Source: Nitrososphaerota archaeon (GTDB taxonomy: Archaea > Thermoproteota > Nitrososphaeria_A > Caldarchaeales > Caldarchaeaceae). Taken from it: DNA of 64,000 nt. Location of the stretch: positions 288,001 to 352,000 of the forward strand of contig JBEPYN010000001.1 in NCBI GenBank assembly GCA_041641305.1. Reading direction: 5' to 3'. Positions 1 to 64,000 of this stretch are shown here, piece after piece. The notes beneath the pieces were generated by a model, which did no database searches, had not been told where the DNA came from, and saw nothing but the letters and a program-made list of their open reading frames with translations. The position numbers were made by a program, and so were the translations under genes. Position 1 is the stretch's first letter, and every line of letters begins with the position of its first letter.

Positions 1-30
1 GCCTCAAAGCACTTACGGCGGGGTGAAAAC

Positions 31-519
31 ATGGTGGCTAAAACAGCCCTCATCCCACCATCCGACGGCACAATAAACATCCTCTTCATAACGGTCCTCA
101 CCGCGGTCGTCACACTACACATACTCACACTCATACTGGGTTCGAGAAAACTCTCACCAACGGTCCCGACAGCACCCGTCCTCCCGACACCCGTTCACCA
201 GCCTCTTCCAAGACCGAGGCCAACAACCCCTGACCCGCCGACTCAAGACTATCAAAAGAGGCTGGAAAAACTTGACGAAACACTAAAAATGCTCGAAGAA
301 AAGATAAAAAGCCAGCCGGCAAAAAACACTGAACCGGCGAAAACGCCGGCATCCAGCGTCGAAAAAACCCAGGAAGTGGAGCACCCGACCACCGCTGATG
401 CGGATGAGGGGGAAACACTAGCACCCGAGAGCCTCGATGACATCATAAGGCTGGCGCGTGAGTTGAGGGATGAGCTGAACACGTTGATGAAATCACATCG
501 GCAAAATGCCGCCATATAA
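31..519 (+). CDS. Hypothetical membrane-anchored protein (N-terminal TM helix, Pro-rich linker, coiled coils)
   Basis: Hydrophobic stretch ILFITVLTAVVTLHILTLILG, Pro/Thr-rich segment and heptad-like helices; GGGGTGA SD-like sequence upstream. Confidence 0.6.
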   Translation: MVAKTALIPPSDGTINILFITVLTAVVTLHILTLILGSRKLSPTVPTAPVLPTPVHQPLPRPRPTTPDPPTQDYQKRLEKLDETLKMLEEKIKSQPAKNTEPAKTPASSVEKTQEVEHPTTADADEGETLAPESLDDIIRLARELRDELNTLMKSHRQNAAI

Positions 520-600
520 CGTTAAAAATCGTCTAAACGCCATAATATCTTCACCTTAGCTGGAAAAACGCTAAATACCCACCTCATCCACTTAAAACCC

Positions 601-1581
601 ATGCTCAAGCCACCTGTAGAGCAATTGGAGAAATACTACAAAACTGTGCGGACACCTCGGATGCGGCTGATACTCAGGGTACAGGCTGAGGCGAGCAAAG
701 CCGTTAGAAACTGGCTAGACTCTCACGGTTTTCTCGAGCTTCTCCCACCGATTATCGGCCCGGTCACGGACCCGGGGATAAGGGGTGCGAAACAGGTAAC
801 CATAGACTATTACGGCCGAGAATACAAGGTGATGAGCAGCGCAATCCTCTACAAGCAGATGCTCGCAACCGCCTTCGACAAGATCTACTTCTTCTCCCCC
901 AACGTGAGGTTGGAGCCTCTCGAGTCTGCGACAACAGGCCGACACCTCGTCGAGTTCGTCCAAATAGACATTGAGGAGGCGGATGTTGACTACACGGCGG
1001 CTATGTCGACGGCTGAAAACCTTCTCACACACGTGGTCAACACAGTCGCGGAAACAGCCAGACAAGAGCTGGAGCAGCTTGGTCGGAAGCTGCCAAGGTT
1101 CAAAACCCCGTTCAAGAAAATTACACACGCAGAAGCTGTTGAAATCCTCCGAGCCCACGGCGAACAAGTCAGCCCAAACGCGGAGATACCGTGGCCTCAG
1201 GAGGAAAAGCTCTCAAAAATAATTAACGAGCCATTCTTCATCACAGATTATCCCAAGGGCGCCAGAGGCTTCTACGACAAAGAAGACCCACAGCGCCCCG
1301 GCATACTCAAGGACTTTGACCTCATGTACCCTGAAGGCTACGGAGAAGCTGCTTCCGGCGCTGAAAGAGAATATGAGTACAGCAAGGTTCTGGCGAGGCT
1401 TAAGCAGAGCGGTGAAAACCCTGCAAAATATGGCTGGTATCTCGACATGTTGAGAGAAGGAATTAGGCCAACTTCGGGGTTCGGCATCGGTGTCGAGAGG
1501 TTGACAAGGTATCTCTGCGGCCTCCAAGCGGTGTGGGAGGCTAGGCCCTATCCAAAAGTCGCGGGAATATACTCGCCGTGA
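601..1581 (+). CDS. asnA: Archaeal asparagine synthetase A (AsnRS-like catalytic domain without anticodon-binding domain)
   Basis: Class II aaRS motif 2 (RLE...RHLVEFVQID) and motif 3 (GFGIGVERL); 326 aa with no N-terminal OB fold. Confidence 0.85.
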   Translation: MLKPPVEQLEKYYKTVRTPRMRLILRVQAEASKAVRNWLDSHGFLELLPPIIGPVTDPGIRGAKQVTIDYYGREYKVMSSAILYKQMLATAFDKIYFFSPNVRLEPLESATTGRHLVEFVQIDIEEADVDYTAAMSTAENLLTHVVNTVAETARQELEQLGRKLPRFKTPFKKITHAEAVEILRAHGEQVSPNAEIPWPQEEKLSKIINEPFFITDYPKGARGFYDKEDPQRPGILKDFDLMYPEGYGEAASGAEREYEYSKVLARLKQSGENPAKYGWYLDMLREGIRPTSGFGIGVERLTRYLCGLQAVWEARPYPKVAGIYSP

Positions 1582-2939
1582 AGGCATCCAACCTATTCAG
1601 CATACTCACGAAGCTGGCCCGAAACCCAGGAGCCGCGCGAACACTCTTCCAGCAATACCCTGTCAAGGAGCTGGTGGAAAAAGCAGAGAAAGGCCGCCAA
1701 TCTGTCTTCCCTTTATCCGAGCTGGATGAATTCGGGAAAGCCTTACTCGGAGCACCTATCTACGTCGACCGCCCAACACGCTTCGACACCCTCGACAAAA
1801 TCCTGATAATTCCCCCGCTATATACACCTCTTAGACTCCGGAAAATGGAGGAGCTGGTGCGTGAACCACTCTTCACCGATGTGGACACTTCATGCAGCGT
1901 TGGAGGATTCATGTCCAGCCTCCCCGTCGTCGTAGCGTCGATGGGCTCAACACCTGTCTACAACAAGGTCTCCCTCGATGTGGCAAGGTCGGCCGCCGAA
2001 TCTGGTATACCTATGGGTGTGGGTGAAAACGTGGCAACCGTCTGGGGATACTCTGAGCGTGTGAAACCCAGTCAGCCATGCTTCAAGGAAAGGGTGATGA
2101 CCTATCTCGAAAACCTCGGCTACGATGGGAAAGGAGGCGTCTTCATACAGCAAAATGTGGAAGACGCATACGACGAGCTCTGGAACAGGGTCTACTCAGA
2201 CCCCGACATAACACCCTATCTTGACAAGGGGCTTGTGGGGTTTGAGATTAAGCTGGGGCAGGGAGCCAAGCCGGGTCTCGGCGGTGAAACATTCGTCGAA
2301 AAAGACCTTGCCATAAAGCTCGCAGACAAATACGTGTTCGACGCAGACCCGCGGACAGTTCAGAAAGAACTTTATGAGAGACATTCCGCACCCGGCACAT
2401 ACACCCCCGAAATCCTCCGAAGCATGATAAGGATAATGCGGAACAACTATCCACGTGCGAGGATATGGGTCAAGATGGGGCCATACAGAGACCTCGAGGA
2501 TGTTGCGAGACTCTGCAGCGAGGAGAAGGTTGATGCCTTCTGGGTTGACGGAAAAGAGGGTGGAACAGGTCTGAGCCCTGTCACGGCGTTAAAAGATTTA
2601 GGGCTCCCTCTGCTGGCGCTTCTGGGGAAAATCTTGAAGCTAAGCCGCGAAACATCCATCGACTATGTATGTAGCGGGAGACTAGTAGACGGCGCCGACG
2701 TCGTCAAAGTCCTCTGCTTCGGAGCCAAGGCCGCGGGCCTCGGGCGCCCCTTCGTGGTCACGGCATACGCCGGAGGAACAGAAGGTGTGAAAAAATATCT
2801 CGAGACAATCAGGATCGAGGTTCAGCTCCTCACCTCAGCTGTGGGAAAATACAGCGTCTCAAGCCTTGGACCCGAGGACATTAGGGCGACTGATAGAGAT
2901 GTCGCAGAGGCCCTCGGGATAAAAAGCGTCTACGATTGA
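1578..2939 (+). CDS. FMN-binding glutamate synthase (GltB domain 2)-like protein
   Basis: EIKLGQGAKPGLGG, VDGKEGGTG and SGRLVDGADVVK motifs; 4-bp overlap with asnA. Confidence 0.8.
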   Translation: MKASNLFSILTKLARNPGAARTLFQQYPVKELVEKAEKGRQSVFPLSELDEFGKALLGAPIYVDRPTRFDTLDKILIIPPLYTPLRLRKMEELVREPLFTDVDTSCSVGGFMSSLPVVVASMGSTPVYNKVSLDVARSAAESGIPMGVGENVATVWGYSERVKPSQPCFKERVMTYLENLGYDGKGGVFIQQNVEDAYDELWNRVYSDPDITPYLDKGLVGFEIKLGQGAKPGLGGETFVEKDLAIKLADKYVFDADPRTVQKELYERHSAPGTYTPEILRSMIRIMRNNYPRARIWVKMGPYRDLEDVARLCSEEKVDAFWVDGKEGGTGLSPVTALKDLGLPLLALLGKILKLSRETSIDYVCSGRLVDGADVVKVLCFGAKAAGLGRPFVVTAYAGGTEGVKKYLETIRIEVQLLTSAVGKYSVSSLGPEDIRATDRDVAEALGIKSVYD

Positions 2940-3391
2940 GAATACGCTGCCGAGACGAGGTATTGATAATCTTTTTCAGGAATTTTTCTCACGCTTCCGC
3001 GGAAATATCCATACCATCTAAACTTGTTTTTTATGAAGCTTAGGTTCTCCAGAACGTCTTCGAGTTTAACCGGGTTTGTCCAGAGCCGCGCCGCATCAAG
3101 CTTGATGAAGTGGGTGAGTTTTTCCGAGGGATAGCCCTTGATGTGAAACCTCAACTCATCGGTTATGGGCACAGGCTGTTGAGAAAAGACACCTTCGCCG
3201 ATAAACAGTCTACCCTCCATCCCCGTAGAGAAAAACACCGCCGACCCCCCGTCTGAGAGCTCCTTCATCGCAGCTATTCTCGAACTCACCAGCCAGAACC
3301 CGTGCTTTACCCTTTCAGCGGCAATCGCGCTTGCGGGGATTACTTCTTTCCCATGGACATGGTCTTTGACGACGAATATCCAGAAACCCAC
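2930..3391 (-). CDS. EVE domain protein
   Basis: N-terminal W-I-F-V, then G-x-W and C-terminal LSFIKNKFRWYGYFRGSVRKIPEKDY; GTG start chosen at 3391 behind a BRE/TATA-like element at about 3415-3427. Confidence 0.7.
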   Translation of the reverse strand: MGFWIFVVKDHVHGKEVIPASAIAAERVKHGFWLVSSRIAAMKELSDGGSAVFFSTGMEGRLFIGEGVFSQQPVPITDELRFHIKGYPSEKLTHFIKLDAARLWTNPVKLEDVLENLSFIKNKFRWYGYFRGSVRKIPEKDYQYLVSAAYSQS

Positions 3392-3425
3392 AGCCCTCGA
3401 TACCTTGGAGGCTGTATAAATTTTT

Positions 3426-5243
3426 TCAAAGTACTGTGACCGATTTGGCCAAGTTCCGCGGCTTATCCGGGTCATATCCCTTGAGGACGGCCAAGTAGTA
3501 GGCGAGAAGTTGGAACGGGACCGTGTAGATTATGGGAGACAGCAGTGGATGGATTTTCGGGAGTCCGATGTAGTGGTCGGAGATGCTCTTCAGCTCTTCA
3601 TCCTCTTTGTCGCCGAAGACGATTATTTTTGCTCCGCGGGCCTTCATCTCCATAATGCTGCTTATGTTTTGTTTTCGGTATTCGTCGGGCGGAGCCACGA
3701 AGATGACAGGGACCTTTTCCTCTATCACGCTGATTGGGCCGTGTTTGCTTTCACCCGATGGGTAAGCTATGCAGGGTATGTAGGAGAGCTCCATGACCTT
3801 TAGACGTCCTTCATAGGCTGTGCTGACGGAGATGCCGCGTCCCAAGATGAAGAGAAAAGGTGAGTTGACGAGTGTTTCCGCGAGCTCCCTCACCTTAGCC
3901 GGTGCGGTGAGCAAAACTTCTTCAACAAGCTTCGGAACCTTTGACAACTCGTGTCCAAACTCATCCATCTCAAACTGTGAAATCTTGCCTCTCAGCCTCG
4001 AAAGCCTCAAAGCAATCTGCGCCAACACGAGGACCTGCGAAGTAAAAGTCTTGGTGGCGGCCACACCTATCTCGGGCCCCGAGTTCTGGAGAACATACGC
4101 CCGCGATACACGGGTGAGCGTGGAGCCGACGGTGTTTGTTAGTCCGAGGATTGTGCATGCTCTCATCCTCGCGAAATCAAGCGCATTCAGCACGTCGGCC
4201 GTCTCGCCTGACTGGCTTACGGCGAGTATGACCGTGTCCGCTCCAACCGCTCCCCCATAGTTTGCAACAAACTCAGACGCTATGACGGGGTAGGAGGGCA
4301 TGCGAGCCACGGCTGAGAACATGTAGGAGCCTGCGAGACACGCGTTGTAGGAGGTCCCCGCACCCAGTAGAAAAACCACACGCCCCTTGTCCAGAAGCTC
4401 CGCAAGCAAATCCACATACTCTCGCTGGGTTCTCAAAGCATCTCTCAGAGAACTCGGCTGCTCAAAAATCTCCTTCAACATAAAATGTGGATGGCCTTGT
4501 TTCTCAGCCATCTCAACCGTGAGCGCAACCGTTTTCACCTGTCTATCAACAGCTGCACCATCGGCCAGACGGAAAATCTTGTAGCCGTCGACCCTAACAG
4601 CGGCGGCATCGCCGTCATTCAGAAAAACCATCTGATTGGTCATCTCTATCAAAGCAGTCATGTCAGAGGCAATCATGTTAAACCCGGCGCCTACACCGAT
4701 GATGAGTGGGGCCTCTTTACGTGCAACCATAATCACATTCGGCTCTCTCAAACATATTGCTGCAAGCGCGTAGCTTCCCTCGAGCCTTCGAACCGCGTGT
4801 ACAAAGGCCTCCTCAAACCCCATGCCACGCTTCATGAAATCCTCAATCAGATGCGGGACAACCTCGGTGTCTGTTTTTGAGACAAGGTTGTGGTTGAGGT
4901 CGGTGAGCTCTTTTCTCAGTTGAAGAAAATTCTCCAACACACCGTTGTGGACCACCGCAACCGTTCCCATGCAGTCGGTGTGAGGATGCGCGTTTACCTT
5001 AGAAGGCGCTCCATGCGTCGCCCACCTTGTATGAGCTATACCGATGCTGCCAGGCAACTTGTCCAGCGACAGTTTAGCATTCAACTCATCAACCTTCCCC
5101 GCATCCTTCTCCACAAACAAAGCATCCTCCGCAATAGTGGCCAAGCCAGCGGAATCATAGCCTCTATACTCGAGACGCTTGAGACCTTTCACCAAAATGG
5201 GAGCAGCGTCTACGGATCCGATATAACCCACGATGCCGCACAT
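3426..5243 (-). CDS. glmS: Glutamine--fructose-6-phosphate transaminase (isomerizing)
   Basis: Starts MCGIVG (Ntn Cys); LEYRGYDSAG, HTRWATHG, SQSGETAD; ends PRNLAKSVTV. Confidence 0.97.
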   Translation of the reverse strand: MCGIVGYIGSVDAAPILVKGLKRLEYRGYDSAGLATIAEDALFVEKDAGKVDELNAKLSLDKLPGSIGIAHTRWATHGAPSKVNAHPHTDCMGTVAVVHNGVLENFLQLRKELTDLNHNLVSKTDTEVVPHLIEDFMKRGMGFEEAFVHAVRRLEGSYALAAICLREPNVIMVARKEAPLIIGVGAGFNMIASDMTALIEMTNQMVFLNDGDAAAVRVDGYKIFRLADGAAVDRQVKTVALTVEMAEKQGHPHFMLKEIFEQPSSLRDALRTQREYVDLLAELLDKGRVVFLLGAGTSYNACLAGSYMFSAVARMPSYPVIASEFVANYGGAVGADTVILAVSQSGETADVLNALDFARMRACTILGLTNTVGSTLTRVSRAYVLQNSGPEIGVAATKTFTSQVLVLAQIALRLSRLRGKISQFEMDEFGHELSKVPKLVEEVLLTAPAKVRELAETLVNSPFLFILGRGISVSTAYEGRLKVMELSYIPCIAYPSGESKHGPISVIEEKVPVIFVAPPDEYRKQNISSIMEMKARGAKIIVFGDKEDEELKSISDHYIGLPKIHPLLSPIIYTVPFQLLAYYLAVLKGYDPDKPRNLAKSVTVL

Positions 5244-5317
5244 GCATGACATGACACCGTGGTTCTTTATAAACACGTTTCAAAAAACTTAAGACCGGTC
5301 AAAAAATTCTTTACATC

Positions 5318-6244
5318 ATGCGCATAGTCGAGCTTGTCAAGGATGATGCCGAGGCGGATGTTCTCCTCGCAGACCCGGTTAGTCTACGTGCTCTTTCGAC
5401 TCCGACGGCTTGGAAAGTTTTGCGCGCCTTCGTGGATGACAACTACATTTCGAGGGCGGCTTCGCAGACGGGTTTAAGCAAACAGTTGGTCAGCATGCAT
5501 GTTACGAGGCTGGTGAGGGCTGGTTTGTTGAAGGAAGTAGGTGGAAGTGTTCACAGAGGCGGATACGCTAGAATTTATCGGACCACTTCATCGGGATTAG
5601 CTTTCGTCTACTCTCGCAGATGCTGGAAAAAGAATCACCAGGCTAGGCGTATGCCCGAGCAGCTGGCGAAGTTTCTCACCCCAATCATAACCGATGGTAT
5701 ACTCGATGGACTTGTGGTGGTGGGTTCACCGCATCCACATGGACCCTTCCGAGCCGTTGCAACCGATGGACACTATGGTTTCCAGCTGGGGTTGTTCCTC
5801 GGAAAATACATCGCCTCCCAGAAGGATTTCGCCGTTAGGCTGGACGTCGACGTCAAATCGGAAAAACTATACACCGAGAACCTACTCCTCATCGGAGGCC
5901 CCGGCACAAACCTCATAACCGCGGAGATAAACAAAGAGATGCCAATATATTTTCTCGAGAACAACTACTGGGGAGGCCTCGTCTCGCCCAAAGCTGTATA
6001 CACAAGCGAGTTCACAGGACTTGTCGCAAAAACAGTCAACCCATTCAACCAGAGCAAACAGGTCATAGTTTTAGCTGGGCTAAGGGCCGCTGGAACAAAA
6101 GCGGCGGTAATAGCTCTAACGAACCACTGGCAAAGCCTCTTGAGCAGCTACACAGGGCAAGAGAGATGGGCAGCCGTTGTCGAGGGCCTAGACCTTGACG
6201 GCGACGGAAAAATAGACTCGGTCAACGTGTTAGAGACCGCTTAA
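5318..6244 (+). CDS. ArsR-like winged-HTH protein with C-terminal alpha/beta domain (putative regulator)
   Basis: N-terminal HTH (ISRAASQTGLSKQLVSMHVTRLVRAGLL); C-terminal NLLLIGGPGTN and DLDGDG motifs; divergent from glmS. Confidence 0.65.
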   Translation: MRIVELVKDDAEADVLLADPVSLRALSTPTAWKVLRAFVDDNYISRAASQTGLSKQLVSMHVTRLVRAGLLKEVGGSVHRGGYARIYRTTSSGLAFVYSRRCWKKNHQARRMPEQLAKFLTPIITDGILDGLVVVGSPHPHGPFRAVATDGHYGFQLGLFLGKYIASQKDFAVRLDVDVKSEKLYTENLLLIGGPGTNLITAEINKEMPIYFLENNYWGGLVSPKAVYTSEFTGLVAKTVNPFNQSKQVIVLAGLRAAGTKAAVIALTNHWQSLLSSYTGQERWAAVVEGLDLDGDGKIDSVNVLETA

Positions 6245-6814
6245 TAGGTCCAGCTGCTTCTCGGCCTCTTTCAAGTCCTCTACTTTGTCGATGTCCAGCA
6301 GCATCCATTTCTCAACATCAACCACAACAGGCCTTATCTCCGACAAGACTCCTCTCGCTCCCACGTCGCCATGCAGATTCAACAACTTATGGAAAACTCG
6401 TTTGCTGAAGACTGCGGGAGTTACCGGCACCCCGTTCAACCCGGCGGCCACAGCGTCAACATCCTTTTCCAGAAACACCTCCACCAGCTTACGTACAACC
6501 GGTTTTATGAAAGGCATGTCACCCAACACAGCCAAGAGGCCATTGGCTTGATACGGTGTCCAAGAAACTGCGAGCTTCAACGCCTCTGACATTCCCTTAT
6601 CAGCTCTCCTGTTAACCAGCACCGAGAAGCCGTCGGGAAAACGGTACTTTCCAAGCTGCTCAGACCTTACAACGACAGCTCTGTAATCACAAAACTCAAC
6701 AGCTTCGAGAGCCCACATGTAAAGAGGCTTCCCGCCCAACATAGTTGACATCTTATCCGCCCCAAACCTCTTAGAAAAACCTGAGGCGAGAACAGCAGCG
6801 GCCACCGTTGTCAT
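6230..6814 (-). CDS. MocA/MobA-like nucleotidyltransferase
   Basis: LASGFSKRFGADK, LGDMP, GDVGAR and DIDxxED motifs; start placed at MTTVAAA. Confidence 0.85.
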   Translation of the reverse strand: MTTVAAAVLASGFSKRFGADKMSTMLGGKPLYMWALEAVEFCDYRAVVVRSEQLGKYRFPDGFSVLVNRRADKGMSEALKLAVSWTPYQANGLLAVLGDMPFIKPVVRKLVEVFLEKDVDAVAAGLNGVPVTPAVFSKRVFHKLLNLHGDVGARGVLSEIRPVVVDVEKWMLLDIDKVEDLKEAEKQLDLLSGL

Positions 6815-6887
6815 CGCACATGTATTCGTCGACCAGTTAAAAAAATTTAAAACTTGACGCAACACATACATAATAGGTGTTTTAAGG

Positions 6888-7553
6888 TTGTACTCAGCTA
6901 GGGAAAGGGTTGAGGATTATCGCTCAAGATTACTCTCGCTAACACAGGACCAGATGCGGAGAATTCTGGACCTTCTCCGCAAAACCGTGCTGATGGTGGA
7001 GATTGCGAGCAAAGAACCAGACAGTAAGAAGGTTGAGGAAACATATTCCGAGGTCATGCAGATAGACGAGGCTGCGAAAAACTGTCGCAGACAGGTAGAG
7101 AAGGAGGTATCCGAGATAGGGGCCCTGCTTACGAACAGAGAAGACTTCATCCGTTTGGTCAACTCTTTAGACAAAATAGCAGACATCGCGGAGGGAGTCG
7201 CGTTTAGGGTGGTCGGCCTCGTTAAATCTAGGATGAAGCTCGATAAAGAGATAATGACGCAGGTTCTCAGCCTTGCCGAGCTCGTTCTTCAGACCGTTAC
7301 ACGTCTGAGGGAAGCTATACTGGCGGTCACACTAAACAGCGAAACCTTCTACCAAAAACTCAAGGAGACCGAGGAATTTGAGAGAAAAGTGGACGAACTC
7401 TATAGGAACATTGATTTGACCCTCCTAATGTCGGACATGAAGATAGGCCAGCTTCTGCTGGTGCGTGAAATAGTCTCGATGCTGGAAGACATCGCCGACA
7501 TGGCTGAGGAATCTGTGGAAACCCTCCGTGTACTCTCATTCGTTATCCTATGA
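6888..7553 (+). CDS. DUF47/PhoU-like phosphate transport regulator
   Basis: REDFIRLVNSLDKIAD and EEFERKVDELYR...LEDIAD repeats. Confidence 0.8.
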   Translation: MYSARERVEDYRSRLLSLTQDQMRRILDLLRKTVLMVEIASKEPDSKKVEETYSEVMQIDEAAKNCRRQVEKEVSEIGALLTNREDFIRLVNSLDKIADIAEGVAFRVVGLVKSRMKLDKEIMTQVLSLAELVLQTVTRLREAILAVTLNSETFYQKLKETEEFERKVDELYRNIDLTLLMSDMKIGQLLLVREIVSMLEDIADMAEESVETLRVLSFVIL

Positions 7554-7556
7554 CGT

Positions 7557-8102
7557 GTGCCGCGGATGTTTGAGGGCCTGCTTCTAGGAGACAGCGTAGT
7601 TGTATGGAATGTTGACCAAGCGCGGGAGCTTTACCGCACAGGATTCTATGGAAAACCCCTAGGCGTCCCCAAGCCAAGAGACCTCAACTTCGATGCCCCC
7701 CTTGTCCTCGACCTTGTCGAGGCTCTTTACCTCGCTAAGCAGCGAAAGCTGCGTATTCTCCGCGGCGACACAGAGATTTCTCCCGAGGATTTTGAGGAAT
7801 ATGCCGCATCGGTGGAGCCGAACTTCAAAACAAAGTACCATGTCTACGCAGACCTACGTGAACGTGGTTTCATAGTCCTGCCGGGGATAAAGTTCGGCAG
7901 CGACTTCGCGGTTTACCGACATGGCCCCGGCATAGACCATGCGCCATTCATCATACAGATTAAGAAGGGTGATGATAGGCTTTCTGCCTTGGAGATAATT
8001 AGGGCGGGGCGCCTCGCCACCTCTGTCAAAAAACATTTCACGATATCTGTGCCCACTGATGATAAAGTTGTGTACCTGATGTTTGAGTGGTGGAGAGCTT
8101 AA
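7557..8102 (+). CDS. endA: tRNA-intron endonuclease, catalytic subunit
   Basis: LVEALYL, VYADLRERG, GIKFGSDFAVY, H and RLATSVKK (Tyr/His/Lys triad present). Confidence 0.93.
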   Translation: MPRMFEGLLLGDSVVVWNVDQARELYRTGFYGKPLGVPKPRDLNFDAPLVLDLVEALYLAKQRKLRILRGDTEISPEDFEEYAASVEPNFKTKYHVYADLRERGFIVLPGIKFGSDFAVYRHGPGIDHAPFIIQIKKGDDRLSALEIIRAGRLATSVKKHFTISVPTDDKVVYLMFEWWRA

Positions 8103-8755
8103 ACCATACGGATGTAGATGACGTGGAGTAGTTTTCCAAATTTCTTGATTTCGAGCAGCTTGTGCCCCGTGCGCTCGGCGTAGGCAATCATGTCAACCTC
8201 TGTAGCCGGTTCAGAGGTTATCACATGCAGGCTCTCCCCAACCTTGAGGTAACGCGAGATAAAGTCGCCGACCTGTGTCAGGATGTTTTCACATGTTTCG
8301 CCGAAAACTGTGAGACGGAAATCGGCAAGTGTTTCTAAACAGGCCACGCCTCTCTCCGCGTTTATCGCGGCAAATTTTTCGGCGGCTGTCGACGAGTCCA
8401 CAGCATTTGTCAGGGGTTTCTCCGCACGCACCTTTGCTAGCCATCCCTCATCGTAGGTGTTTTTCACCAAAAGCTCCGGTGTCAAAACCGGGTTAGTCTC
8501 AAGTATAATGCAGTCGACTGGTGCAAGCAAGGCGGCGTCGGCCCGTGGGTTGGACAACACCGCCAGCATGGTGTTTTTCTTGGCCAGCGTACCTGATTGC
8601 CTCACGGTGACCCGGTGAGGTTTTCCGACAAAAAATAGATAGGGTTTTACGACGCCTACTAGGTAGGTGTTGTCTGAGAGAGGCTGCATCCAGAGGTCGT
8701 GTTCCACAACGTATAGTCTGTCGCTTGGGTAAATGCAGCCGTCAGCCTGGGTCAA
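8099..8755 (-). CDS. Fusion of GcvH/LbpA-like domain (no lipoyl Lys) and TusA-like sulfur-carrier domain
   Basis: N-half follows the H-protein pattern (PSDRLY..EH.LW, VG, APV, PELL...Y.EGWLAKV); C-half follows TusA (G.TC, LKVGESLHVITSEP...D...YAERTGHKLL). Confidence 0.75.
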   Translation of the reverse strand: MTQADGCIYPSDRLYVVEHDLWMQPLSDNTYLVGVVKPYLFFVGKPHRVTVRQSGTLAKKNTMLAVLSNPRADAALLAPVDCIILETNPVLTPELLVKNTYDEGWLAKVRAEKPLTNAVDSSTAAEKFAAINAERGVACLETLADFRLTVFGETCENILTQVGDFISRYLKVGESLHVITSEPATEVDMIAYAERTGHKLLEIKKFGKLLHVIYIRMV

Positions 8756-9603
8756 CGCTGCCGCTCAATCGGGAAACGGACGAGGTTCCCCCACTCAGTC
8801 CAGCTGCCGTCGTAAACTCTTACCCTCGGGTATCCGAGGAGATGCTTGAGGACAAACCATGTGACGCTGGCTCGTTCACCGATGCGGCAGTATGTCACCA
8901 CGTCCTTTTCAGGAGTCACACCTTTCGACGCGTAGAGCTGCTTAAGCTCCTCGGCCGACTTGAATGTTCCGTCTTCTCTGATAGCTTGTCCCCATGGAAT
9001 GTTTATGGCGCCCGGTATGTGGCCTCCTCGTTGTGCATGCTCGTTGGGGTACTCTGGTGGGGCTGTTATCTCGCCTGTGAACTCGGCTGGTGAACGGACG
9101 TCGACAAGAACGAGGTCGGCTTTCCCAACTTTTTCTCTGAGAAGCTCGTCGAAGAAGACGCGGTTTTCATATTTGACCTTCTCCACTTTATAGACCGCTG
9201 GCTTAGGTGTTGGAACCTCCTTAGTCAATTCCCCGCCCGTGTCTATCCATTTTTTTCTCCCGCCGTTTAGTATCTGAACTTTCTTGTGACCATATATTTC
9301 GAAGACCCAGAAGGCGAATGTTGCGAACCAGTTGTTGTAGTCGCCGTAGAGGATGACGTGTGTGTCGTTTGAGACGCCGAGTCTGCTCAACAGTTTCTCA
9401 AACTCCTCCGGACCTATGATGTCCCTCTGATCGGGCTTGTTCATGTCCTTTCTCCAGTCTATCAACAGCGCGCCTGGGATGTGACCCTGCTCGTAGGCCA
9501 GCTTCGGGTCATAGTCCACCTCTATCACTGTTATGCCTGGTTTTCCGAGATTTGCTTTCAGCCACTCAACCTCTACCAAAACCGATGGGTTTGCGTATGT
9601 CAT
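8752..9603 (-). CDS. Tandem-domain rhodanese (thiosulfate sulfurtransferase, CysA/SseA family)
   Basis: GHIPGA twice, active-site YCRIGER, YDGSWTEWG; start MTYANP. Confidence 0.95.
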   Translation of the reverse strand: MTYANPSVLVEVEWLKANLGKPGITVIEVDYDPKLAYEQGHIPGALLIDWRKDMNKPDQRDIIGPEEFEKLLSRLGVSNDTHVILYGDYNNWFATFAFWVFEIYGHKKVQILNGGRKKWIDTGGELTKEVPTPKPAVYKVEKVKYENRVFFDELLREKVGKADLVLVDVRSPAEFTGEITAPPEYPNEHAQRGGHIPGAINIPWGQAIREDGTFKSAEELKQLYASKGVTPEKDVVTYCRIGERASVTWFVLKHLLGYPRVRVYDGSWTEWGNLVRFPIERQR

Positions 9604-9627
9604 GTGGTTTATATGCATGATGCAAGA

Positions 9628-9655
9628 TTTATAGGTTATTATTCTACAATAATAA
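9628..9655 (-). promoter_or_regulatory. TATA box (TATAAA) plus adjacent 8-4-8 inverted repeat upstream of the rhodanese
   Basis: tttata at 9628-9633, about 25-30 nt upstream of the ATG; TTATTATT-ctac-AATAATAA at 9636-9655. Confidence 0.55.
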
Positions 9656-9665
9656 TTGGGAAATA

Positions 9666-11363
9666 TCACCCGTACCTGAACTTAACCCCGTGCCCATGCC
9701 ACTCATGGCCAAACCTCACGACCTCAGACGGCCCTATGACCCCGCATGTTCCACACGCCACGCACGCCACATGGTCAAACTTCAACAACCCATTCCTGAT
9801 GTCGTTCCAGGTCATTTCAAGGGCCTTTTTCTCGGCCTCGTTTATGTTTAGTCCCTGTTTCATTAGGTTCTCAAGGTTTAGACGATAAAGGTCTCTGAAG
9901 CTGGAGAACACCCCTTTCTCGGTTACGAGGGTGTAGCAGCTCACCGGACAGAGCGGTATCCATGCCTTGTATGGGTCGCGGGATGCAGCATCCTCATCTA
10001 CCGCTATGTGACTCCTGACCTTATCCTCGTGATACTCGAGTTTACCAATATATTGCTGAATTTTCTGAACCATGTCCCGCTGCACATCCCTCATGTTGAT
10101 GACGCGGCCCACCGAAGATTTCCCGAAACCCAAACTGAACCCGATAGATGGGAGAACAGAATAGGCGAAACGACCCTCTGTTAGCCTACTGTTTGACCGC
10201 GATTTCTCCACTCTCCTGTATAACGGCTCTAGGAGAATGCGGTAAACAGAGAGGGAGGCGTCGCTGAAGTCGTTTCGTTTCTTGGCTTCGATGAAGGTTT
10301 TAGCGGCAGCTATTCCCGAGGCTACGGCTGGTCTCATCCCGTCGATCAAGGCACCCATTTTGTAGAAGACGCCGAGGGAGTCTCCGGCCATCAGGAAACC
10401 CGGTGCATAGGGTTTCTGCGGCAGGATTTTGTAGCCACGCGGTATGTTGTGGGCCGAGTACTCGACGAGGGTTGCACCCTCGAGCAAGGGGCCGAGAAAC
10501 GGATGCTCCTCCATCTCCTCTAAGAGGTCGAGCGGCTTACCAACTTCCGTGAAGTCTTTCGTGAACTTTTCTATGCCCGATGAGAGGTCTATGACTATGC
10601 CGACCGATACGGTGTCACGGTTTGGGTACACGAACCCGCCTCCCACAACGCCGTGCATAAAAGGCCCGATAAGGTAAACAGATTTGTAGCCATCTCCCGT
10701 GGAGAAAAATTCCTCTATCCGTTCTGGGTTGACTTTGAAGATGTGCTTAACGCCGTGGTAGACCTGGTCTGGTGTGAGCTTGGACCTTATGCCAGCCTTT
10801 TCGGGAAGTAGGCTGGTGACCCCTCCGCAGTCTATAACCAAGTCCGCGTAAACCTCTTCGTCAACAGTCTTCACACCCACAACTCTCCCATCTCTCCAAA
10901 CAAGCTCTTCAACAGTTTTACGGCTGGTAAGCATAGCTCCCTCCTCGGTCGCGACACCGGCAAGCCAACGGTCAAACCGAGCCCTCAAAACAGAATAATC
11001 ATGTCCGGTGGAGGCGTCGAGCATGGTGAAACCCAGCTTGGTAAAGAGAGATGATTTGTCGAGCTTGATGTATCGGTAACTCGCCTCACCGTCTTGCTTA
11101 CGCGGCGAGCTCAACATGTACAACTCATGGCCAACGATTTTCCGCTCTAATGGTGCGTGTTCCTCAAACTCCGGCACCAAGTCAACTAGCCCGAGCCCGT
11201 TCTCAAATGCTCCGAATAATACGCCGCCGGAAACATTTCTCTGCCCCGGGAGCTGCGCCTTCTCCAACACGAGAACATCAAAACCTTCCCGGGCGAGTTT
11301 AATCGCCGCCGCACTTCCCGCGGGCCCCGCCCCAACAACAACGACGTCAAACTTTTCAACCAT
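9666..11363 (-). CDS. fixC: FixC (ETF:quinone oxidoreductase-like flavoprotein) fused to FixX-like ferredoxin
   Basis: VVGAGPAG Rossmann motif, NVSGG, RARFDRWL, EYSAH; C-terminal CPVSCY and CVACGTC...GVKFRYG. Confidence 0.85.
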   Translation of the reverse strand: MVEKFDVVVVGAGPAGSAAAIKLAREGFDVLVLEKAQLPGQRNVSGGVLFGAFENGLGLVDLVPEFEEHAPLERKIVGHELYMLSSPRKQDGEASYRYIKLDKSSLFTKLGFTMLDASTGHDYSVLRARFDRWLAGVATEEGAMLTSRKTVEELVWRDGRVVGVKTVDEEVYADLVIDCGGVTSLLPEKAGIRSKLTPDQVYHGVKHIFKVNPERIEEFFSTGDGYKSVYLIGPFMHGVVGGGFVYPNRDTVSVGIVIDLSSGIEKFTKDFTEVGKPLDLLEEMEEHPFLGPLLEGATLVEYSAHNIPRGYKILPQKPYAPGFLMAGDSLGVFYKMGALIDGMRPAVASGIAAAKTFIEAKKRNDFSDASLSVYRILLEPLYRRVEKSRSNSRLTEGRFAYSVLPSIGFSLGFGKSSVGRVINMRDVQRDMVQKIQQYIGKLEYHEDKVRSHIAVDEDAASRDPYKAWIPLCPVSCYTLVTEKGVFSSFRDLYRLNLENLMKQGLNINEAEKKALEMTWNDIRNGLLKFDHVACVACGTCGVIGPSEVVRFGHEWHGHGVKFRYG

Positions 11364-12450
11364 TGTATCCGCCCTCTATCAACTCGATTAAACGCGGCAC
11401 GATTTGGTAAAGGTCTCCCTTGACACCGTAGTGCGCGATCTCGAATATGGGGGCTTTGGGGTCGGTGTTTACGGCGACTATTTTCTTGGATTTTATCATG
11501 CCGACCCTATGCTGCACCGAGCCGCTTATCCCGAGAGCAACGTAGACGTCAGGCGATACTGTTTTACCCGTCTGCCCCACTTGTCTCTCAGATGTTATCA
11601 ATCCCTCCAGCTCCTTCAGTTCAGCGTGTATCAACGCACGGGTCGCGCCCAGCTCGGCTTTGACGCCGAGGCGTGTTTTGATGACTTCCACAAGTTTCTT
11701 GGCCAGTTCATAGCCCTCCCTCGGGTTGCGTGGGTTGCCCTTGCCGTCCTTGAGAATGCCCAAACCTATGCTAACAACTACCTTGGCCTCCTCGAGCTCG
11801 ACAGGGCTCTTCGGCACCTCCCTTTCCTCCAAAACCTGAACAAGAAAATCGTCGGGGTTCGGCTCGGGCCTCAGCCTAACCTTTTCACCGGCCCTGCTCC
11901 TGTCCTCGGGAAGGGGGTCGAAGTTCCCGGGCCTAATGCTCGCTATCTGAGGCCTGTGACGAGGTGTGTAGATTTTCGCCACACGTGTCGCGAAGTCAGG
12001 CCTTATCTGGGCCAAAACGTTTTTGAAAGTTGTGTTGAGCGGCCCGAAGTAGTAGTCTTCGACGGCGAGGTTGATGTTGTCGGTGGCCAATCCTGTGTTG
12101 AGCCTGTAGGCGACACGTGGAGAAAGGTCTCGCCCAAGCTCGTCTGCGACAAAAAGCAGCGCATAGGGCTTGTATCTCTCCACCATCTCGCAGACTATGC
12201 GAGTATATGGTAGACACTGGTAGCTCCGTAGCCAAGGCTCATCTGCATAGTAGACCACGTCAGCGCCCCTTGCAATTGCTTCGTCCACTGCATTCTCCAC
12301 ATCATATCCTATGATAACGGCTCCAACCCTCTGCTCAATTTTGTCAGCTACTTTCCGAGTCGCGGCGATAATCTCAAGGCTCGGCCTCGTCAGCCTTCCT
12401 TTATCCAAGGCGCAGTAAGCCCACACATCCCTATACTGCTCGAGCGACAA
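11356..12450 (-). CDS. etfA: Electron transfer flavoprotein alpha subunit
   Basis: GRDLSPRVA, RQVGQTGKTVSP, GISGSVQH, AVNTDPKAPIF. Confidence 0.93.
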   Translation of the reverse strand: MSLEQYRDVWAYCALDKGRLTRPSLEIIAATRKVADKIEQRVGAVIIGYDVENAVDEAIARGADVVYYADEPWLRSYQCLPYTRIVCEMVERYKPYALLFVADELGRDLSPRVAYRLNTGLATDNINLAVEDYYFGPLNTTFKNVLAQIRPDFATRVAKIYTPRHRPQIASIRPGNFDPLPEDRSRAGEKVRLRPEPNPDDFLVQVLEEREVPKSPVELEEAKVVVSIGLGILKDGKGNPRNPREGYELAKKLVEVIKTRLGVKAELGATRALIHAELKELEGLITSERQVGQTGKTVSPDVYVALGISGSVQHRVGMIKSKKIVAVNTDPKAPIFEIAHYGVKGDLYQIVPRLIELIEGGYNG

Positions 12451-13663
12451 CCTTCACACCTCCGAAAACCTCCTCAACCAAGTCTTCTAGAGTAAATACG
12501 TCAACAGCTTTTTGCGCCGCCAGTGAGTCGATAAGCTCCTTGGGAAGGTTGTTTACAGGGTCTCCTTTCTTGAATGGCCCATATGTTTTCCCGTTCCATT
12601 CAAGCTTCTCAACATCTTTCTTGAAGACAAGGGTCTCGCCGACAAACTTCTGGGTTGGAGGCTTTCCTATCTCATAGCCTGGGCCAACTATCGTGGGAGA
12701 GCCCATCAGCCCCAGCTTGGTTGGGTCGGCGTTTATGTAATCGGCGTTCCAGACAAGTGGATTCTCAAGCTTATGCGGATAGCTGTGCGCCCGTGCTTTT
12801 TTCTGGCTGGTGGCCGGGGGCGTTCTCGGCTCATAGTGGTGGTCTATCGTAAGAAGACATGGAAGAACCGTCCTCATCTTCTGTATTATGTTTCCGATTT
12901 TCCTCTCAGCAATAACATGGTCAAGCTCCGGCGAAATCTCGAAATCACGTGTGAAGGCTATGCTGGGAATGGTTACGCCGAGCATCTGGCTCAACGCTTC
13001 AGCCGTCTGCGGCCCAACATTTCCCGTCTCGCCGTCGCTGGTCTTCATACCGGTCAAAATAATGAATTTTGACAAACGTTCCCGGTATTTCTCCAACTCC
13101 GCCGACACATCCTCTCTACTTATTTCACCTCTTGCATAACGGGAGAAAACAGAGTCCTTCACAGATGGTAATTTGCTGTAGATGTGGTGTGGGAGAAAGT
13201 TCTGTTCATACAGCTCTTCTGCAAGCTTGAGAGCCTCATCCACCGAGGACTTCTCAACAACATCCTTGAGCCTGTCAACAGCATCGAAATGGTTCTGGAG
13301 ATATCGCTTGATCCCGCAGGCCAATGTGTAGGAAGTGGCCCATGTATCCGCCCCAGCCATGCGTCTGTCACTTAGGATAATTCTTTCATCAAAGCCTTCG
13401 AAAGATATCCTTGGCACATACTTGCTTTCTTCACGTGGCTCGACGAGGTCTGACATTATGGGGACGAGCTTGGGCTCGGGCCCCATCGTCATCGCCACAA
13501 TTTTTCCGCCGACAGTTTTCTTCACATAGTAAGCTGCCTCAACCGCTTTCACATCATGTGGGTTGAGGACTAGCTCCATCTCCTCACGTCGCAGAACACC
13601 CGACACCGTCACAACCTGCGTGGTTTTAGCCGGCACGCCCTTGACGAGACAAATAATCAACAT
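12431..13663 (-). CDS. etfB: Electron transfer flavoprotein beta subunit with large insertions
   Basis: LNPHD..AVE, TMGP, SDRRMAGADTWATSYTL, G.KTSDGETGNVGP, GLMGSPT. Confidence 0.9.
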   Translation of the reverse strand: MLIICLVKGVPAKTTQVVTVSGVLRREEMELVLNPHDVKAVEAAYYVKKTVGGKIVAMTMGPEPKLVPIMSDLVEPREESKYVPRISFEGFDERIILSDRRMAGADTWATSYTLACGIKRYLQNHFDAVDRLKDVVEKSSVDEALKLAEELYEQNFLPHHIYSKLPSVKDSVFSRYARGEISREDVSAELEKYRERLSKFIILTGMKTSDGETGNVGPQTAEALSQMLGVTIPSIAFTRDFEISPELDHVIAERKIGNIIQKMRTVLPCLLTIDHHYEPRTPPATSQKKARAHSYPHKLENPLVWNADYINADPTKLGLMGSPTIVGPGYEIGKPPTQKFVGETLVFKKDVEKLEWNGKTYGPFKKGDPVNNLPKELIDSLAAQKAVDVFTLEDLVEEVFGGVKVVARAV

Positions 13664-13694
13664 GTCAGCCTTCCCCACTATTTTCAGGCGTTTA

Positions 13695-15038
13695 CTATTT
13701 AACTTGTTTTTCTTTCAACACAACTGCAGTGTAGCGGTCGAAGTGGATTTCGGATTCGCCGAACTGATTTCTCTTTATCAGAGGAAAAACCAGAGTTAGC
13801 GACTCTCCCTCGGTTAATTCTCTGACTTTCTCAGACACAGGGCCCCATGCGACTCCGCTGTATATTTTGTTCTGAACCTTGAGCCAGAAACGTATAAGCT
13901 GCCTCACGCCAAAACGTGTCTCAATCATGGAAAGCTGTGTCTTTCTCAGAAGCTCTGCCTGTAGACAGACGTCGACGAGTCTTCCGTCAAATGATTCCAA
14001 CTCGCCCCCAAACAAAGGCAACTCTCCAACCTCAATCGACGCATCTACATCCTCGAACCGCTCCCAGTAGATATGCGGCACGCCGTTTATATCGAGAACG
14101 AAAAAATTTCTGCACAAGATATCTTGAGACGCTGTCTCAAGCTGGGGGGCTCTGTAAAATTTTTTCCCATTCCATACAACTGGGACCTCGTCGAAACATC
14201 GTGCCACAGGTCGGGCCTCTGTTGTCCCTGCTTTTTCAAGAATGCGGTTAACAAGAGAGGCGTCTTCTCCGACATACTCTATACATGTGTCATATAATGT
14301 GAAAAACTCGTTTCCGCGACGCTGCAGGTTGGCGGCGACAAATTTTTTCGCTCGAGAGCCGGCGAAGTATGAGGCGTTCTCTCTATATGCGTGAAGTATG
14401 TAGATGTCCTGTCCATCGGTTACAATCACGTCATTCAAGATGATGCCGTCGCCTGTTTTCCGTGGGCCTGTGTCAAAGACAACAACACCCCAGAAATCAG
14501 AGCTCTCTTCCCCGGAGCCCTCTCCCAACGGCTTAACAAGATTTTCCAGAGGAGGCATATTTGGCGCATCTTTTTTGATAACTGTGTTGGGTGAGAGGCG
14601 GATTGTTATCTTGTTGTTTCTCCGAACCACCGTGCAGCCGTGAGCAGCTAATACATCACCTACACGTATCTCCCGCAGAACATCTGTATCATCTCCCAAA
14701 ACCTCCACAGACGCGGTGCCATCCGAGAGCTTAAGTACTGTGTACGCTCTCCCATCCTGTGATACAGCAGTCCTTTTTCCGACAACTCTGCCAGCGACGT
14801 TGATGTTCTGGAGACCAGGTGTAACATTCTTTAGCTGTAAATATTCTCCGAATTCCTTTCCCGATATAAGCTCCTGAGCGATCCTCATCTCCTCGAGAAT
14901 TATGAGCAGAGCTCCGCGTCTCGTGAGAAAGGGCGAGCTCCGAATCTTCTCCTCAACCAGCCTGTCAAGAGCCGCTTTATCAAGCGACCTGTCCTTCTCC
15001 AAGATTGCTTTCTCTAGGTCTTCTTCGCGCATCCCCAA
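13695..15038 (-). CDS. Multi-OB-fold protein, RPA/single-stranded DNA-binding-like
   Basis: Archaeal RPA-type N-terminal helical domain (LVEEKI...LT..GALL), OB fold INVAGRV...LSDGTASV, C-terminal OB fold ending EIHFDRYT. Confidence 0.65.
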   Translation of the reverse strand: MGMREEDLEKAILEKDRSLDKAALDRLVEEKIRSSPFLTRRGALLIILEEMRIAQELISGKEFGEYLQLKNVTPGLQNINVAGRVVGKRTAVSQDGRAYTVLKLSDGTASVEVLGDDTDVLREIRVGDVLAAHGCTVVRRNNKITIRLSPNTVIKKDAPNMPPLENLVKPLGEGSGEESSDFWGVVVFDTGPRKTGDGIILNDVIVTDGQDIYILHAYRENASYFAGSRAKKFVAANLQRRGNEFFTLYDTCIEYVGEDASLVNRILEKAGTTEARPVARCFDEVPVVWNGKKFYRAPQLETASQDILCRNFFVLDINGVPHIYWERFEDVDASIEVGELPLFGGELESFDGRLVDVCLQAELLRKTQLSMIETRFGVRQLIRFWLKVQNKIYSGVAWGPVSEKVRELTEGESLTLVFPLIKRNQFGESEIHFDRYTAVVLKEKQVK

Positions 15039-15161
15039 AATTGATGTTTACGATTGAATAAAAACCAGCTATGCCGTGTTTTCGGAAAATTTTTAAATAG
15101 CGTATGAAGGTGGATTTTCCGGTGTGCGTGGAGTGACAGGAGGTGGACGTCTTCCAGAGAG

Positions 15162-15977
15162 GTGTTGGCCTTCCAGCTGGGTGCTGCGTTTAAGCCCAGC
15201 CTATTAGGCGACAACAAGCTCGATACAGCCATATTTTATGCGAAGGTATTGGCTCGCCTTGGCTACAGGTATCTCGTACTTGACTCGGAGAGAGCCGTTG
15301 ATGACTTGTCTTTGAGAGATTTCGAGGAGCTTGTCTCGGTCTGTAAATTGCTGGGCTTCCCTGAACCTGTTATCACTATTCCTGTTAGACGTGGTGATTG
15401 CTGGGAAAGGCTCGGTGCTGTGGTTGATGTTGTGAGCAGGGACGGGTTTGGCGGTGTCTGCCTTGTCGCGGGAAACTCGGCTTATCTTACTCGGGAGGAG
15501 GCTTCGCAGAAGCCCGGCAAATTGTTGCTCGAAGCCGCCGAAGTTTTTCGTAGGAAATGCCGGTTTAACCTTTTGATGGTTGGCACCGAACGTGTCGAGA
15601 AAACGGCTGCCAAAATAGCGGCAAACCATCGCGCTATACCAGTCATGCTAATGACACCCAACATCGTTGAGGAGACTAGACTTTATTCACATAATGGTTT
15701 ACGGAGAGCTGTTTATGTCCCTTACTATTTTGGGGAGGAGCTTCCGAGAGATGTGGCGGAAAAGGTTCATGCCTATGTTTCGCGACGCGTCGGAGACAAA
15801 AACGTAGATGAAACTTGGCGGCAATTTGTCTACACTGGCCCCCTCAACGAATTCACACAGCTTCTACGTGATTTGTCGGCAAACAACATCGACGTCTTCA
15901 TAGGCTATCCGCTGGATAAACGCGTCAAACAGCTGACAGCCCTTTCTAAGGCCGTGACAGGCTTATCAACGGCTTAG
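15162..15977 (+). CDS. Hypothetical protein, probable TIM-barrel oxidoreductase-like
   Basis: Alternating beta/alpha pattern; fills the gap between RPA and gcvT; GAGGTG SD-like sequence at the start. Confidence 0.55.
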   Translation: MLAFQLGAAFKPSLLGDNKLDTAIFYAKVLARLGYRYLVLDSERAVDDLSLRDFEELVSVCKLLGFPEPVITIPVRRGDCWERLGAVVDVVSRDGFGGVCLVAGNSAYLTREEASQKPGKLLLEAAEVFRRKCRFNLLMVGTERVEKTAAKIAANHRAIPVMLMTPNIVEETRLYSHNGLRRAVYVPYYFGEELPRDVAEKVHAYVSRRVGDKNVDETWRQFVYTGPLNEFTQLLRDLSANNIDVFIGYPLDKRVKQLTALSKAVTGLSTA

Positions 15978-17028
15978 TCCTAACAACCGCTTTCCTGCGA
16001 CGGCCTCTGACATCGACAAAGACCTCGGCACCGTCAACGTGAATTGACGGCGGAAGATATGCTAGGGCTATTCCTTTGTTAATCGTCGGCGAGAGGCAAC
16101 CGCTTGTCACCTTTCCTGCCTCAACATCACCAACATAAACTTTGTATCCGGGCCGCGGCACACCCGGCTCCACCATCTCAACCAACATGAGTCGTTTGAC
16201 CGGGCCATTAGCCTGTTTTTTCTCCAGCGATTCTTTACCTATGAAAAACCGTTTATCCATTTTGACAGCCCAGAAGAGACCCGCCTCGATAGGGTCATTC
16301 TTCTCGTCAAAATCCTGTCCATATAGCGGGAAGCCGGCCTCTATTCGGCAGACGTCGCGGCAGGCCAGCCCACATGGCTTGACACCCTGATCGGTGAAAA
16401 ATTTCCAGACTTTCTCATAGAGTTCCTGTATCCCGCATAAAACCATCAACTCGTACCCGTCGCCACCGGTGTAGCCGCTTCGCGTAACCAATAGTCTGCA
16501 ATCGCCCATGTTTCTGAACCCGCCCTCAAACCATTTAAAACCAGAAACATCCCCAACCAAATTTGAAACATATGCTGAGGACTTCGGGCCCTGCACCGCG
16601 AAGAAGGCGCTGCTCTCCGTGATGTCTTCAACTAACACCTCGCCCTCTATGTTATGCTCCAACCACTCCAGGACACGATTTCTCGTCAAGGCGTTTGAGA
16701 CCATGAGATAACTGTTGTCCGCGACTTTGTAGACCGTGACATCGTCTATGATGCCTCCATCCATGTTAAGAATCAATCCATACTTCATCCGGCCTGGCTT
16801 CAGCCTCTCAACATCTATTGTCAGGATTTTTTGGAGAAGCTGAGTCGCGTCTGGGCCGGATATCTTTGTCCGGGTCATGTGGCTAATGTCGAAAATGCCA
16901 GCATCCCTTCTCACAGCCTCGTGCTCCTCGCGGAGAGAAGTGAATGTGATTATTGTCCGCCAGCCAGCGAACTCGCCCAGCTCCTTCGCATTCTTCTCAT
17001 GAAGATGAAGCAGAGGTATTTTGTTCAT
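15946..17028 (-). CDS. gcvT: Glycine cleavage system T protein (aminomethyltransferase)
   Basis: EHEAVR..AGIFDISHM, GGIIDD, AVQGP, TRSGYTGGDGYE, RIEAGFPLYG. Confidence 0.95.
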   Translation of the reverse strand: MNKIPLLHLHEKNAKELGEFAGWRTIITFTSLREEHEAVRRDAGIFDISHMTRTKISGPDATQLLQKILTIDVERLKPGRMKYGLILNMDGGIIDDVTVYKVADNSYLMVSNALTRNRVLEWLEHNIEGEVLVEDITESSAFFAVQGPKSSAYVSNLVGDVSGFKWFEGGFRNMGDCRLLVTRSGYTGGDGYELMVLCGIQELYEKVWKFFTDQGVKPCGLACRDVCRIEAGFPLYGQDFDEKNDPIEAGLFWAVKMDKRFFIGKESLEKKQANGPVKRLMLVEMVEPGVPRPGYKVYVGDVEAGKVTSGCLSPTINKGIALAYLPPSIHVDGAEVFVDVRGRRRKAVVRTKPLISLSRP

Positions 17029-18535
17029 TCTGTCTCCTCCGCAACATGCGCATACTGAGGGTTAAATGCATTGGGTGGGAGGCTTTGGCCTCGTTTATTC
17101 TCCCAACGGCTGTGTTGTGTGGAGCCGATTTAACCAGCTGAGGCGAGTCATAGCATTCCTGAATCACTTTGGATAGGGCTTCGTAGAAGTTGTCGAGCGT
17201 TTCCTTGCTCTCTGTCTCTGTCGGCTCTATCATGAAAGCCTCCTCAATAATCAGCGGAAAATATATCGTCGGCGCATGGACGCCATAGTCGAGGAGGCGC
17301 TTCGCGACCTCAAGCGCTCCGAGTCCAGTCTCTTTTCTGAGCTTGGCGAGGCTGACGACGAACTCGTGTTTTCTTGGACGTGTCGGGTCGTAGGGGAGTG
17401 TGACGCCTCGCAGCCTCCTCACCTTGCTTAGCAGATAGTTTGAAGACGAGACCGCGTAGAGTGCGGATCGTCTCAGACCTTCACCGCCAAGCGCAAGGAT
17501 GTAAGCATATGCTCGTAGAAGAACAGCGAAGTTTCCTGTAAAGAGCTTGACTGGGCCTATGCTAGATGGCCCACCATCGTCTAATAAGTATCGTCCGTCG
17601 CCTGTTTTGACCACTCTCGGAGGAGGCAGGTATTTTGCCAGTTTTGCGACGACTCCTACTGGCCCTGCGCCCGGGCCTCCTCCACCATGTGGTGTGGAGA
17701 AGGTTTTGTGAAGATTGAGGTGAACGATGTCGAAGCCCATGTCACCCGGCCTCGCGACACCGACTATTGCGTTGAGGTTTGCGCCGTCGTAGTATAGCAG
17801 GGAATCGTTTTGATGCATGATTCGGACGATTTCTTCGATGCCTTTCTCGAACAATCCGATTGTGTTGGGGTTTGTCAGCATTATGCCGGCGACGTCTCCG
17901 TCAACCATTTTCTCGAGCATCTCGAGGTCGACGCATCCGTCTTCACGTGTTCTCACCACCTTGACGTCGAAGCCCGCCATGGCGGCGCTTGCAGGGTTTG
18001 TCCCGTGGGCTGAGTCTGGGACGATGATTTTCGGCCTCGGCTTCCCTTCTTTCTCGCTGTGGTAGGCTCTGATGATGAGGCATCCAACCAGTTCTCCATG
18101 CGCACCGGCCGCGGGAACCATCGAGAAAGCATCCATGCCCGTCAACTCCTTCAGCGCCTGCTCGAGGTTGTATAGAATCTCGAGACATCCCTGTACGGTT
18201 TCCACTGGCTGGAGTGGATGAATGTCGGCGACTTGGTCGGCGATTTGGTTGTTTACTACGGGGTTGTATTTCATGGTGCAGCTGCCGAGTGGGTAGAAGC
18301 CTGTGGAGATACTGTAGTTCATTTGGCTTAGGCGTGTGAAGTGTCTCACAACAGTCAGTTCTGAGAGCTCTGGCAGGGTGAGGCTATCTCTGAGGAGTTT
18401 TCCCGGAATTTTGCTGAGGCTTCTTTCTCCCGCCTCCCTAATCTCTCGAGGATTTGATGGAACCTTGAAACCTATGACACCGGGACGTGACAACTCGTAG
18501 ACAAGTTTCTCATCCCAGTAAGCCTGACGGAACAT
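16997..18535 (-). CDS. gcvPB: Glycine dehydrogenase subunit 2 (P protein beta)
   Basis: YPLGSCTMKYNP, SAHGTNPASA, HLNLHKTFSTPHGGGGPG; start MFRQA. Confidence 0.96.
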   Translation of the reverse strand: MFRQAYWDEKLVYELSRPGVIGFKVPSNPREIREAGERSLSKIPGKLLRDSLTLPELSELTVVRHFTRLSQMNYSISTGFYPLGSCTMKYNPVVNNQIADQVADIHPLQPVETVQGCLEILYNLEQALKELTGMDAFSMVPAAGAHGELVGCLIIRAYHSEKEGKPRPKIIVPDSAHGTNPASAAMAGFDVKVVRTREDGCVDLEMLEKMVDGDVAGIMLTNPNTIGLFEKGIEEIVRIMHQNDSLLYYDGANLNAIVGVARPGDMGFDIVHLNLHKTFSTPHGGGGPGAGPVGVVAKLAKYLPPPRVVKTGDGRYLLDDGGPSSIGPVKLFTGNFAVLLRAYAYILALGGEGLRRSALYAVSSSNYLLSKVRRLRGVTLPYDPTRPRKHEFVVSLAKLRKETGLGALEVAKRLLDYGVHAPTIYFPLIIEEAFMIEPTETESKETLDNFYEALSKVIQECYDSPQLVKSAPHNTAVGRINEAKASHPMHLTLSMRMLRRRQNEQNTSASSS

Positions 18536-19905
18536 CAAACCACACCCTTCACAGTCTCCAAATAATCCCGGATGTCCTCGACGCTGTGAACCTCTGTCAC
18601 ACACGTCAACACACCGTCGCCCAGTTGCGGAAAATCATCCACAATCCTGATGCCCCCAACTATTCCGATGCTTAGAAGCCTCTTCAACAGCTCCTCAGAT
18701 GAGTGTCCCTCTTTTCTGTAGGTGAACTCCATGTAATGTGGGGCATTTAGCAGCGGCGCCTTTACTCCATCCACCTTCTGGAAACATTCGATGAAGTAGG
18801 CCGTCTTCTCGAAGATGTGTCGAGCGAGTGATTGAAGTCCATGTTTGCCCAGAAGCGAGAGATAGGCTGCGGCTGTTATGGCGCAGAGAGCCTGGTTGGT
18901 GCAGATGTTTGAGGTGGCTTTTTCGCGTTTGATGTCTTGTTCTCTGGCCCTTAGCACCATCGTGAAAGCTCGCCTCCCATCCCCAAGTGTCTCAGCCATA
19001 CCCACCATCCTGCCAGGCATGCTGTGGATAAGCTTCCGGTCGCCGCTGCACCCCAATACCCCAAGCAGTGGGCCGCCAAAATTCATCGGAAGACCGAGCG
19101 GCTGACCCTCGCCGACGACGATGTCGGCTCCCATCGCTCCCGGCGGCCGCAGCAAACCGAGAGAAATCGGCTCTGCACCTACTACGAACAAGGCGTTTCT
19201 GTCGTGGGCAATTTCGCCTACCGCTTCAACATTCTCCACTAAGGCCCCGAGGTAGCACGGGTTCTCGACATAAACAGCAGAAGTCTCATCGTCAACCAAC
19301 GTTTTCAACTCCTCCTCATCCACTTTTCCCGTCTCGTCGAATGATGCCTTAACGAGCTTGAGGCCCAACGGCTTAACATATGTCTCGGCCACACGTATTC
19401 TCCCGGGGCCACAGTGGCCTGCGTAGACGATCTTGTCTCGGCCGTTGTATCGATATGCCATTCTGAAGGCCTCTCCCAAGGCTGTGGCCCAGTCATACAT
19501 GGAGGAGTTTACGACGTCCACTTCATAGAGGTCTGCGACAAGGCTCTGGAACTCGAACAAGGCTGTTAAAACACCCTGCGAAACCTCGGGCTGATAAGGG
19601 GTATAGCTTGTTACAAACTCGCTTCTTGAAGCAATCTCCTTCACAGCGGCTGGAACATGGTGTGGCCATACACCTCCTCCCAAGAAGAGACGGAGACCCT
19701 GCCTATTTTTGGACAAAATGTTTTTGACATGTTTGATCAGCTCAGGTTCGGAGAACGGACCTTCAAGACTCGGCGGAGAACTGAGAATATAACGGGATGG
19801 GATGTCTGCGTAGAGCTCCATTATGTCTTTGACACCTATCGCGTGAAGCATCTGACGCAGGTCTTCTTCCGTATGATGCCCGATGTAGGGAAAAACCTTA
19901 TCCAT
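18535..19905 (-). CDS. gcvPA: Glycine dehydrogenase subunit 1 (P protein alpha)
   Basis: TSYTPYQPEVSQG, NSSMYD, REQDIKREKATSNICTNQAL. Confidence 0.96.
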   Translation of the reverse strand: MDKVFPYIGHHTEEDLRQMLHAIGVKDIMELYADIPSRYILSSPPSLEGPFSEPELIKHVKNILSKNRQGLRLFLGGGVWPHHVPAAVKEIASRSEFVTSYTPYQPEVSQGVLTALFEFQSLVADLYEVDVVNSSMYDWATALGEAFRMAYRYNGRDKIVYAGHCGPGRIRVAETYVKPLGLKLVKASFDETGKVDEEELKTLVDDETSAVYVENPCYLGALVENVEAVGEIAHDRNALFVVGAEPISLGLLRPPGAMGADIVVGEGQPLGLPMNFGGPLLGVLGCSGDRKLIHSMPGRMVGMAETLGDGRRAFTMVLRAREQDIKREKATSNICTNQALCAITAAAYLSLLGKHGLQSLARHIFEKTAYFIECFQKVDGVKAPLLNAPHYMEFTYRKEGHSSEELLKRLLSIGIVGGIRIVDDFPQLGDGVLTCVTEVHSVEDIRDYLETVKGVV

Positions 19906-19976
19906 TCCAAGCCCATAACAGTATAGGCTGCTACTTATACCGATACCGTTTAAAACAAGCCCGTGGAATCAACTCC

Positions 19977-20657
19977 GTGAATCTCCGCTATCCTCTGATC
20001 GTCCTCAACTTTAAGACATACAGGGAGTCTATCGGAAGAAAAGCTCTCGAGCTCGCCAAAACGGCTGAGAAAGCCGCTGAACAGACGGGTGTATCCGTAG
20101 CTGTGTGCCCATCTATGGTTGATCTTGCGATGGTTGCATCAAGTGTCTCCATACCTGTTTTTGCTCAGCACTGCGACCCCTACACCCCGGGAGCCTACAC
20201 GGGCTCGGTTGTGGCAGAGGCGTTGAAGGAATCGGGGGCCGCCGGCTCTCTCCTCAACCATTCTGAGAAAAAGCTGAGGCTAAGCGATTTATCGGAATCT
20301 GTGAAACGGCTCAAAAGCAACGGCCTGATTTCTATTGTCTGTGCTGACGATCCATCGGCTGCGACAGCCGCTGCTGCTCTTGGCCCGGACGTGTTGGCGG
20401 TGGAGCCTCCTGAGCTGATTGGGACAGGGATATCGGTTTCGACAGCCAGGCCCGAAGTGGTTACGGAGACTGTTTCTCGTGTGAAGTTCCTTGCATCGGG
20501 TGTCAGAGTGCTGTGCGGAGCCGGCGTATCGACTGCCGAAGATGTTTCAAGGGCCCTTCAGCTGGGCACCGACGGAGTGTTGTTATCCAGCGCATATGTC
20601 AAGGCACGCGACCCGTTGGCCCTTCTCGTCAAGATGTGTGAAGCCGCACTCCGCTAA
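19977..20657 (+). CDS. tpiA: Triosephosphate isomerase (archaeal type)
   Basis: NFKTY, LNHSE, AVEPPELIGTG. Confidence 0.96.
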   Translation: MNLRYPLIVLNFKTYRESIGRKALELAKTAEKAAEQTGVSVAVCPSMVDLAMVASSVSIPVFAQHCDPYTPGAYTGSVVAEALKESGAAGSLLNHSEKKLRLSDLSESVKRLKSNGLISIVCADDPSAATAAAALGPDVLAVEPPELIGTGISVSTARPEVVTETVSRVKFLASGVRVLCGAGVSTAEDVSRALQLGTDGVLLSSAYVKARDPLALLVKMCEAALR

Positions 20658-21037
20658 ACAATCATCAGCTTCATTCTCCTACCTTCTCCGTCGAGAACAT
20701 GGATGTCACTTTCGTTGCGATAAGGAGATGTTACGATAACCATCAGCTCACCCATCATGTTGTTTAGGTCTTCAACGGAGGGGTGCGGGGCTCCTGATGG
20801 GTGGGAATGAGCCACTCCGAGGAAAGATTCGTCAATGGGTAGCAGGTAGGGGTTGAATGAGGAGAAGCTTTCGCCATATGTTGACTGGGGTGGAAAAGAA
20901 ACTTCCTCGACAAGGTAACCGGTCTTGTCTCTGCGGCCATGGAGAAGAACTATCATCTCCCTGGGGTGGATGTTGCGGGATATTTCTAGAAGAAGCGCCG
21001 CGACCTCCCTGCGCATATGGACAATTTCTCGAGCCAT
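20654..21037 (-). CDS. JAB/MPN+ (JAMM) metalloprotease
   Basis: Catalytic E in HPREM and HSHPSGAPHPSVEDL (HxHx7Sx2D). Confidence 0.88.
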   Translation of the reverse strand: MAREIVHMRREVAALLLEISRNIHPREMIVLLHGRRDKTGYLVEEVSFPPQSTYGESFSSFNPYLLPIDESFLGVAHSHPSGAPHPSVEDLNNMMGELMVIVTSPYRNESDIHVLDGEGRRMKLMIV

Positions 21038-21041
21038 GTAT

Positions 21042-21674
21042 CTATTTTCTAGGCCTATGCTGCCCCTCCAGTATGTAAGCAACAGCTTCACCTATGTAGG
21101 TGGCGTGGTCCGCGATTCTCTCAAGATACCTGAGAATGAGCATGGTAGCCATGTCGCATTTCTTTGATCCTGGATTGCTCAGACTTCGTTGGAGATGATT
21201 CTTGTAGGCTTTGTCGACAATCGAGTCAAGTTTCTCAAGCTCTGCGGCGAGCTCAAGGTTCTTCTCCACGAAGCTTTTTACGCTCTTCTCTATCATGGTT
21301 TTGACTACTTCAGCTGTTTCGAGTACCTCGGTTTTCTCACATTCATGAAGTTCTCCAAATGTGGTTATAACCTGTGATATGTCGTAGGCGTATCTGCCGA
21401 AACGTGAGAACCCATAGGCGACCTCCATGCATGAGCGAAGAAAACGTAGGTCAGTCGCCACAGGCTGGTAACGTGCTATCAGCTCAACGGCGAGGTCCGA
21501 CACCTCGTCCTGAAGCCAGCGAAGCTTCTCCGAAAGCTGGAAAACTTCATCCTCGTTAGGTGTGCCTTTGATGAACCCTTCCACAGCGGCTTCCACAGCG
21601 GTCCGGCTGAGAGAAGCCATGTCGTTGAGCATGTTGACGAGCCTCTCCAAACCCAAATCCATCAGACGCGGCAA
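21042..21674 (-). CDS. phoU: Phosphate transport regulator PhoU
   Basis: IARYQPVATDLR, RYLERIADHA; last pst-specific gene of the operon. Confidence 0.9.
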   Translation of the reverse strand: MPRLMDLGLERLVNMLNDMASLSRTAVEAAVEGFIKGTPNEDEVFQLSEKLRWLQDEVSDLAVELIARYQPVATDLRFLRSCMEVAYGFSRFGRYAYDISQVITTFGELHECEKTEVLETAEVVKTMIEKSVKSFVEKNLELAAELEKLDSIVDKAYKNHLQRSLSNPGSKKCDMATMLILRYLERIADHATYIGEAVAYILEGQHRPRK

Positions 21675-21681
21675 ACCATCC

Positions 21682-22512
21682 TCAACCTATTCTTCCAGAG
21701 ATGTAGTCCTCGGTCCTCTTGTCACGTGGGTTGGTGAAAATCTCCTTAGTCGGCCCAAACTCGATAAGTCTGCCTATCATGTTCTCATCAGGCATCATAA
21801 CGGCTGTGTAGTCGGAGACGCGTGCGGCCTGCTGCATGTTGTGGGTGACTATGATTATGGTGTAGTCCTGTGAAATGTTGCGCAGAAGCTGCTCAATCTT
21901 CGCTGTTGATATTGGGTCGAGGGAGACGGTTGGCTCGTCGAGGAGGATTACGTCTGGGTCTACTGCGAGCGCTCTCGCGATGCAGAGCCTCTGTTGCTGT
22001 CCTCCCGAGAGCGAGAAAGCCTGTGCATCGAGCCTATCTTTCACCTCTTCCCATAGAGCCGCTTTCTCGAGAGCGTCCTTAACTTTCTCGTAAAGCTGCT
22101 GCTTGGACAGCTTCACTCCGTTAACACGTAGGCCGAAAGCGACGTTATCAAAAATCGACATAGGGAATGGGTTGGGCCTCTGGAAAACCATCCCAATAGC
22201 TGTCCTCACCGCAACTGGGTCGACATCCTTCGAGTAAATGTCTACACCCCTGTAGAAGACCTTGCCCTCCACCTTTGCATCAGGTATTAGGTCATTCATT
22301 CTGTTGATGCATCTGAGAAGGGTTGATTTTCCGCATCCCGAGGGCCCTATGATGGCTGTTATCCGTGACCGCTCAAACTTGAGGTCGATATCCTTTATGG
22401 CGTATTTTCGACCATAGACCACTGCTAGGCCGACCGTTTCAACAACAACTTTCCCATCCTGTGACAAATCCATAGATTCTCTCTCCGCCAATAATTTTTT
22501 CAGCATCGTCAT
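21682..22512 (-). CDS. pstB: Phosphate ABC transporter ATPase
   Basis: [50 protein letters not shown]. Confidence 0.97.
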
Positions 22513-23406
22513 TTAAAGCATCACCCTCCTTTGGTAACGATACCTAATAGCTATTGCAGCGGCGTTCAGCATCATCAGCAAAGCAAGTAGAACAATTATC
22601 GCTGCAGAGGATAGTTCTTGAAACGCGGGCTGAGGCCTGCTCACCCAGTTGAATATCTGGAGAGGCATCACCGTAAACCTGTCGAAAATGGATGTGGGGT
22701 CGGTGCGTATAAACAGGAGACCGCTTATGACAAGTATTGGCGCTGCTTCCCCGATTGCGCGGGAAATCGCCAGTATAGCGCCCGTCATCATCATGGGAAG
22801 AGCCCTCGGAAGAATTATGTAACGCGTTACCTGTAGCTTGGTTGCTCCGAGAGCGTAGGCCCCTTGTTTCAACGCCTCAGGCACGGACTTGAATGCCTCG
22901 GCAGCTGAAACGGTTACTAGAGGAAGGGTCATTATACCGAGTGTGAATGCACCAGCTATTATTGAGCGGCCGAGACCCAGACCATAGGTGAGGATGCTCA
23001 GCCCAACAAGGCCGAAGATAATTGAGGGAACTCCCGCGAGATTGGCCATGTTGAATTCGAGAAACCTTCTGAGCCGCCGGTGGGTAGACCACTCGGTGAA
23101 GTACAGGGCCGAGGCTATTCCCAGCGGTATACTGACCAGCGCCGACAACCCAACTGTCCAAAAGCTTCCGAGAAAAGCTGAGCGCATTCCAGCTGTCTGC
23201 GGGTTAGCTGAAGGATATGAGAAAATCAGGCTCCATGAAAGCCGATCCCAACCCGTTGTAATCACGGTGAAGAGGAGAGCAGTGACCGCGGCGACGCCTA
23301 TAAAGACGCCGAGAGAAAGCAGAACGGGTGTCAGGCGGTCGAGGACCTGTTTGGCCCTGTCTCTTCTCTTAAATGTGTTGACCTGGCCTAGTATCGTATC
23401 TGCCAC
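22513..23406 (-). CDS. pstA: Phosphate ABC transporter permease
   Basis: NLAGVPSIIFGL, SRAIGEAAP. Confidence 0.94.
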   Translation of the reverse strand: MADTILGQVNTFKRRDRAKQVLDRLTPVLLSLGVFIGVAAVTALLFTVITTGWDRLSWSLIFSYPSANPQTAGMRSAFLGSFWTVGLSALVSIPLGIASALYFTEWSTHRRLRRFLEFNMANLAGVPSIIFGLVGLSILTYGLGLGRSIIAGAFTLGIMTLPLVTVSAAEAFKSVPEALKQGAYALGATKLQVTRYIILPRALPMMMTGAILAISRAIGEAAPILVISGLLFIRTDPTSIFDRFTVMPLQIFNWVSRPQPAFQELSSAAIIVLLALLMMLNAAAIAIRYRYQRRVML

Positions 23407-24314
23407 CTCCTCACAATCGCTAACGCCACAAGGTTGAAGGCCATGGTGATAATGAAGAGGAGAATCCCTACGGCGAATATTGATTGGTATTCTATGGTTC
23501 CGTGTGGAGCGTCACCGGTGGCCACCTGCGCGATGAAACTCGTCATGGTCTGCATGGCTTCGCGTGGGTCGAAGCTGTAGAAGGGTCTAAAACCTCCAGC
23601 TATAGCCGCTATCATAGTCTCACCCATAGCACGTGTGAAAGCAAGTATGATGGCTGCTAGAATTCCTGACAAAGCGGCTGGTACGATCACCCTGAAAACT
23701 ACGTCGATTTTTCTGGCCCCTAGGCTGTATGCTGCTAGCCTGAAATCCTCAGGCACCGCATACAATGCATCCTCGCTCAGAGAGGCGACTATGGGGATTA
23801 TGAGGACACCTATCATGAGCCCGACCGCTAAAGCGCTGAAAACACCTGTACCCGGTATAAACTTCATCAACAGGTTAGGTGATACGAAGTATAGCGCGAA
23901 ATAACCATAAACCACTGTGGGTATGCCGGCGAGGAGCTCAATGACATTTTTTATCGGGCCCCGTATACTTGGCCTGGCGTATTCGCTGAGGTAAATCGCT
24001 GTCGCGAGACCCGCTGGAATCGCAACTAGCAACGCTATGGCTGATGTGATGGCCGTGGCTGTTAGAAGAGGAAGAACGCCGAACTTCTTCTCGCTGAAGA
24101 GAACTGTCCATTCGGTGCCCGTCAAAAACTCAACTGGGGAAACTTGGCCAAAAAATATCGATGACTCCAGCAACAATGAACCCAGTATAACCATTATCGC
24201 GATGAAAGAGACCGATGACGCGGCCAGAAACAGGATGTTTACAAGTTTTGTGGCACGCTGCCTTCTCCGAAGGTTATCCAAAAAATTTTTGTCGAGAAAA
24301 ATATTGTGGGACAT
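23388..24314 (-). CDS. pstC: Phosphate ABC transporter permease
   Basis: ELLAGIPTVVYG, RAMGETM. Confidence 0.95.
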   Translation of the reverse strand: MSHNIFLDKNFLDNLRRRQRATKLVNILFLAASSVSFIAIMVILGSLLLESSIFFGQVSPVEFLTGTEWTVLFSEKKFGVLPLLTATAITSAIALLVAIPAGLATAIYLSEYARPSIRGPIKNVIELLAGIPTVVYGYFALYFVSPNLLMKFIPGTGVFSALAVGLMIGVLIIPIVASLSEDALYAVPEDFRLAAYSLGARKIDVVFRVIVPAALSGILAAIILAFTRAMGETMIAAIAGGFRPFYSFDPREAMQTMTSFIAQVATGDAPHGTIEYQSIFAVGILLFIITMAFNLVALAIVRRWQIRY

Positions 24315-24325
24315 TTTCTCCCCAT

Positions 24326-25426
24326 TTAATGTGGTCCTGCGTTCTTGTTCTTTAAGGTTGTCAGCTCAAAGAGTCCATCTGTTATGCCTGCTTTCAATAG
24401 TGCCGCTGCTTTTTTGTAGTAGTGGTCTGGAAACGGTGTATAGGCTACTTTATGCGCGAGCCTAGCCCCGTTTTCGACATAGTAGATTACGAATTCTCTT
24501 AGATGCGGCTTGGTTTCCCATGATTTCTTGTTGACGTAGATGAATAATGGTCTGGATAGCGGATATGTAAACGTGCTCGCGGTTTCATCGCTTGGTTCAA
24601 CGCATTCTCCGCCTACTTTGTCGTCTTTCACTTTCAGAACCTTAATTCTGTCTTTGGCCTCTGCGAAGTATGCGAAGCCGAAGTATCCCAGGGAGAGCGG
24701 GTCTGACTCCACACCTGCTACAAGGACGTTGTCATCCTCCGATGCCACGTAATCTGTTCGGCTGGCCTTGGATTTTCCAACCACTCTTTCGGTGAAGTAG
24801 TCGAATGTTCCGCTGTCCGGGCCCGCGCCGTAGAGTTTGATAGGCTGGTTTGGCCATTCTGGTCTGATGTCGCTCCAAAGTTTGACGGTGCTGTCGGGTT
24901 TCCAGATTTCCCTAAGCTCAGATATGGTTATGCAGTCAACCCAGTTGTTCGAGGGATGTACTACGACAACGAGGGCGTCGATAGCCACAGGTACCTCAAT
25001 CCACTCTATCCCATTTTTGGCTGCTGTGTCGGCCTCTGCAACCAGTATTGGCCGGGAGGCGTCGTTGATGTCTGTTTCACCGATGACAAACCGTTTAAAG
25101 CCGCCGCCTGTGCCCGATATGCCGACGCTGATAGTTACTCCGCTGTGCAGGTTCATGAACTCTTCAGCGGCGGCCTCGGTTAGCGGGTAAACGGTGCTCG
25201 AGCCGTCGACCTCTATGTCTCCCTTAAGCTGTTGCTGAAGAACTGTCCCAGTCAATGTTGTTGTCACTGTTATTGTCTCGGTTTTTGTCACCGTTCTCCC
25301 CTCGCCTGTTGCTCCACCTCCGAACAAAGTAGGACCAGTCACGATGCCGGCAAACAATCCTATTACCAGAGCCGCAACAATTCCTCCCACGAAAGATGCT
25401 GAGACACCTTTTTTCCAGTTTTTCAT
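24326..25426 (-). CDS. pstS: Phosphate ABC transporter substrate-binding protein
   Basis: DGSSTVYP, SGTGGGFKRF, DSGTFDYF, YPLSRPLFIY; N-terminal anchor and Thr-rich linker. Confidence 0.95.
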   Translation of the reverse strand: MKNWKKGVSASFVGGIVAALVIGLFAGIVTGPTLFGGGATGEGRTVTKTETITVTTTLTGTVLQQQLKGDIEVDGSSTVYPLTEAAAEEFMNLHSGVTISVGISGTGGGFKRFVIGETDINDASRPILVAEADTAAKNGIEWIEVPVAIDALVVVVHPSNNWVDCITISELREIWKPDSTVKLWSDIRPEWPNQPIKLYGAGPDSGTFDYFTERVVGKSKASRTDYVASEDDNVLVAGVESDPLSLGYFGFAYFAEAKDRIKVLKVKDDKVGGECVEPSDETASTFTYPLSRPLFIYVNKKSWETKPHLREFVIYYVENGARLAHKVAYTPFPDHYYKKAAALLKAGITDGLFELTTLKNKNAGPH

Positions 25427-25450
25427 GGCGGTCGAGGGGGTGTTACCCCA

Positions 25451-25503
25451 CGATATATAGATTGGCGGGCTGGAATATTTTCCTGAAATATGTCTATATA
25501 TCG
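25451..25503. promoter_or_regulatory. Divergent promoter region with perfect 11-bp inverted repeat
   Basis: CGATATATAGA (25451-25461) and TCTATATATCG (25493-25503) between pstS and the AbrB-PhoU regulator. Confidence 0.65.
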
Positions 25504-25522
25504 GCCAAAACTGGACAAAAAC

Positions 25523-26527
25523 ATGGAGACAGAATACACAAGACGCGTCCAGAAAACAGGCCGCTCCACATTTATAATATCTCTCCCGAAAGATTGGGTT
25601 GAGAAGAATGGGCTCAAGAAGCTTGATACTGTGAGGGTTGTTACGCTGCCGTCTGGGCTGCTCATAACCACAGATACTCAGGAACAGGGCCGTGAAACTG
25701 TTATTAGGCTCAAGGGCGGTGAGACACCTGACGAGGTTGTGCGACTCTTCTTCTCAAAATATCTCGACGGCTGCGACAAAATACGGGTAGAGCTTGCCGG
25801 CTACTCACCGCAGACAATTTCGGTTTTGAAGGATAGGATAAGGCGGTGGCTTGTGGGTGTGGAGATAGTCGGTGAAACAGCGACGGAGCTCACGGCACAG
25901 GTTCTGCCTGTGAGTGACAAGCTGCCTCTACGTACATCGCTGGAGAGAATGGGCGAAATCGCTTCTCACATGCTTGAGGAGGCTATGACAGCATTCTTCA
26001 GAAACGACAAAGCCCTCGCAGAAGATGTTGTGAGCCGGGATGACGAGGTTGACAGGTTTTACCACTTTATCACTAGACAGCTCAACATAGTTGTGCGGGA
26101 CTATGCTAAGTTGAGAAACGTCAACCTCTCCGACCCAAGCGACTGCATAAACTATGTTCTCGTCGCCAAGAACATAGAGAGGGCCGCTGACCACGCCGTC
26201 ACGATAAGCAACAGAACCCTCGCCACAACCAACAACACAAAACCAGACCAACGCATAATCAAGATAAACTCCAAGGTTGTGGAGATCTTCAAAGCCTCTC
26301 TAAACTCATTCCTCTATCCAAGCATCGAGCTTGCAAACAAGACGCTCTCCCAGATAGCTGAGATATCGTCGGAGATGAACACTTACATTAGTTCGCAGAA
26401 GAGGAATCTGGATTTGGAGAGGAGGCTTTCGGAGCTTGTCGTGATAAACAGCGTGCGGAGGGTGGCTGAATACGCTGCCGACATCTGTGAAGCAGCCATC
26501 AACCTAGCAACAAAGTATTCAGAGTAG
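25523..26527 (+). CDS. AbrB-PhoU phosphate uptake regulator
   Basis: N-terminal RRVQKTGRSTFIISLPKDW (AbrB-like) plus PhoU repeats (RDDEVDRFY, IERAADHA). Confidence 0.9.
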   Translation: METEYTRRVQKTGRSTFIISLPKDWVEKNGLKKLDTVRVVTLPSGLLITTDTQEQGRETVIRLKGGETPDEVVRLFFSKYLDGCDKIRVELAGYSPQTISVLKDRIRRWLVGVEIVGETATELTAQVLPVSDKLPLRTSLERMGEIASHMLEEAMTAFFRNDKALAEDVVSRDDEVDRFYHFITRQLNIVVRDYAKLRNVNLSDPSDCINYVLVAKNIERAADHAVTISNRTLATTNNTKPDQRIIKINSKVVEIFKASLNSFLYPSIELANKTLSQIAEISSEMNTYISSQKRNLDLERRLSELVVINSVRRVAEYAADICEAAINLATKYSE

Positions 26528-26812
26528 AGTGTTCATTTTCTGGGCTAGTGCAAGGTCGTATGTGCTGATGCCGCCGAGGTCGTGGGTGACGAGCCAAATC
26601 TCCAGCCTGTTGTAGACGTTGAACCACTCCGGGTGATGCTGCATCTTCTCAGCCTCAATAGCCACCTTGACCATAAACCCTATGCATTCGACAAAGTCTC
26701 TGAACTCGATTTTACGGTAGAGCTTTCCATCCCTTAGGCTCCAGCCCTCGAGAGTTTTCAGGGCTTTAGCTAACTCCTCCTCTGTCAACAAACGGTACTC
26801 GTCAATGGCCAT
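26519..26812 (-). CDS. Pterin-4-alpha-carbinolamine dehydratase
   Basis: AEKMQHHPEWFNVYN..THDLGGIS..D. Confidence 0.93.
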   Translation of the reverse strand: MAIDEYRLLTEEELAKALKTLEGWSLRDGKLYRKIEFRDFVECIGFMVKVAIEAEKMQHHPEWFNVYNRLEIWLVTHDLGGISTYDLALAQKMNTLL

Positions 26813-26861
26813 GCATGTGTTTAGATTTGATGGGATTTATCCTGATGGTTTATACACGCCG

Positions 26862-27944
26862 TTATTGTATAAGGCCTGCTCGGAGGACGTGGTCTGCGAG
26901 TACGAAGGCTACGACTGCTTCGACGACGGGAACAGCTCTTGGTACAACGGTTGGGTCATGTCGTCCCGGCACCACTATCTCGGTCTCCCTTCTCTCAAGC
27001 ATGTCTACGGTTCTCTGGGGCCTAGCTATTGAGGAGGCGGGTTTAAACGCCACTCTCGTGACAAGCGGTGCTCCAGTTGATAAGCCGCCGAGTATTCCGC
27101 CCGAGTTGTTGGACGCCGTTGTTATTTTTCCGTCTACGAGTATGAAGGGGTCGTTGTTCTCGCTTCCCCGTAACCGTGTCGCTTCAAACCCTCGGCCAAA
27201 TTCTACGCCCTTCACCGCCGGTATGGAGAAGAGAGCTTTGGAGAGGTCTGAGTCAAGACTGTCGAAAACCGGCTCCCCGAGGCCGATGGGCAGGTTGAGG
27301 GCTATGCATTCTACGATTCCGCCTACGCTGTCACCTTGTTTCCGAGCCTCTAAAATCACGTGCTTCATTTTCTCCGCGGCCTCGAAATCCGGGCACCGCA
27401 CCTCGTTGGCGTACCTATTTTTCCTGATCTCGTCGACGGATAGTTGACGAGACCTCACTCCGCCTATTTCAAGCGAGTAGGCGAGAACCTCGACCCCGAG
27501 CTTGCTCAACAATTTTTTCGCAACAGCCCCCGCCATCACATATCCCGCCGTGACGCGTCCAGAAAACCTTCCACCACCCCTGTAGTCGTTGAACCCTCTA
27601 TACTTGATGTATGCGGGGTAGTCGGCGTGTCCAGGCCGAGGCGTTTTGCGGATCATCTCATAGGGCCGTGAGTCAACATCCTTGTTCCAGACAAGCATCA
27701 ATATGGGTGCGCCTGTTGTCCTGCCTTGGAAGACGCCTGACAAGATTTCTACACGATCCTCCTCCGTGCGGGTTGTTGTCACCAGCGACTGCCCCGGCTT
27801 TCTGCGGTCAAGCTCGACCTGTATATCGGCTTCCGACAGCTCTATGCCTGGTGGACAGCCGTCCACCAGCGCACCCACACATCTACCGTGACTTTCCCCG
27901 AAGCTGGCGACGACAAACCTCTCTCCGATGATGTTTCCCGTCAT
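26862..27944 (-). CDS. aroC: Chorismate synthase
   Basis: FGESHG, PRPGHAD, RGGGRFSGR, GRHDP. Confidence 0.97.
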   Translation of the reverse strand: MTGNIIGERFVVASFGESHGRCVGALVDGCPPGIELSEADIQVELDRRKPGQSLVTTTRTEEDRVEILSGVFQGRTTGAPILMLVWNKDVDSRPYEMIRKTPRPGHADYPAYIKYRGFNDYRGGGRFSGRVTAGYVMAGAVAKKLLSKLGVEVLAYSLEIGGVRSRQLSVDEIRKNRYANEVRCPDFEAAEKMKHVILEARKQGDSVGGIVECIALNLPIGLGEPVFDSLDSDLSKALFSIPAVKGVEFGRGFEATRLRGSENNDPFILVDGKITTASNNSGGILGGLSTGAPLVTRVAFKPASSIARPQRTVDMLERRETEIVVPGRHDPTVVPRAVPVVEAVVAFVLADHVLRAGLIQ

Positions 27945-30535
27945 CAGCCATAGCCTCGCCGACGTTTCTCTTTAGCCTTTACCAAAACAGCAGAGGAAAC
28001 CGCTAAAAATGCAGCCAAGATGAGCAGTGTCGGAAGAGACACACCCGCCCGGACGACTGAGTGTCCTGTCTCCGGTTCCAGGGTAAGCGTTTGGCTCCAA
28101 AACACGTAATCGAGCACAGCGGTTTTAGCGTCATGGCTAACTGGATGGAGGATCGCTCTCCCACTGCGGTCAACCACACCAGAGGCCTCCACAACCCCCA
28201 TGCCATTAACGAGAGAAACCCGTGCACCCGTCAAAGGCACCCCCAACAAATCAGACACAACAAACTCAACCCTGTAAACCCGCACAGGTATGTTGAAGAG
28301 ACCCGGGCCAGTTACTTGAAGTTGCCCCGATGTTTTGACATCGACTGAGTTAAATCCAATTTTCTCCACGGTGTATGCCCCTGTTGGAAGCCACGTCTTC
28401 GACAAAGGTTGCAGAACATATTCGAGTCGATTCATGTCATCGCGCAGCCTCATCTCCGCCGAGACGAGAAAACCTTCAGCATCGACGAAAACAAACTCCA
28501 CCAACGCTTCTTCGCGGTAAACCTGTTTCAAGTATTTCGGACCATCCACGACAACTGTTATCACAGGTTCCCTGCTCTCGATGTCGCCGGCCCATCCAAG
28601 AAACAAGAATCTTCTGCCATATCCTGTTTCAACAATTTCTTCAGCGGCTAATTGGACATTCTCGCCCAAAGCGTGCCAGCTTATCTCTTCGCCTCTAAGG
28701 CCTTCTACCAGCAGCCTAGCCTCATCAGCCCAGAGCGCCACGACAGTGACAGGCCTCTCGATTGATAGGGTTGTCTGGTTTCCAAATTTTTCCCATCCGA
28801 TGAAGCGGCTGCGAACACCTTCTTCATGTATTCTGATCCGCTGCCCCGGGTCAAGCAAAATTACTTCACCCCTCCTAACCCAGCCGGTTGAAACATTTAC
28901 GGGAAAACGTGAAACCACTTCAACATAGTAGTAGACGTCGTATTCCGCCAGTAGGCTCACAGGCTTGTCGACAACTATGAATAGTGTTGGGCTGGAACTG
29001 TTTGCCCCACTCCAGTTGCGGAAAACGGCTTTCGTGCCGTTGCCCCATGCGATCTCTTGCAGGGCCTGCAGGTTCAAAACCTTTCCTTCTGCAACCCAAC
29101 CATCAAACAGGTCGGTATCGCCATGAGTAGCCCTCGCCACAACTCTGTACTCCTTCAGCCAATAGACGGTAACATTCACAGGGCCGCGGACATTAAATCT
29201 TATAACATCGTCTACGACCTCGCCGTCGCTCGATAGAGATATGTTGTAAAGCCGCAGACGCATATCATCCCCAAGGTACACTATTTTGCTCAGCACAACA
29301 ACCTCCGCCTTCTCGCCCTCGTCGTACCAGCCCTCACCCTCGAAAACGTCAACGGGCGAATCCACTCTCACAAGATACTGGCGGCGGTAAATGGCCTCTA
29401 TGTTGACTGGGCCGTTGACCACAATTTTCCTGACATTCTTGTCAAAACCGTCGCTCCATCCAGCGAAGACCATCCGTGTCGCGTTCTCAAAGTCGATAAA
29501 CTCTCTCGCCGTAACAGGCAGTTCCTCACCTAAACGATACCAGCCCGACACAACATCCTCAAACATTTTAACCCTCACAAAGTAGAAAACACGATAAACA
29601 GCGACAAGATCCAAATCATCGTTAACAACAACCTGAACATTAGAGGAGTCGATCTCCATCCCCGAATTCAGAACCCAGAGGTCGAAAACGAGTTTTGTCC
29701 AGTTTTGATACTGTTTCTCCAACTCTGCGGCCTGTGTGAAAACAGTTCCCCTTGGCAAGTAATAGGTGTTAACCAAGATTTTTCCGAGTTCCGACTGCAT
29801 ATAGACGCGGACCCGACGTATCTCAGTGATGGGTGGAACCTGTTTGTAGGCGATGGATGAGGGAAGCGAGCTTATCTCAAAAGCGGGTGGAGGTCTGTAG
29901 ACGCTGTCCTCGACCCATGAGTACGCCACCGCGAGAGCATAGAGGTTGAGTGTCGAGGGATAGATTGCCGTGTTCACTCTCTCATACATGAGGTCAACGG
30001 AGTTGCTTGCGTGACCTATTCCAAGAGCGTGTCCGTACTCATGTGCCGCCACTTTGTAAGCGAGTTCAGTGTCTGTGCCTACACATGATTTTGAAATCTG
30101 TATAGTTGCGCTGGAGATTTCGTAGGTAATGCTTCTATACCTGATTGTGGTGAGCCCGCATACATTTCCACCCAGTGTCGATACAAATCTTAAGGTTATG
30201 TCTGCGTCTTCGACTGTTGTAGCAAGTGACACAGATAGCGAGAGAAGATAGTTGTAGCCGTATTCTTGGACGAATGCTCTCATGCTTCCATACCAGACCT
30301 CAACACCTCTACGAGCGGCCTCATCCAAGGCGTCGGAGCCGGATGAATAGAGGTAGACTTTTAGGGCCTTCTTACCCCAAGCGCCCAAGATTTCTATCGA
30401 GCCGCTAGTTGTCTGAGCGAGGGAGATTGTGTCTGATGGACTTTGCGTCAACAGGGTGATTTCGCTGAAGGCGTCAATCTTAATTACTGGGGCAAACGGG
30501 GTAGTCGCGAACAGCAGTATTAGGATTGTCCACAC
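27944..30535 (-). CDS. Cell-surface metzincin (matrixin-like) protease with tandem beta-rich repeats and C-terminal membrane anchor
   Basis: Signal peptide; HEYGHALGIGH plus Met-turn (DLMY); repeated F..W...V..P....A.Y units; C-terminal TM followed by KAKEKRRR. Confidence 0.8.
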   Translation of the reverse strand: MWTILILLFATTPFAPVIKIDAFSEITLLTQSPSDTISLAQTTSGSIEILGAWGKKALKVYLYSSGSDALDEAARRGVEVWYGSMRAFVQEYGYNYLLSLSVSLATTVEDADITLRFVSTLGGNVCGLTTIRYRSITYEISSATIQISKSCVGTDTELAYKVAAHEYGHALGIGHASNSVDLMYERVNTAIYPSTLNLYALAVAYSWVEDSVYRPPPAFEISSLPSSIAYKQVPPITEIRRVRVYMQSELGKILVNTYYLPRGTVFTQAAELEKQYQNWTKLVFDLWVLNSGMEIDSSNVQVVVNDDLDLVAVYRVFYFVRVKMFEDVVSGWYRLGEELPVTAREFIDFENATRMVFAGWSDGFDKNVRKIVVNGPVNIEAIYRRQYLVRVDSPVDVFEGEGWYDEGEKAEVVVLSKIVYLGDDMRLRLYNISLSSDGEVVDDVIRFNVRGPVNVTVYWLKEYRVVARATHGDTDLFDGWVAEGKVLNLQALQEIAWGNGTKAVFRNWSGANSSSPTLFIVVDKPVSLLAEYDVYYYVEVVSRFPVNVSTGWVRRGEVILLDPGQRIRIHEEGVRSRFIGWEKFGNQTTLSIERPVTVVALWADEARLLVEGLRGEEISWHALGENVQLAAEEIVETGYGRRFLFLGWAGDIESREPVITVVVDGPKYLKQVYREEALVEFVFVDAEGFLVSAEMRLRDDMNRLEYVLQPLSKTWLPTGAYTVEKIGFNSVDVKTSGQLQVTGPGLFNIPVRVYRVEFVVSDLLGVPLTGARVSLVNGMGVVEASGVVDRSGRAILHPVSHDAKTAVLDYVFWSQTLTLEPETGHSVVRAGVSLPTLLILAAFLAVSSAVLVKAKEKRRRGYG

Positions 30536-30672
30536 TGAGATTTCCTGATGCCTGGGGCATATAGGTTTTTAGGCGGCTCAGTCAAATGCCTTCTCTTCAC
30601 CAGTCTGCATAACTCTGAGACATCACCGCCGCGTCACATAAATAGTGAGGGGCTTATCTTAACTTTTCAGAG

Positions 30673-31449
30673 ATGCAGCAACATGTTTTCCGTGAGGGTG
30701 ACAAGGTTCTGATCGTAACGGAGAAGAAGAAAAGATACATGGTTCAGCTAAGAAGCGGGAAAAAGTTTCACACAAGTGAGGGGTTCATCGAGCTCTCAAA
30801 CCTCATAGGACAACCGAGCGGATGCGTCATCCACTCCAACACGGGTGCGGTCATGCATGTTTTTGAGCCAACACTCCTAGACCTGCTGATGTTCTTGCCA
30901 CGCACTACTCAGATAGTTTATCCGAAGGACCTTGGCTACATAGCGGCTGTTTCGGGTGTCGGGCCGGGTTCACGGGTTGTTGAGGCTGGGACGGGTACAG
31001 GTGTTTTGGCCGCTTTTCTCACACACCTAGTCAGGCCCACGGGCAAGGTATACAGTTATGACGTCAAGCTCGAGAACATCGAGACAGCAACAGTTAGGAT
31101 GAGGCAGCTGGGGCTTCATGACTACATCGAGCTGAAGGTAGGCGACGTATGCGAAGCGATTCCCGAAAAGGAGCTTGACGCCGTCGTCATAGACATTCCG
31201 GAGCCGTGGAGAGCTGTCCAAACATGTTATGATGCTTTGAGGCCAAGCGGTGTATGGGTCTCGCTAAGCCCAACAGTCGAGCAAGTAATTCAAACCTATG
31301 AAGCGCTCGAGGAAAAAGGCTTCTCAGATCTTTCATGTGTTGAGCTGCTTCTCAGAAACATGAGGGTGAAACGTGGCATGACAAGGCCCGAGTTCCTCAT
31401 GAGAGGGCACACAACATATATAGTCACAGCCCGAAAACTAATACGCTAA
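30673..31449 (+). CDS. trmI: tRNA (adenine-N1)-methyltransferase, m1A57/58
   Basis: TQIVYPKD, VEAGTGTG, DIPEPW, SPTVEQV, HTTYI. Confidence 0.93.
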   Translation: MQQHVFREGDKVLIVTEKKKRYMVQLRSGKKFHTSEGFIELSNLIGQPSGCVIHSNTGAVMHVFEPTLLDLLMFLPRTTQIVYPKDLGYIAAVSGVGPGSRVVEAGTGTGVLAAFLTHLVRPTGKVYSYDVKLENIETATVRMRQLGLHDYIELKVGDVCEAIPEKELDAVVIDIPEPWRAVQTCYDALRPSGVWVSLSPTVEQVIQTYEALEEKGFSDLSCVELLLRNMRVKRGMTRPEFLMRGHTTYIVTARKLIR

Positions 31450-32048
31450 ACCCCTGAAAGAGACCTGATCGCCTGCACTATCTCCTCAGCCGCCGCCTCA
31501 GCATGTTCAAAAGGCCTCTTCTGCTCATACCGCAGTGAAATTACCTTGAGATAGCAAGCCGCCGTGTTAGCCGCGGCTGCAACGAATAACTTTCCCATCT
31601 GCTGGTCCGCCTCAATCACTTCAACGCTGTCTGTCTCACGTCTCCGGTCAACACCCTCAGTAGCGTCCTTAAGCCTCCTACTAAGAATGTCCTCGGGCCT
31701 ACACTCGATAAAAACAATCAAATGAGGGTTCATCACCTGAACCGCTTCAGAAGGCAGCCCAGGATAATAGCCGAAGGGAGTTTTGATAACAGAATGTGTA
31801 TCAACTACGACATGATTCATCTTGGCTATCCTCTCCGCAGCACTCATCTGAAGCCTTTGATAATCCTTGAGAACAAGCTTTTTCCTCATTTCATCCCTGT
31901 GAGCGATGCCATAGAGCTTAGCGGCCTCCTCGAACATTAGGTCGCCAAAGTTGACAACACTCAAGCTAGGCATCTTTTCCACAACTTTCTTGATGGTTGT
32001 TGTTTTCCCAGAACCGGGCAAAGCCGTGACTATAACCCTCACAGCCAA
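31446..32048 (-). CDS. adkA: Archaeal adenylate kinase
   Basis: PGSGKTT, VNFGDLM, RDEMRK, DTH...GYYPGLP. Confidence 0.93.
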   Translation of the reverse strand: MAVRVIVTALPGSGKTTTIKKVVEKMPSLSVVNFGDLMFEEAAKLYGIAHRDEMRKKLVLKDYQRLQMSAAERIAKMNHVVVDTHSVIKTPFGYYPGLPSEAVQVMNPHLIVFIECRPEDILSRRLKDATEGVDRRRETDSVEVIEADQQMGKLFVAAAANTAACYLKVISLRYEQKRPFEHAEAAAEEIVQAIRSLSGV

Positions 32049-32074
32049 TCAAAGAAACTTCGCGCTAAAAATAT

Positions 32075-32914
32075 CTAACCTCCACGGAGCTCCAGCTGTC
32101 TCTCGAGCTTCTGCTTGAGCGATAGGTATTCGCTTTGCTTGAGTTCGCCTATTTTGTACCGCAGCTCCAGCTTGCTCAGCTCCTTCTTTATTTTCTGATG
32201 CTGTTCCATCAAAACCTCGAGAGCCTTCTGAGCCGATTGAACATCCTCCTCAAACATGTTTATGAATTCCTGAGGCATTCCGAGTTCGCGTCCACTTGTT
32301 TTGACCTTCTGCAGCCTCTCCTCAAGCTGGGCCTTGAATGTCGGCAGGTCGGCTAGCCTAATGTTGAACGGGTTGCGGAGATACATCAGCTTGGGCTTCA
32401 ATCTCCCCATCTCCCTCTCTATCTCGAGCTTCTGAGTTATGTATTGCCTGTCAGGTATCTCTCCGACCTCGTGCTTCACCTTGAGCTTCTCGAGAGTAGA
32501 GTTAAGGGAGTTGATGCGCTCCTCAACCTTCGCTATCTCAGCCATTCTTCTCTCATCAAGGGTCTTAAGCCTTGAGCGGTATTCGTTGAAAAGCTCTTGG
32601 AAAACGTCTGGCTCAGCCTCGCGTTCGAGAAAGAGGTCGATGAGCCTAAAGTACCATAGATAGACCGTGGACATCTGGTCCACGAGCCTCTTCTCCTCAA
32701 CAGCCACCTCCTCTCCAGCCGGTGGCTGAACAGTCTGTTGTTCAGCGGACTCCACGGGTGTCTCCGGCTGCTGCTCGACAACCTCCTCTGCCTCCTCCAC
32801 TATGGGCTTAGGTGTCTCCGTCGGCTGCTCCAATGTATAGCCGCAGTAGATGCAGAACTTGCCTTTTATGGTGAGCCTGTGACAATTTGGACACTCAATT
32901 CTTGTGGTCGCCAA
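32075..32914 (-). CDS. Zinc-ribbon protein with duplicated CdvA-like coiled-coil segments
   Basis: CPNC...FCIYCG, acidic linker, two repeats ending LKVKHEVGEI..QY and LELRYKIGEL..EY. Confidence 0.6.
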   Translation of the reverse strand: MATTRIECPNCHRLTIKGKFCIYCGYTLEQPTETPKPIVEEAEEVVEQQPETPVESAEQQTVQPPAGEEVAVEEKRLVDQMSTVYLWYFRLIDLFLEREAEPDVFQELFNEYRSRLKTLDERRMAEIAKVEERINSLNSTLEKLKVKHEVGEIPDRQYITQKLEIEREMGRLKPKLMYLRNPFNIRLADLPTFKAQLEERLQKVKTSGRELGMPQEFINMFEEDVQSAQKALEVLMEQHQKIKKELSKLELRYKIGELKQSEYLSLKQKLERQLELRGG

Positions 32915-33085
32915 ACCGGTTACGCCTCTTTCCGTTACTTAAAAAGAATTACTAATAGCTTTTAAACCCATATTTGGCCATTAATACGCTATGACATCAC
33001 CACGTAAAGACCTTAGAATTCAAAGGTGACCGCTGTTTTTCATGAAAATGTAAGAGTTTTATGTAAGCAGTACATGGGTATGGCG

Positions 33086-33325
33086 ATGTCCGAGAAAGAA
33101 GCCGATATTCCGTCGGCGCCCATTCACCGCATAATGAAGAGAGCCGGAGCCGCGAGGGTGAGTGAAGACGCGGCCGATGAACTTCGCAAAATTTTGGAAA
33201 ACGTCGGAGCCATGATAGCGAAAGAAGCCTTTGAACTCGCCCAATACGCTGGACGACGCACTGTGAAGAAGGAGGATGTTGAAAGAGCTGCTAAAACGGT
33301 TTTGCGCAATCTTCCAACTGGATAG
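33086..33325 (+). CDS. Archaeal histone (HMf family)
   Basis: IPSAPIHRIMKRAGAARVS...AGRRTVKKEDV aligns end to end with HMfB; start placed at MSEKEAD. Confidence 0.93.
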   Translation: MSEKEADIPSAPIHRIMKRAGAARVSEDAADELRKILENVGAMIAKEAFELAQYAGRRTVKKEDVERAAKTVLRNLPTG

Positions 33326-33371
33326 CTTTAAATTATTCCGAACATTCGTCAGCGATAGGGGTTGATGTAGA

Positions 33372-35000
33372 ATGTCTCTAGCACCAGGTCAGCCAGTTAT
33401 AATTCTGAAGGAGGGCACGACACGGACGCAGGGCAGGTCTGCTCAGCGCAACAACATAGCCGCTGCCAAGATAATCGCCGAGATAGTGCGGACGACGCTG
33501 GGTCCGAAGGGCATGGACAAACTTTTGGTGGACAACATCGGCGACGTCATCGTAACAAACGACGGCGCTACCATCCTTGAGAAAATCGACGTCGAACATC
33601 CCGCCGCCAAGATGATTATTGAGGTGGCCAAGTCCCAAGACCACGTGGTCGGCGACGGAACCACCACGGCCGTCATCCTAGCGGGCGAACTGTTGAGAAA
33701 GGCCGAGGAATTGATTGAGCAGAGGATTCACGCAAGCACCATAATCTCTGGCTACAAAAAAGCCCTCGACAAAGCCCTAGAGGTCATAAACGAGAACTCC
33801 GTCAAAGTAGACCTCAACGACAGAGCCACCCTCAAGAAAGTAATAACGACAGCTCTCGGAAGCAAGTCTCTCGGCTTCGCCCTAGACAGGCTTGTCGACA
33901 TAGCCGTAGACTCTGTTCTCAGCGTCGTGAAAGAAGTTAACGGTAAGAAGAGGGCTGATAAGGACGATATACAGATTGTTAAGAAAATTGGCAAAAGCCT
34001 CGGCGAGACCGAGCTGATTCGCGGCGTTGTGGTGGATAAGGAGGTTGTTCATGCCGCTATGCCCAAGCGTGTCGAGAACGCGCGTATAGCTCTCATCGAC
34101 AGCCCGTTCGAGATTGAGAAAACTGAGTTCAGCGCCGAAATCCGCATAAGGGACCCGCTGAAGATAAAGGAGTTCCTCGACGAAGAAACCAACATCCTCA
34201 AGGGGATGGTTGACAAGGTGAAGGCCGTCGGCGCGAACGTGGTCTTCTGCCAGAAAGGTATCGACGACGCGGCTCAGTTCTTCCTCGCCAAGGAAGGCAT
34301 CCTCGCGGTTAGGCGTGTCAAGAAGAGTGATATGGAGAAGCTTGCCAAAGCGACGGGAGGAAGAGTTGTAACCAACTTCGAAGACCTTTCACCGAAGGAC
34401 CTCGGACGAGCTGGACTCGTCGAGGAGAGGAAGATAGGGGAGGATCGCATGGTCTTTGTCGAAAAATGCGAGAACCCCAAAGCCGTCGCCGTGCTGTTGA
34501 GAGCTGGGCTTGAGAGACAGCTCGACGAGGCGGAAAGAGCGTTGAACGACGCAATAATGAACATGATTGACCTCGTCGACGACCCACGTATCGTGCCGGG
34601 CGGAGGAGCGATAGAGGAGGAGATTGCGAGGCAGCTGAGACAAACAGCGGGGAAGCTGTCGGGCAAAGAGCAGCTCGCCTACCTTGCATTCGCTGAAGCT
34701 GTTGAAGCCATTCCAAGAACCCTAGCAGAAAACGCTGGCCTCGAGCCTGTGGAGATAATGGCTCAGATCCGTCACGCACATGAAAACGGACAGAAGACAG
34801 TGGGCGTCAACATCTTCGGAGGAGGCGTCGTCGACATGCTGGCCAAAGGTGTAATAGAGCCGGCGAAGGTCAAGCTCCACGCTCTCCGCTCAAGCTTCGA
34901 AGCAGCCTCGATGATACTGAGAATAGACGATGTCGTAGCAGCCTCCAAGAAGAAGGAGGAAAAGAAGAAGGAAGGCGAGTCCGAGACACCTGAATTCTAA
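33372..35000 (+). CDS. ths: Thermosome (group II chaperonin) subunit
   Basis: [29 protein letters not shown]. Confidence 0.97.
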
Positions 35001-35058
35001 ACCCATTTTTGGTAAACCTCCTAAAGTTTTTTAGAATCATACATTTTCTTTTCACGTT

Positions 35059-35439
35059 ATGAACACCCGTATGCTTTTAGGTGCGTTGATAGGTGTTGGT
35101 GTGCTGGTGCAGATAGCTATTGGCGAGTCTGGGCTGGCTGCAGGCTCTTTACAGCTTGTCCACGCGGTCATCGGGATTCTCGGCATATTTGTGGTAGGGG
35201 CCTATCTTGCTACCGGGAGTGTTACCAGAGTCGTGACCGTTCTAACGGCTGTGGTGCTGTTGGTCACGGTGGCCCAAGTGGTGATGGGAATGGGTCTTAT
35301 TCGATGGGTTGACCTCGGAATAGGATTTCGAGCGCTTGAGGAAAGCCACCGTGGAACAGCCTACATCCTCTTCATCCTCGGGCTGGTTGTAAGCGTTGTC
35401 GCAGCCGTTCAGAGACGAAGGGCGGCGAGAAAATCCTAA
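35059..35439 (+). CDS. Hypothetical 4-TM membrane protein
   Basis: Four hydrophobic helices with two His residues in or near helices. Confidence 0.6.
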   Translation: MNTRMLLGALIGVGVLVQIAIGESGLAAGSLQLVHAVIGILGIFVVGAYLATGSVTRVVTVLTAVVLLVTVAQVVMGMGLIRWVDLGIGFRALEESHRGTAYILFILGLVVSVVAAVQRRRAARKS

Positions 35440-35482
35440 ACATCAGCCGCTTGTTTAAATTCCGCCACAACCTTTTACCTAC

Positions 35483-36688
35483 ATGGTTTTTCCCTTCTCC
35501 TCTGTATTCGATTTCGGGGTGGAGATGAAGGAGGAGTATGAGATTTTCCGCAAGTCCGTCAGAGCCTTTGCCGAGAAGGAGATAGAGCCGCTGGTTAAGG
35601 AGATTGAGCGGAGTAACACGATTCCGCCGGGTCTTTTGAAGAAAGCCGCGGAGCAGGGCTACCTTGGCCTCGGCATACCCGAAACCTATGATGGACAGGG
35701 CACGGACATGATGTACTCCACCTTGTTCGTCGAAGAGGTTTCGAGAATATGCCCCGCGTTCACAGTCGCCACACTGGTCGGCGTGCTCTTCACCTATCCC
35801 GTCATGGTTTATGGCACCGAGGAGCAGAAACGCAAATATCTTCCACCGATTGCCCGTGGCGAAAAATTCGCGGCACATGCCACCACTGAGCCGGGAGCAG
35901 GCACCGACGTGGCCGGAATTGAGACCACGGCTAAACGGAAAAACGGAGGCTGGGAAATCAACGGCCGAAAATACTTCATATCGGGAGCCGACAAGGCAGA
36001 GTATTTCATCGTCCTTGCGAGAACTTCTCCGCCTCCCAGCAGAAAAGAACGGCACAAGGGCCTCAGCTTCTTCATCGTGGAACGCGGCACGCCCGGTTTC
36101 CGCGTAGGCGAAAAAATCGAGGTGATAGGCATCAGGGGAAGCCATCCATGCGAAGTCATACTCGACAACGTCTACGTGCCGGAGGAGAACATGGTGGGTG
36201 AGGAGGGGCAGGGATTCAAAATCGCCATGGACACCTACGACCACGGCAGAATAGGTGTGGCTGCTCAGGCGGTTGGGGTTGCACAAGCCTGTCTCGAAAA
36301 AGTGTTGCAGTATTCGCTTCAGCGGAGGGTGTTTGAGAGACCATTGATATACTTCCAAGCGGTGCAGTTCCATGTCAGCGAGATGCTAACCATGCTCGAG
36401 GGCGCCAGGCTGATGCTCTACTGGGCGACCACCCTCGCCAACAAGAATAGGCCCGAGGCGGTGATGGCTGCTTCGATGGCCAAACTCTACGCCACAGAAG
36501 TCGCTGAAAAGGCCGCGCTAAAGGCGATAACAGTTCATGGAGGCGTCGGAGTAGCCGTAGACGGCATGGTTGAAAGATTTCTAAGGGATTCGCAGGTCTT
36601 CAAAATCTACGAAGGCGCCAACGATATCCAGAAACTTGTAATTCTCCGCCAGATGATGAAGACTGCTTTCGGAATGGATGTCGACTAA
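35483..36688 (+). CDS. Acyl-CoA dehydrogenase
   Basis: TEPGAGTD, INGRKYFISG, GRIGVAAQAVG, IYEGANDIQ. Confidence 0.95.
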   Translation: MVFPFSSVFDFGVEMKEEYEIFRKSVRAFAEKEIEPLVKEIERSNTIPPGLLKKAAEQGYLGLGIPETYDGQGTDMMYSTLFVEEVSRICPAFTVATLVGVLFTYPVMVYGTEEQKRKYLPPIARGEKFAAHATTEPGAGTDVAGIETTAKRKNGGWEINGRKYFISGADKAEYFIVLARTSPPPSRKERHKGLSFFIVERGTPGFRVGEKIEVIGIRGSHPCEVILDNVYVPEENMVGEEGQGFKIAMDTYDHGRIGVAAQAVGVAQACLEKVLQYSLQRRVFERPLIYFQAVQFHVSEMLTMLEGARLMLYWATTLANKNRPEAVMAASMAKLYATEVAEKAALKAITVHGGVGVAVDGMVERFLRDSQVFKIYEGANDIQKLVILRQMMKTAFGMDVD

Positions 36689-36730
36689 TCTCGTATGAGA
36701 TAGGCTTTTAAAAAGCCGGGTAAAGTTAGA

Positions 36731-37312
36731 TTGCTGGTCGAGATGCGGGCTTATCTACGGTTAGCCGCCGCCGCGGCACTGTCATTCGCCGTAGCCTTCA
36801 TCCTAACCTATTTTGAAAACAGTTATCTTAACCCTCTTCAGCCAGCTTTGCTATCTATTTTGTTGATAGCCTCGGCAGCTGGTTTCGTGGCGAGGGCCTC
36901 ATCTCTCTCGGCTCTGGCGGCGGCTGTCGGTGGTTTGGGCGCGTTTGCTGTGTCCCAGTTTCTCGGCTTCTCTCTCTGGAGCCCCTCACAGCTTGAGTCG
37001 GACTTGCTCGTGTCGCGGCTGCTTCTTATAGGCGGTGCAGTTGTTCTCGCCGGGTTGATGGGGTTCGTCACAGGTAATGTTTTCGCACCGAAGCCAGCTG
37101 AGAGACCTGTTCAACCCACGCCAACCCCGTTACAAGTGGAGCAAAATCCCGCACCATTACAGCAGACGCAAGAAACTGTCCAGCAGGTTATGAAAATCTG
37201 TAAGTTTTGCTCGAGTGTGATACCGGGGGAGTCACGGTTCTGCCCCATGTGCGGGGCCAAGCTTATCGAGACCGGTGAAGAATCGGGTGAAAATGTCGAG
37301 GCAGGGGCTTGA
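36731..37312 (+). CDS. Membrane protein with C-terminal zinc ribbon
   Basis: Four TM helices, then CKFC...FCPMCGAKL. Confidence 0.7.
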   Translation: MLVEMRAYLRLAAAAALSFAVAFILTYFENSYLNPLQPALLSILLIASAAGFVARASSLSALAAAVGGLGAFAVSQFLGFSLWSPSQLESDLLVSRLLLIGGAVVLAGLMGFVTGNVFAPKPAERPVQPTPTPLQVEQNPAPLQQTQETVQQVMKICKFCSSVIPGESRFCPMCGAKLIETGEESGENVEAGA

Positions 37313-40142
37313 GGTTCTCAACAGCGTGGTAAAGGTTTTACGGGACGCTGTGTTGGAGAGGTTTAGCGACCTCACTCCTCCCCAGATGCAGGCGATTCCA
37401 CATATTTTGAACCGTGAGAACATTCTCTTGATGGCTCCGACAGGCACCGGGAAAACGGAGGCCGCCCTCATCCCCCTAATCAATAACCTGCTGCTGTCCT
37501 CTTCTTTCGAGGGTGTGAAAATCCTCTACATAACACCTCTAAGGGCCCTCAACCGTGACCTGCTCGACAGAATAGATTGGTGGGCGAGCCGCTTCGATAT
37601 GACCGTTGGCGTTAGACACGGCGACACAGGGCAGCGGGAGAGAAGAGCCCAGACCCTCTCACCACCCACCATCCTCATAACTACACCCGAGACACTACAG
37701 ATACTCTTGACAGCCCGTACACTGAGGCAGCATCTGCAACGGGTTGAGGCTGTTGTCGTAGACGAGGTGCATGAACTCGCAGGAGACAAACGAGGCAGCC
37801 AACTCTCCCTCGCCTTGGAGAGGCTTGTGGAGATAACTGGGAGAGATTTTCAGCGTATAGGGTTGTCGGCCACCGTTGGCACACCTGAAAAAATCGCACA
37901 GTTCCTCGTAGGACATGGGAGAAGCTGCGCCATAGTGCGAGTTCCCCTGTCCAAGTCTCTCCAGCTCTCGGTTGAGTATCCCGACCCTGACGAAAACGAT
38001 TACGAGCTTGCTGAGAATCTCTCGATTCATCCCGATGTGGCTGCGAGGCTCAGCCTAATCAGAAGACTCGTCGACCAACACGAGTCCACACTCGTCTTCA
38101 CAAACACAAGGCCGCTATCAGAGATTTTGACCAACAGGTTCAGGGCATGGGACGAGGCCGCACCCATAGGAATACATCACGGGAGCCTCGCCAAATCAAC
38201 CCGCATAGGCGCGGAACAAGCCTTGAAGACTGGTGGCCTCTCGGGAGTCGTCTGCACATCCTCCCTCGAGATGGGTATCGACGTGGGCCGCATAGAGCTC
38301 TGTATACAGTACAATTCCCCACGGGAGGTGACGCGGCTCGTCCAACGTGTGGGCAGAAGCGGCCACACCGTCTCAGGCACGGCAAAAGGGGTTATAATCG
38401 TCACGGACTCGGACGATGCCTTGGAGAGCCTCGCAATCACAAGAAGAGCTTACAGCGACTTGATAGAGGATGTCCTTGTTTTTGAGAATAGTTATGACGT
38501 GGCGGCGCATCAGCTTGCGGGGCTGCTTATTGAACGGAAACGTGTCAAGCTGGAGGATGTTCTCAAGATTTTCCAACGCTCCTACTGCTACAGAAACTTC
38601 ACCATGGAACAGCTCGTGAAAACTGCTCAGCATCTCGAGAAGCTTGGAGCAGCCGTCCTCACATCGGACAACTTTCTCGAAACACCTCCGAAAACAAACA
38701 TCCTCTACGAATACTACTTCAACAACCTCACCATGATACCCGAGGAGAAACAATATCTGGTGGTTAACGAGTCAACAGGCGAAGCCGTAGGCATACTTGA
38801 TGAAGAGTTTGTAGCGGAATATGGTGAACCCGGGACACGCTTCATTTTGATGGGGAAGGCGTGGGAAATCATTCAGACAGGCGGTGAACGGATTTACGTG
38901 GCTCCACTTGACAGCCTCGAGGGGGCCGTGCCCTCATGGGTTGGTGAGGAGATCCCTGTCCCATATGAGGTGGCTCAAGAGGTTGGAGCAATCAGGAGAA
39001 CATACGCGGAAGCATTGACGAGGGGTGAGGAAGAAAAGGTTCTCGAGATGCTTGCCCAACAATACCGCACCACCACAACGCTGTTGAAGAAGTCTCTGCG
39101 TGAGGTAAAGATGCATCATGAACAGGGGTTACCTGTTCCCTCCGACAGATTGGTTATGCTCGAGGAGACACCCGATTACGTCGTGTTGCATGTCTGCGGC
39201 GGCCTCAAGGTCAACAGAACCCTCGCCCGCACAATCGCCTACCAAGTCTCAACGGAGCTGGGCGCAGCTGTCACCGTCCAGCAAGACGCTTACAGAATCG
39301 TCTACAAATCACGTGAAATAACCGCCGAAGCTGTGCTCAACGCGGTGAAAACCCTTGCCGAGGAGCAGAGCTGGAGGCAAAGCTTCAGCAAAGCCGTCGA
39401 GTCTTCGAGCCTGTTTAGACGGAGACTCGTGCATGTCGCCCGCAAGATGGGGATGATTGCTAAGGATGCGAGCCTCCTAGACATCGATACGGCCAAGCTT
39501 GCGGAGGTTTTGAAGGACACGGTCACATACATGGAGGCGCTTCAGCACTGTTTCTTAGCAGATTACGAGCCTGAAAAAGCCTACAACCTGTTGAGAGGCA
39601 TGGTCTCCGGAGAGCTGGAGCTGAGGGTTGTTAGGCTTCTCGAGCCCTCTCCGCTGACCAGTTTAACCGTTAGAAGATATGCCAGCGACATTGACGTGAT
39701 TGCGTCGGAGCGGTTGCATAGGCTTGTTGTCAACGCTGTCCGTGGGAGGCTTAACAACGAGCCTGTCACACTCGTTTGCACCGTGTGCTGGAACTGGGTT
39801 GGGCGGAGTTTGGTTAGGGAGCTCGAGCAGTGGCCTAAATGCCAGTCCTGCGGCTCAAATCGCCTTGGAGTGTTGAGAGAGGAGCTTGAGGCTGTGATGA
39901 ACCTTGTCTCGAGGAAGGGTAAGCCTGTAAACAGGGTTGAGAGACAGATGCGGCGGAGGGCCCTTGAGACATCGAAGCTGGTCGAAAAATATGGGAAAGC
40001 AGCTGTCTTCACACTCGCAAGCAAATATGTCGACGTTGAGGCAGCCGCAGCTATTCTTGAAAAAGAGAGCTCTGTCGGTGTCAGACTTGTGGAGCTGATT
40101 GTTGATGCTGAGAAACAGCGTATTCAGAGTATGTTTAGGTGA
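37293..40142 (+). CDS. lhr: Lhr-family SF2 helicase
   Basis: APTGTGKT, YITPLRALNRD, DEVH, GLSAT, QRVGRSGH, PSWVGE, C-terminal CxxC...CxxC. Confidence 0.92.
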   Translation: MSRQGLEVLNSVVKVLRDAVLERFSDLTPPQMQAIPHILNRENILLMAPTGTGKTEAALIPLINNLLLSSSFEGVKILYITPLRALNRDLLDRIDWWASRFDMTVGVRHGDTGQRERRAQTLSPPTILITTPETLQILLTARTLRQHLQRVEAVVVDEVHELAGDKRGSQLSLALERLVEITGRDFQRIGLSATVGTPEKIAQFLVGHGRSCAIVRVPLSKSLQLSVEYPDPDENDYELAENLSIHPDVAARLSLIRRLVDQHESTLVFTNTRPLSEILTNRFRAWDEAAPIGIHHGSLAKSTRIGAEQALKTGGLSGVVCTSSLEMGIDVGRIELCIQYNSPREVTRLVQRVGRSGHTVSGTAKGVIIVTDSDDALESLAITRRAYSDLIEDVLVFENSYDVAAHQLAGLLIERKRVKLEDVLKIFQRSYCYRNFTMEQLVKTAQHLEKLGAAVLTSDNFLETPPKTNILYEYYFNNLTMIPEEKQYLVVNESTGEAVGILDEEFVAEYGEPGTRFILMGKAWEIIQTGGERIYVAPLDSLEGAVPSWVGEEIPVPYEVAQEVGAIRRTYAEALTRGEEEKVLEMLAQQYRTTTTLLKKSLREVKMHHEQGLPVPSDRLVMLEETPDYVVLHVCGGLKVNRTLARTIAYQVSTELGAAVTVQQDAYRIVYKSREITAEAVLNAVKTLAEEQSWRQSFSKAVESSSLFRRRLVHVARKMGMIAKDASLLDIDTAKLAEVLKDTVTYMEALQHCFLADYEPEKAYNLLRGMVSGELELRVVRLLEPSPLTSLTVRRYASDIDVIASERLHRLVVNAVRGRLNNEPVTLVCTVCWNWVGRSLVRELEQWPKCQSCGSNRLGVLREELEAVMNLVSRKGKPVNRVERQMRRRALETSKLVEKYGKAAVFTLASKYVDVEAAAAILEKESSVGVRLVELIVDAEKQRIQSMFR

Positions 40143-40728
40143 TTTGCTGGTCTCCTTGTGTCTGGAGGTCTGTCAACGCCTTGAGCAACTGTTTTTGGTC
40201 AACCTCGGCAACGGCCCTCCAACCCACCGAGAGTAAACCATCTCCCGCGTCCACGAGATAACCTCTCCGCACAAACTTTTCCAGAGCCGATTCAATTCTC
40301 CACTTCGGCATCTTAGCCTCAAGCATCTCCATCACATCTTTCCGGGGAGCCTTCCCACCTCTTGAGAAAAGCATCGCCAAGGCAGCGGCCAAGACGGCCA
40401 GTTCATCAACACGCCACCCAGCGGCGACGACATCCGAAAGCGTCAAAGGCTCCGCCAGAGTGATGAAGTACCGTGCCCGGTCATAGTCTTCCTCCCCCGG
40501 ATTGTCGACAGCGGTTTCGAACAAAATCTTCACACGCAGCCCCATCGGCTCAAGCCTATGGTTAAGGCTCTCGATGACTTTGAGATAGTTTTTGCCCAAC
40601 CTCCGCCGTAGCTCATAGCCACGTACACCAGGTAGCCTATGGCTTGTGAAGAGCAGCATACCCATGGCTGTTTGTAGGCGTTTTCTAGCGGTGGACTGCT
40701 CAGGCTTCTGTTCAGACAACGAGCTCAT
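40135..40728 (-). CDS. Tandem winged-helix KITE-family protein (ScpB/Nse1/Nse3-like)
   Basis: Two WH-like halves; C-terminal LEKFVRRGYL...VGWRAVAEV; third gene of the SMC operon. Confidence 0.65.
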   Translation of the reverse strand: MSSLSEQKPEQSTARKRLQTAMGMLLFTSHRLPGVRGYELRRRLGKNYLKVIESLNHRLEPMGLRVKILFETAVDNPGEEDYDRARYFITLAEPLTLSDVVAAGWRVDELAVLAAALAMLFSRGGKAPRKDVMEMLEAKMPKWRIESALEKFVRRGYLVDAGDGLLSVGWRAVAEVDQKQLLKALTDLQTQGDQQIT

Positions 40729-41476
40729 CTCCCTTGACCGTGACAACCATCGAGGCTACGCTGCTTCTCTTCACTTTCTCCACGTGAGGTATGAGATGTA
40801 TCTCGCCTGTTAAGGGGTTCTTTTTCAGGTCGGCGTAACCCTCGCTGACCACAAAAGCCGTCAGAAAAGCTCTCTCAACAACCTTAGACGGGCCCTCAGC
40901 GTTGACGAACTTTAGATAATCCACACGTCCCTCGGCATCCCTCGCCGCCAACAATTCCTCCCGAATCCGATTAATATCTTCCTCAAGCATCTCATGTTGT
41001 GAAAAAGTCTGAGGAAGATTATCAAATCCGGGGCTCTCCGTCTCAGGGGTTTCGCCCCTTGTTTTCTCTCTACGTGTGGGTAGGCTTAGGAAATGCTCCA
41101 GCCCCATGTTAAGCATGTACATGGTGAGCTGCTCGGTGTAGAGTATGGGTCTCCAGCTGGATACAAAGGCGGCTGCGAGAGATTTCTTGTCAGAGGAGGC
41201 TATTTTGAGGGCGATTACTTGGCTGTCAAGGAACAGCGAGTTCGTTCTGTCTTTGAGCCATTTGTGCTGAAGAGCAACGACAACAGCTATCCTGTAAAGC
41301 GTCTCAGCGTCGAGGACCAGAACCTCCGTGTTACGAGATTTCTCCAGAATGTTTCGCAGCTTGTTGAGCATAGCTTTGATGTCGAGGTTGTACGGGTCCG
41401 TGCCCGACTTGACCACAGCCTCACACAAGGCAATAACCCTCTCCAGCTCCTCCCTAGCCACCTTGACGCTCGTCAC
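40712..41476 (-). CDS. Kleisin (ScpA/Nse4-like)
   Basis: N-terminal DPYNLDI (cf. ScpA DPWDIDI) with helical bundle; C-terminal WH FLTAFVVSEGYADLKKNPLTGEIHL; GTG start overlaps the SMC stop region. Confidence 0.7.
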   Translation of the reverse strand: MTSVKVAREELERVIALCEAVVKSGTDPYNLDIKAMLNKLRNILEKSRNTEVLVLDAETLYRIAVVVALQHKWLKDRTNSLFLDSQVIALKIASSDKKSLAAAFVSSWRPILYTEQLTMYMLNMGLEHFLSLPTRREKTRGETPETESPGFDNLPQTFSQHEMLEEDINRIREELLAARDAEGRVDYLKFVNAEGPSKVVERAFLTAFVVSEGYADLKKNPLTGEIHLIPHVEKVKRSSVASMVVTVKGDELVV

Positions 41477-43208
41477 CTGAAACCACCTCCGTCTGAGCAG
41501 GGATGAGAACAGCCGACTTCCCTCTAACACTCTGCACTATTATCACGTTCATGTCCTCCGTGAAAGGCACTCTGCCGGGTGTGATGACGATATACTGGGT
41601 GTTTGGGTCGTTTTTAGCCGAGGACGTGAGGATGTGGATTATTCTTTCGCGGTTGAGGGGGTCTAGGTGTACGTCGAACTCGTCAACGGCTCTGAACGGT
41701 GACTTGATGTGTTTCTGGACGGCGAGTAGGAAGGCCATGGTTGCAACGATTCTCTCTCCACCGCTCTGTGTATGTGTGTCGAGAAGTGTGGGCTCTACCC
41801 CGCGGAACCCGACGTATATCTCGATGGAGGCCTTGTCTATGTCATGGAGGTTTCTTAGCTCAATTTTTCCCGCGCCTCCGACAAGGGATAGTATGCGCTG
41901 GTACTCCGGCTCAACCGATGCCACCAGCTCTCTCACAAACTCAGCCCATTTCTGCTTCCTGTACTCCACTTCCGCCATGGTTTTCTTGGCGTTCTCCCCC
42001 AGTTGCTGCGCCTTGAGCTCGGCTTCACGGTACTTTGACTCGGCGATGAGGTACATTTCCTCGGCCTGTGAGTTTGGCGTTCCGAGGGCCGCTATCTGAA
42101 GAGCTACGGACTTTATTTCCTCTGAGATTTCGACAGGTTTGCGGCCGCTGTCTGTCCGCGGCCCCTTTGCCTCGGCTTCGCCGCGTCTGCGCATTATCTC
42201 CTTGTCCAATGCGGTGAGCTCGTACCGGAGCTGCCTAAGCTCGTCCTCCCTTATCTCCCTTCTCTCGAGAAAACGGCCCAGCGACTCCGCCGCCGCCACT
42301 ATACCGTCAACCGTCTCCAATAATACCTTTTCACCCCATCCTTCTCGCAGACCTTTAAGCAGCGACTGGTAATATGTGGAGACTGTGTTACGCGCTTCTT
42401 CAATCCTCGCCTCGAGGCTCTCAGTCTCGCGTCTAATGCTCTCCATCTTCTCCTCAAGCCTCTCCCTCGACTTCTCCGCCTCTCTGACAAGAGACCATAG
42501 ATACTCGAGTTCAAGTAGCTTCTTCTTTTCCTCGAGGCGTCTCAGAATGGTGAGCTTTTCATACTCTTCTCTCCAGAACTCGACAGCCGACCGGGCCTCG
42601 TCGAGAGTTTTACGCAGCACAGCCTCTTCAGCTAAAAGCGCCGAGAGCTTCGCCTCCGTGTCCCTGATTCTCTCCCTTAATCCCGACGCCCCCACAGCCT
42701 CCTCAATCAACGCGAGCTTTTCCCTGCTGTCTCTGCTCACAAACTGCTCAATCATGTTCTGATGCATGATGATGAGGACGTTGTCCGGGTTTATCCCAAT
42801 CTTCGAAAGAAGGTTGCCGACCTCAGCCTTTGTCTTGAAACGGTTGTTGACATAGTGCCAGTATTCGCCGGATTTTTTGAGAAACCGTGTTATCGTAACG
42901 GTGTCGGAGTTTATTGATGGAATGGGTCGGACGCCGTCAATGGGCTTGTTGTCGAAGACGACGGCCACCCTCGCCGACTCGGTTCCCCTGCGAATGAGGT
43001 CAGCCAGTTTCTGTCCCCTTTCGGTGTATGTCTGGCCGAGCGCCACAGAAATAGCCAGCAGTATAGAGGACTTGCCCGCGCCGTTCGGGCCCACGATCAC
43101 GTTAAGACCCCTGCGTAGAGGTATCCGGCTATATTCATGCGACATAAAATTCTCCAGAATAACCTCTCTGATGAAAGGCTTAGGCCTAGTCTCCGCAGCA
43201 GTCGACAC
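41454..43208 (-). CDS. Short SMC-family ATPase with Smc5/6-type head motifs
   Basis: LENFMSH, Walker A GPNGAGKSS, Q-loop NPDN...HQ, signature QSGGER, Walker B PFRAVDEFDVHLD, QYIVITP; coiled coil between head halves. Confidence 0.88.
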   Translation of the reverse strand: MSTAAETRPKPFIREVILENFMSHEYSRIPLRRGLNVIVGPNGAGKSSILLAISVALGQTYTERGQKLADLIRRGTESARVAVVFDNKPIDGVRPIPSINSDTVTITRFLKKSGEYWHYVNNRFKTKAEVGNLLSKIGINPDNVLIIMHQNMIEQFVSRDSREKLALIEEAVGASGLRERIRDTEAKLSALLAEEAVLRKTLDEARSAVEFWREEYEKLTILRRLEEKKKLLELEYLWSLVREAEKSRERLEEKMESIRRETESLEARIEEARNTVSTYYQSLLKGLREGWGEKVLLETVDGIVAAAESLGRFLERREIREDELRQLRYELTALDKEIMRRRGEAEAKGPRTDSGRKPVEISEEIKSVALQIAALGTPNSQAEEMYLIAESKYREAELKAQQLGENAKKTMAEVEYRKQKWAEFVRELVASVEPEYQRILSLVGGAGKIELRNLHDIDKASIEIYVGFRGVEPTLLDTHTQSGGERIVATMAFLLAVQKHIKSPFRAVDEFDVHLDPLNRERIIHILTSSAKNDPNTQYIVITPGRVPFTEDMNVIIVQSVRGKSAVLIPAQTEVVSGDERQGG

Positions 43209-43354
43209 CTTCCTTCCCGCGGGGCCAGCGTCCCGCTATAATATAAATTCCCTCAAACTTCAACCGGCTTCAAATATGCCCGAGGACATAGCGGTGTATA
43301 TTATCCGCTATTACGTGAAGCCGTGGCTGCGATAAGATATAAAGAGTTGACGCC

Positions 43355-44497
43355 TTGTCCGCTGCTTTGGAGATGTCTCAGGAGCTGGAGAGGATAGCTG
43401 CGTCGAGGGCCCGTGAAGCTGTTCAGTATGATAGGAGCGGGCAGCGTAACAAGGCGATAAAATCATACCGGGAGGCGATAGACGTTTTGTGGAAGCTTTA
43501 CCGTCTCAGCCCCGATGGAACAGTCAAACGCATCTACGCCGAGAAAATTAAGGAGTATCAGGCTCGGATTGAGGAGCTTCAGAACGGCGGTGAAGGGCCT
43601 TCTGTTAGGGTGGAGACTTTTGCCGAGCAGTCGGCGCAGCCGCGGCAGCAGCTTCAGAGCGAGAAGCCAAACGTGAGCTGGGACGACATCGTCAACATCG
43701 AGGAGGCTAAGAAAGCTATACGTGAGAGCATAGTTTTCCCCACGAGGAGGCCGGATCTTTTCCCTCTTGGCTGGCCCCGTGGAATACTGTTATTCGGCCC
43801 ACCAGGATGCGGCAAAACGCTGCTGGCTGCGGCCGTGGCGGCGGAGCTTGACGCAAGCTTCTACGTTCTCGACGCCGCATCTATTATGTCGAAGTGGCTG
43901 GGCGAGTCTGAGCGGAACGTCTCTAAGATTTTCAACCAGTGTAGGCAGGAGGCCCGTAGCGGAAAACCATGCATAATATTTATCGATGAAATCGACTCGC
44001 TGACCGCGGAGAGGTTTATGGAGGTGGGTGGTGAGGCGCGTGTGAGAAACCAGTTGATTAAGGAGATGGACGGTATCCTCGATAAGGGACGGCGGGACTT
44101 TCTCTACGTGTTGGCGGCCACAAACAAGCCGTGGCACCTCGACGAACCATTCATAAGAAGGTTTCAAAAACGGATTTTCGTACCGCTGCCCGACATAGAA
44201 GCTCGAATAATGCTCTTCGAGAAATACACCAAGGGTCTACGTCTCGACACAGGTGTGGAGCTTTCTCAGCTTGCTAAAATAACAGACGGCTACTCCGCCG
44301 CAGACATTCACGACATCTGTATGGAGGCTCAGTTGAAAGTTGTCAGCGAATTCTTCGCATCAAACACGGGTGAAAAAGGGGAGCCTAGGCCTATAACCAT
44401 GGATGACTTCATGGAGATAATCAAGAAAAGGAAGCAGTCGGTTGTGCTCGAGAATCTGAAGAAGCTGCTTGACTGGAACTCTAAGCACGGGACTTAG
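43355..44497 (+). CDS. cdvC: Vps4-like AAA ATPase (MIT + AAA)
   Basis: N-terminal MIT helices; RPDLFPLGWPRGILLFGPPGCGKT; SKWLGESE; ATNKPW.LDEPFIRRF. Confidence 0.92.
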   Translation: MSAALEMSQELERIAASRAREAVQYDRSGQRNKAIKSYREAIDVLWKLYRLSPDGTVKRIYAEKIKEYQARIEELQNGGEGPSVRVETFAEQSAQPRQQLQSEKPNVSWDDIVNIEEAKKAIRESIVFPTRRPDLFPLGWPRGILLFGPPGCGKTLLAAAVAAELDASFYVLDAASIMSKWLGESERNVSKIFNQCRQEARSGKPCIIFIDEIDSLTAERFMEVGGEARVRNQLIKEMDGILDKGRRDFLYVLAATNKPWHLDEPFIRRFQKRIFVPLPDIEARIMLFEKYTKGLRLDTGVELSQLAKITDGYSAADIHDICMEAQLKVVSEFFASNTGEKGEPRPITMDDFMEIIKKRKQSVVLENLKKLLDWNSKHGT

Positions 44498-45270
44498 CTA
44501 GCTTCTGCGAACTCGAGCTGTATCAGGCCTTTTTCGTGCAGGCTTTTCAGAGCGTTTGAGACTGTTTCAGGGTCGAGGCTCAGCGAGTTGGCGCATGTCT
44601 CGAGGTCAAGCTCCTCAAGATTTGTCCCCAGAACGTATTCGTATACAGCTTTTTCGACATCTGTTAATCTCGGCACGTCGGGGAACGTCTCCCTCACCTT
44701 CTCGGCCGCGATCTTCCTCGCCTCCTCAAGAATGAATGAAGCCTCTTCAGAGAATTCCGGCACCTTCTCAGATGATGGCTCGACGTAGACACCCGCGTTT
44801 GCCATGAAGTCGTCTATCATCACCATCAGGCTGCGCAGATGCTCTGATGCCTCAGGCGTCACGTAGCTTATCTCGTCGGCCACGTTTTCGAGCATGGTTG
44901 CCAAAGGTCTCAATAGAGTGAGGGCTTCTCCGAGTTCGAGGATGCTTTCCAGCCTTATCTTAACCTGCAAGAGGACAAGTTGACTGTGGAGCACGATGCC
45001 CGCGAGTTTCTTTATCTCAGCAATCTCCGATGCGTAGAGCTTAGCTTTTGCATCGTCTTTAGACTGTAGAGCCTCGACTGTTCTGTTGAAGTATTCACGG
45101 CTCCTCGCGAGCATGTCTCTATACTTGTTGTTTAGTCTCTCTATGTGCGCGTTGAGGGCTGTTACCGCTTTCTCAACCCTCGTCCTAAACTCTTCCGTGA
45201 CCTCGAACGGCTGCGGCTCAGACTGGTCCTCGACATCCCAGTCATCTTTTTTGCGCAGAAACCCGAACAT
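44494..45270 (-). CDS. cdvB: ESCRT-III protein with C-terminal winged helix
   Basis: Snf7 core (AKLYASEIAEIKK...IRLES), EEASFILEEA helix, C-terminal wH (ANSLSLDPETVSNALKSLHEKGLI). Confidence 0.85.
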   Translation of the reverse strand: MFGFLRKKDDWDVEDQSEPQPFEVTEEFRTRVEKAVTALNAHIERLNNKYRDMLARSREYFNRTVEALQSKDDAKAKLYASEIAEIKKLAGIVLHSQLVLLQVKIRLESILELGEALTLLRPLATMLENVADEISYVTPEASEHLRSLMVMIDDFMANAGVYVEPSSEKVPEFSEEASFILEEARKIAAEKVRETFPDVPRLTDVEKAVYEYVLGTNLEELDLETCANSLSLDPETVSNALKSLHEKGLIQLEFAEAS

Positions 45271-45366
45271 CCACCACGTAGCCCAATCGAGATGTTAATA
45301 ATCTTCAACCCTTATGGTCCAAGCGGTATTCTCGCGCTAATACCATGTTACTACACCGCTAATCTC

Positions 45367-45780
45367 TCAGCTGCATCGCGAGAGGAAAATATCCTCCCTC
45401 TCATACTCGGCTACCCAGACCTGCTTGGAGCTTGGTTTAAGCCGGATGCCTACAAACACATATCCCTCTGGAGAGTTCTCGAGGGCGGCTGTGAAGGCTT
45501 CTTCAACCGAGTCTGCCAAATGTTCCTTGAAGAGCCTTTTTTCTCCTTTTTCACGCTCCACTCTGTAGCAGTTGAGGCAAAGTGTCCTTCCCCTCAAAAC
45601 CGTGACGGTCATCCTCCTCACCTTCGCACCACATCCATCACACACCACCGGCTGCAGACCGCATCGCCTGCAAACGTAGCCAAACCCAGTAACGTAGTGG
45701 TGGCTGTCGGCCTTCTCGGCCACCGCTCCACAGACCCTGCACGCTACGGTCTCTGCCCTTTTTCCATGGTGTCCAAGCAT
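45367..45780 (-). CDS. Small protein with four CxxC motifs (double zinc finger)
   Basis: CRVC, CRRC, CDGC, CLNC. Confidence 0.65.
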   Translation of the reverse strand: MLGHHGKRAETVACRVCGAVAEKADSHHYVTGFGYVCRRCGLQPVVCDGCGAKVRRMTVTVLRGRTLCLNCYRVEREKGEKRLFKEHLADSVEEAFTAALENSPEGYVFVGIRLKPSSKQVWVAEYEREDIFLSRCS

Positions 45781-45814
45781 CTGGCGGCCCTGTGCTGGTT
45801 ATCAAATAAAAGGT

Positions 45815-47230
45815 TTGACTGCGATAGAGCTAATAGAGAGGTGGCAACGAGTTTTTGTACAGGGTTTGACTGAGTATTTGAGCGTTTTAAGCAGGATGTT
45901 TCGCGGCGAGCCGGAGTGGCTCTCGAGACTGAGGGCAAGGAGCCTTGAGATGTATTTCTCGCTTCCGCCTGAGGTTTCTGAGCTATATGTAAGACATTAC
46001 GAGGCACCCTCACTTCCCGACGATAGATTGATACAGATGACCGAGGCAGGTGACCGTAGGGAGATACCGCAAGACTTTAGACACCTCACCGAAGACACCG
46101 AGCATCCAACAGTTATCTTCGTCGGAGGCAACCTTGTGCACTACAGCATACCCGAGAACCTCGACGGCAAACAAATCGAGCTAATGTCCATCCCGGAGGC
46201 CTTGAAAAAACATGAGCCGCTTCTCAGGGAGCTCTACCAACGTATGACAGCCTCGCCCTATGCCGACAAATACACACACCTTGTACACGCCCTCACAAAC
46301 GTGGGAGTTTTTCTGAGGATACCGAGAAACGTTCAGCTCAGCCGCCCCGTACGTGTTGTCTATGTTCTCGACAAGCCGCGAGAAGCTGTGTTCAGCAAGG
46401 TGGTCGTGGTTACGGAGCCGGGGTCAGCTGCATCGCTCATCGAGGAGGTGCATGGCTTGCCCGGAGCAGATGAATCAATCTTTGGACACCACACCCATCT
46501 CTACGCCCTTGATGATAGTAGCCTCAAGCACAGCACCCTGCAGAACCTCTCACATGGGCAGACGTATATCTCAAACAGGGTTGCGGATGTTGGGCGCGGA
46601 TCCTCTGCGATGGTTGTGGGCGCTGTGATCGGTGGACAGGTTTCGAAGGTGAGGGTGGATAGCTCGATGCATGGCGACGGCTCCTCAGTCAACGACCTCG
46701 AGATTGTGTTCGGCGACGGAGAGCAGAGGATTGATGTGACAGCTAACCTGCACCACATAGGCTTCGGTACACAGGGCAGGGTTTTAGCCAAAGGCGTCGT
46801 CAAAGACAGAGCCAAATCAATCTTCAAAGGCGTGATAACCATCGAGAAACAGGCCAAAAACACCAGCGCATATCTCGCTGAACACGCTATGATAATGAGC
46901 CCCGAGGCGAGGGCCTACGCTATACCATCCCTCGAGATTATGACCGATGAGGTGAAAGCGACGCATTCAGCCAGCGTTAGCCAGATAGACCCGGAGCAGA
47001 TCTACTACCTTATGGCACGCGGTATACCGGAGCATGAGGCGAGGAAGATGCTTGCTCTCGGCTTCTTCGAGCCCGTCGTCTCCATGATAGACCTCAACGA
47101 AGTCCGCTGGGGTCTCCGCACTCTTCTGGAAAGCAAGTGGGGCGGAGCCTTCACAGAGCTGTTTGAGGAACCCGAGGTCACCGTCACAAGCCTCTTCGGA
47201 ACCCATTACAAATACAGGTATGGAAAATAG
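45815..47230 (+). CDS. sufD: SufD/SufB-family Fe-S assembly protein
   Basis: Beta-helix repeats; PSLEI..DEVKATHSASV...IYYLMARGI. Confidence 0.85.
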   Translation: MTAIELIERWQRVFVQGLTEYLSVLSRMFRGEPEWLSRLRARSLEMYFSLPPEVSELYVRHYEAPSLPDDRLIQMTEAGDRREIPQDFRHLTEDTEHPTVIFVGGNLVHYSIPENLDGKQIELMSIPEALKKHEPLLRELYQRMTASPYADKYTHLVHALTNVGVFLRIPRNVQLSRPVRVVYVLDKPREAVFSKVVVVTEPGSAASLIEEVHGLPGADESIFGHHTHLYALDDSSLKHSTLQNLSHGQTYISNRVADVGRGSSAMVVGAVIGGQVSKVRVDSSMHGDGSSVNDLEIVFGDGEQRIDVTANLHHIGFGTQGRVLAKGVVKDRAKSIFKGVITIEKQAKNTSAYLAEHAMIMSPEARAYAIPSLEIMTDEVKATHSASVSQIDPEQIYYLMARGIPEHEARKMLALGFFEPVVSMIDLNEVRWGLRTLLESKWGGAFTELFEEPEVTVTSLFGTHYKYRYGK

Positions 47231-47753
47231 GCTCCGGAAAATTCTTGCAGCATGTGATGACGTCAAACCAGGGCCCGGCACAGCCGCTGTCGCAATCGTG
47301 TTGAGGGACGAGCCTGAGGTGCTTCTGGTGAAGCGTGTTGAGCGAGACGACGACCCCTGGTCTGGGCAGGTTGCTTTTCCCGGCGGACGCTGGAGACCGG
47401 GGGATGTAGATTTTACCGCTACGGCTCTGCGGGAACTGTATGAGGAGACATCAGTAGAGTCTGAGGCTGTTAGCTTTATCGGCTATCTCGAGACGATATC
47501 ACCCCGTAACGTGCCGACTCTGAGGGTTAAGCCGGTGGTTTTCCGACTGATACAAGATGTCATCCCACGGCCAGGTGATGAGGTTTCCAAGGTGTTCTGG
47601 CTCCCCTTGACCAACCTCACCATGTTCACAGCTAAAGTTTACTCGCGGCATCTCAACCGGGAAGTCGTCACAGAGGCTTACTGCTACGAAGGGGAGTTGA
47701 TATGGGGTATGACGGCCCGTCTAATCTCCGTGCTACAGACCGCTTTTGGTTAG
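47220..47753 (+). CDS. Nudix hydrolase, CoA-pyrophosphatase-like
   Basis: DPWSGQVAFPGG, TALRELYEE, IWGMT. Confidence 0.88.
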   Translation: MENRLRKILAACDDVKPGPGTAAVAIVLRDEPEVLLVKRVERDDDPWSGQVAFPGGRWRPGDVDFTATALRELYEETSVESEAVSFIGYLETISPRNVPTLRVKPVVFRLIQDVIPRPGDEVSKVFWLPLTNLTMFTAKVYSRHLNREVVTEAYCYEGELIWGMTARLISVLQTAFG

Positions 47754-49010
47754 AGAAGAGAAGCTTTCCGCGGCTTCTATGAGATGGTCAACGTCTTCCT
47801 CGCTGTGGGCGGCTGAGATGAAGAGGTGGGGGTTGTAGGGTGGGACGAAGAGTATCCCGTTGCTGTAGAGATGTTTGCTGAAGGCGATGGTTAGCCTGAT
47901 GTCTTTAGTTCTGTTGGCTGTGTGGATGTCTCTTGGCTCCTCTTTCGTGAAATGGATGCATACAAGCGAGCCTATGCCGGTGATGTATGCTCCGAGTTGT
48001 TCAAGAGCCTCCCTTAATCCTCTGCGCGCTCTTTCACCAAGCCTCTCCAGCTTCTCGTATACCTCACCCTTCTCCAGCTCCTTCAACAACACGTAGCCAG
48101 CCCTCATAGTCAACGGGTTGCCGCTGTAGGTTCCGCCGTGGAAAACCCGCTCATAGAAATTCGTTCTTCTACGCTGGTCGAGAACCTCCATCACATCCTC
48201 TCTTCCTCCGAACGCACCCGCGGGGAAAGGCCCTCCCCCGACCGCTTTACCGAGAACAGTCAAGTCAGGCATCACACCGAACCGTTGCTGAGCACCGCCC
48301 GGCGCAAGCCTAAACCCCGTGATCACCTCATCAAAAATAAGCAAGATACCATCTCTGTCGCAGATTTCTCGAAGCCCCTTGAGATACTCTATGTCGGCGG
48401 GTATGAACCCGCCTGCTCCGAGAACAGGCTCGACAACAATAGCGGCAAGTTCTTTTCCCTTTATTCTTTTTTCGACGCCGTCGAGGTCGTTGTAGGGAAG
48501 GAGAAGTGTGTTGGCGGTTGTTTCAGCTGGTATGCCGAGGCTTGAAGGCCTGTCTATCGGATATGTTACGCCTATTTGGAGGCCGTCGTATCCGCCGTGC
48601 CATCCTCCCTCAATCTTGCCAACGAGTTTGCGGCCTGTGTATCCTCGCGCAGTCCGTATAGCATACATGTTTGCTTCTGTGCCGCTGTTTGTGGGCCTTA
48701 CCATCTTCACCGAGGGAACCATGCTGCAGACCTGTTTAGCCCATTTAACCTCCCAGATATGCGGGTATCCGAAATGAGCCCCTTTAACCAGCTGGTCCAT
48801 AGCCGCCTCAATCACCGGCCTGTAGCCGTGGCCCATCAACAAGGCTCCATGACCCATCCAACAATCCAAAAACCTTCGGCCGCTGATGTCATAGACATAA
48901 GCGCCTTCAGCCCTCTCAACATAGATAGGAACAGGGTCAACATAGCGGACACCATATGAAACACCTCCCGGCAAATATCGGAGAGCCTCCTCGAAAACCG
49001 CAGGATCCAC
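47733..49010 (-). CDS. hemL: Glutamate-1-semialdehyde 2,1-aminomutase-like class III aminotransferase
   Basis: PGGVS, NSGTEA, LIFDEVITGFR, GKAVGGG, HGGTYSGNP. Confidence 0.75.
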   Translation of the reverse strand: MDPAVFEEALRYLPGGVSYGVRYVDPVPIYVERAEGAYVYDISGRRFLDCWMGHGALLMGHGYRPVIEAAMDQLVKGAHFGYPHIWEVKWAKQVCSMVPSVKMVRPTNSGTEANMYAIRTARGYTGRKLVGKIEGGWHGGYDGLQIGVTYPIDRPSSLGIPAETTANTLLLPYNDLDGVEKRIKGKELAAIVVEPVLGAGGFIPADIEYLKGLREICDRDGILLIFDEVITGFRLAPGGAQQRFGVMPDLTVLGKAVGGGPFPAGAFGGREDVMEVLDQRRRTNFYERVFHGGTYSGNPLTMRAGYVLLKELEKGEVYEKLERLGERARRGLREALEQLGAYITGIGSLVCIHFTKEEPRDIHTANRTKDIRLTIAFSKHLYSNGILFVPPYNPHLFISAAHSEEDVDHLIEAAESFSSLTKSGL

Positions 49011-49142
49011 AGCCCATCACAAACACGCGGCAATAAAAACATCCCATACTATCCCGGAAAATCCCCCGTCATATCCAGGCCATCCCCACACCACCCATCC
49101 ATGAAAAAGTTATACACCATCGAAGCAAAACCCCTACGCAGA

Positions 49143-49226
49143 ATGCGGAGAACAGTCTTCGGCATACTCTTGATAGCCGCGGACTTGGCGTCGCTATTCC
49201 TGGTGGTATATTTCGCCATCGTTTAG
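49143..49226 (+). CDS. Putative 27-aa single-TM microprotein (MRRTVFGILLIAADLASLFLVVYFAIV)
   Basis: ORF below the track cutoff; BRE/TATA-like AAAAAGTTATA about 30 nt upstream. Confidence 0.4.
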   Translation: MRRTVFGILLIAADLASLFLVVYFAIV

Positions 49227-49269
49227 ATGATATATCTTGATATAGGGCTGAGTGGGATTGGGGTAGGAA

Positions 49270-50604
49270 ATGACCACAGCCTCTTTATCTGAGCCTGAGA
49301 CGGCTTATAACAGGGTTCTCGACCTCCTCGAAAAACACCATGCGATGATGAGAAGGTCTCTTCCTCTCATCGCGAGCGAAAACGTCGTCAGCCCAGCCGT
49401 CCGAGAAGCCTTGGTAAGCGACTTTATGCATAGATATGCTGAGGGGTGGCCCGGTGAGAGGCTGTACGCGGGCTGCAAACACATCGACGAGGTGGAGCTT
49501 TTGGCCATAGAGTTGGGGAAAGCCGTTTACCGGGCCGAGTTCGTGGACGTCAGACCCATCTCAGGAGTGGTGGCGAACCTCGTGGCCTACTCAACTTTTG
49601 CGAGACCCGGAGACATGATGGTGGCGCTCACAATCCCCCACGGCGGACACATCAGCCACGGCAAAGAAAAGTGGGGTGGAACAGCTGGTGTCGTTAGGGG
49701 CCTCGATGTCGAGCGTTACGAGTTTGACGAGGAGAACTGCGCAATAGACGTCGACGCCACCGCTAGAAGGCTGCGAAAAATAGAGGCCGAGACGGGTAAG
49801 AAGCCGAGGCTGTTCATGCTCGGAGCCAGCGTTTTCCTATTTCCCCACCCTGTCAAAGAAATAAGAAGCCTCGCCGACCAGTATGGTGCATATGTTGTTT
49901 ATGACGCGGCTCATGTGGCTGGGTTAATAGCGGGAGGCCTGTTCCAGGACCCGTTGAGGGAAGGGGCTGACTGCATTACCATGAGCACCCACAAAACCTT
50001 GGCAGGGCCTCAGCACGGCATGGTTGTATCATGGAACAAGTATAGCGAGAGGTTGAAGCAAGTGGCTTTCCCAGGCCTGTTATCCAATCATCATCTCCAC
50101 GCCGTAGCAGGACTAGCCATAGCTCTTGCAGAAGCTCTCGCCTTTTACAGGGAATACGCGGCCCAGATAATCAAGAACGCGAAAATCCTCGCTGAGACTC
50201 TCTATGAGCTCGGCATAGATGTTCTTTACCCCAACAAGGGCTTTACAGAGTCTCACACAATCGTCGCCGATGTTTCAAAGTATATGGATGGTAGGACGGC
50301 GGAGGAGAAGCTTGAGCAGGCGGGGATAATCGTGAACCGCAACCTTATACCCAAGGACTACAGGCTCAAAACAGATTACAGAAGACCCAGCGGAATAAGG
50401 CTTGGCAGCCAAGAAGTGACGAGGCTGGGGATGAAGGAGTCTGAGATGAAGCAGATAGCCGAGTTCATCGCGGACGTCATCGTCAGGGGCAAAGACCCCA
50501 AACAGGTTGCGGAAGATGTGGCGGAGTTCAGGAGCGGTTACCGTAAAGTGCACTACTGCTTTGAGAACGCGACAGGAGCATATGACTACATCAGGATAAG
50601 GTGA
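49270..50604 (+). CDS. glyA: Serine hydroxymethyltransferase
   Basis: LIASEN, RYAEG, GGHISH, DAAH, STHKTLAGP, SGIRLG. Confidence 0.96.
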   Translation: MTTASLSEPETAYNRVLDLLEKHHAMMRRSLPLIASENVVSPAVREALVSDFMHRYAEGWPGERLYAGCKHIDEVELLAIELGKAVYRAEFVDVRPISGVVANLVAYSTFARPGDMMVALTIPHGGHISHGKEKWGGTAGVVRGLDVERYEFDEENCAIDVDATARRLRKIEAETGKKPRLFMLGASVFLFPHPVKEIRSLADQYGAYVVYDAAHVAGLIAGGLFQDPLREGADCITMSTHKTLAGPQHGMVVSWNKYSERLKQVAFPGLLSNHHLHAVAGLAIALAEALAFYREYAAQIIKNAKILAETLYELGIDVLYPNKGFTESHTIVADVSKYMDGRTAEEKLEQAGIIVNRNLIPKDYRLKTDYRRPSGIRLGSQEVTRLGMKESEMKQIAEFIADVIVRGKDPKQVAEDVAEFRSGYRKVHYCFENATGAYDYIRIR

Positions 50605-50611
50605 GATAGAG

Positions 50612-51322
50612 ATGTCGGATGACTATGTGCTGGTGGTGGAGAATTTGAAGAAGGTTTACCGTAACAACGGCATCGAAACCGTCGCCTTAAACGGTGTCGA
50701 CTTCAAGGTTAGGCGGGGGGAAATGGTTGCCATAGTCGGCCCAAGTGGAAGCGGCAAGTCAACTCTTCTAAACATGTTGGGTGCGCTTGATAGGCCAACC
50801 GAGGGGAGAGTGTTAATCGATGGTGTTGACATAAGCCATGCCGACGACAACAAAAGAGCCCTCATCAGAAACAAGTTGATAGGCTTTGTCTTCCAATCCT
50901 ACAACCTCATCAACAGGTTGACAGCATTAAAAAACGTCGAAATGCCGCTGGCCATACAGAACGTGCCTGAGCAGGAGCGGCGGAGACTGGCTCTCGAGAT
51001 GCTGAGGGAGGTAGGTCTCGAGTCCAAGGCATACAAGAAGCCGACACAGCTAAGCGGCGGAGAACAGCAAAGGGTTGCCGTCGCAAGGGCCCTCGTAACA
51101 AAGCCCAGCATAATCCTCGCGGACGAGCCGACGGGAAACCTTGACTCCAAGTCGGGAGCCGTCGTGGTCCAGCTCCTCAAGGATTTGGCGCGGAAAGGCC
51201 ACACAGTCATCGTCGTAACACACAACATGGAAGTCGCCCGCGAAGCCGACAGAATAATCTACATCAGAGACGGCAAAATCGAGAAAGAGGAGATAAACAC
51301 GCTCACGGTGCAGCAGGCATGA
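50612..51322 (+). CDS. ABC ATPase, LolD/MacB type
   Basis: GPSGSGKST, LSGGEQQRVA, ADEPTGNLDS. Confidence 0.93.
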   Translation: MSDDYVLVVENLKKVYRNNGIETVALNGVDFKVRRGEMVAIVGPSGSGKSTLLNMLGALDRPTEGRVLIDGVDISHADDNKRALIRNKLIGFVFQSYNLINRLTALKNVEMPLAIQNVPEQERRRLALEMLREVGLESKAYKKPTQLSGGEQQRVAVARALVTKPSIILADEPTGNLDSKSGAVVVQLLKDLARKGHTVIVVTHNMEVAREADRIIYIRDGKIEKEEINTLTVQQA

Positions 51323-53289
51323 GAGCTCTTACAACAACGATCCTTATCTCTCTATTGCTGGCTTTCCCGGCTTCGCTTCTCTCAGCAGGCTCCTCAACCA
51401 TTCAGCTTATCGATGTTTTCTGGGGAAACGTCGGAAACCCCGAGAAAGCGGTTCCAGGGGACCAGAAGATAGACCTGACCATAACAGTCGCAAACATAGG
51501 AAACAAGCCTCTCTGCGCACTTGTCGGCGAGCTGTATCCGAGACCGGGCGAGTCTCTGCCCATCACAAGCTGGGACAGCAGACCAACCCTGTCTGCGAGC
51601 GTGGCCACTCCTGTCCAGCCCGGTGCAACAGCCTCGCTCACATACAAGGTGAACGTGAGATCCGATGTGGTCCCTGGTGTTTATACGGCTGAGCTGAGGC
51701 TAACCTACCGCGACTGCACCTCCACAAATGATCTTCTCCCCCAATCCTCTCAAACCATCCCTCTGAACCTTGTCGTCTACGAGCCGCAGAAGCCGAAGTT
51801 CATAGACTATAGATGGCTTGTGGACGGTGTTGAGGCATCTGTGGGGCCGGGGACGGGGCAGGCTGTTTTGGAGCTTGTCTTCGAGGCTCCTGTTGAGTCG
51901 TCTGTGGCGAATGTGGAGGGCTGGTTAACGCTGCCCGATGAATTCGGCGGCGGAGTTGTTTACGCAAACTATCTTCAACAGGTTCCTGCATCGGGTGTTT
52001 TCAGGCTCACATTCCCCCTGATTGTCCCTGAGACGGTGCAGCTAGGGGAGAAAAACTTCGGCATTAGCCTAAGGTATCGCAACAAGTTCGGCACAGTCAT
52101 CCAAGCTGATTACACGGTTTCCGTGAATGTAGGCGGACGGGCAGAAATAGCCGCAATCATATACACTCCATCCTTCTCAGCCAACAGCATCTCAATCCTG
52201 AAATATCTAATCACCAACAACGGAACAGCACCCGCATACAACGCTGAGCTAAACATCCGCAGCGAAATCCCAACCATCAGAGTTCTCCAGCCTGTATACT
52301 CGCTCGGGACAGTAGAGCCCGGGCAAACAATCGAGATCCCTGTCCCGATATTCATAGACAAATCTACTCAGGCATCGTTATACGGATTGTCGTCGGCAAT
52401 CACCTACCGAGATGTCTACGGCAACGTCCGTCGAAAGGAGTTCAACATGCCTTTCGTGGTTGAGGAAAATGCCAAGCCCGGGTTCACGGCACGTGCCACA
52501 CAGCCCTTCATAGCTGCAGCCCACACAACACCCGTCACAATCATCTTCACCAACAAAAACCCCTTCCCAACAAAAGACGTGAAAATAACAATACGCTCAT
52601 CCTCCCAGCAAGTCGTCATCATCGAAGGAGACACAGACCTCTTCATCCCAGTCATCGGACCCGGTCAAACAATATCCACCGAGATTAAGCTCCTCGCCGT
52701 CCCACAGGCCGGAGACACAGTAATCCCGCTCAAAGCATCGCTAGAATACAAGGACGACATAGGTCTAACAGTTGAGGAAACACTTGACATAAACTTCGCA
52801 GTCATCGCAGACATCTCGATAAGGCTCCAGAACCTCGCTCTCTCCCCCCAGAGCGCACGGCCCGGAGAAGCTGTCGACGTCGCCGGCGACGTAGTCAACG
52901 AGGGGACAGGGTTGGCCCGCGCAGTCTACGTCGAGATAGATGGTCAGCCGCCTTTCAAGGCCTTAGGAGAATCATCAACCTTCATAGGACAGATTAACCC
53001 ATCTCAGGTAGCCGCCTTCACCCTCAACTTCATGGTCGACGACCAGGCAAAACCGGGAACATACGAAGTGGTCGTGAGAGTTGTATACAAAAACGGCTTT
53101 GGCGAAGAGTTCCAAACATCCAAAACGCTAGTGTATCAGGTGGTTGAGAGACAGCCGACAACTGTCTTACTGCCTCAGGCAGAGTCTGCCTCACCTCTGA
53201 ACCCGTTTATCGTTTTACTCGTTGTCGCCGCGGCTTTGGCAGCGGTCATCCTGGTTGTGCGGAGGCGTGGACGCCGTGAAACCGGCTGA
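51319..53289 (+). CDS. COG1361-type S-layer/Ig-like repeat surface protein
   Basis: Signal peptide, repeated N.G...A...L.PG...G.Y...Y.D units, C-terminal TM plus RRRGRR; sits between ABC ATPase and permease. Confidence 0.75.
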   Translation: MRALTTTILISLLLAFPASLLSAGSSTIQLIDVFWGNVGNPEKAVPGDQKIDLTITVANIGNKPLCALVGELYPRPGESLPITSWDSRPTLSASVATPVQPGATASLTYKVNVRSDVVPGVYTAELRLTYRDCTSTNDLLPQSSQTIPLNLVVYEPQKPKFIDYRWLVDGVEASVGPGTGQAVLELVFEAPVESSVANVEGWLTLPDEFGGGVVYANYLQQVPASGVFRLTFPLIVPETVQLGEKNFGISLRYRNKFGTVIQADYTVSVNVGGRAEIAAIIYTPSFSANSISILKYLITNNGTAPAYNAELNIRSEIPTIRVLQPVYSLGTVEPGQTIEIPVPIFIDKSTQASLYGLSSAITYRDVYGNVRRKEFNMPFVVEENAKPGFTARATQPFIAAAHTTPVTIIFTNKNPFPTKDVKITIRSSSQQVVIIEGDTDLFIPVIGPGQTISTEIKLLAVPQAGDTVIPLKASLEYKDDIGLTVEETLDINFAVIADISIRLQNLALSPQSARPGEAVDVAGDVVNEGTGLARAVYVEIDGQPPFKALGESSTFIGQINPSQVAAFTLNFMVDDQAKPGTYEVVVRVVYKNGFGEEFQTSKTLVYQVVERQPTTVLLPQAESASPLNPFIVLLVVAAALAAVILVVRRRGRRETG

Positions 53290-54517
53290 CTACATCAGAT
53301 ATGCTTGGTCAGCGCTTAAGGACAGGAGGCTTAGAACAACTCTGACTGTGCTGGGCATAGTCGTGGGCCCCGCCTTGATAACCGCCCTCAACGCAACCAC
53401 CGCAGGCCTAACACAATCCATCGTCTCAAACCTAGAAGTCTTCGGAACAGACCTCGTCCTCGTCCAGCGTGTAGGCGACTTCAACTTTGACGACAACGTA
53501 GTAAATTACATCAGCTCGCTGGAGGGTGTGAAAGAGACCTTTCCCTATTATCTGATTGCCTCTGGTGAGATAAGGACGCGTGGCAAATCTTTCTCCATGG
53601 ATCCTACGAGGTCATACACGGTTCTCGCCGTCGAACTGAGAGACCTGCCCAAACTCTTCCCAAGCATAAAAGTCGACTCGGGCACCATTATTGACAACCC
53701 CTCGGCCGCCGTCGTGGGCTACAACGCCTGGAACCCACGTGACCCCGACCTACCCCCCATAGATGTCGGCTCTATCTTCACGGTTTCACCTCTCTCGGGA
53801 ACAGGTACATCACGCTCCTTCACGGTGACCGCGCGCCTCGGCAAATATGGGCAATCTCTTTTCCTCAACCCGGACAACCAGATATTTGTATCACCTGAGG
53901 CCGGTAGATTGATAACCAACAGGAGAAGCTACAGCGGCGTCTTCGTTAAGCTAACAGAGCCCGGTTACAGCGACCAAGTCGTCCTCGCCATAGAGCAAAA
54001 ATATGGTGGAGATGTACGCGTCTTCTCAATCACCGCTATAGCGGCGACCGTTCAACAGATAATCGGAACACTGAACGTCTTCTTCTCGACGGTTGCTTCG
54101 ATGAGTCTCCTCGTCGCATTTCTCGGCATCATGACGACGATGTTTACGTCGGTGACGGAGCGTGTTCGGGAGATCGGGTTGATTAAGGCTCTTGGCTTCC
54201 GCACCCGAGACGTGCTTTTCAGCTTCATCTCCGAAGCTCTGATAATCGGCATTCTCGGAGGACTTTTTGGAACAGCCATAGGAGTCGGAGCCGCTTTCGC
54301 CCTCGCAAACATATTCTCAGGACCGCCGGCAGACGCACGACCAGGAAGCTTCGTCACGGGGCCCTCGGGCGAGGGGCCGCGGATAACTCCTCTGATATCG
54401 CCTGAGCTGATTTTGATGGGTGTGGTGGTCGCGGTCGGTGTCTCGGTTCTCGCAGGCCTGCTGCCGGCCTACAGGGCGTCGAGATTCGAGCCCGTCGAGG
54501 CTCTTCGACGAGAGTAG
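53276..54517 (+). CDS. ABC permease, MacB/FtsX family
   Basis: RRLRTTLTVLGI, SVTERVREIGLIKALG, PAYRASRFEPVEALR. Confidence 0.92.
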   Translation: MKPADYIRYAWSALKDRRLRTTLTVLGIVVGPALITALNATTAGLTQSIVSNLEVFGTDLVLVQRVGDFNFDDNVVNYISSLEGVKETFPYYLIASGEIRTRGKSFSMDPTRSYTVLAVELRDLPKLFPSIKVDSGTIIDNPSAAVVGYNAWNPRDPDLPPIDVGSIFTVSPLSGTGTSRSFTVTARLGKYGQSLFLNPDNQIFVSPEAGRLITNRRSYSGVFVKLTEPGYSDQVVLAIEQKYGGDVRVFSITAIAATVQQIIGTLNVFFSTVASMSLLVAFLGIMTTMFTSVTERVREIGLIKALGFRTRDVLFSFISEALIIGILGGLFGTAIGVGAAFALANIFSGPPADARPGSFVTGPSGEGPRITPLISPELILMGVVVAVGVSVLAGLLPAYRASRFEPVEALRRE

Positions 54518-54556
54518 CTGACTGTGTTTTTATTGTGGCTGGTGCCGAGATAAGCT

Positions 54557-55840
54557 GTGCTGAACATCAAGGCGGTGAGAGCTAACCCAGGTTTCTACAG
54601 AACTGGAATGGAAAAGCGGCGCCGGCCAGCCGAAATAGTGGATGAGATACTTGCATTAGACGAGGAAAAGAGGTCCACCCTCAAATCGCTTCAGGAGCTG
54701 CGACATAGAAGAAACGTGGCGGCGGAGAAGATAGCGGCAGCCAAGAAACGCGGGGAAAAAACAGACCACGTCCTTCTCGAGATGCAGAAGGTCAACCGGG
54801 AGATCGAGGATCTGGAGGCCCGGCTCATAGATGTTGAGAAAAAGCTTGAGATGCTTCTCAAAACAGCTCCCAACCCGCCGCATGAGTCTGTGCCCGACGG
54901 CGAGACGGAGGAGGATAATGTTGTGGTCAGGAGCTGGGGTGAGCCGAGAACAGAGGAGTGGATGAAGGACCATGTTGATATTCTCACGGGCCTGGGGCTC
55001 GTCGACCTCGAAACCGCAGCCAAGGTTGCGGGCGCGCGGTTCTACTACTTGTTTGACGACCTTGTTCTCCTCAACTGGGCCCTTGTCCAATATGGGCTCG
55101 ACTTCTTAAAAGGTAAGGGCTTCAGGCTGGTGCAGCCGCCGTACATGCTTACAAGGCGGGTTATGGAGGGTGTTGTGAGCTTTCAAGATTTTGAGGACAT
55201 GCTTTACAAGGTTGAGGGCGAAGACCTCTACCTCATAGGAACGGCTGAGCATCCGCTCGCGGGATTGCACGCGGGTGAAATCCTTGACGGCAGAAAACTT
55301 CCTCTACGCTATGCTGGGATTAGTCCCTGCTTCAGGAAAGAGGCGGGCGCCCATGGCAAAGACACCAAAGGCATCTTCAGGGTTCACCAGTTTGAGAAGG
55401 TTGAGCAGTTCAGCTTCACGAAGCCGAGCCAGTCGTGGCCTGAGCACGAGTTCCTGATATCCAACGCCGAGGAACTGTACAGGAGCCTCGGCCTACCATA
55501 CAGGGTTGTAAACATATGCGTAGGGGAGCTGGGCCCCGTTGCAGCCAAGAAATACGACCTCGAGGTATGGATCCCTGCCCAGAACAAATACCGTGAAGTG
55601 GTTTCATGCAGCAACTGCACAGACTACCAAGCCGTAGGCCTCGGCATAAGATACAGAGAGGCCCCCCACATAGAGGAGACCGACTACGTCCACACCCTTA
55701 ACAGCACCTTGATAGCGACCGAGAGAACAATAGTGGCAATCCTCGAGAATTACCAGACACGTGACGGAGCGGTCGAGATACCGGAGCCGCTTCAGCCCTA
55801 TCTCCATGGACAGAAAATGATCAAGCCAGCCGCTCGATAG
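54557..55840 (+). CDS. serS: Serine--tRNA ligase
   Basis: N-terminal coiled arm, LIGTAE, CFRKEAG..GIFRVHQFEK, EVVSCSNC.DYQ, HTLNST. Confidence 0.97.
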   Translation: MLNIKAVRANPGFYRTGMEKRRRPAEIVDEILALDEEKRSTLKSLQELRHRRNVAAEKIAAAKKRGEKTDHVLLEMQKVNREIEDLEARLIDVEKKLEMLLKTAPNPPHESVPDGETEEDNVVVRSWGEPRTEEWMKDHVDILTGLGLVDLETAAKVAGARFYYLFDDLVLLNWALVQYGLDFLKGKGFRLVQPPYMLTRRVMEGVVSFQDFEDMLYKVEGEDLYLIGTAEHPLAGLHAGEILDGRKLPLRYAGISPCFRKEAGAHGKDTKGIFRVHQFEKVEQFSFTKPSQSWPEHEFLISNAEELYRSLGLPYRVVNICVGELGPVAAKKYDLEVWIPAQNKYREVVSCSNCTDYQAVGLGIRYREAPHIEETDYVHTLNSTLIATERTIVAILENYQTRDGAVEIPEPLQPYLHGQKMIKPAAR

Positions 55841-57152
55841 AGCGTGTAATATGTTCGGCGAGGCTTCGCGGGTTCTCGAGGACGGGGAGCTCGGCGGAGC
55901 GAAGTAGATAGCTTGCAGACGCCATGGAGAGAAGCGGGTCCGCCCCGGATGAGATGAACCATGCGACCAGAGCCGCTGCGTAAGCGAAGTGGCTCTGTTT
56001 GACCGGCCTGCCAAGCCAGTTGGCTAGAGATTTTACACCGTTAGATATCATGTCCACTTCGCCGACGACATACACCGGAGCAGCAAGCTTTCTGCACAGC
56101 TCCTCCACATCCTTCAGATAATCTCCGTGTTTTTCCCTGAAATCTTGCAGCATCGGCTTATCGCTCCACAGGACGTATATGGGGTTTATCAGATAGCCAG
56201 CGGGTGCGGTGAGGACGATGGGCTGGCTTCGCGGGAGAAATGGCTTGATGCTCGATGGGTTTACATCGGGTGATAGGAGGACTGCGCGGGAAGACGCGAC
56301 CGCGTACCTGAGCTCAGGGTTCTCAACCAGCATGTTTAGGTCGCAGAAGGCTGTGAAGCCTTTCAACCCCGTGAGAAAATCCCGGACAAAATCAACCGGG
56401 CCCCTCTCGCCAAAAACATATGCAAGCCGAGCCGAAGAAAGCTTGCCCAAGCCAATCCTTCTCAGCAAAAGCTTCAGCTGCCCAGGGCCCGCGAGAAACG
56501 CGGCCTCAGAAGGCATCCCTATCGGCTCAACAACAGTTTTTTCCAGAAACTTCTGATGTGCAGGCTTTTTCATGTGAAGAGCTACGATTATGTCTGGCTC
56601 GAAGTATGTTTCGCCCTCGCCTGTGTCTGTGTCGAGGCCGGTTGGTAGGTCGACGGCGAGCTTGGTGCAGTTTACGGTGTTGGCGAGTTTTATCGCTGTT
56701 TTGTAGAGGTCGGGGAGCCCTGGCTTCGCACCCGTCCCCAGCACAGCGTCTACGACGGCGTCAACCTCCTCAAACACGTTAGCAAGATCGAGAAGCTTCT
56801 CAACAGTGCCTACGGTAAACAGCCTTATAGAAGCCCTCATGTTCTGAACAGCCTCAAAATTTACACGCGCCTCAACAGTCTTTATCTTCTCCGGGTCGGC
56901 GAGAAGAAACACGGTTACGTCGGCGCCCATACAGGCAAGGTGCCGTGCCGCTGCAAATCCGTCTCCCCCGTTGTTCCCAGGCCCACATAAAATGAGCACC
57001 TTTTTTCCAGCGGCTTGGCCCAGTCGAGAGACAAGGCGGCGAGCTACAGCCGCGCCCGCGTTCTCCATCAGCATAAGCCTCGAAACACCCATGTAGCCAG
57101 AGTTCTCATCCCAAACCATCATATCCTCCGATGAAACAACGTCGGAAACCAA
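55821..57152 (-). CDS. nnrE: NAD(P)H-hydrate epimerase (YjeF_N) with degenerate C-terminal NnrD-like domain
   Basis: LMENAG, GPGNNGGDG, DAVLGTG, AVDLPTG. Confidence 0.8.
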   Translation of the reverse strand: MVSDVVSSEDMMVWDENSGYMGVSRLMLMENAGAAVARRLVSRLGQAAGKKVLILCGPGNNGGDGFAAARHLACMGADVTVFLLADPEKIKTVEARVNFEAVQNMRASIRLFTVGTVEKLLDLANVFEEVDAVVDAVLGTGAKPGLPDLYKTAIKLANTVNCTKLAVDLPTGLDTDTGEGETYFEPDIIVALHMKKPAHQKFLEKTVVEPIGMPSEAAFLAGPGQLKLLLRRIGLGKLSSARLAYVFGERGPVDFVRDFLTGLKGFTAFCDLNMLVENPELRYAVASSRAVLLSPDVNPSSIKPFLPRSQPIVLTAPAGYLINPIYVLWSDKPMLQDFREKHGDYLKDVEELCRKLAAPVYVVGEVDMISNGVKSLANWLGRPVKQSHFAYAAALVAWFISSGADPLLSMASASYLLRSAELPVLENPRSLAEHITRSIERLA

Positions 57153-57288
57153 TCCAACCCCATCCCCGCCCCCTGTTTATATAAACGTTAAACAACAGCC
57201 AATACCCACGTATCGCCGCAACCTTACCCAGCAAATCCACGGATACCTATTCAAACACATATATACATCCAAAATAGGCTGTAGATTT

Positions 57289-58578
57289 GTGAAAAGAAGT
57301 TTAGTCAAAGCTGTATCGAGAACGGTGACGATTGTTGTAGTTGCGGTGGTTGTCATAGCGGCGGTCGTGGGCATCAGCGTTTTCACCAGAGTTCTGCCTC
57401 TTATGCAGCCTACCTCCAGCGTTTCAGAGATAAAAGTGGGATTAGTTGAGCCTCTCAGCGGTAACTACGCCGTCTTCGGCAACGAGGCCCGCATGGCTGC
57501 GGAGTTAGTGATTGAAGAAATTAATAGCAAAGGCGGTATAGCCAGCTTGGGCGGCGCCAAGCTCAAGCTATTTGTCGAGGACAGCAAAAGCACCGCCGAC
57601 GGCGCGAGACTCGCGGCTGAAAAGCTCGTCAACGTAGACAAGGTTCACGTGATTATCGGGGCGTTCATCAGCTCCCATACACTCACGATGCTCGACGTCA
57701 CAGAGCCGAAGAAAGTGGTGGTTATGGCGGACGCTCTCGTCGATTACCTCACCGCACGCGGCTTCAAATACATCGTCAGGCTGCCACCCAAGGCATCCGC
57801 CCACGGAGCAACAGCCGTAGACTTCGCCATCGGAGTCTTCCAGCAAAACGGTATGAAAATTCAGCGGCCAGTCATAGTGCATTTTGACGGGTTGTTCGGG
57901 GAGGTTACAGCAGACGGTGTATACACAAGACTCCGAGACCTCGGCATAAGACCTGTTGACCGTATAAAGTATCCCACCGACATAACAGATATGTCTCCCA
58001 TAATTGAGAGGATTAGGCAGGCGAACCCCGATGTTGTCTTTGTGGTTCCATACTATGCAGACTCGGTTTTGTTCGCTAAAGCTGTTGCATCGCTTGGCCT
58101 GAAGGTTCCGCTTATAGTTGGTGCTGGTGGAACAGGGTTAGCCGACCCCGACTCAATTAAGGCTTCTGGAGAAGCTTCAGAGTTGATGACAAACACTTAC
58201 AGCTACGACCCGTTCCTGCCCACAAACTACAACAAACAGCTGGTTCAGGCTTTCCAGAACCGCTACGGTAAGCTTCCCACTGAGGCCGCCGGCATAATTT
58301 TCTACACCCTCTGGACTCTCAAGGAAGCGTTGGAGGTCAGTGGCAAAAACTATCCAGATGACCCACTTTCCGGCGATAACCTGATGAAGGCCTTCATGTC
58401 ATTAGACCTGACAAGCGGCCCCGCGGCGGAAACTTACCCATCGGGTCATATCAGGCTGGCACCCAACGGCGACAACCTATACGCCCAAGCAGTTGTTCTA
58501 CAGGTTCAGGGAGGCAAGCCGGTCCTCGTCTACCCATTCGACAAAGCACAGGCGAAACCGGTCTTCCCAAGACCTTAA
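57289..58578 (+). CDS. Branched-chain amino acid-type ABC substrate-binding protein
   Basis: KVGLVEPLSG.YA..G, INSKGGI..LGGAKL.L..EDS; N-terminal anchor. Confidence 0.88.
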   Translation: MKRSLVKAVSRTVTIVVVAVVVIAAVVGISVFTRVLPLMQPTSSVSEIKVGLVEPLSGNYAVFGNEARMAAELVIEEINSKGGIASLGGAKLKLFVEDSKSTADGARLAAEKLVNVDKVHVIIGAFISSHTLTMLDVTEPKKVVVMADALVDYLTARGFKYIVRLPPKASAHGATAVDFAIGVFQQNGMKIQRPVIVHFDGLFGEVTADGVYTRLRDLGIRPVDRIKYPTDITDMSPIIERIRQANPDVVFVVPYYADSVLFAKAVASLGLKVPLIVGAGGTGLADPDSIKASGEASELMTNTYSYDPFLPTNYNKQLVQAFQNRYGKLPTEAAGIIFYTLWTLKEALEVSGKNYPDDPLSGDNLMKAFMSLDLTSGPAAETYPSGHIRLAPNGDNLYAQAVVLQVQGGKPVLVYPFDKAQAKPVFPRP

Positions 58579-58614
58579 ACCCCACTCTTTTTTTATCTAC
58601 ATGGGTGATTTGTC

Positions 58615-59493
58615 GTGATAGGTGCAGATTTCGGTGTCCAGCTCCTCCAAACTGTTTTGTTCGGTGTTATGTTGGGTGGTGTTTATGCTCTTGCCGCCAT
58701 GGGGTTGGCGCTTCTCTTCGGCGTCGCTAACCTCATCAACTTCGCCCACGGCGAATACATCATGCTCGCCATGTACATGGCATTTGTCTTCAGCGTCACG
58801 ATTTTCCAGGACCCTGTGCTCACACCCATTTTCAACATCCCACTCTTCTTCGGTATAGGTGTCCTAACATATCTCGGCATATTTAAGAGGCTTATCAACG
58901 CTCCTCCTCTTTCACAGATAGCTGCAACAGTCGGCATATTGGTGCTGCTTAGAAACCTCGCCCTCACGATTTGGGCTGCCGAGCCGAAGGCACCGCCCTA
59001 CACCGTTTTCGCGACATCGCTCAACATAGGGCCCATCGTTGTGCCTCTCGACAAGCTCCTCGCCATGGCGGTGAGCTTCGTAACCCTGTTTCTCCTCAAC
59101 ATGTTCCTGGAGAGGACCAGGCTCGGTGTTGCGATGAAGGCCTCCGCAGACGATGTGGAGGCGGTGTCGCTCATGGGCGTAGACACCAACCGCCTCTTCC
59201 TCCTTACAACAGGGATAAGCCTAGCCCTCGTAGGCCTCTCCGGCTCATTGATAATGACCTATCAAGCGGTTACACCAACCTCTGGACTGCTCTTCGGACT
59301 TCTAACATGGGCCATAGTCGCGTTGGCAGGTCTCGGAACGGTGAAAGGCGTCCTCATAGCCTCAATCATCTTCGGCTTAGCCGATGCATTGGCTTCGGGA
59401 CTTTGGGATCCACGTGGTAGAGAAATAGTCCTATACAGCCTCTTCATACTGATTCTCTGGGTTAAGCCCAAGGGTTTGTTCGGGAGGAGATAA
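58615..59493 (+). CDS. livH: Branched-chain amino acid ABC permease
   Basis: GLALLFGV..LINFAHG, TRLG.AMKA. Confidence 0.88.
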   Translation: MIGADFGVQLLQTVLFGVMLGGVYALAAMGLALLFGVANLINFAHGEYIMLAMYMAFVFSVTIFQDPVLTPIFNIPLFFGIGVLTYLGIFKRLINAPPLSQIAATVGILVLLRNLALTIWAAEPKAPPYTVFATSLNIGPIVVPLDKLLAMAVSFVTLFLLNMFLERTRLGVAMKASADDVEAVSLMGVDTNRLFLLTTGISLALVGLSGSLIMTYQAVTPTSGLLFGLLTWAIVALAGLGTVKGVLIASIIFGLADALASGLWDPRGREIVLYSLFILILWVKPKGLFGRR

Positions 59494-59496
59494 TCC

Positions 59497-60462
59497 GTGA
59501 ACCGATATATTTTGCTGGGTGCGGCAATAGCGTTGGCTGCAGCGCCTTTTCTCGTCGGACTCAACGAATACTATCTCTTCCTCGTAACCCTGATACTCTT
59601 GTACACAACTATCGTGGTGGCTTGGCAGCTTATCGGAGGCTATGGCGGCCAGCTTGACCTCGGCGCCGGAGCCTATCATGGACTCGGGGCTGTGATAACA
59701 GGTTTCCTGATGGTAAACTATGGAATATCGGGATGGGTTGGGCTCGTTGTCAGCGGAGCAGCCGCGGCGGGTGTCGCTTTCCTAATCGGATACCCAAGCT
59801 TCAGGCTGGGGCTGAAGGAGGTTTGGTACGCCCTTTCCTCCCTCGCCCTCGTACTCATACTTCAGAAAATTTTCCTCCTATGGACAGATGTCGCAGGCCC
59901 CCTCGAACGCTACATACCATACGCCGAATTCGACCCAGTCTTCATGCGAGCGGGGACAAAAATCTTCTACTACTATATCGCCGCAGCTCTTCTCGCGGTC
60001 ACCTTCTACATCGTCGCGCGGATACGCCGGAGCAAAACAGGCCTCTACCTCATAAGCATCAGGGAGAACGAGGAGGCTGCTGAGATGCTCGGCGTCGACG
60101 TAAGACGCTACAAGCTACAGGCCCTCATGATATACAGCTTCATAGCGGCGGTGACAGGCGGGATCTATGCAAGCATGGTTGGCTTCTACCATCCAACACT
60201 CTTCGACAGCTGGATAAGCATCCAGACAGCGACCCTTGCAATAGTAGGAGGGCTCGGCCACCTTCTCGGGCCACCAATAGTCTCGATAATCCTGCTCACT
60301 GTCCAGGAATATCTGAGAATCACCCTCGGCGCGGTGGTCATCGGCCTCCACCAAGTCATCTTCGGCATAATCCTCGTAATCATCATTATGTTTAAGCCGG
60401 ATGGGCTTGGGCCTGTGATTGACTCTTTGGCTAAGCGGTTGACAAGCTCGGTGAGTAGGTGA
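59497..60462 (+). CDS. livM: Branched-chain amino acid ABC permease
   Basis: GYGGQL, IRENEEAA..LGVD, VGGLG...GP, P.GL. Confidence 0.88.
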   Translation: MNRYILLGAAIALAAAPFLVGLNEYYLFLVTLILLYTTIVVAWQLIGGYGGQLDLGAGAYHGLGAVITGFLMVNYGISGWVGLVVSGAAAAGVAFLIGYPSFRLGLKEVWYALSSLALVLILQKIFLLWTDVAGPLERYIPYAEFDPVFMRAGTKIFYYYIAAALLAVTFYIVARIRRSKTGLYLISIRENEEAAEMLGVDVRRYKLQALMIYSFIAAVTGGIYASMVGFYHPTLFDSWISIQTATLAIVGGLGHLLGPPIVSIILLTVQEYLRITLGAVVIGLHQVIFGIILVIIIMFKPDGLGPVIDSLAKRLTSSVSR

Positions 60463-61193
60463 TGAGCTTGGATGCCTTGGTTCTTGAGGGGGTTTCCAAA
60501 AACTTTGGAGCACTCGCGGCCTTGAACAACGTCAACATGCGTATCCGAGTCGGTGAGATAGTGGGCTTGATCGGCCCAAACGGCGCCGGAAAAACAACGC
60601 TCTTCAACGTCGTCACAGGCTTCATCAAACCCGACAGAGGAAGGGTGAAACTTTTCGGAGAAGATGTCACAGGTCTTCAGCCTCACCAAATAGCTGCAAG
60701 AGGCGTGGGACGCACCTTCCAGATCGTTAAACCATTTCTAGGCATGACCGTCTACGAAACAGTTCTCGTCGGAGCATATCTTAGAGAGAAAGACGCTGAG
60801 AAAGCCATGCAGAGAGCCGAGGAATCCATGAAGCTTACGGGGGTTTATCATCTGAGGGATAGGTATGCGCGGGAGCTGAACACTCCCCAGCTGAAGCTTG
60901 TGGAGCTGGCGCGGAACCTCGCAACGCAGCCGAAGCTTCTGATGCTTGACGAGATAGTCGCCGGTTTGACGCCGGCGGAGGTTGACACCATGACCGCGCT
61001 TGTGAAAAGGATACGGGATGAGAGAGGTGTCACGGTTCTGCTGGTGGAGCATGTGATGAGGTTTGTCATGAACATCTCGGACAGGGTTGTGGTGCTGAAC
61101 TACGGTGAAGTAATCGCGGAAGGCACACCCGCCGAGGTGAGCAGCAACCTCAAGGTCATCGAAGCCTATCTCGGAGGAAAAACCGGTGCATAA
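60459..61193 (+). CDS. livG: Branched-chain amino acid ABC ATPase
   Basis: GPNGAGKTT, RTFQ, VEHVM, VIEAYLG. Confidence 0.9.
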   Translation: MMSLDALVLEGVSKNFGALAALNNVNMRIRVGEIVGLIGPNGAGKTTLFNVVTGFIKPDRGRVKLFGEDVTGLQPHQIAARGVGRTFQIVKPFLGMTVYETVLVGAYLREKDAEKAMQRAEESMKLTGVYHLRDRYARELNTPQLKLVELARNLATQPKLLMLDEIVAGLTPAEVDTMTALVKRIRDERGVTVLLVEHVMRFVMNISDRVVVLNYGEVIAEGTPAEVSSNLKVIEAYLGGKTGA

Positions 61194-61917
61194 ACAGGTG
61201 ACTATGATGACGCTTCTCGAGACAAAAGTGTTAAACGCCGGCTACGGTCCTCTCCAAATTCTCTGGAACATAGACCTCAGGGTTGAGGAGAGGTCGGTCA
61301 CAGCCTTGATAGGGGCGAACGGCGCCGGCAAAACAACTTTGATAAAGGTTTTGACAGGTTTGCTCAAACCCTACAGCGGAAAAGTATTCTTCAAGGGCGT
61401 GGATGTCACCGGGTATCCCGCTCATCGGATGAAGCAGATGGGGATGTCGCTTGTTCCGGAGGGGCGGAGGCTTTTTCCCAACCTCACGGTGTGGGACAAC
61501 CTTCTGATGGGTGCCTACATGCTTCGGCAGCGGGAGGATTTTGAGAAGCGGCTTGAGTTTGTTTTTGAGCTTTTCCCTGTGTTGAGGGAGAGAAAGAACC
61601 AGCCTGCGCGTCTGCTCAGCGGCGGAGAAGCTCAGATGCTAGCCATAGCAAGGGCCCTCATAGCACCCGCCGACCTGCTTATCGTCGACGAACCAAGCAG
61701 CGGCCTCGCGCCCAAGCTCGTCGACCTAATCTTCAAAAAACTCGAGGAACTCCGCGAAAGAGGGTTAACCATCCTCGTCGTAGACCAGTTCGTCGAAAGA
61801 GCCCTCTCCATAAGCGACACAGCCTACGTCATGGAAAACGGCAAAATAGCCATACAGGGCCCCAGCACAGAAGTCGCCAACAACGAACACCTCAAAAAAA
61901 CATACCTCGGCCTATGA
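61186..61917 (+). CDS. livF: Branched-chain amino acid ABC ATPase
   Basis: GANGAGKTT, VPEGRRLF, LSGGEAQML, DEPSSGLAP. Confidence 0.9.
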   Translation: MHKQVTMMTLLETKVLNAGYGPLQILWNIDLRVEERSVTALIGANGAGKTTLIKVLTGLLKPYSGKVFFKGVDVTGYPAHRMKQMGMSLVPEGRRLFPNLTVWDNLLMGAYMLRQREDFEKRLEFVFELFPVLRERKNQPARLLSGGEAQMLAIARALIAPADLLIVDEPSSGLAPKLVDLIFKKLEELRERGLTILVVDQFVERALSISDTAYVMENGKIAIQGPSTEVANNEHLKKTYLGL

Positions 61918-61918
61918 A

Positions 61919-61993
61919 TGGGCCCGGTGGGATTCGAACCCACGGCCACCAGGTTATGAGCCTGGCGCTCTAACCTGGCTGAGCTACGGGCCC
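61919..61993 (-). tRNA. tRNA with CAU anticodon, most likely tRNA-Ile2 (agmatidine-modified) rather than Met
   Basis: GGGCCCG/CGGGCCC-A acceptor stem; anticodon arm CCAGG-CT-CAT-AA-CCTGG; T arm GTGGG-TTCGAAT-CCCAC; no intron, no encoded CCA; lacks the initiator A1-U72 pair and GGG/CCC anticodon stem. Confidence 0.92.
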
Positions 61994-62021
61994 GGTCCGC
62001 CTTTTTTCGATGTTTTCGGGA

Positions 62022-62029
62022 TTATATAA
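62022..62029 (-). promoter_or_regulatory. TATA box for the tRNA gene
   Basis: TTATATAA about 30 nt upstream of the mature 5' end, preceded by an A-rich BRE-like run. Confidence 0.5.
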
Positions 62030-62030
62030 C

Positions 62031-62327
62031 TCATTTTTCGAGGAAGTGGTTGATGGTTGTGTATCGGCTGTCTATTTGCATGGTTTTTCGGAGGGTTTCC
62101 TCGAGCTGTCGGAGCCTCCCCTCGTGTGAGAGGAGAAGTGACATGGTGAAGGTGTCGAAGGTTCTGCGGAGGGGGTTCATGGTCCCCGCGTGGACGTAGC
62201 GGAATGCCTGGTTAACCAAGTTGTCGAAAGCTTCTCGCTCCTCTCTGCGGAGGGCTTCTCTGAAGCTTGACCATCCACGCACCTCTTCCTCGAGAAGCTG
62301 GCGATAGGTTGCGGCGTTCCGCCCCAT
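62031..62327 (-). CDS. Small helical protein of the family usually encoded with archaeal PolB2 (arCOG07300-like)
   Basis: MGR..TYR......W..FR.ALR......FD.L pattern recalled from PolB2-operon small proteins. Confidence 0.55.
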   Translation of the reverse strand: MGRNAATYRQLLEEEVRGWSSFREALRREEREAFDNLVNQAFRYVHAGTMNPLRRTFDTFTMSLLLSHEGRLRQLEETLRKTMQIDSRYTTINHFLEK

Positions 62328-62384
62328 GCCACGTAAACTGTTTCAACGGCTGTTGATAAGTTGAGAGAGCTGTCCGAAAATGCG

Positions 62385-63704
62385 TCAACCCCTGTTTACG
62401 ACGAAGACGCTGTATCTGCTGCAGCTTTCCGATGAGACGGCCACACGCACGGCCGCCAGCCCATCCACTCTTGCCTCCCCGTGTCCACCCGGCTCAACCG
62501 TCAAAGTTTCATAGGTGAACCAGCTCCATTCCCAAGCCTTCCCCGTGTCCACGATTGGAGAACATGTGGCAAGCAGACGCAGCTTCAGCCTGCCGTTGCC
62601 ATGGTTGAGGACATGCAACACGGTTTCCCGCCACTCAAATGTCTCGATAGGCGGGTCGAGAAGCTCCTCATCACCAGCCGTTTCATGGTTCCAGGCCAGC
62701 AGCCACGACAGCGCTCCGCCGCGGGGAGGCTCAAGAAGCTCATAGACAGTGGAATAGTTGTCGCCGTCCCAGTCAATCAACCCCAAAAACCCGTTCGGAG
62801 TGAGGAAGACATGGGTTGTCTCAAACAGGCCCTGCGACGTGGGCCTGTAGAAGCATCTGCCGTCGATGAAGGAAAATGGCTTGGAGACACCCCATCTTGG
62901 TCTGCAGTCTTTGTCGACGGCCACGAATCCGCCGCCTGCTTCCTGGTTGAAGACGGTTAGGTTTCCGTCCAGCTCAGCCAGCCCCATCCTCACAGCCGCG
63001 TGAGGCTTCAGCGCCCAGGTACAGTTTCTCGACATGTCCTGTGGGGGACAGCTCCACACAACCTCGCCATCCTCTTCACGCAGCTCATACACACCGCGGA
63101 TGTCTTGGTTCACCGCGGCCAGCAGGTCTCCGCCAAAGCTGTTGCTATGCACCGAGCTCGGTGTTTTGCCGGGTATGCGGGATAGCTTAGCCAACCCTTT
63201 GCCAAGCTCTCTGCTCCAAATGATTTTTCCCTCACCGTCTATGCGCCGCAGCATCCCGTTACCATAATCGGTCGTCAACACGTGTTCATGGTCTTTTGTG
63301 GGCACGATGTCGTGGGCCCATTTTGCGTCGGGGAAGCCGATGCTCCATTTCACGGATTTGGTTTTTCGGTCTATGACGATGTAGCGGTTGTCAAGGTCTG
63401 CGCAGATGATGTCTCCGGGTTTGGCGTTTAAGCCGGGGAGATGCTCGGTGACGAGCCGGGCGATGTGGGGGTTTGACGTGAGCTGGGAACCGGTTACCCT
63501 GTGCTCCCAAATGATTTGCTTTTTCTCAGGATGGTAAATGAATGCTGAGCGACGGGTGTGGGGGTCGGCCATGACAACAACCATGTCTCCCGTCACGGGG
63601 TCGTAGACATATTCGGCGAAATGCGGGGTGTATCCTCTTTTACGGAAAAGTATCTGAGCCCTGCAGCCAGCGACCGCGGCCATGCCTATAGCGGGGTCCA
63701 CCAT
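62385..63704 (-). CDS. Beta-propeller (PQQ-like repeat) protein with C-terminal beta-sandwich
   Basis: Repeated blade ends KQIIWEH, KSVKWSI, GKIIWSR, GEVVWSC, RPRWGV. Confidence 0.6.
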   Translation of the reverse strand: MVDPAIGMAAVAGCRAQILFRKRGYTPHFAEYVYDPVTGDMVVVMADPHTRRSAFIYHPEKKQIIWEHRVTGSQLTSNPHIARLVTEHLPGLNAKPGDIICADLDNRYIVIDRKTKSVKWSIGFPDAKWAHDIVPTKDHEHVLTTDYGNGMLRRIDGEGKIIWSRELGKGLAKLSRIPGKTPSSVHSNSFGGDLLAAVNQDIRGVYELREEDGEVVWSCPPQDMSRNCTWALKPHAAVRMGLAELDGNLTVFNQEAGGGFVAVDKDCRPRWGVSKPFSFIDGRCFYRPTSQGLFETTHVFLTPNGFLGLIDWDGDNYSTVYELLEPPRGGALSWLLAWNHETAGDEELLDPPIETFEWRETVLHVLNHGNGRLKLRLLATCSPIVDTGKAWEWSWFTYETLTVEPGGHGEARVDGLAAVRVAVSSESCSRYSVFVVNRG

Positions 63705-63751
63705 CTCATAACCGTTTACGGATTTATGGAGGCATAGGGCCTCTGTTACGG

Positions 63752-64000
63752 TTGTCTCTGCAGAGGCGGCAGTTGTACAAGGAGCTTATCTCGACAGCTG
63801 TTAGCGAAGGGTTTCAACTGACGGAGAAAGCACTCCGCCGCCTCGAGGAATACAGCAACCCCTACCAAGCGCTCACCGCAACCATCGAGAGACTGAAGAA
63901 AACCAGGCCCGAGGCCGTGGTAATAGACGTCGACGACCTCCAGCAGCCTGTTGAAAAACCAGCCGAGCCAACCCCGCCGCCTCCACAAGAAAAACCCATA
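63752..64000 (+). CDS. 5' part of a gene running off the window; probably DNA polymerase D small subunit (DP1) N-terminus
   Basis: Open frame from TTG: MSLQRRQLYKELISTAVSEGFQLTEKALRRLEEY...VIDVDDL, then a Pro-rich linker; the GFQ..A..L helix resembles TACK DP1 N-termini. Confidence 0.5.
   Translation, partial: MSLQRRQLYKELISTAVSEGFQLTEKALRRLEEYSNPYQALTATIERLKKTRPEAVVIDVDDLQQPVEKPAEPTPPPPQEKPI

What the first reader, a model, noticed from the sequence alone, without database searches (positions are those of the whole stretch)
8099..8755. LbpA-type H-protein domain without lipoyl lysine fused to TusA: candidate lipoate-free sulfur carrier
Seen: residues 1-140 follow the GcvH fold, but the lipoylation site (VESxK) reads LSNPR. 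The domain keeps a Cys at each end (MTQADGCIYP and AERGVAC). Residues about 145-218 are TusA-like with Cys retained (GETCENI instead of CPxP). Established: N- and C-terminal Cys are characteristic of LbpA proteins of sHdr sulfur-oxidation systems rather than true GcvH, and TusA is a persulfide carrier in the same pathways. Inference: a Rosetta-stone fusion in which sulfur passes between TusA and LbpA cysteines without lipoate. I do not know this architecture as characterised.
Basis: partly seen in the sequence, partly recalled or inferred. Interest (0 to 1): 0.85.

Follow-up and report, generated by a model that had tools for sequence, protein, structure and literature searches.

The report
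Lipoate-free LbpA–TusA sulfur carrier fusion
This archaeal gene joins a lipoate-carrier-like domain that has lost its lipoate-bearing lysine to a TusA-type sulfur-carrier domain, keeps three invariant cysteines, and is almost always encoded next to a rhodanese, so it is probably an undescribed protein that takes sulfur from that enzyme.

Summary
Window 8099-8755 (minus strand) encodes a 218-aa protein with an H-protein domain (residues 1-142) and a TusA-like domain (143-218). The lipoyl-lysine position is Arg71. Cys7 and Cys139 align with the two cysteines that mark LbpA proteins, and Cys155 aligns with the catalytic Cys19 of TusA.

It belongs to a wide archaeal family. In 80 species genomes the three cysteines are invariant, while the lipoyl position is R 53, K 22, N 3, T 2.

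The H domain groups with genuine LbpA rather than GcvH. No sHdr was found in this genome, and a canonical GcvH lies on another contig.

The only conserved neighbour is a two-domain thiosulfate-sulfurtransferase-type rhodanese (61 of 80 loci). Here its stop overlaps the fusion's start. A complex prediction supports binding (0.64 against 0.00 for controls), through the former lipoyl hairpin.

The ETF/FixCX genes upstream are lineage-specific synteny.

Sulfur transfer itself is inferred, not shown. I found no paper describing this architecture. The scan had already noted the same gene pair in other genomes (e1-1410138, e1-4790079).

Verdict: a new variant of known sulfur-carrier modules, of moderate to high interest.

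The parts
8099..8755 (-). Gene for the 218-aa LbpA-like/TusA-like fusion protein (TTG start at 8755-8753, TAA stop at 8101-8099).
   Evidence: The N-terminus MTQADGC matches homolog N-termini.
8330..8755 (-). H-protein (LbpA-type) domain, residues 1-142.
   Evidence: Pfam GCV_H E 7e-10. Profile against PDB GcvH E 2e-26. Foldseek TM 0.86 to 1onl. Grouped with LbpA in the tree.
8735..8737 (-). Cys7 codon, the N-terminal LbpA-type cysteine.
   Evidence: Aligned with the N-terminal Cys of genuine LbpA P0061. Cys in 74 of 74 alignable homologs.
8543..8545 (-). Arg71 codon, at the position of the lipoyl-lysine.
   Evidence: Alignment with GcvH and LbpA. Across the family: R 53, K 22, N 3, T 2. At least 10 state changes on the tree.
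8339..8341 (-). Cys139 codon, the C-terminal LbpA-type cysteine, in the linker after the last helix of the H domain.
   Evidence: Aligned with the C-terminal Cys of LbpA-like proteins. Cys in 80 of 80 homologs.
8102..8329 (-). TusA-like domain, residues 143-218.
   Evidence: Domain profile against E. coli TusA 1dcj/3lvj E 2e-12. hhalign to the genome's own TusA, probability 97.8. Foldseek TM 0.89-0.90.
8291..8293 (-). Cys155 codon, equivalent to TusA Cys19 (GETCENI in place of CPxP).
   Evidence: Aligned with RCPEP of E. coli TusA. Cys in 80 of 80 homologs.
8752..9603 (-). Two-domain rhodanese (283 aa from ATG 9603; the open frame runs up to GTG 9669). The active-site loop is CRIGERAS, with Cys239 at 8887-8889. 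Its TGA stop overlaps the fusion's TTG start (TTGA).
   Evidence: Pfam Rhodanese, two stretches, E 5e-40. Closest solved relative is T. thermophilus rhodanese 1UAR, E 4e-102. Conserved neighbour in 61 of 80 loci. The overlap can be read.
9627..9633 (-). TATAAAT, a possible archaeal TATA box about 27 nt upstream of the rhodanese ATG, in the 62-bp gap after fixCX.
   Evidence: Read directly from the sequence. An inference only; not tested.

Best explanation
The gene encodes a cytoplasmic, lipoate-independent sulfur carrier. It is made of an LbpA-derived H-protein domain and a TusA-type domain, and it works as the dedicated partner of the co-encoded two-domain rhodanese.

Proposed sequence of events: (1) the rhodanese (CRIGERAS loop) takes sulfane sulfur from thiosulfate or a persulfide onto its active-site cysteine. 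(2) The fusion docks on the rhodanese through the former lipoyl hairpin of its H domain, where a conserved positive residue (Arg71 here, Lys in some relatives) replaces the lipoyl-lysine. (3) The sulfur is taken up as a persulfide by Cys155 of the TusA-like domain and/or by the Cys7/Cys139 pair. (4) It is then passed on to other carriers, such as the DsrE3-TusA module encoded elsewhere in the genome.

Shown: domain identities, cysteine conservation, dispensability of the lysine, the conserved gene pair, and translational coupling.

Predicted: binding to the rhodanese.

Inferred: every sulfur-transfer step, the order of the cysteines, and the final destination of the sulfur.
For: - Domains: GCV_H and TusA from Pfam, PDB profiles and fold comparison. 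The AlphaFold2 model has pLDDT 96 and pTM 0.88.
- LbpA kinship: the H domain forms a group with LbpA-like proteins (SH-aLRT 93), apart from GcvH and from the genome's own GcvH. That group includes P0061, which sits directly after dsrE-hdrC1B1A-hyp-hdrC2B2.
- Cysteines: Cys7 and Cys139 align with the LbpA cysteine pair. That pair is modelled within disulfide distance in LbpA (preprint 10.64898/2026.10.01.755906).
- Conservation: the three cysteines are invariant in 80 species genomes.
- Lipoyl position: it varies (R/K/N/T), with at least 10 switches on the tree.
- Neighbourhood: unbiased neighbour clustering finds only one conserved neighbour, a ~289-aa rhodanese with a CRIGERS/A loop. It occurs in 61 of 80 loci, at a median gap of 25 bp. 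Independent metagenome contexts also show it.
- Other sulfur carriers: some relatives sit beside DsrE3-TusA, a cysteine desulfurase or a Pyr_redox_2 flavoprotein.
- Coupling: in the window the rhodanese stop and the fusion start overlap (TTGA).
- Complex prediction: it supports binding, with score 0.64 against a best control of 0.00. That mark was reached by 58 of 80 solved complexes and 2 of 110 mismatched pairs. The runs agree in at least 96% of contacts, and the partner's pLDDT is at least 89. The interface is the hairpin 66-77, which includes Arg71.
- Published link: TusA co-purifies with LbpA in Aquifex (PMC11094781).
Against: - No biochemical evidence exists, and no expression data could be obtained.
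- The TusA-like domain lacks the CPxP motif. As a single sequence it scores just under Pfam's cut-off (27.6 against 28.6 bits).
- The predicted interface names neither the rhodanese's Cys239 nor any of the fusion's three cysteines, so a sulfur-transfer geometry is not shown.
- In most lineages the two genes are convergent rather than in one operon.
- 13 loci with enough flanking DNA lack the rhodanese nearby.
- About 28% of members keep Lys at the lipoyl position, so some could still be lipoylated.
- Cys-Cys distances in the model could not be read with these tools.
Confidence: 0.6

Rival explanations
1. Dithiol/disulfide partner rather than carrier. The Cys7/Cys139 pair plays the part of dihydrolipoamide. 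It reduces the persulfide held by the rhodanese or by Cys155, releasing H2S (or sulfite plus H2S from thiosulfate), and ends as an intramolecular disulfide that is then re-reduced. The pair would then act as a thiosulfate or persulfide reductase system.
For: The LbpA cysteines are modelled within disulfide distance and align with Cys7 and Cys139. The lipoyl-lysine is dispensable while the cysteine pair is invariant. From my own knowledge, not checked here: bovine rhodanese uses dihydrolipoate as a sulfur acceptor.
Against: No reductase for such a disulfide is conserved next to the pair. This reading does not explain the invariant TusA-type cysteine better than the carrier model does. It has not been tested.
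Confidence: 0.17
2. Electron-coupled sulfur oxidation module. Rhodanese and fusion deliver sulfur whose electrons go through the upstream EtfB-EtfA-FixCX to quinone or ferredoxin, by analogy with the EtfAB-EMO genes of type II sHdr clusters.
For: Five co-oriented genes lie at window 8099-13678. The synteny is kept in Caldarchaeales relatives at about 47% identity. ETF genes accompany type II shdr clusters (PMC11094781).
Against: A more distant relative keeps rhodanese-fusion-endA-PhoU_div but has no ETF genes. None of the 80 loci from other archaeal lineages has ETF as a conserved neighbour. A 62-bp gap with a TATA-like box precedes the rhodanese gene. No sulfur-oxidising catalytic subunit is present, and sHdrA/sHdrB1 were not found.
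Confidence: 0.06
3. Non-catalytic adaptor or regulator. The H-like domain merely binds the rhodanese (or another lipoyl-domain-binding enzyme) to regulate or localise it, and the cysteines serve as a redox switch rather than as sulfur carriers.
For: The predicted contact uses the hairpin and no cysteine. K/R interchange at the hairpin tip fits a docking salt bridge.
Against: Three invariant cysteines at exactly the positions that are functional or diagnostic in TusA and LbpA are hard to explain by docking alone. Some relatives also sit next to DsrE3, TusA or a cysteine desulfurase.
Confidence: 0.1
4. A divergent H-protein of the glycine cleavage system, given that gcvT, gcvPB and gcvPA lie 7-11 kb away in the window without a gcvH.
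For: gcvT-gcvPB-gcvPA lie at 15946-19905 with no gcvH beside them. The synteny with gcvT is kept in close relatives.
Against: There is no lysine at the lipoyl position. A canonical GcvH with the ESVK motif lies on another contig. The H domain branches apart from GcvH. Relatives outside Caldarchaeales have no gcv genes nearby.
Confidence: 0.02

Closest known systems
[quoted passage not shown] 2018, PMC6067878)
   Same: Both have the H-protein fold and the N- and C-terminal cysteines in the same alignment columns. The N-terminal motif GC.FP.D.LY is shared. The surface is more basic than in GcvH (median pI 6.3 for the fusion H domains, 5.2 for LbpA-like proteins, 4.4 for GcvH). The two group together in the tree.
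   Different: The strictly conserved lipoyl-lysine is Arg here and is variable across the family. The protein is fused to a TusA-like domain. No sHdr genes were found in this genome or in four other genomes that carry the fusion. The constant neighbour is a two-domain rhodanese, not shdr genes.
TusA (E. coli YhhP/TusA; TusA of sulfur oxidisers)
   Same: Both have the two-layer alpha/beta fold (TM 0.89-0.90). The cysteine at the start of helix 1 is in register with Cys19. A DDP-type motif follows strand 2 (SEPATEVD here, DDPTA..E in the family).
   Different: CPxP is replaced by C-E-N-I (C-[SA]-A-[VI]-L in the family). It is not a free-standing 80-aa protein. The genome also has three ordinary TusA genes.
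DsrE3A-TusA and Rhd-TusA-DsrE2 sulfur relays (Metallosphaera cuprina, PMC4175335; Hyphomicrobium and Aquifex, PMC11094781)
   Same: These are networks of rhodanese, TusA and a further cysteine carrier that exchange persulfide or thiosulfonate groups. Some fusion genes lie beside DsrE3-TusA, and this genome has a DsrE3-TusA-flavoprotein-ArsR cluster.
   Different: Those relays use separate proteins and feed sHdr or Dsr. Here two carrier modules are fused, and no sulfur-oxidising end enzyme is linked to them.
GcvH, the H-protein of the glycine cleavage system
   Same: The fold is the same (TM 0.86 to T. thermophilus GcvH).
   Different: There is no lipoyl-lysine, extra cysteines are present, and the clade is different. 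A genuine GcvH is encoded elsewhere in the genome.

Membership tests
LbpA (sHdr-associated lipoate-binding protein) | H-protein (GcvH-like) fold | tested here: met
   Pfam GCV_H E 7e-10. Foldseek TM 0.86 to 1onl.
LbpA (sHdr-associated lipoate-binding protein) | Strictly conserved lipoyl-lysine (ES.K hairpin) | tested here: not met
   Arg71 sits in that column. The family shows R 53, K 22, N 3, T 2.
LbpA (sHdr-associated lipoate-binding protein) | Two conserved cysteines, near the N- and C-terminus, that GcvH lacks | tested here: met
   Cys7 and Cys139 align with those of P0061 and other LbpA-like proteins. They are invariant in homologs. The definition comes from PMC6067878.
LbpA (sHdr-associated lipoate-binding protein) | Encoded in or near shdr genes, in a genome that has sHdr | tested here: not met
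   CCG-domain proteins in the genome are an EMO-like protein next to etfBA and a LutB-like protein. sHdrB1 and sHdrA queries find nothing in G000 (99.3% complete) or in four other fusion-bearing genomes. shdr genes are not a conserved neighbour.
LbpA (sHdr-associated lipoate-binding protein) | Dedicated sLpl(AB) ligase and LipS1/S2 lipoate assembly | tested here: inconclusive
   One LplA-type catalytic domain was found in the genome. Its type was not determined, and LipS1/S2 were not searched.
LbpA (sHdr-associated lipoate-binding protein) | Phylogenetic placement with LbpA rather than GcvH | tested here: met
   Fusion H domains plus LbpA-like proteins form one group with SH-aLRT 93. GcvH, including the genome's own, lies on the other side. 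The tree is a quick search on 147 columns, so support is moderate.
TusA | TusA fold over the whole domain | tested here: met
   Foldseek TM 0.89-0.90, rmsd 1.6-1.7 to 3lvj_C/3lvk_B. Profile E 2e-12 to 1dcj/3lvj over 73 residues.
TusA | Catalytic cysteine at the N-terminus of helix 1 (Cys19 in E. coli) | tested here: met
   Cys155 is aligned with RC19PEP and with the Cys of the genome's own TusA. It is invariant.
TusA | CPxP motif | tested here: not met
   The motif reads CENI here and C[SA]A[VI]L in the family.
TusA | Score over Pfam's gathering threshold | tested here: not met
   27.6 bits against a cut-off of 28.6 for the single sequence. The family profile matches clearly.
TusA | Accepts and donates persulfide or thiosulfonate sulfur | not testable with these tools
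   This needs mass spectrometry of the purified protein.
GcvH (glycine cleavage H-protein) | Lipoyl-lysine in an ESVK-type hairpin | tested here: not met
   The hairpin reads LSNPR. The genome's real GcvH has ESVK.
Two-domain thiosulfate sulfurtransferase (the neighbour gene) | Two rhodanese domains and a CRxGxR-type active-site loop in the second | tested here: met
   Two Rhodanese stretches. The loop is CRIGERAS. E 4e-102 to T. thermophilus rhodanese 1UAR and about 1e-89 to mycobacterial thiosulfate sulfurtransferases.

The most novel reading that the evidence does not exclude
The LbpA-type cysteine pair is itself a sulfur-handling or redox site that works without lipoate. This archaeal fusion would be its minimal form: rhodanese to TusA-type Cys to the Cys7/Cys139 pair, on one polypeptide. 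If so, it would explain the still unassigned conserved cysteines of LbpA in the sHdr pathway. It would also show, as a natural Rosetta stone, that TusA hands sulfur directly to LbpA.
Probability: 0.35. Interest if true: 0.75.

Novelty: new variant of a known kind. Interest (0 to 1): 0.62.

Why it matters
LbpA proteins are essential in a widespread sulfur-oxidation pathway. The role of their two conserved cysteines is still open: the October 2026 preprint shows only that they are not needed for lipoylation.

In this family, evolution has dropped the requirement for the lysine while keeping both cysteines invariant, and has tied them covalently to a TusA-type cysteine. That makes the function of the cysteines testable in a simple two-protein system (rhodanese plus fusion) without any lipoylation machinery.

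The family is common in uncultured soil, peat and hot-spring archaea (Nitrososphaeria other than ammonia oxidisers, Bathyarchaeia, Thermoplasmata, Marsarchaeota, Caldarchaeales), whose sulfur trafficking is barely known. Databases name these proteins 'glycine cleavage system H protein' or 'TusA family protein'. The first of those names is wrong as to function.

Tried and rejected
- Glycine-cleavage role: rejected. There is no lysine, a real GcvH exists elsewhere, and the clade is different.
- Functional link to the upstream EtfB-EtfA-FixCX: judged lineage-specific synteny.
- sHdr partner: searched through CCG domains and with sHdrB1 and sHdrA queries. Not found.
- The search for related loci with the broad alignment A2 failed for lack of a conserved stretch. 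A narrower alignment, A3, worked.
- My first greedy gene caller lost the fusion gene in 29 of 80 loci. I replaced it with clustering of all ORFs.
- The phylum-wide tally (215 of 300) mixes in ordinary GcvH and LbpA hits, so I did not use it. Only the 21 full-length matches count, and all lie in the window's own order, in families f1 and f3.
- I checked whether the predicted interface is enriched in invariant rhodanese residues. It is not: 8 of 21 interface residues are at least 90% conserved, against about 42% overall. I make no such claim.
- Cys-Cys distances could not be read, because the model's coordinates are not exposed.
Full report
**The gene**

Window 8099-8755 holds a 218-aa open frame on the minus strand with a TTG start. 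The start is credible because homologs begin four to six residues before the same Gly-Cys. The organism is a Candidatus Caldarchaeum (Aigarchaeota), going by the names of near-identical proteins. The assembly is 99.3% complete.

**Two domains**

- Pfam gives GCV_H for residues 14-114 (E 7e-10). It gives TusA for 170-216 (E 2.7e-6, one bit under the gathering score).
- A profile of 32 family members hits solved GcvH structures at E 2e-26 (positions 9-133). It hits E. coli TusA at E 2e-10 (positions 146-218).
- A profile of the C-terminal domain alone gives E 2e-12 over 73 residues. The invariant cysteine lies opposite TusA Cys19.
- hhalign to the genome's own TusA gives probability 97.8.
- The AlphaFold2 model is very confident (pLDDT 96.1, pTM 0.88).
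- Foldseek matches the first domain to T. thermophilus GcvH (TM 0.86) and the second to E. coli TusA (TM 0.89-0.90). No solved chain covers both domains.

**LbpA-type, not GcvH**

Cao et al. 2018 (PMC6067878) state that LbpA proteins have a strictly conserved lipoyl-lysine plus two conserved cysteines that GcvH lacks, one near each terminus.

Among the stand-alone relatives found by an exhaustive search are 145-150-aa proteins with GC..P.D..Y at the N-terminus, an ES[GA]KW hairpin and a C-terminal cysteine. One of them, P0061, is encoded directly after dsrE-hdrC1-hdrB1-hdrA-hyp-hdrC2-hdrB2, so it is a genuine LbpA.

- In a joint alignment, Cys7 and Cys139 of the window protein fall in the columns of the two LbpA cysteines, and Arg71 falls in the lysine column.
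- In a maximum-likelihood tree of 106 H domains, the fusion domains and the LbpA-like proteins form one group (SH-aLRT 93). Ordinary GcvH, including this genome's own GcvH, lies apart from it. The tree rests on 147 columns and a quick search, so this is moderate support.
- Median pI is 6.3 for the fusion H domains, 5.2 for LbpA-like proteins and 4.4 for GcvH. This matches the direction of the charge difference reported for LbpA against GcvH in preprint 10.64898/2026.10.01.755906.

**A family, with invariant cysteines and a dispensable lysine**

- The exhaustive search found about 30 representative clusters of full-length fusions at 21-31% identity.
- A scan of one genome per species found 201 loci. 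The best 80 are all archaeal MAGs except one bin labelled Dormiibacterota. They come from Nitrososphaeria/Thaumarchaeota, Bathyarchaeia, Thermoplasmata, Marsarchaeota and other Thermoproteota.
- In those 80, Cys7 is present in 74 of 74 alignable sequences, Cys139 in 80 of 80 and Cys155 in 80 of 80. The lipoyl position is R 53, K 22, N 3, T 2.
- On the tree of 38 representatives that position changes state at least 10 times. This pattern fits selection for a positive charge, not for a lipoate attachment site.
- The ESM Atlas holds at least eight sizeable clusters with the same architecture, archaeal and named only by automatic annotation.
- No paper in the library mentions the fusion.

**Neighbours**

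I clustered all ORFs within 5 kb of the fusion gene in the 80 loci, without prior annotation. Only one real conserved neighbour emerged: a ~289-aa two-domain rhodanese, present in 61 loci at a median distance of 25 bp, mostly convergent. Other frequent clusters are overlapping antisense ORFs or lineage-specific housekeeping genes (SUI1, EF-2, ABC transporter, AHSA1).

- Of the 19 loci without the rhodanese, six end within 600 bp of the gene.
- The rhodanese loop is CRIGERS in 55 and CRIGERA in 3.
- The rhodaneses are 55-62% identical across phyla, far more conserved than their partner.
- Independent metagenome contexts show the same pairing.
- Two of those contexts add DsrE3-type and TusA genes, with a cysteine desulfurase or a Pyr_redox_2 flavoprotein.
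- The window's rhodanese is closest to T. thermophilus rhodanese 1UAR (E 4e-102) and to mycobacterial thiosulfate sulfurtransferases.
- In the window its TGA overlaps the fusion's TTG (TTGA), which suggests translational coupling.

**ETF and glycine-cleavage genes nearby**

Upstream lie an EtfB-like gene, EtfA and a FixC-FixX fusion. gcvT, gcvPB and gcvPA lie further on. This synteny is kept in Caldarchaeales relatives at about 47% identity.

A 38%-identical relative keeps rhodanese-fusion-endA-PhoU_div but has an ABC transporter in place of the ETF genes. No other lineage shows ETF or gcv genes as conserved neighbours.

A 62-bp gap with TATAAAT about 27 nt before the rhodanese ATG suggests that the pair has its own promoter. 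That is inference from sequence only. I therefore treat the ETF and gcv genes as neighbours, not as parts of the unit.

**No sHdr**

- The genome's CCG-domain proteins are an EMO-like protein next to a second etfBA pair and a LutB-like protein.
- sHdrB1 and sHdrA queries taken from the genuine cluster L022 found nothing in this genome. They also found nothing in four other fusion-bearing genomes, two Nitrososphaerota and two Thermoplasmata.
- The genome does have the following:
  - a canonical GcvH (ESVK) on another contig
  - three ordinary TusA genes
  - two DsrE-TusA pairs, one followed by a 397-aa flavoprotein and an ArsR-type regulator
  - one LplA-type ligase
  - a SufS/IscS-type desulfurase
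  - sulfite-oxidase-family proteins
- The DsrE3-TusA-flavoprotein-ArsR cluster is syntenic with locus L009, where a fusion gene lies directly beside DsrE3.

**Binding to the rhodanese**

The complex prediction supports binding; it does not show it.

- The score is 0.64, and the best of three controls is 0.00.
- That mark was reached by 58 of 80 solved complexes and 2 of 110 mismatched pairs. These counts hold only roughly, because my own alignments were used.
- The runs agree in at least 96% of contacts, and the partner's pLDDT is at least 89.
- The profile and fold searches against solved structures returned no chain that pairs a rhodanese with an H-protein domain. I know of no such solved complex, so recall from memory seems unlikely.
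- On the fusion side the interface is residues 42-63, the former lipoyl hairpin 66-77 (including Arg71), and residues 135 and 169.
- On the rhodanese side it is residues 32-40, 88, 116-127 and 182-184.
- Neither Cys239 nor any of the fusion's cysteines is named, so the geometry of a sulfur transfer stays open.

**Mechanism and verdict**

Shown:
- a two-domain protein of LbpA and TusA descent
- three invariant cysteines at the positions that define those families
- a lysine that is no longer required
- a conserved, here translationally coupled, rhodanese partner
- the absence of sHdr

Predicted: docking through the hairpin.

Inferred: the rhodanese persulfide is handed to Cys155 and/or the Cys7/Cys139 pair, and passed on to DsrE3/TusA-type carriers.

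The LbpA cysteine pair is modelled within disulfide distance in the 2026 preprint. By alignment the same should hold here, which leaves open a dithiol/disulfide role as the main rival.

The protein fails two defining features of LbpA (lysine, sHdr context) and one of TusA (CPxP). It is therefore a new variant built from known modules, not a member of either family in the strict sense.

The scan had already flagged the same pair in other genomes (e1-1410138, e1-4790079). My analysis reached the same reading independently, before I opened those notes.

Noticed in passing
window 15946-19905 (minus strand): gcvT, gcvPB and gcvPA form a cluster with no gcvH. The only canonical GcvH (145 aa, ESVK) lies on another contig (G000 C2:179185-179544, L001 1456-1893).
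   Followed up: partly
window 9666-13678 (minus strand): An unusual ETF set. It comprises a 415-aa EtfB-like protein with a long insertion and C-terminal extension (ETF domain split in two stretches), a 364-aa EtfA, and a 565-aa FixC fused to a FixX-like ferredoxin tail. No acyl-CoA dehydrogenase is beside them. The set is conserved in Caldarchaeales (L104, L105). A second, ordinary etfBA pair with an EMO-like Fe-S/CCG protein lies on contig C2 (L116 3482-7263).
   Followed up: partly
window 13695-15038 (minus strand) and 15162-15977 (plus strand): A 447-aa protein whose only recognisable part is an OB fold (tRNA_anti-codon, E 1e-6), and a DUF7388 protein. Both are conserved between gcvT and the ETF genes in relatives (L104, L105). 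Function unknown.
   Followed up: no
window 7557-8102 (plus strand): The tRNA-splicing endonuclease gene (EndA) converges on the fusion gene, and the two stop codons overlap by 4 nt. This endA-PhoU_div arrangement next to the fusion is kept even in the 38%-identical relative (L106).
   Followed up: partly
G000 C2, L114 6989-9258: A DsrE3-type protein (166 aa), TusA (81 aa), a Pyr_redox_2 flavoprotein (397 aa, possibly SQR-like) and an ArsR-type regulator lie next to a eukaryote-type topoisomerase IB. The cluster is syntenic with L009, where a fusion-family gene sits directly beside DsrE3.
   Followed up: partly
P0007 (179 aa, partial, NCBI MAG): Its first ~60 residues look like an ordinary GcvH hairpin region with ESVE, and the rest is 86-100% like the Caldarchaeum fusion. 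This may be a chimeric assembly or a recombinant. It was left out of the tree.
   Followed up: no
L045-L077 subset (13 loci, Thermoplasmata and 'Methanobacteriota EA' bins): These fusion genes have enough flanking DNA but no rhodanese within 5 kb. Some have a zinc-type alcohol dehydrogenase or a cupredoxin protein downstream instead. I did not check whether a rhodanese lies elsewhere in those genomes.
   Followed up: no

What the first reader, a model, noticed from the sequence alone, without database searches (positions are those of the whole stretch)
40135..43208. Complete archaeal Smc5/6-like operon: SMC ATPase + kleisin + KITE
Seen: three overlapping co-oriented genes. The ATPase has LENFMSH, QSGGER, PFRAVDEFDVHLD and QYIVITP; gene 2 has ScpA-like N- and C-terminal kleisin motifs; gene 3 is a tandem winged helix. 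Established: ENFM, PFR..DE and an ITP H-loop (Pro instead of His) are hallmarks of eukaryotic Smc5/Smc6 rather than condensin-type Smc or Rad50, and Smc5/6 works with kleisin Nse4 and KITEs Nse1/3. Archaeal SMC-related families (e.g. coalescin/ClsN) are known, so the ATPase may not be new, but I know of no functional characterisation of such a three-part complex. Inference: a minimal prokaryotic proto-Smc5/6 for chromosome organisation, repair or restriction of extrachromosomal DNA.
Basis: partly seen in the sequence, partly recalled or inferred. Interest (0 to 1): 0.88.

Follow-up and report, generated by a model that had tools for sequence, protein, structure and literature searches.

The report
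Hinge-less archaeal SMC5/6-like operon
This is a real three-gene operon in a hot-spring archaeon (Caldarchaeum) encoding a miniature relative of the eukaryotic SMC5/6 genome-maintenance complex; the kind is already published from sequence analysis, so only details such as its missing hinge and a nearby repair helicase may be new.

Summary
Three overlapping minus-strand genes at 40135-43208 encode a 584-aa SMC-family ATPase, a 254-aa kleisin and a ~194-aa tandem winged-helix kite, and all four quoted motifs are present.

- The ATPase's best solved-structure matches are Smc5 and Smc6. Beyond its own archaeal family, its nearest relatives among 1.84 billion representatives are eukaryotic SMC6/SMC5.
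- The kleisin matches Nse4 by profile and fold. The kite matches Nse3/Nse1/MAGE by fold.
- The gene order SMC-kleisin-kite holds in 19 of 20 distant Thermoproteota loci.
- The kite is single-copy and all-or-none by family in 150 of 300 genomes, which looks like a core gene, not a defence gene.
- The genome also carries a separate canonical SMC/ScpB operon.

It is not new. Yoshinaga & Inagaki (2021) defined "SMC5/6-related aSMC". A van Hooff et al. preprint (2024-25) describes these archaeal operons and lists Caldarchaeum, though without its kleisin.

Three details may be unreported:
- The arms are about one third of normal length, with no hinge or zinc hook.
- A small helical tip is predicted to homodimerise.
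- An Lhr helicase sits convergently next to the operon here and in 9 of 20 distant loci.

My head tree favours the SMC5/6 grouping, but an AU test does not reject the alternative. This scan has found the same operon before on other Caldarchaeum DNA.

The parts
41454..43208 (-). SMC5/6-related SMC-family ATPase, 584 aa (P0001). Motifs: Walker A GPNGAGKS (residues 40-47), Q-loop MHQNMIE, signature QSGGER (481-486), Walker B/D-loop PFRAVDEFDVHLD (504-516), H-loop position ITP (542-544). The N-arm helix is about residues 177-285 and a Gly-rich tip spans 286-311. The C-arm spans 312-433 with breaks at 343-358 and 376-378. There is no hinge domain and no Cys.
40712..41476 (-). Nse4-like kleisin, 254 aa as called (P0124). 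The open frame extends to 41530. It has an N-terminal helical domain, a disordered linker (residues ~135-159) and a C-terminal winged helix.
   Evidence: Profile vs PDB: Nse4 E 7.5e-4, EID3 0.019, ScpA 0.78. Pfam Nse4_C is matched by 25 of 43 family members. Foldseek top hits are Nse4 chains 7tve_G and 7qcd_F. Model.
40135..40728 (-). Nse1/Nse3-like kite, tandem winged helix, 194-197 aa (P0168/P0003). The start is at 40719 (TTG, as called) or 40728 (ATG). It has no Cys, hence no RING.
   Evidence: Model pLDDT 84. Foldseek top hits are Nse3/Nse1/MAGE, then JetB, ScpB and MukE. Pfam SMC_Nse1 is matched by 20 of 59 and MAGE by 14 of 59 family members. Cys count.
43237..43247 (-). TATA-box-like element TTTATATTATA, 29-39 nt upstream of the ATPase GTG start, followed by a purine-rich GGAAGGAAGG. 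It is a candidate archaeal promoter for the operon (inference from sequence only).
   Evidence: Sequence read. No transcript start was mapped.
37275..40142 (+). Lhr-type large helicase (DEAD, Helicase_C, WH_Lhr, DEAD_assoc), convergent with the kite gene and overlapping its 3' end by 8 nt. It is a conserved neighbour and a possible functional partner, but not part of the operon.
   Evidence: Pfam. An Lhr homologue lies within the ~10-kb locus in 9 of 20 distant loci, directly abutting the kite gene in 8 of them, whereas the other five window neighbours tested are found in 0 of 20.

Best explanation
The three genes encode the archaeal 'SMC5/6-related' SMC complex of a Caldarchaeum (Nitrososphaerota/Aigarchaeota). 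It is a chromosomal, vertically inherited genome-maintenance machine, paralogous to the canonical SMC-kleisin-ScpB complex that the same genome also encodes.

Proposed working (inferred by homology):
- Two copies of the 584-aa ATPase pair through ATP-sandwiched heads and through a small helical tip at the end of ~110-residue antiparallel coiled-coil arms.
- One Nse4-like kleisin bridges the neck of one head and the cap of the other.
- Two copies of the Nse1/3-like kite sit on the kleisin's middle and help clamp DNA on top of the engaged heads.
- ATP binding and hydrolysis then cycle DNA clamping and release.

I think the most likely cellular role is handling replication-associated damage or recombination intermediates, possibly together with the neighbouring Lhr helicase. 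In lineages that lack a canonical SMC it may also organise the chromosome generally.

Shown here: gene structure, homologies, folds, conserved synteny and distribution.
Inferred: stoichiometry, DNA clamping and cellular role.
For: ATPase identity:
- SMC_N E 8.5e-37.
- The best solved relatives are Smc5 at 131 bits and Smc6 at 105 bits, with Pyrococcus Smc at 109 bits in between.
- After the archaeal family, the next best of 1.84e9 representatives are named eukaryotic SMC6/SMC5.
- SMC5/6-type motifs are shared: NFM.H, PFR..DEFDV and ITP.
- In the ML head tree, the archaeal family plus eukaryotic SMC5 and SMC6 form a clade with SH-aLRT 99. This is separate from canonical SMC (96), Rad50 and ASRP-like proteins.

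Kleisin:
- The family profile hits only Nse4/EID3 at the top of the PDB list.
- Nse4_C is matched by 25 of 43 members.
- The model's best Foldseek hits are Nse4.

Kite:
- The best Foldseek hits are Nse3/Nse1/MAGE.
- SMC_Nse1 and MAGE are the most frequent Pfam hits among members.

Complex and core status:
- The genes overlap.
- The order SMC-kleisin-kite holds in 19 of 20 distant loci.
- The kite is single-copy in 150 of 300 Thermoproteota genomes and all-or-none by family.
- Neighbours are housekeeping genes.
- A second operon of canonical SMC (1128 aa), a 232-aa ORF and ScpB lies elsewhere in the genome.

Dimerisation of the tip:
- ESMFold2 was run on residues 160-440 in two copies. The score was 0.62 and the best of 3 controls was 0.00.
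- That mark was reached by 20 of 30 proteins solved as pairs of one chain and by 1 of 23 solved as single chains. These counts hold only roughly here because my own alignment was used.
- The runs agree in 100% of contacts and partner pLDDT is at least 83.
- The interface is residues 276-319 and 366-376. This supports binding but does not show it.

Literature:
- SMC5/6-related aSMC in TACK archaea (PMC8665677).
- Archaeal SMC5/6-related operons, with Caldarchaeum listed as having an SMC5/6-related SMC and an Nse1/3-related kite (10.1101/2024.01.07.573240).
Against: - An AU test does not reject the alternative tree in which the archaeal family groups with canonical SMC instead of eukaryotic SMC5/6 (lnL difference 17, p-AU 0.234).
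- My tree lacks eukaryotic SMC1-4, bacterial Smc, MukB/JetC and RecN, and its eukaryotic rows were chosen by similarity to the query.
- Single-sequence Pfam hits of the kleisin and kite are below threshold (E about 0.15). The kite profile finds nothing in the PDB by sequence.
- The tip region is poorly conserved in sequence and length across the family, which sits uneasily with a conserved dimer interface.
- No biochemical or genetic data exist. The proposed repair role rests on homology and on a convergent, not co-transcribed, Lhr neighbour seen in only about half of the loci examined.
- Expression evidence is negligible.
Confidence: 0.8

Rival explanations
1. It is an SMC-based defence system (Wadjet- or Lamassu-like) that senses and restricts extrachromosomal DNA. 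In this reading the ATPase/kleisin/kite trio is the sensor.
For: Human Smc5/6 restricts episomal viral DNA, and Wadjet JetABC has the same SMC/kleisin/kite architecture (review PMC10586767). The ATPase gives generic PADLOC hits to mad3 (113 bits) and LmuB (79 bits). JetB appears among the structural neighbours of the kite.
Against: No nuclease or other effector gene lies in or beside the operon, and the neighbours are housekeeping genes. The kleisin and kite have no PADLOC hits, and JetA/JetB/JetC models are not matched. The distribution is single-copy and all-or-none by family (for example 11/11, 18/18 and 12/12), unlike the patchy spread of defence islands. The PADLOC scores are lower than those to Smc5 or TIGR02169.
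Confidence: 0.06
2. It is a coalescin/ASRP-type protein (ClsN, Sph). These are half-size archaeal SMC-related ATPases that shape chromosome compartments without kleisin partners.
For: The size (~590 aa) and the lack of a hinge are similar. The NCBIfam ASRP model gives a weak hit (64 bits). ASRPs are widespread in Archaea (PMC9389158).
Against: The ASRP score is far below the 300-bit cut-off. A whole-genome ASRP search finds nothing in this genome at E<=1e-30. ASRP-like proteins of the same phylum fall outside the SMC clade in the tree (branch SH-aLRT 99) and have different motifs, ILDEPT and SH. This ATPase always comes with a kleisin and a kite.
Confidence: 0.03
3. It is a Rad50/SbcC-like double-strand-break repair ATPase. 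It would stand in for Rad50, for which I found no match in this genome.
For: Rad50 models hit the N-terminal head (73 and 70 bits). In a whole-genome Rad50 search the best match is this protein itself, and no Rad50 is found at E<=1e-40. The NF..H strand motif is shared with Rad50.
Against: There is no Cys, so no CxxC zinc hook. No Mre11-like neighbour is present. The scores are far below the cut-offs of 700-1000 bits. Four of the five Rad50 rows (with one ASRP-like row) sit on the outgroup side of the tree and the fifth is unresolved at its base, all outside the SMC clade (SH-aLRT 99). The partners are a kleisin and a kite, which Rad50 does not use.
Confidence: 0.02

Closest known systems
Archaeal 'SMC5/6-related' SMC / Nse4-related kleisin / Nse1,3-related kite operons (Yoshinaga & Inagaki 2021, PMC8665677; van Hooff, Raas, Tromer & Eme, bioRxiv 10.1101/2024.01.07.573240)
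   Same: It has the same three components and phylum-level distribution (mostly TACK), with the kleisin next to the kite. It coexists with a condensin/cohesin-related SMC operon. Caldarchaeum subterraneum is listed there with one SMC5/6-related SMC and one Nse1/3-related kite.
   Different: Nothing essential differs; I file it as this kind. That table scores Nse4-related kleisin as 0 for Caldarchaeum (the authors say downsampling hid kleisins), and here the kleisin is identified. I found no mention in the searchable text of either paper of the short arms, the missing hinge or the Lhr neighbour.
Eukaryotic Smc5/6 core (Smc5-Smc6 with Nse4, Nse1, Nse3; e.g. PDB 7tve, 7qcd, 7dg2)
   Same: The head motifs are shared (NFM.H, PFR..DEFDV, TP at the H-loop). 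The kleisin is of Nse4 type and the kites are of Nse1/Nse3/MAGE type.
   Different: There is one SMC gene instead of two, 584 aa against ~1100, arms about one third as long and no hinge domain. There is one kite gene instead of two, the kite has no RING, and no Nse2 or Nse5/6 is encoded in the operon.
Canonical prokaryotic Smc-ScpA-ScpB
   Same: The gene order SMC-kleisin-kite and the general architecture are the same. A homodimeric SMC is expected.
   Different: TIGR02169 scores 194 bits against a 729-bit cut-off. There are no SMC_hinge, ScpA or ScpB Pfam hits. The head motifs differ. The genome has its own canonical SMC/ScpB operon elsewhere.
ASRP family (coalescin ClsN, Sph1/2)
   Same: These are half-size archaeal SMC-superfamily ATPases without a hinge.
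   Different: The motifs differ, the proteins fall in a separate part of the tree, and no kleisin/kite partners are known for ASRPs.
Wadjet JetABC(D) and MukBEF
   Same: They share the SMC + kleisin + kite composition, and JetB and MukE are structural neighbours of the kite.
   Different: There is no JetD-type nuclease, no PADLOC Jet hits, and the distribution is core-like instead of patchy.

Membership tests
Archaeal SMC5/6-related complex | SMC head groups with eukaryotic SMC5/SMC6 and not with canonical archaeal SMC | tested here: met
   ML head tree of 84 rows: the clade of the archaeal family plus eukaryotic SMC5 and SMC6 has SH-aLRT 99, and canonical SMC is a separate clade at 96. The similarity ranking agrees.
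Archaeal SMC5/6-related complex | The alternative placement (with canonical SMC) is statistically rejected | tested here: inconclusive
   AU test p 0.234, lnL difference 17. SMC1-4 and bacterial SMCs are not in the tree.
Archaeal SMC5/6-related complex | Nse4-related kleisin encoded next to the SMC | tested here: met
   (Nse4 top by profile, Pfam and fold). Adjacency holds in 19 of 20 loci.
Archaeal SMC5/6-related complex | Nse1/Nse3-related kite encoded next to the kleisin | tested here: met
   Adjacency holds in 20 of 20 loci.
Archaeal SMC5/6-related complex | Paralogous to, and separate from, a condensin/cohesin-related SMC operon | tested here: met
   Own genome C2:485353-489983 holds a 1128-aa SMC, a 232-aa ORF and ScpB (E 3.4e-35).
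Eukaryotic Smc5/6 holocomplex | Smc5-Smc6 heterodimer from two paralogous genes | tested here: not met
   Only one SMC5/6-like gene is found in the genome.
Eukaryotic Smc5/6 holocomplex | Long arms and a hinge dimerisation domain | tested here: not met
   The protein is 584 aa with no SMC_hinge hit. The mid-region is variable. The arms are ~110 residues. An Asgard relative, P0363, does have SMC_hinge.
Eukaryotic Smc5/6 holocomplex | Nse1 RING domain; Nse2 SUMO ligase; Nse5/6 | tested here: not met
   The kite is ~194 aa, consists of two winged helices only and has 0 Cys. No further gene lies in the operon. A genome-wide search for Nse2/5/6 was not done.
Canonical Smc-ScpAB | Meets TIGR02169/TIGR02168 cut-offs; hinge; ScpA and ScpB families | tested here: not met
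   194 and 164 bits against cut-offs of 729 and 567. There are no hinge, ScpA or ScpB hits.
ASRP (ClsN/Sph) | Meets the NF045487 cut-off (300 bits) | tested here: not met
   64 bits. No genome match at 1e-30.
Rad50/SbcC | CxxC zinc hook at the arm tip; Mre11 partner | tested here: not met
   0 Cys. No Mre11-like neighbour. Rad50 models score 73 bits or less against cut-offs of 700 bits or more.
Wadjet (JetABCD) | JetD Toprim nuclease and Jet-family ATPase/kleisin/kite | tested here: not met
   No Jet models appear among the PADLOC hits, and the kleisin and kite have none. No nuclease neighbour is present.

The most novel reading that the evidence does not exclude
Most archaeal SMC5/6-type complexes may be a distinct minimal architecture. 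The arms are one third of normal length and there is no hinge. The two ATPases would be closed instead by a small helical tip that homodimerises. Such a complex would work as a short DNA clamp at forks or recombination intermediates together with the conserved neighbouring Lhr helicase, and not as a long-range loop extruder. If so, it would be a compact, thermostable model for how Smc5/6 engages DNA and for what the pre-eukaryotic complex could do.
Probability: 0.3. Interest if true: 0.6.

Novelty: already known. Interest (0 to 1): 0.38.

Why it matters
Smc5/6 is the least understood eukaryotic SMC complex, and its origin has been traced to archaea only by sequence analysis. No archaeal member has been studied at the bench in any paper I could find. 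This Caldarchaeum operon is a clean, complete example with three small thermophile proteins. It could be expressed together to test stoichiometry, ATPase activity, DNA clamping and whether a hinge-less SMC can entrap or extrude DNA at all. As a discovery, however, it adds only details to a published catalogue.

Tried and rejected
Sequence and profile searches that gave little:
- Single-sequence Pfam hits of the kleisin (Nse4_C) and kite (SMC_Nse1) were sub-threshold (E 0.15-0.18). They became convincing only across family members.
- The kite profile against PDB sequences returned only noise.
- A Pfam ScpA search of the genome found nothing, although a 232-aa ORF sits between the canonical SMC and ScpB. 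I did not classify that ORF.

Phylogeny:
- The AU test of the alternative topology was inconclusive (p 0.234; the run had to be resumed).
- One row labelled 'euk6' by its NFM.H motif (P0411) comes from small metagenome contigs. It is probably archaeal and sits on a long branch.

Expression:
- One microbial-mat metatranscriptome holds two short contigs identical to 40096-40238 and 41073-41402.
- Three hot-spring raw-read runs gave no reads, at 3-5% sampling.
- This is no test of expression or co-transcription.

Literature:
- One search returned nothing.

Readings rejected:
- The defence, ASRP and Rad50 readings were considered and rejected (see rivals).
- The plus-strand ORF 42877-43335 inside the ATPase gene has no family hit, and I take it for a shadow frame.

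Full report
**What is there.** The window belongs to a 1.66-Mb, 99%-complete genome. The closest protein matches are named Candidatus Caldarchaeum. On the minus strand lie three overlapping ORFs at exactly the stated coordinates: 41454..43208 (584 aa), 40712..41530 (254 aa as called in databases, starting at 41476) and 40135..40746 (194 aa as called). All four quoted motifs are in the first protein. A TATA-like TTTATATTATA lies 29-39 nt upstream of its GTG start. No transcript start was mapped.

**The ATPase.**
- Pfam SMC_N matches across both head halves (E 8.5e-37). There is no hinge hit.
- NCBIfam models for canonical SMC, Rad50, ASRP and arcadin-4 all score far below their cut-offs.
- Against solved structures the order is yeast and human Smc5 (131 bits), Pyrococcus Smc (109), Smc6 (105), Smc3, Smc1, Smc2 and Rad50.
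- A full HMMER scan of 1.84 billion representatives first finds an archaeal family. Of its 54 best clusters, 50 are 541-685 aa and four are 982-1047 aa (Bathyarchaeota). Next come proteins that their sources name eukaryotic SMC6 and SMC5.

**Motifs.** I tabulated motifs per group on a head alignment.

| Group | N-terminal strand | Walker B region | H-loop region |
|---|---|---|---|
| This archaeal family | ILENFMSY/H | SPFRAVDEFDVHMDP | QYIVITPG |
| Eukaryotic SMC6 | L.NFMCH | PFR.LDEFDVFMD | QYIFITPQD |
| Eukaryotic SMC5 | (not distinctive) | PFRVVDEINQGMDP | QYFLLTPKL |
| Canonical SMC, same phylum | GFKSF | FYLFDEVDAHLD | ISLKD |
| Rad50 | NFLSH | ILDEPT | VTHD |

**Head phylogeny.**
- I built an ML tree (IQ-TREE, LG+C20+F+G4 PMSF, quick search) of 84 concatenated head halves.
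- Four of the five Rad50 rows (with one ASRP-like row) form the outgroup side. The fifth Rad50 row and the other ASRP-like groups are unresolved at the base.
- The tree separates a canonical-SMC clade (SH-aLRT 96) from a clade holding the archaeal short and long forms plus eukaryotic SMC5 and SMC6 (SH-aLRT 99).
- An AU test does not reject the best tree in which the archaeal family is held with canonical SMC (p 0.234).
- The tree lacks SMC1-4 and bacterial SMCs, and its eukaryotic rows were chosen by similarity to the query.
- The phylogeny is therefore supportive, not decisive. It matches the published trees, which also report limited resolution.

**The partners.**
- The kleisin family profile (43 sequences) hits only Nse4/EID3 at the top of the PDB list (E 7.5e-4, 0.019), and ScpA only at 0.78.
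- Pfam Nse4_C is the commonest hit among kleisin family members (25 of 43).
- The kleisin model (pLDDT 70) has an N-terminal helical domain, a disordered linker and a C-terminal winged helix. It matches Nse4 chains of Smc5/6 cryo-EM structures best, then Rad21 and ScpA C-domains.
- The kite model (pLDDT 84) is a tandem winged helix. Its best structural neighbours are Nse3, Nse1 and MAGE proteins, followed by JetB, ScpB and MukE.
- SMC_Nse1 and MAGE are the commonest Pfam hits among kite family members (20 and 14 of 59).
- The kite has no cysteine, so it has no RING.

**Conservation and context.**
- The kite profile finds one copy in 150 of 300 Thermoproteota genomes. The pattern is all-or-none by family (11/11, 18/18, 12/12, 14/14, 23/24 against 0/44, 0/20, 0/14).
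- In 19 of 20 of the more distant loci, drawn from about 15 families, the order SMC-kleisin-kite is kept. The SMC open frames there are about 595-670 aa.
- The genome has a second operon of the same layout: a canonical SMC of 1128 aa, a 232-aa ORF and ScpB.
- Some families show only the short SMC and no canonical one at E<=1e-20 (f11 5/5, f12 2/2 genomes searched).
- Neighbours in the window are housekeeping genes: thermosome, acyl-CoA dehydrogenase, a Vps4/CdvC-like ATPase and SufBD.
- PADLOC gives only generic ATPase hits for the SMC and nothing for the kleisin or kite.
- This pattern fits a core chromosomal function, not a defence island.

**Architecture.**
- The middle of the ATPase has an unbroken helix-compatible stretch at 177-285 and a Gly-rich tip at 286-311. 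A return arm runs from 312 to 433, with breaks at 343-358 and 376-378.
- The arms are thus about 110 residues. From my knowledge, canonical SMC arms are around 330-350 residues.
- The tip region varies in length and sequence across the family.
- The protein has no Cys, so there is no zinc hook.
- An Asgard relative (Freyarchaeum, 835 aa) keeps a Pfam SMC_hinge. The Bathyarchaeota long forms show none.
- A controlled dimer prediction of residues 160-440 passed. The score was 0.62 and the best of 3 controls was 0.00. The mark was reached by 20 of 30 proteins solved as pairs of one chain and by 1 of 23 solved as single chains. These counts hold only roughly because my own alignment was used.
- The three runs agree in 100% of contacts and pLDDT is at least 83. 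The symmetric interface covers residues 276-319 and 366-376. This supports a small dimerising tip but does not show it.

**Lhr neighbour.** An Lhr-type helicase (37275..40142) converges on the kite gene. An Lhr homologue lies in 9 of the 20 distant loci, abutting the kite gene in 8 of them. None of five other window neighbours is found there. This is a hint of a functional link to repair, not proof.

**What is known.**
- Yoshinaga & Inagaki (2021) defined 80 'SMC5/6-related aSMC' homologues, mostly in TACK archaea.
- The van Hooff et al. preprint describes archaeal SMC5/6-related SMC, Nse4-related kleisin and Nse1/3-related kite genes in operons. It proposes a whole-complex duplication in the TACK/Asgard ancestor.
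- Their Supplementary Table 3 lists Caldarchaeum subterraneum with one SMC5/6-related SMC, one Nse1/3-related kite and no Nse4-related kleisin. The authors note that downsampling hid kleisins.
- I found no bench study of such a complex. I found no mention of short arms or a missing hinge in the searchable text of these papers.
- Earlier notes of this scan, read after my own analysis, report the same operon in other Caldarchaeum genomes with the same conclusions.

**Verdict.** The kind is already known from sequence analysis, and the operon is ordinary for this phylum. The residual interest lies in the hinge-less short-arm architecture, the predicted dimerising tip, the Lhr neighbour, and the operon's suitability for a first biochemical study of an archaeal Smc5/6 relative.

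Noticed in passing
window 37275-40142 (+): An Lhr-type large helicase converges on the kite gene and overlaps its 3' end by 8 nt. An Lhr homologue lies in 9 of 20 distant loci, abutting the kite gene in 8 of them, while the other window neighbours tested are found in 0 of 20.
   Followed up: partly
window 43355-44497 (+): A Vps4/CdvC-like ATPase (MIT + AAA + Vps4_C) is transcribed divergently from the operon, 146 bp away. It is not found beside the operon in the 20 distant loci.
   Followed up: partly
G000:C2:485353-489983 (outside the window): The genome has a second operon of the same layout: a canonical SMC (1128 aa), an overlapping 232-aa ORF with no ScpA Pfam hit, and ScpB (E 3.4e-35). 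The middle ORF is presumably a divergent kleisin but was not classified.
   Followed up: partly
whole genome G000: No Rad50 was found with two Rad50 models. The best 'Rad50' match is the SMC5/6-like ATPase itself. Rad50 was found in only 6 of the 41 Thermoproteota genomes searched.
   Followed up: partly
genomes G007, G015, G023, G031, G039 (family f11) and G008, G056 (f12): These near-complete genomes show only the short SMC5/6-like ATPase and no canonical SMC at E<=1e-20. There the small complex may be the only SMC-kleisin machine.
   Followed up: no
loci L042-L053 and G000:C2 (canonical SMCs of the phylum): The canonical SMCs of these Thermoproteota have S/T-L-K at the H-loop position instead of the usual histidine (consensus SQfIviSLKD).
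   Followed up: no
G038, G006, G030 (family f10): In some f10 genomes the short SMC lies on another contig or strand than the kleisin-kite pair. It sits about 8-12 kb from the canonical SMC. This is the one exception to the three-gene order among the 20 loci.
   Followed up: no
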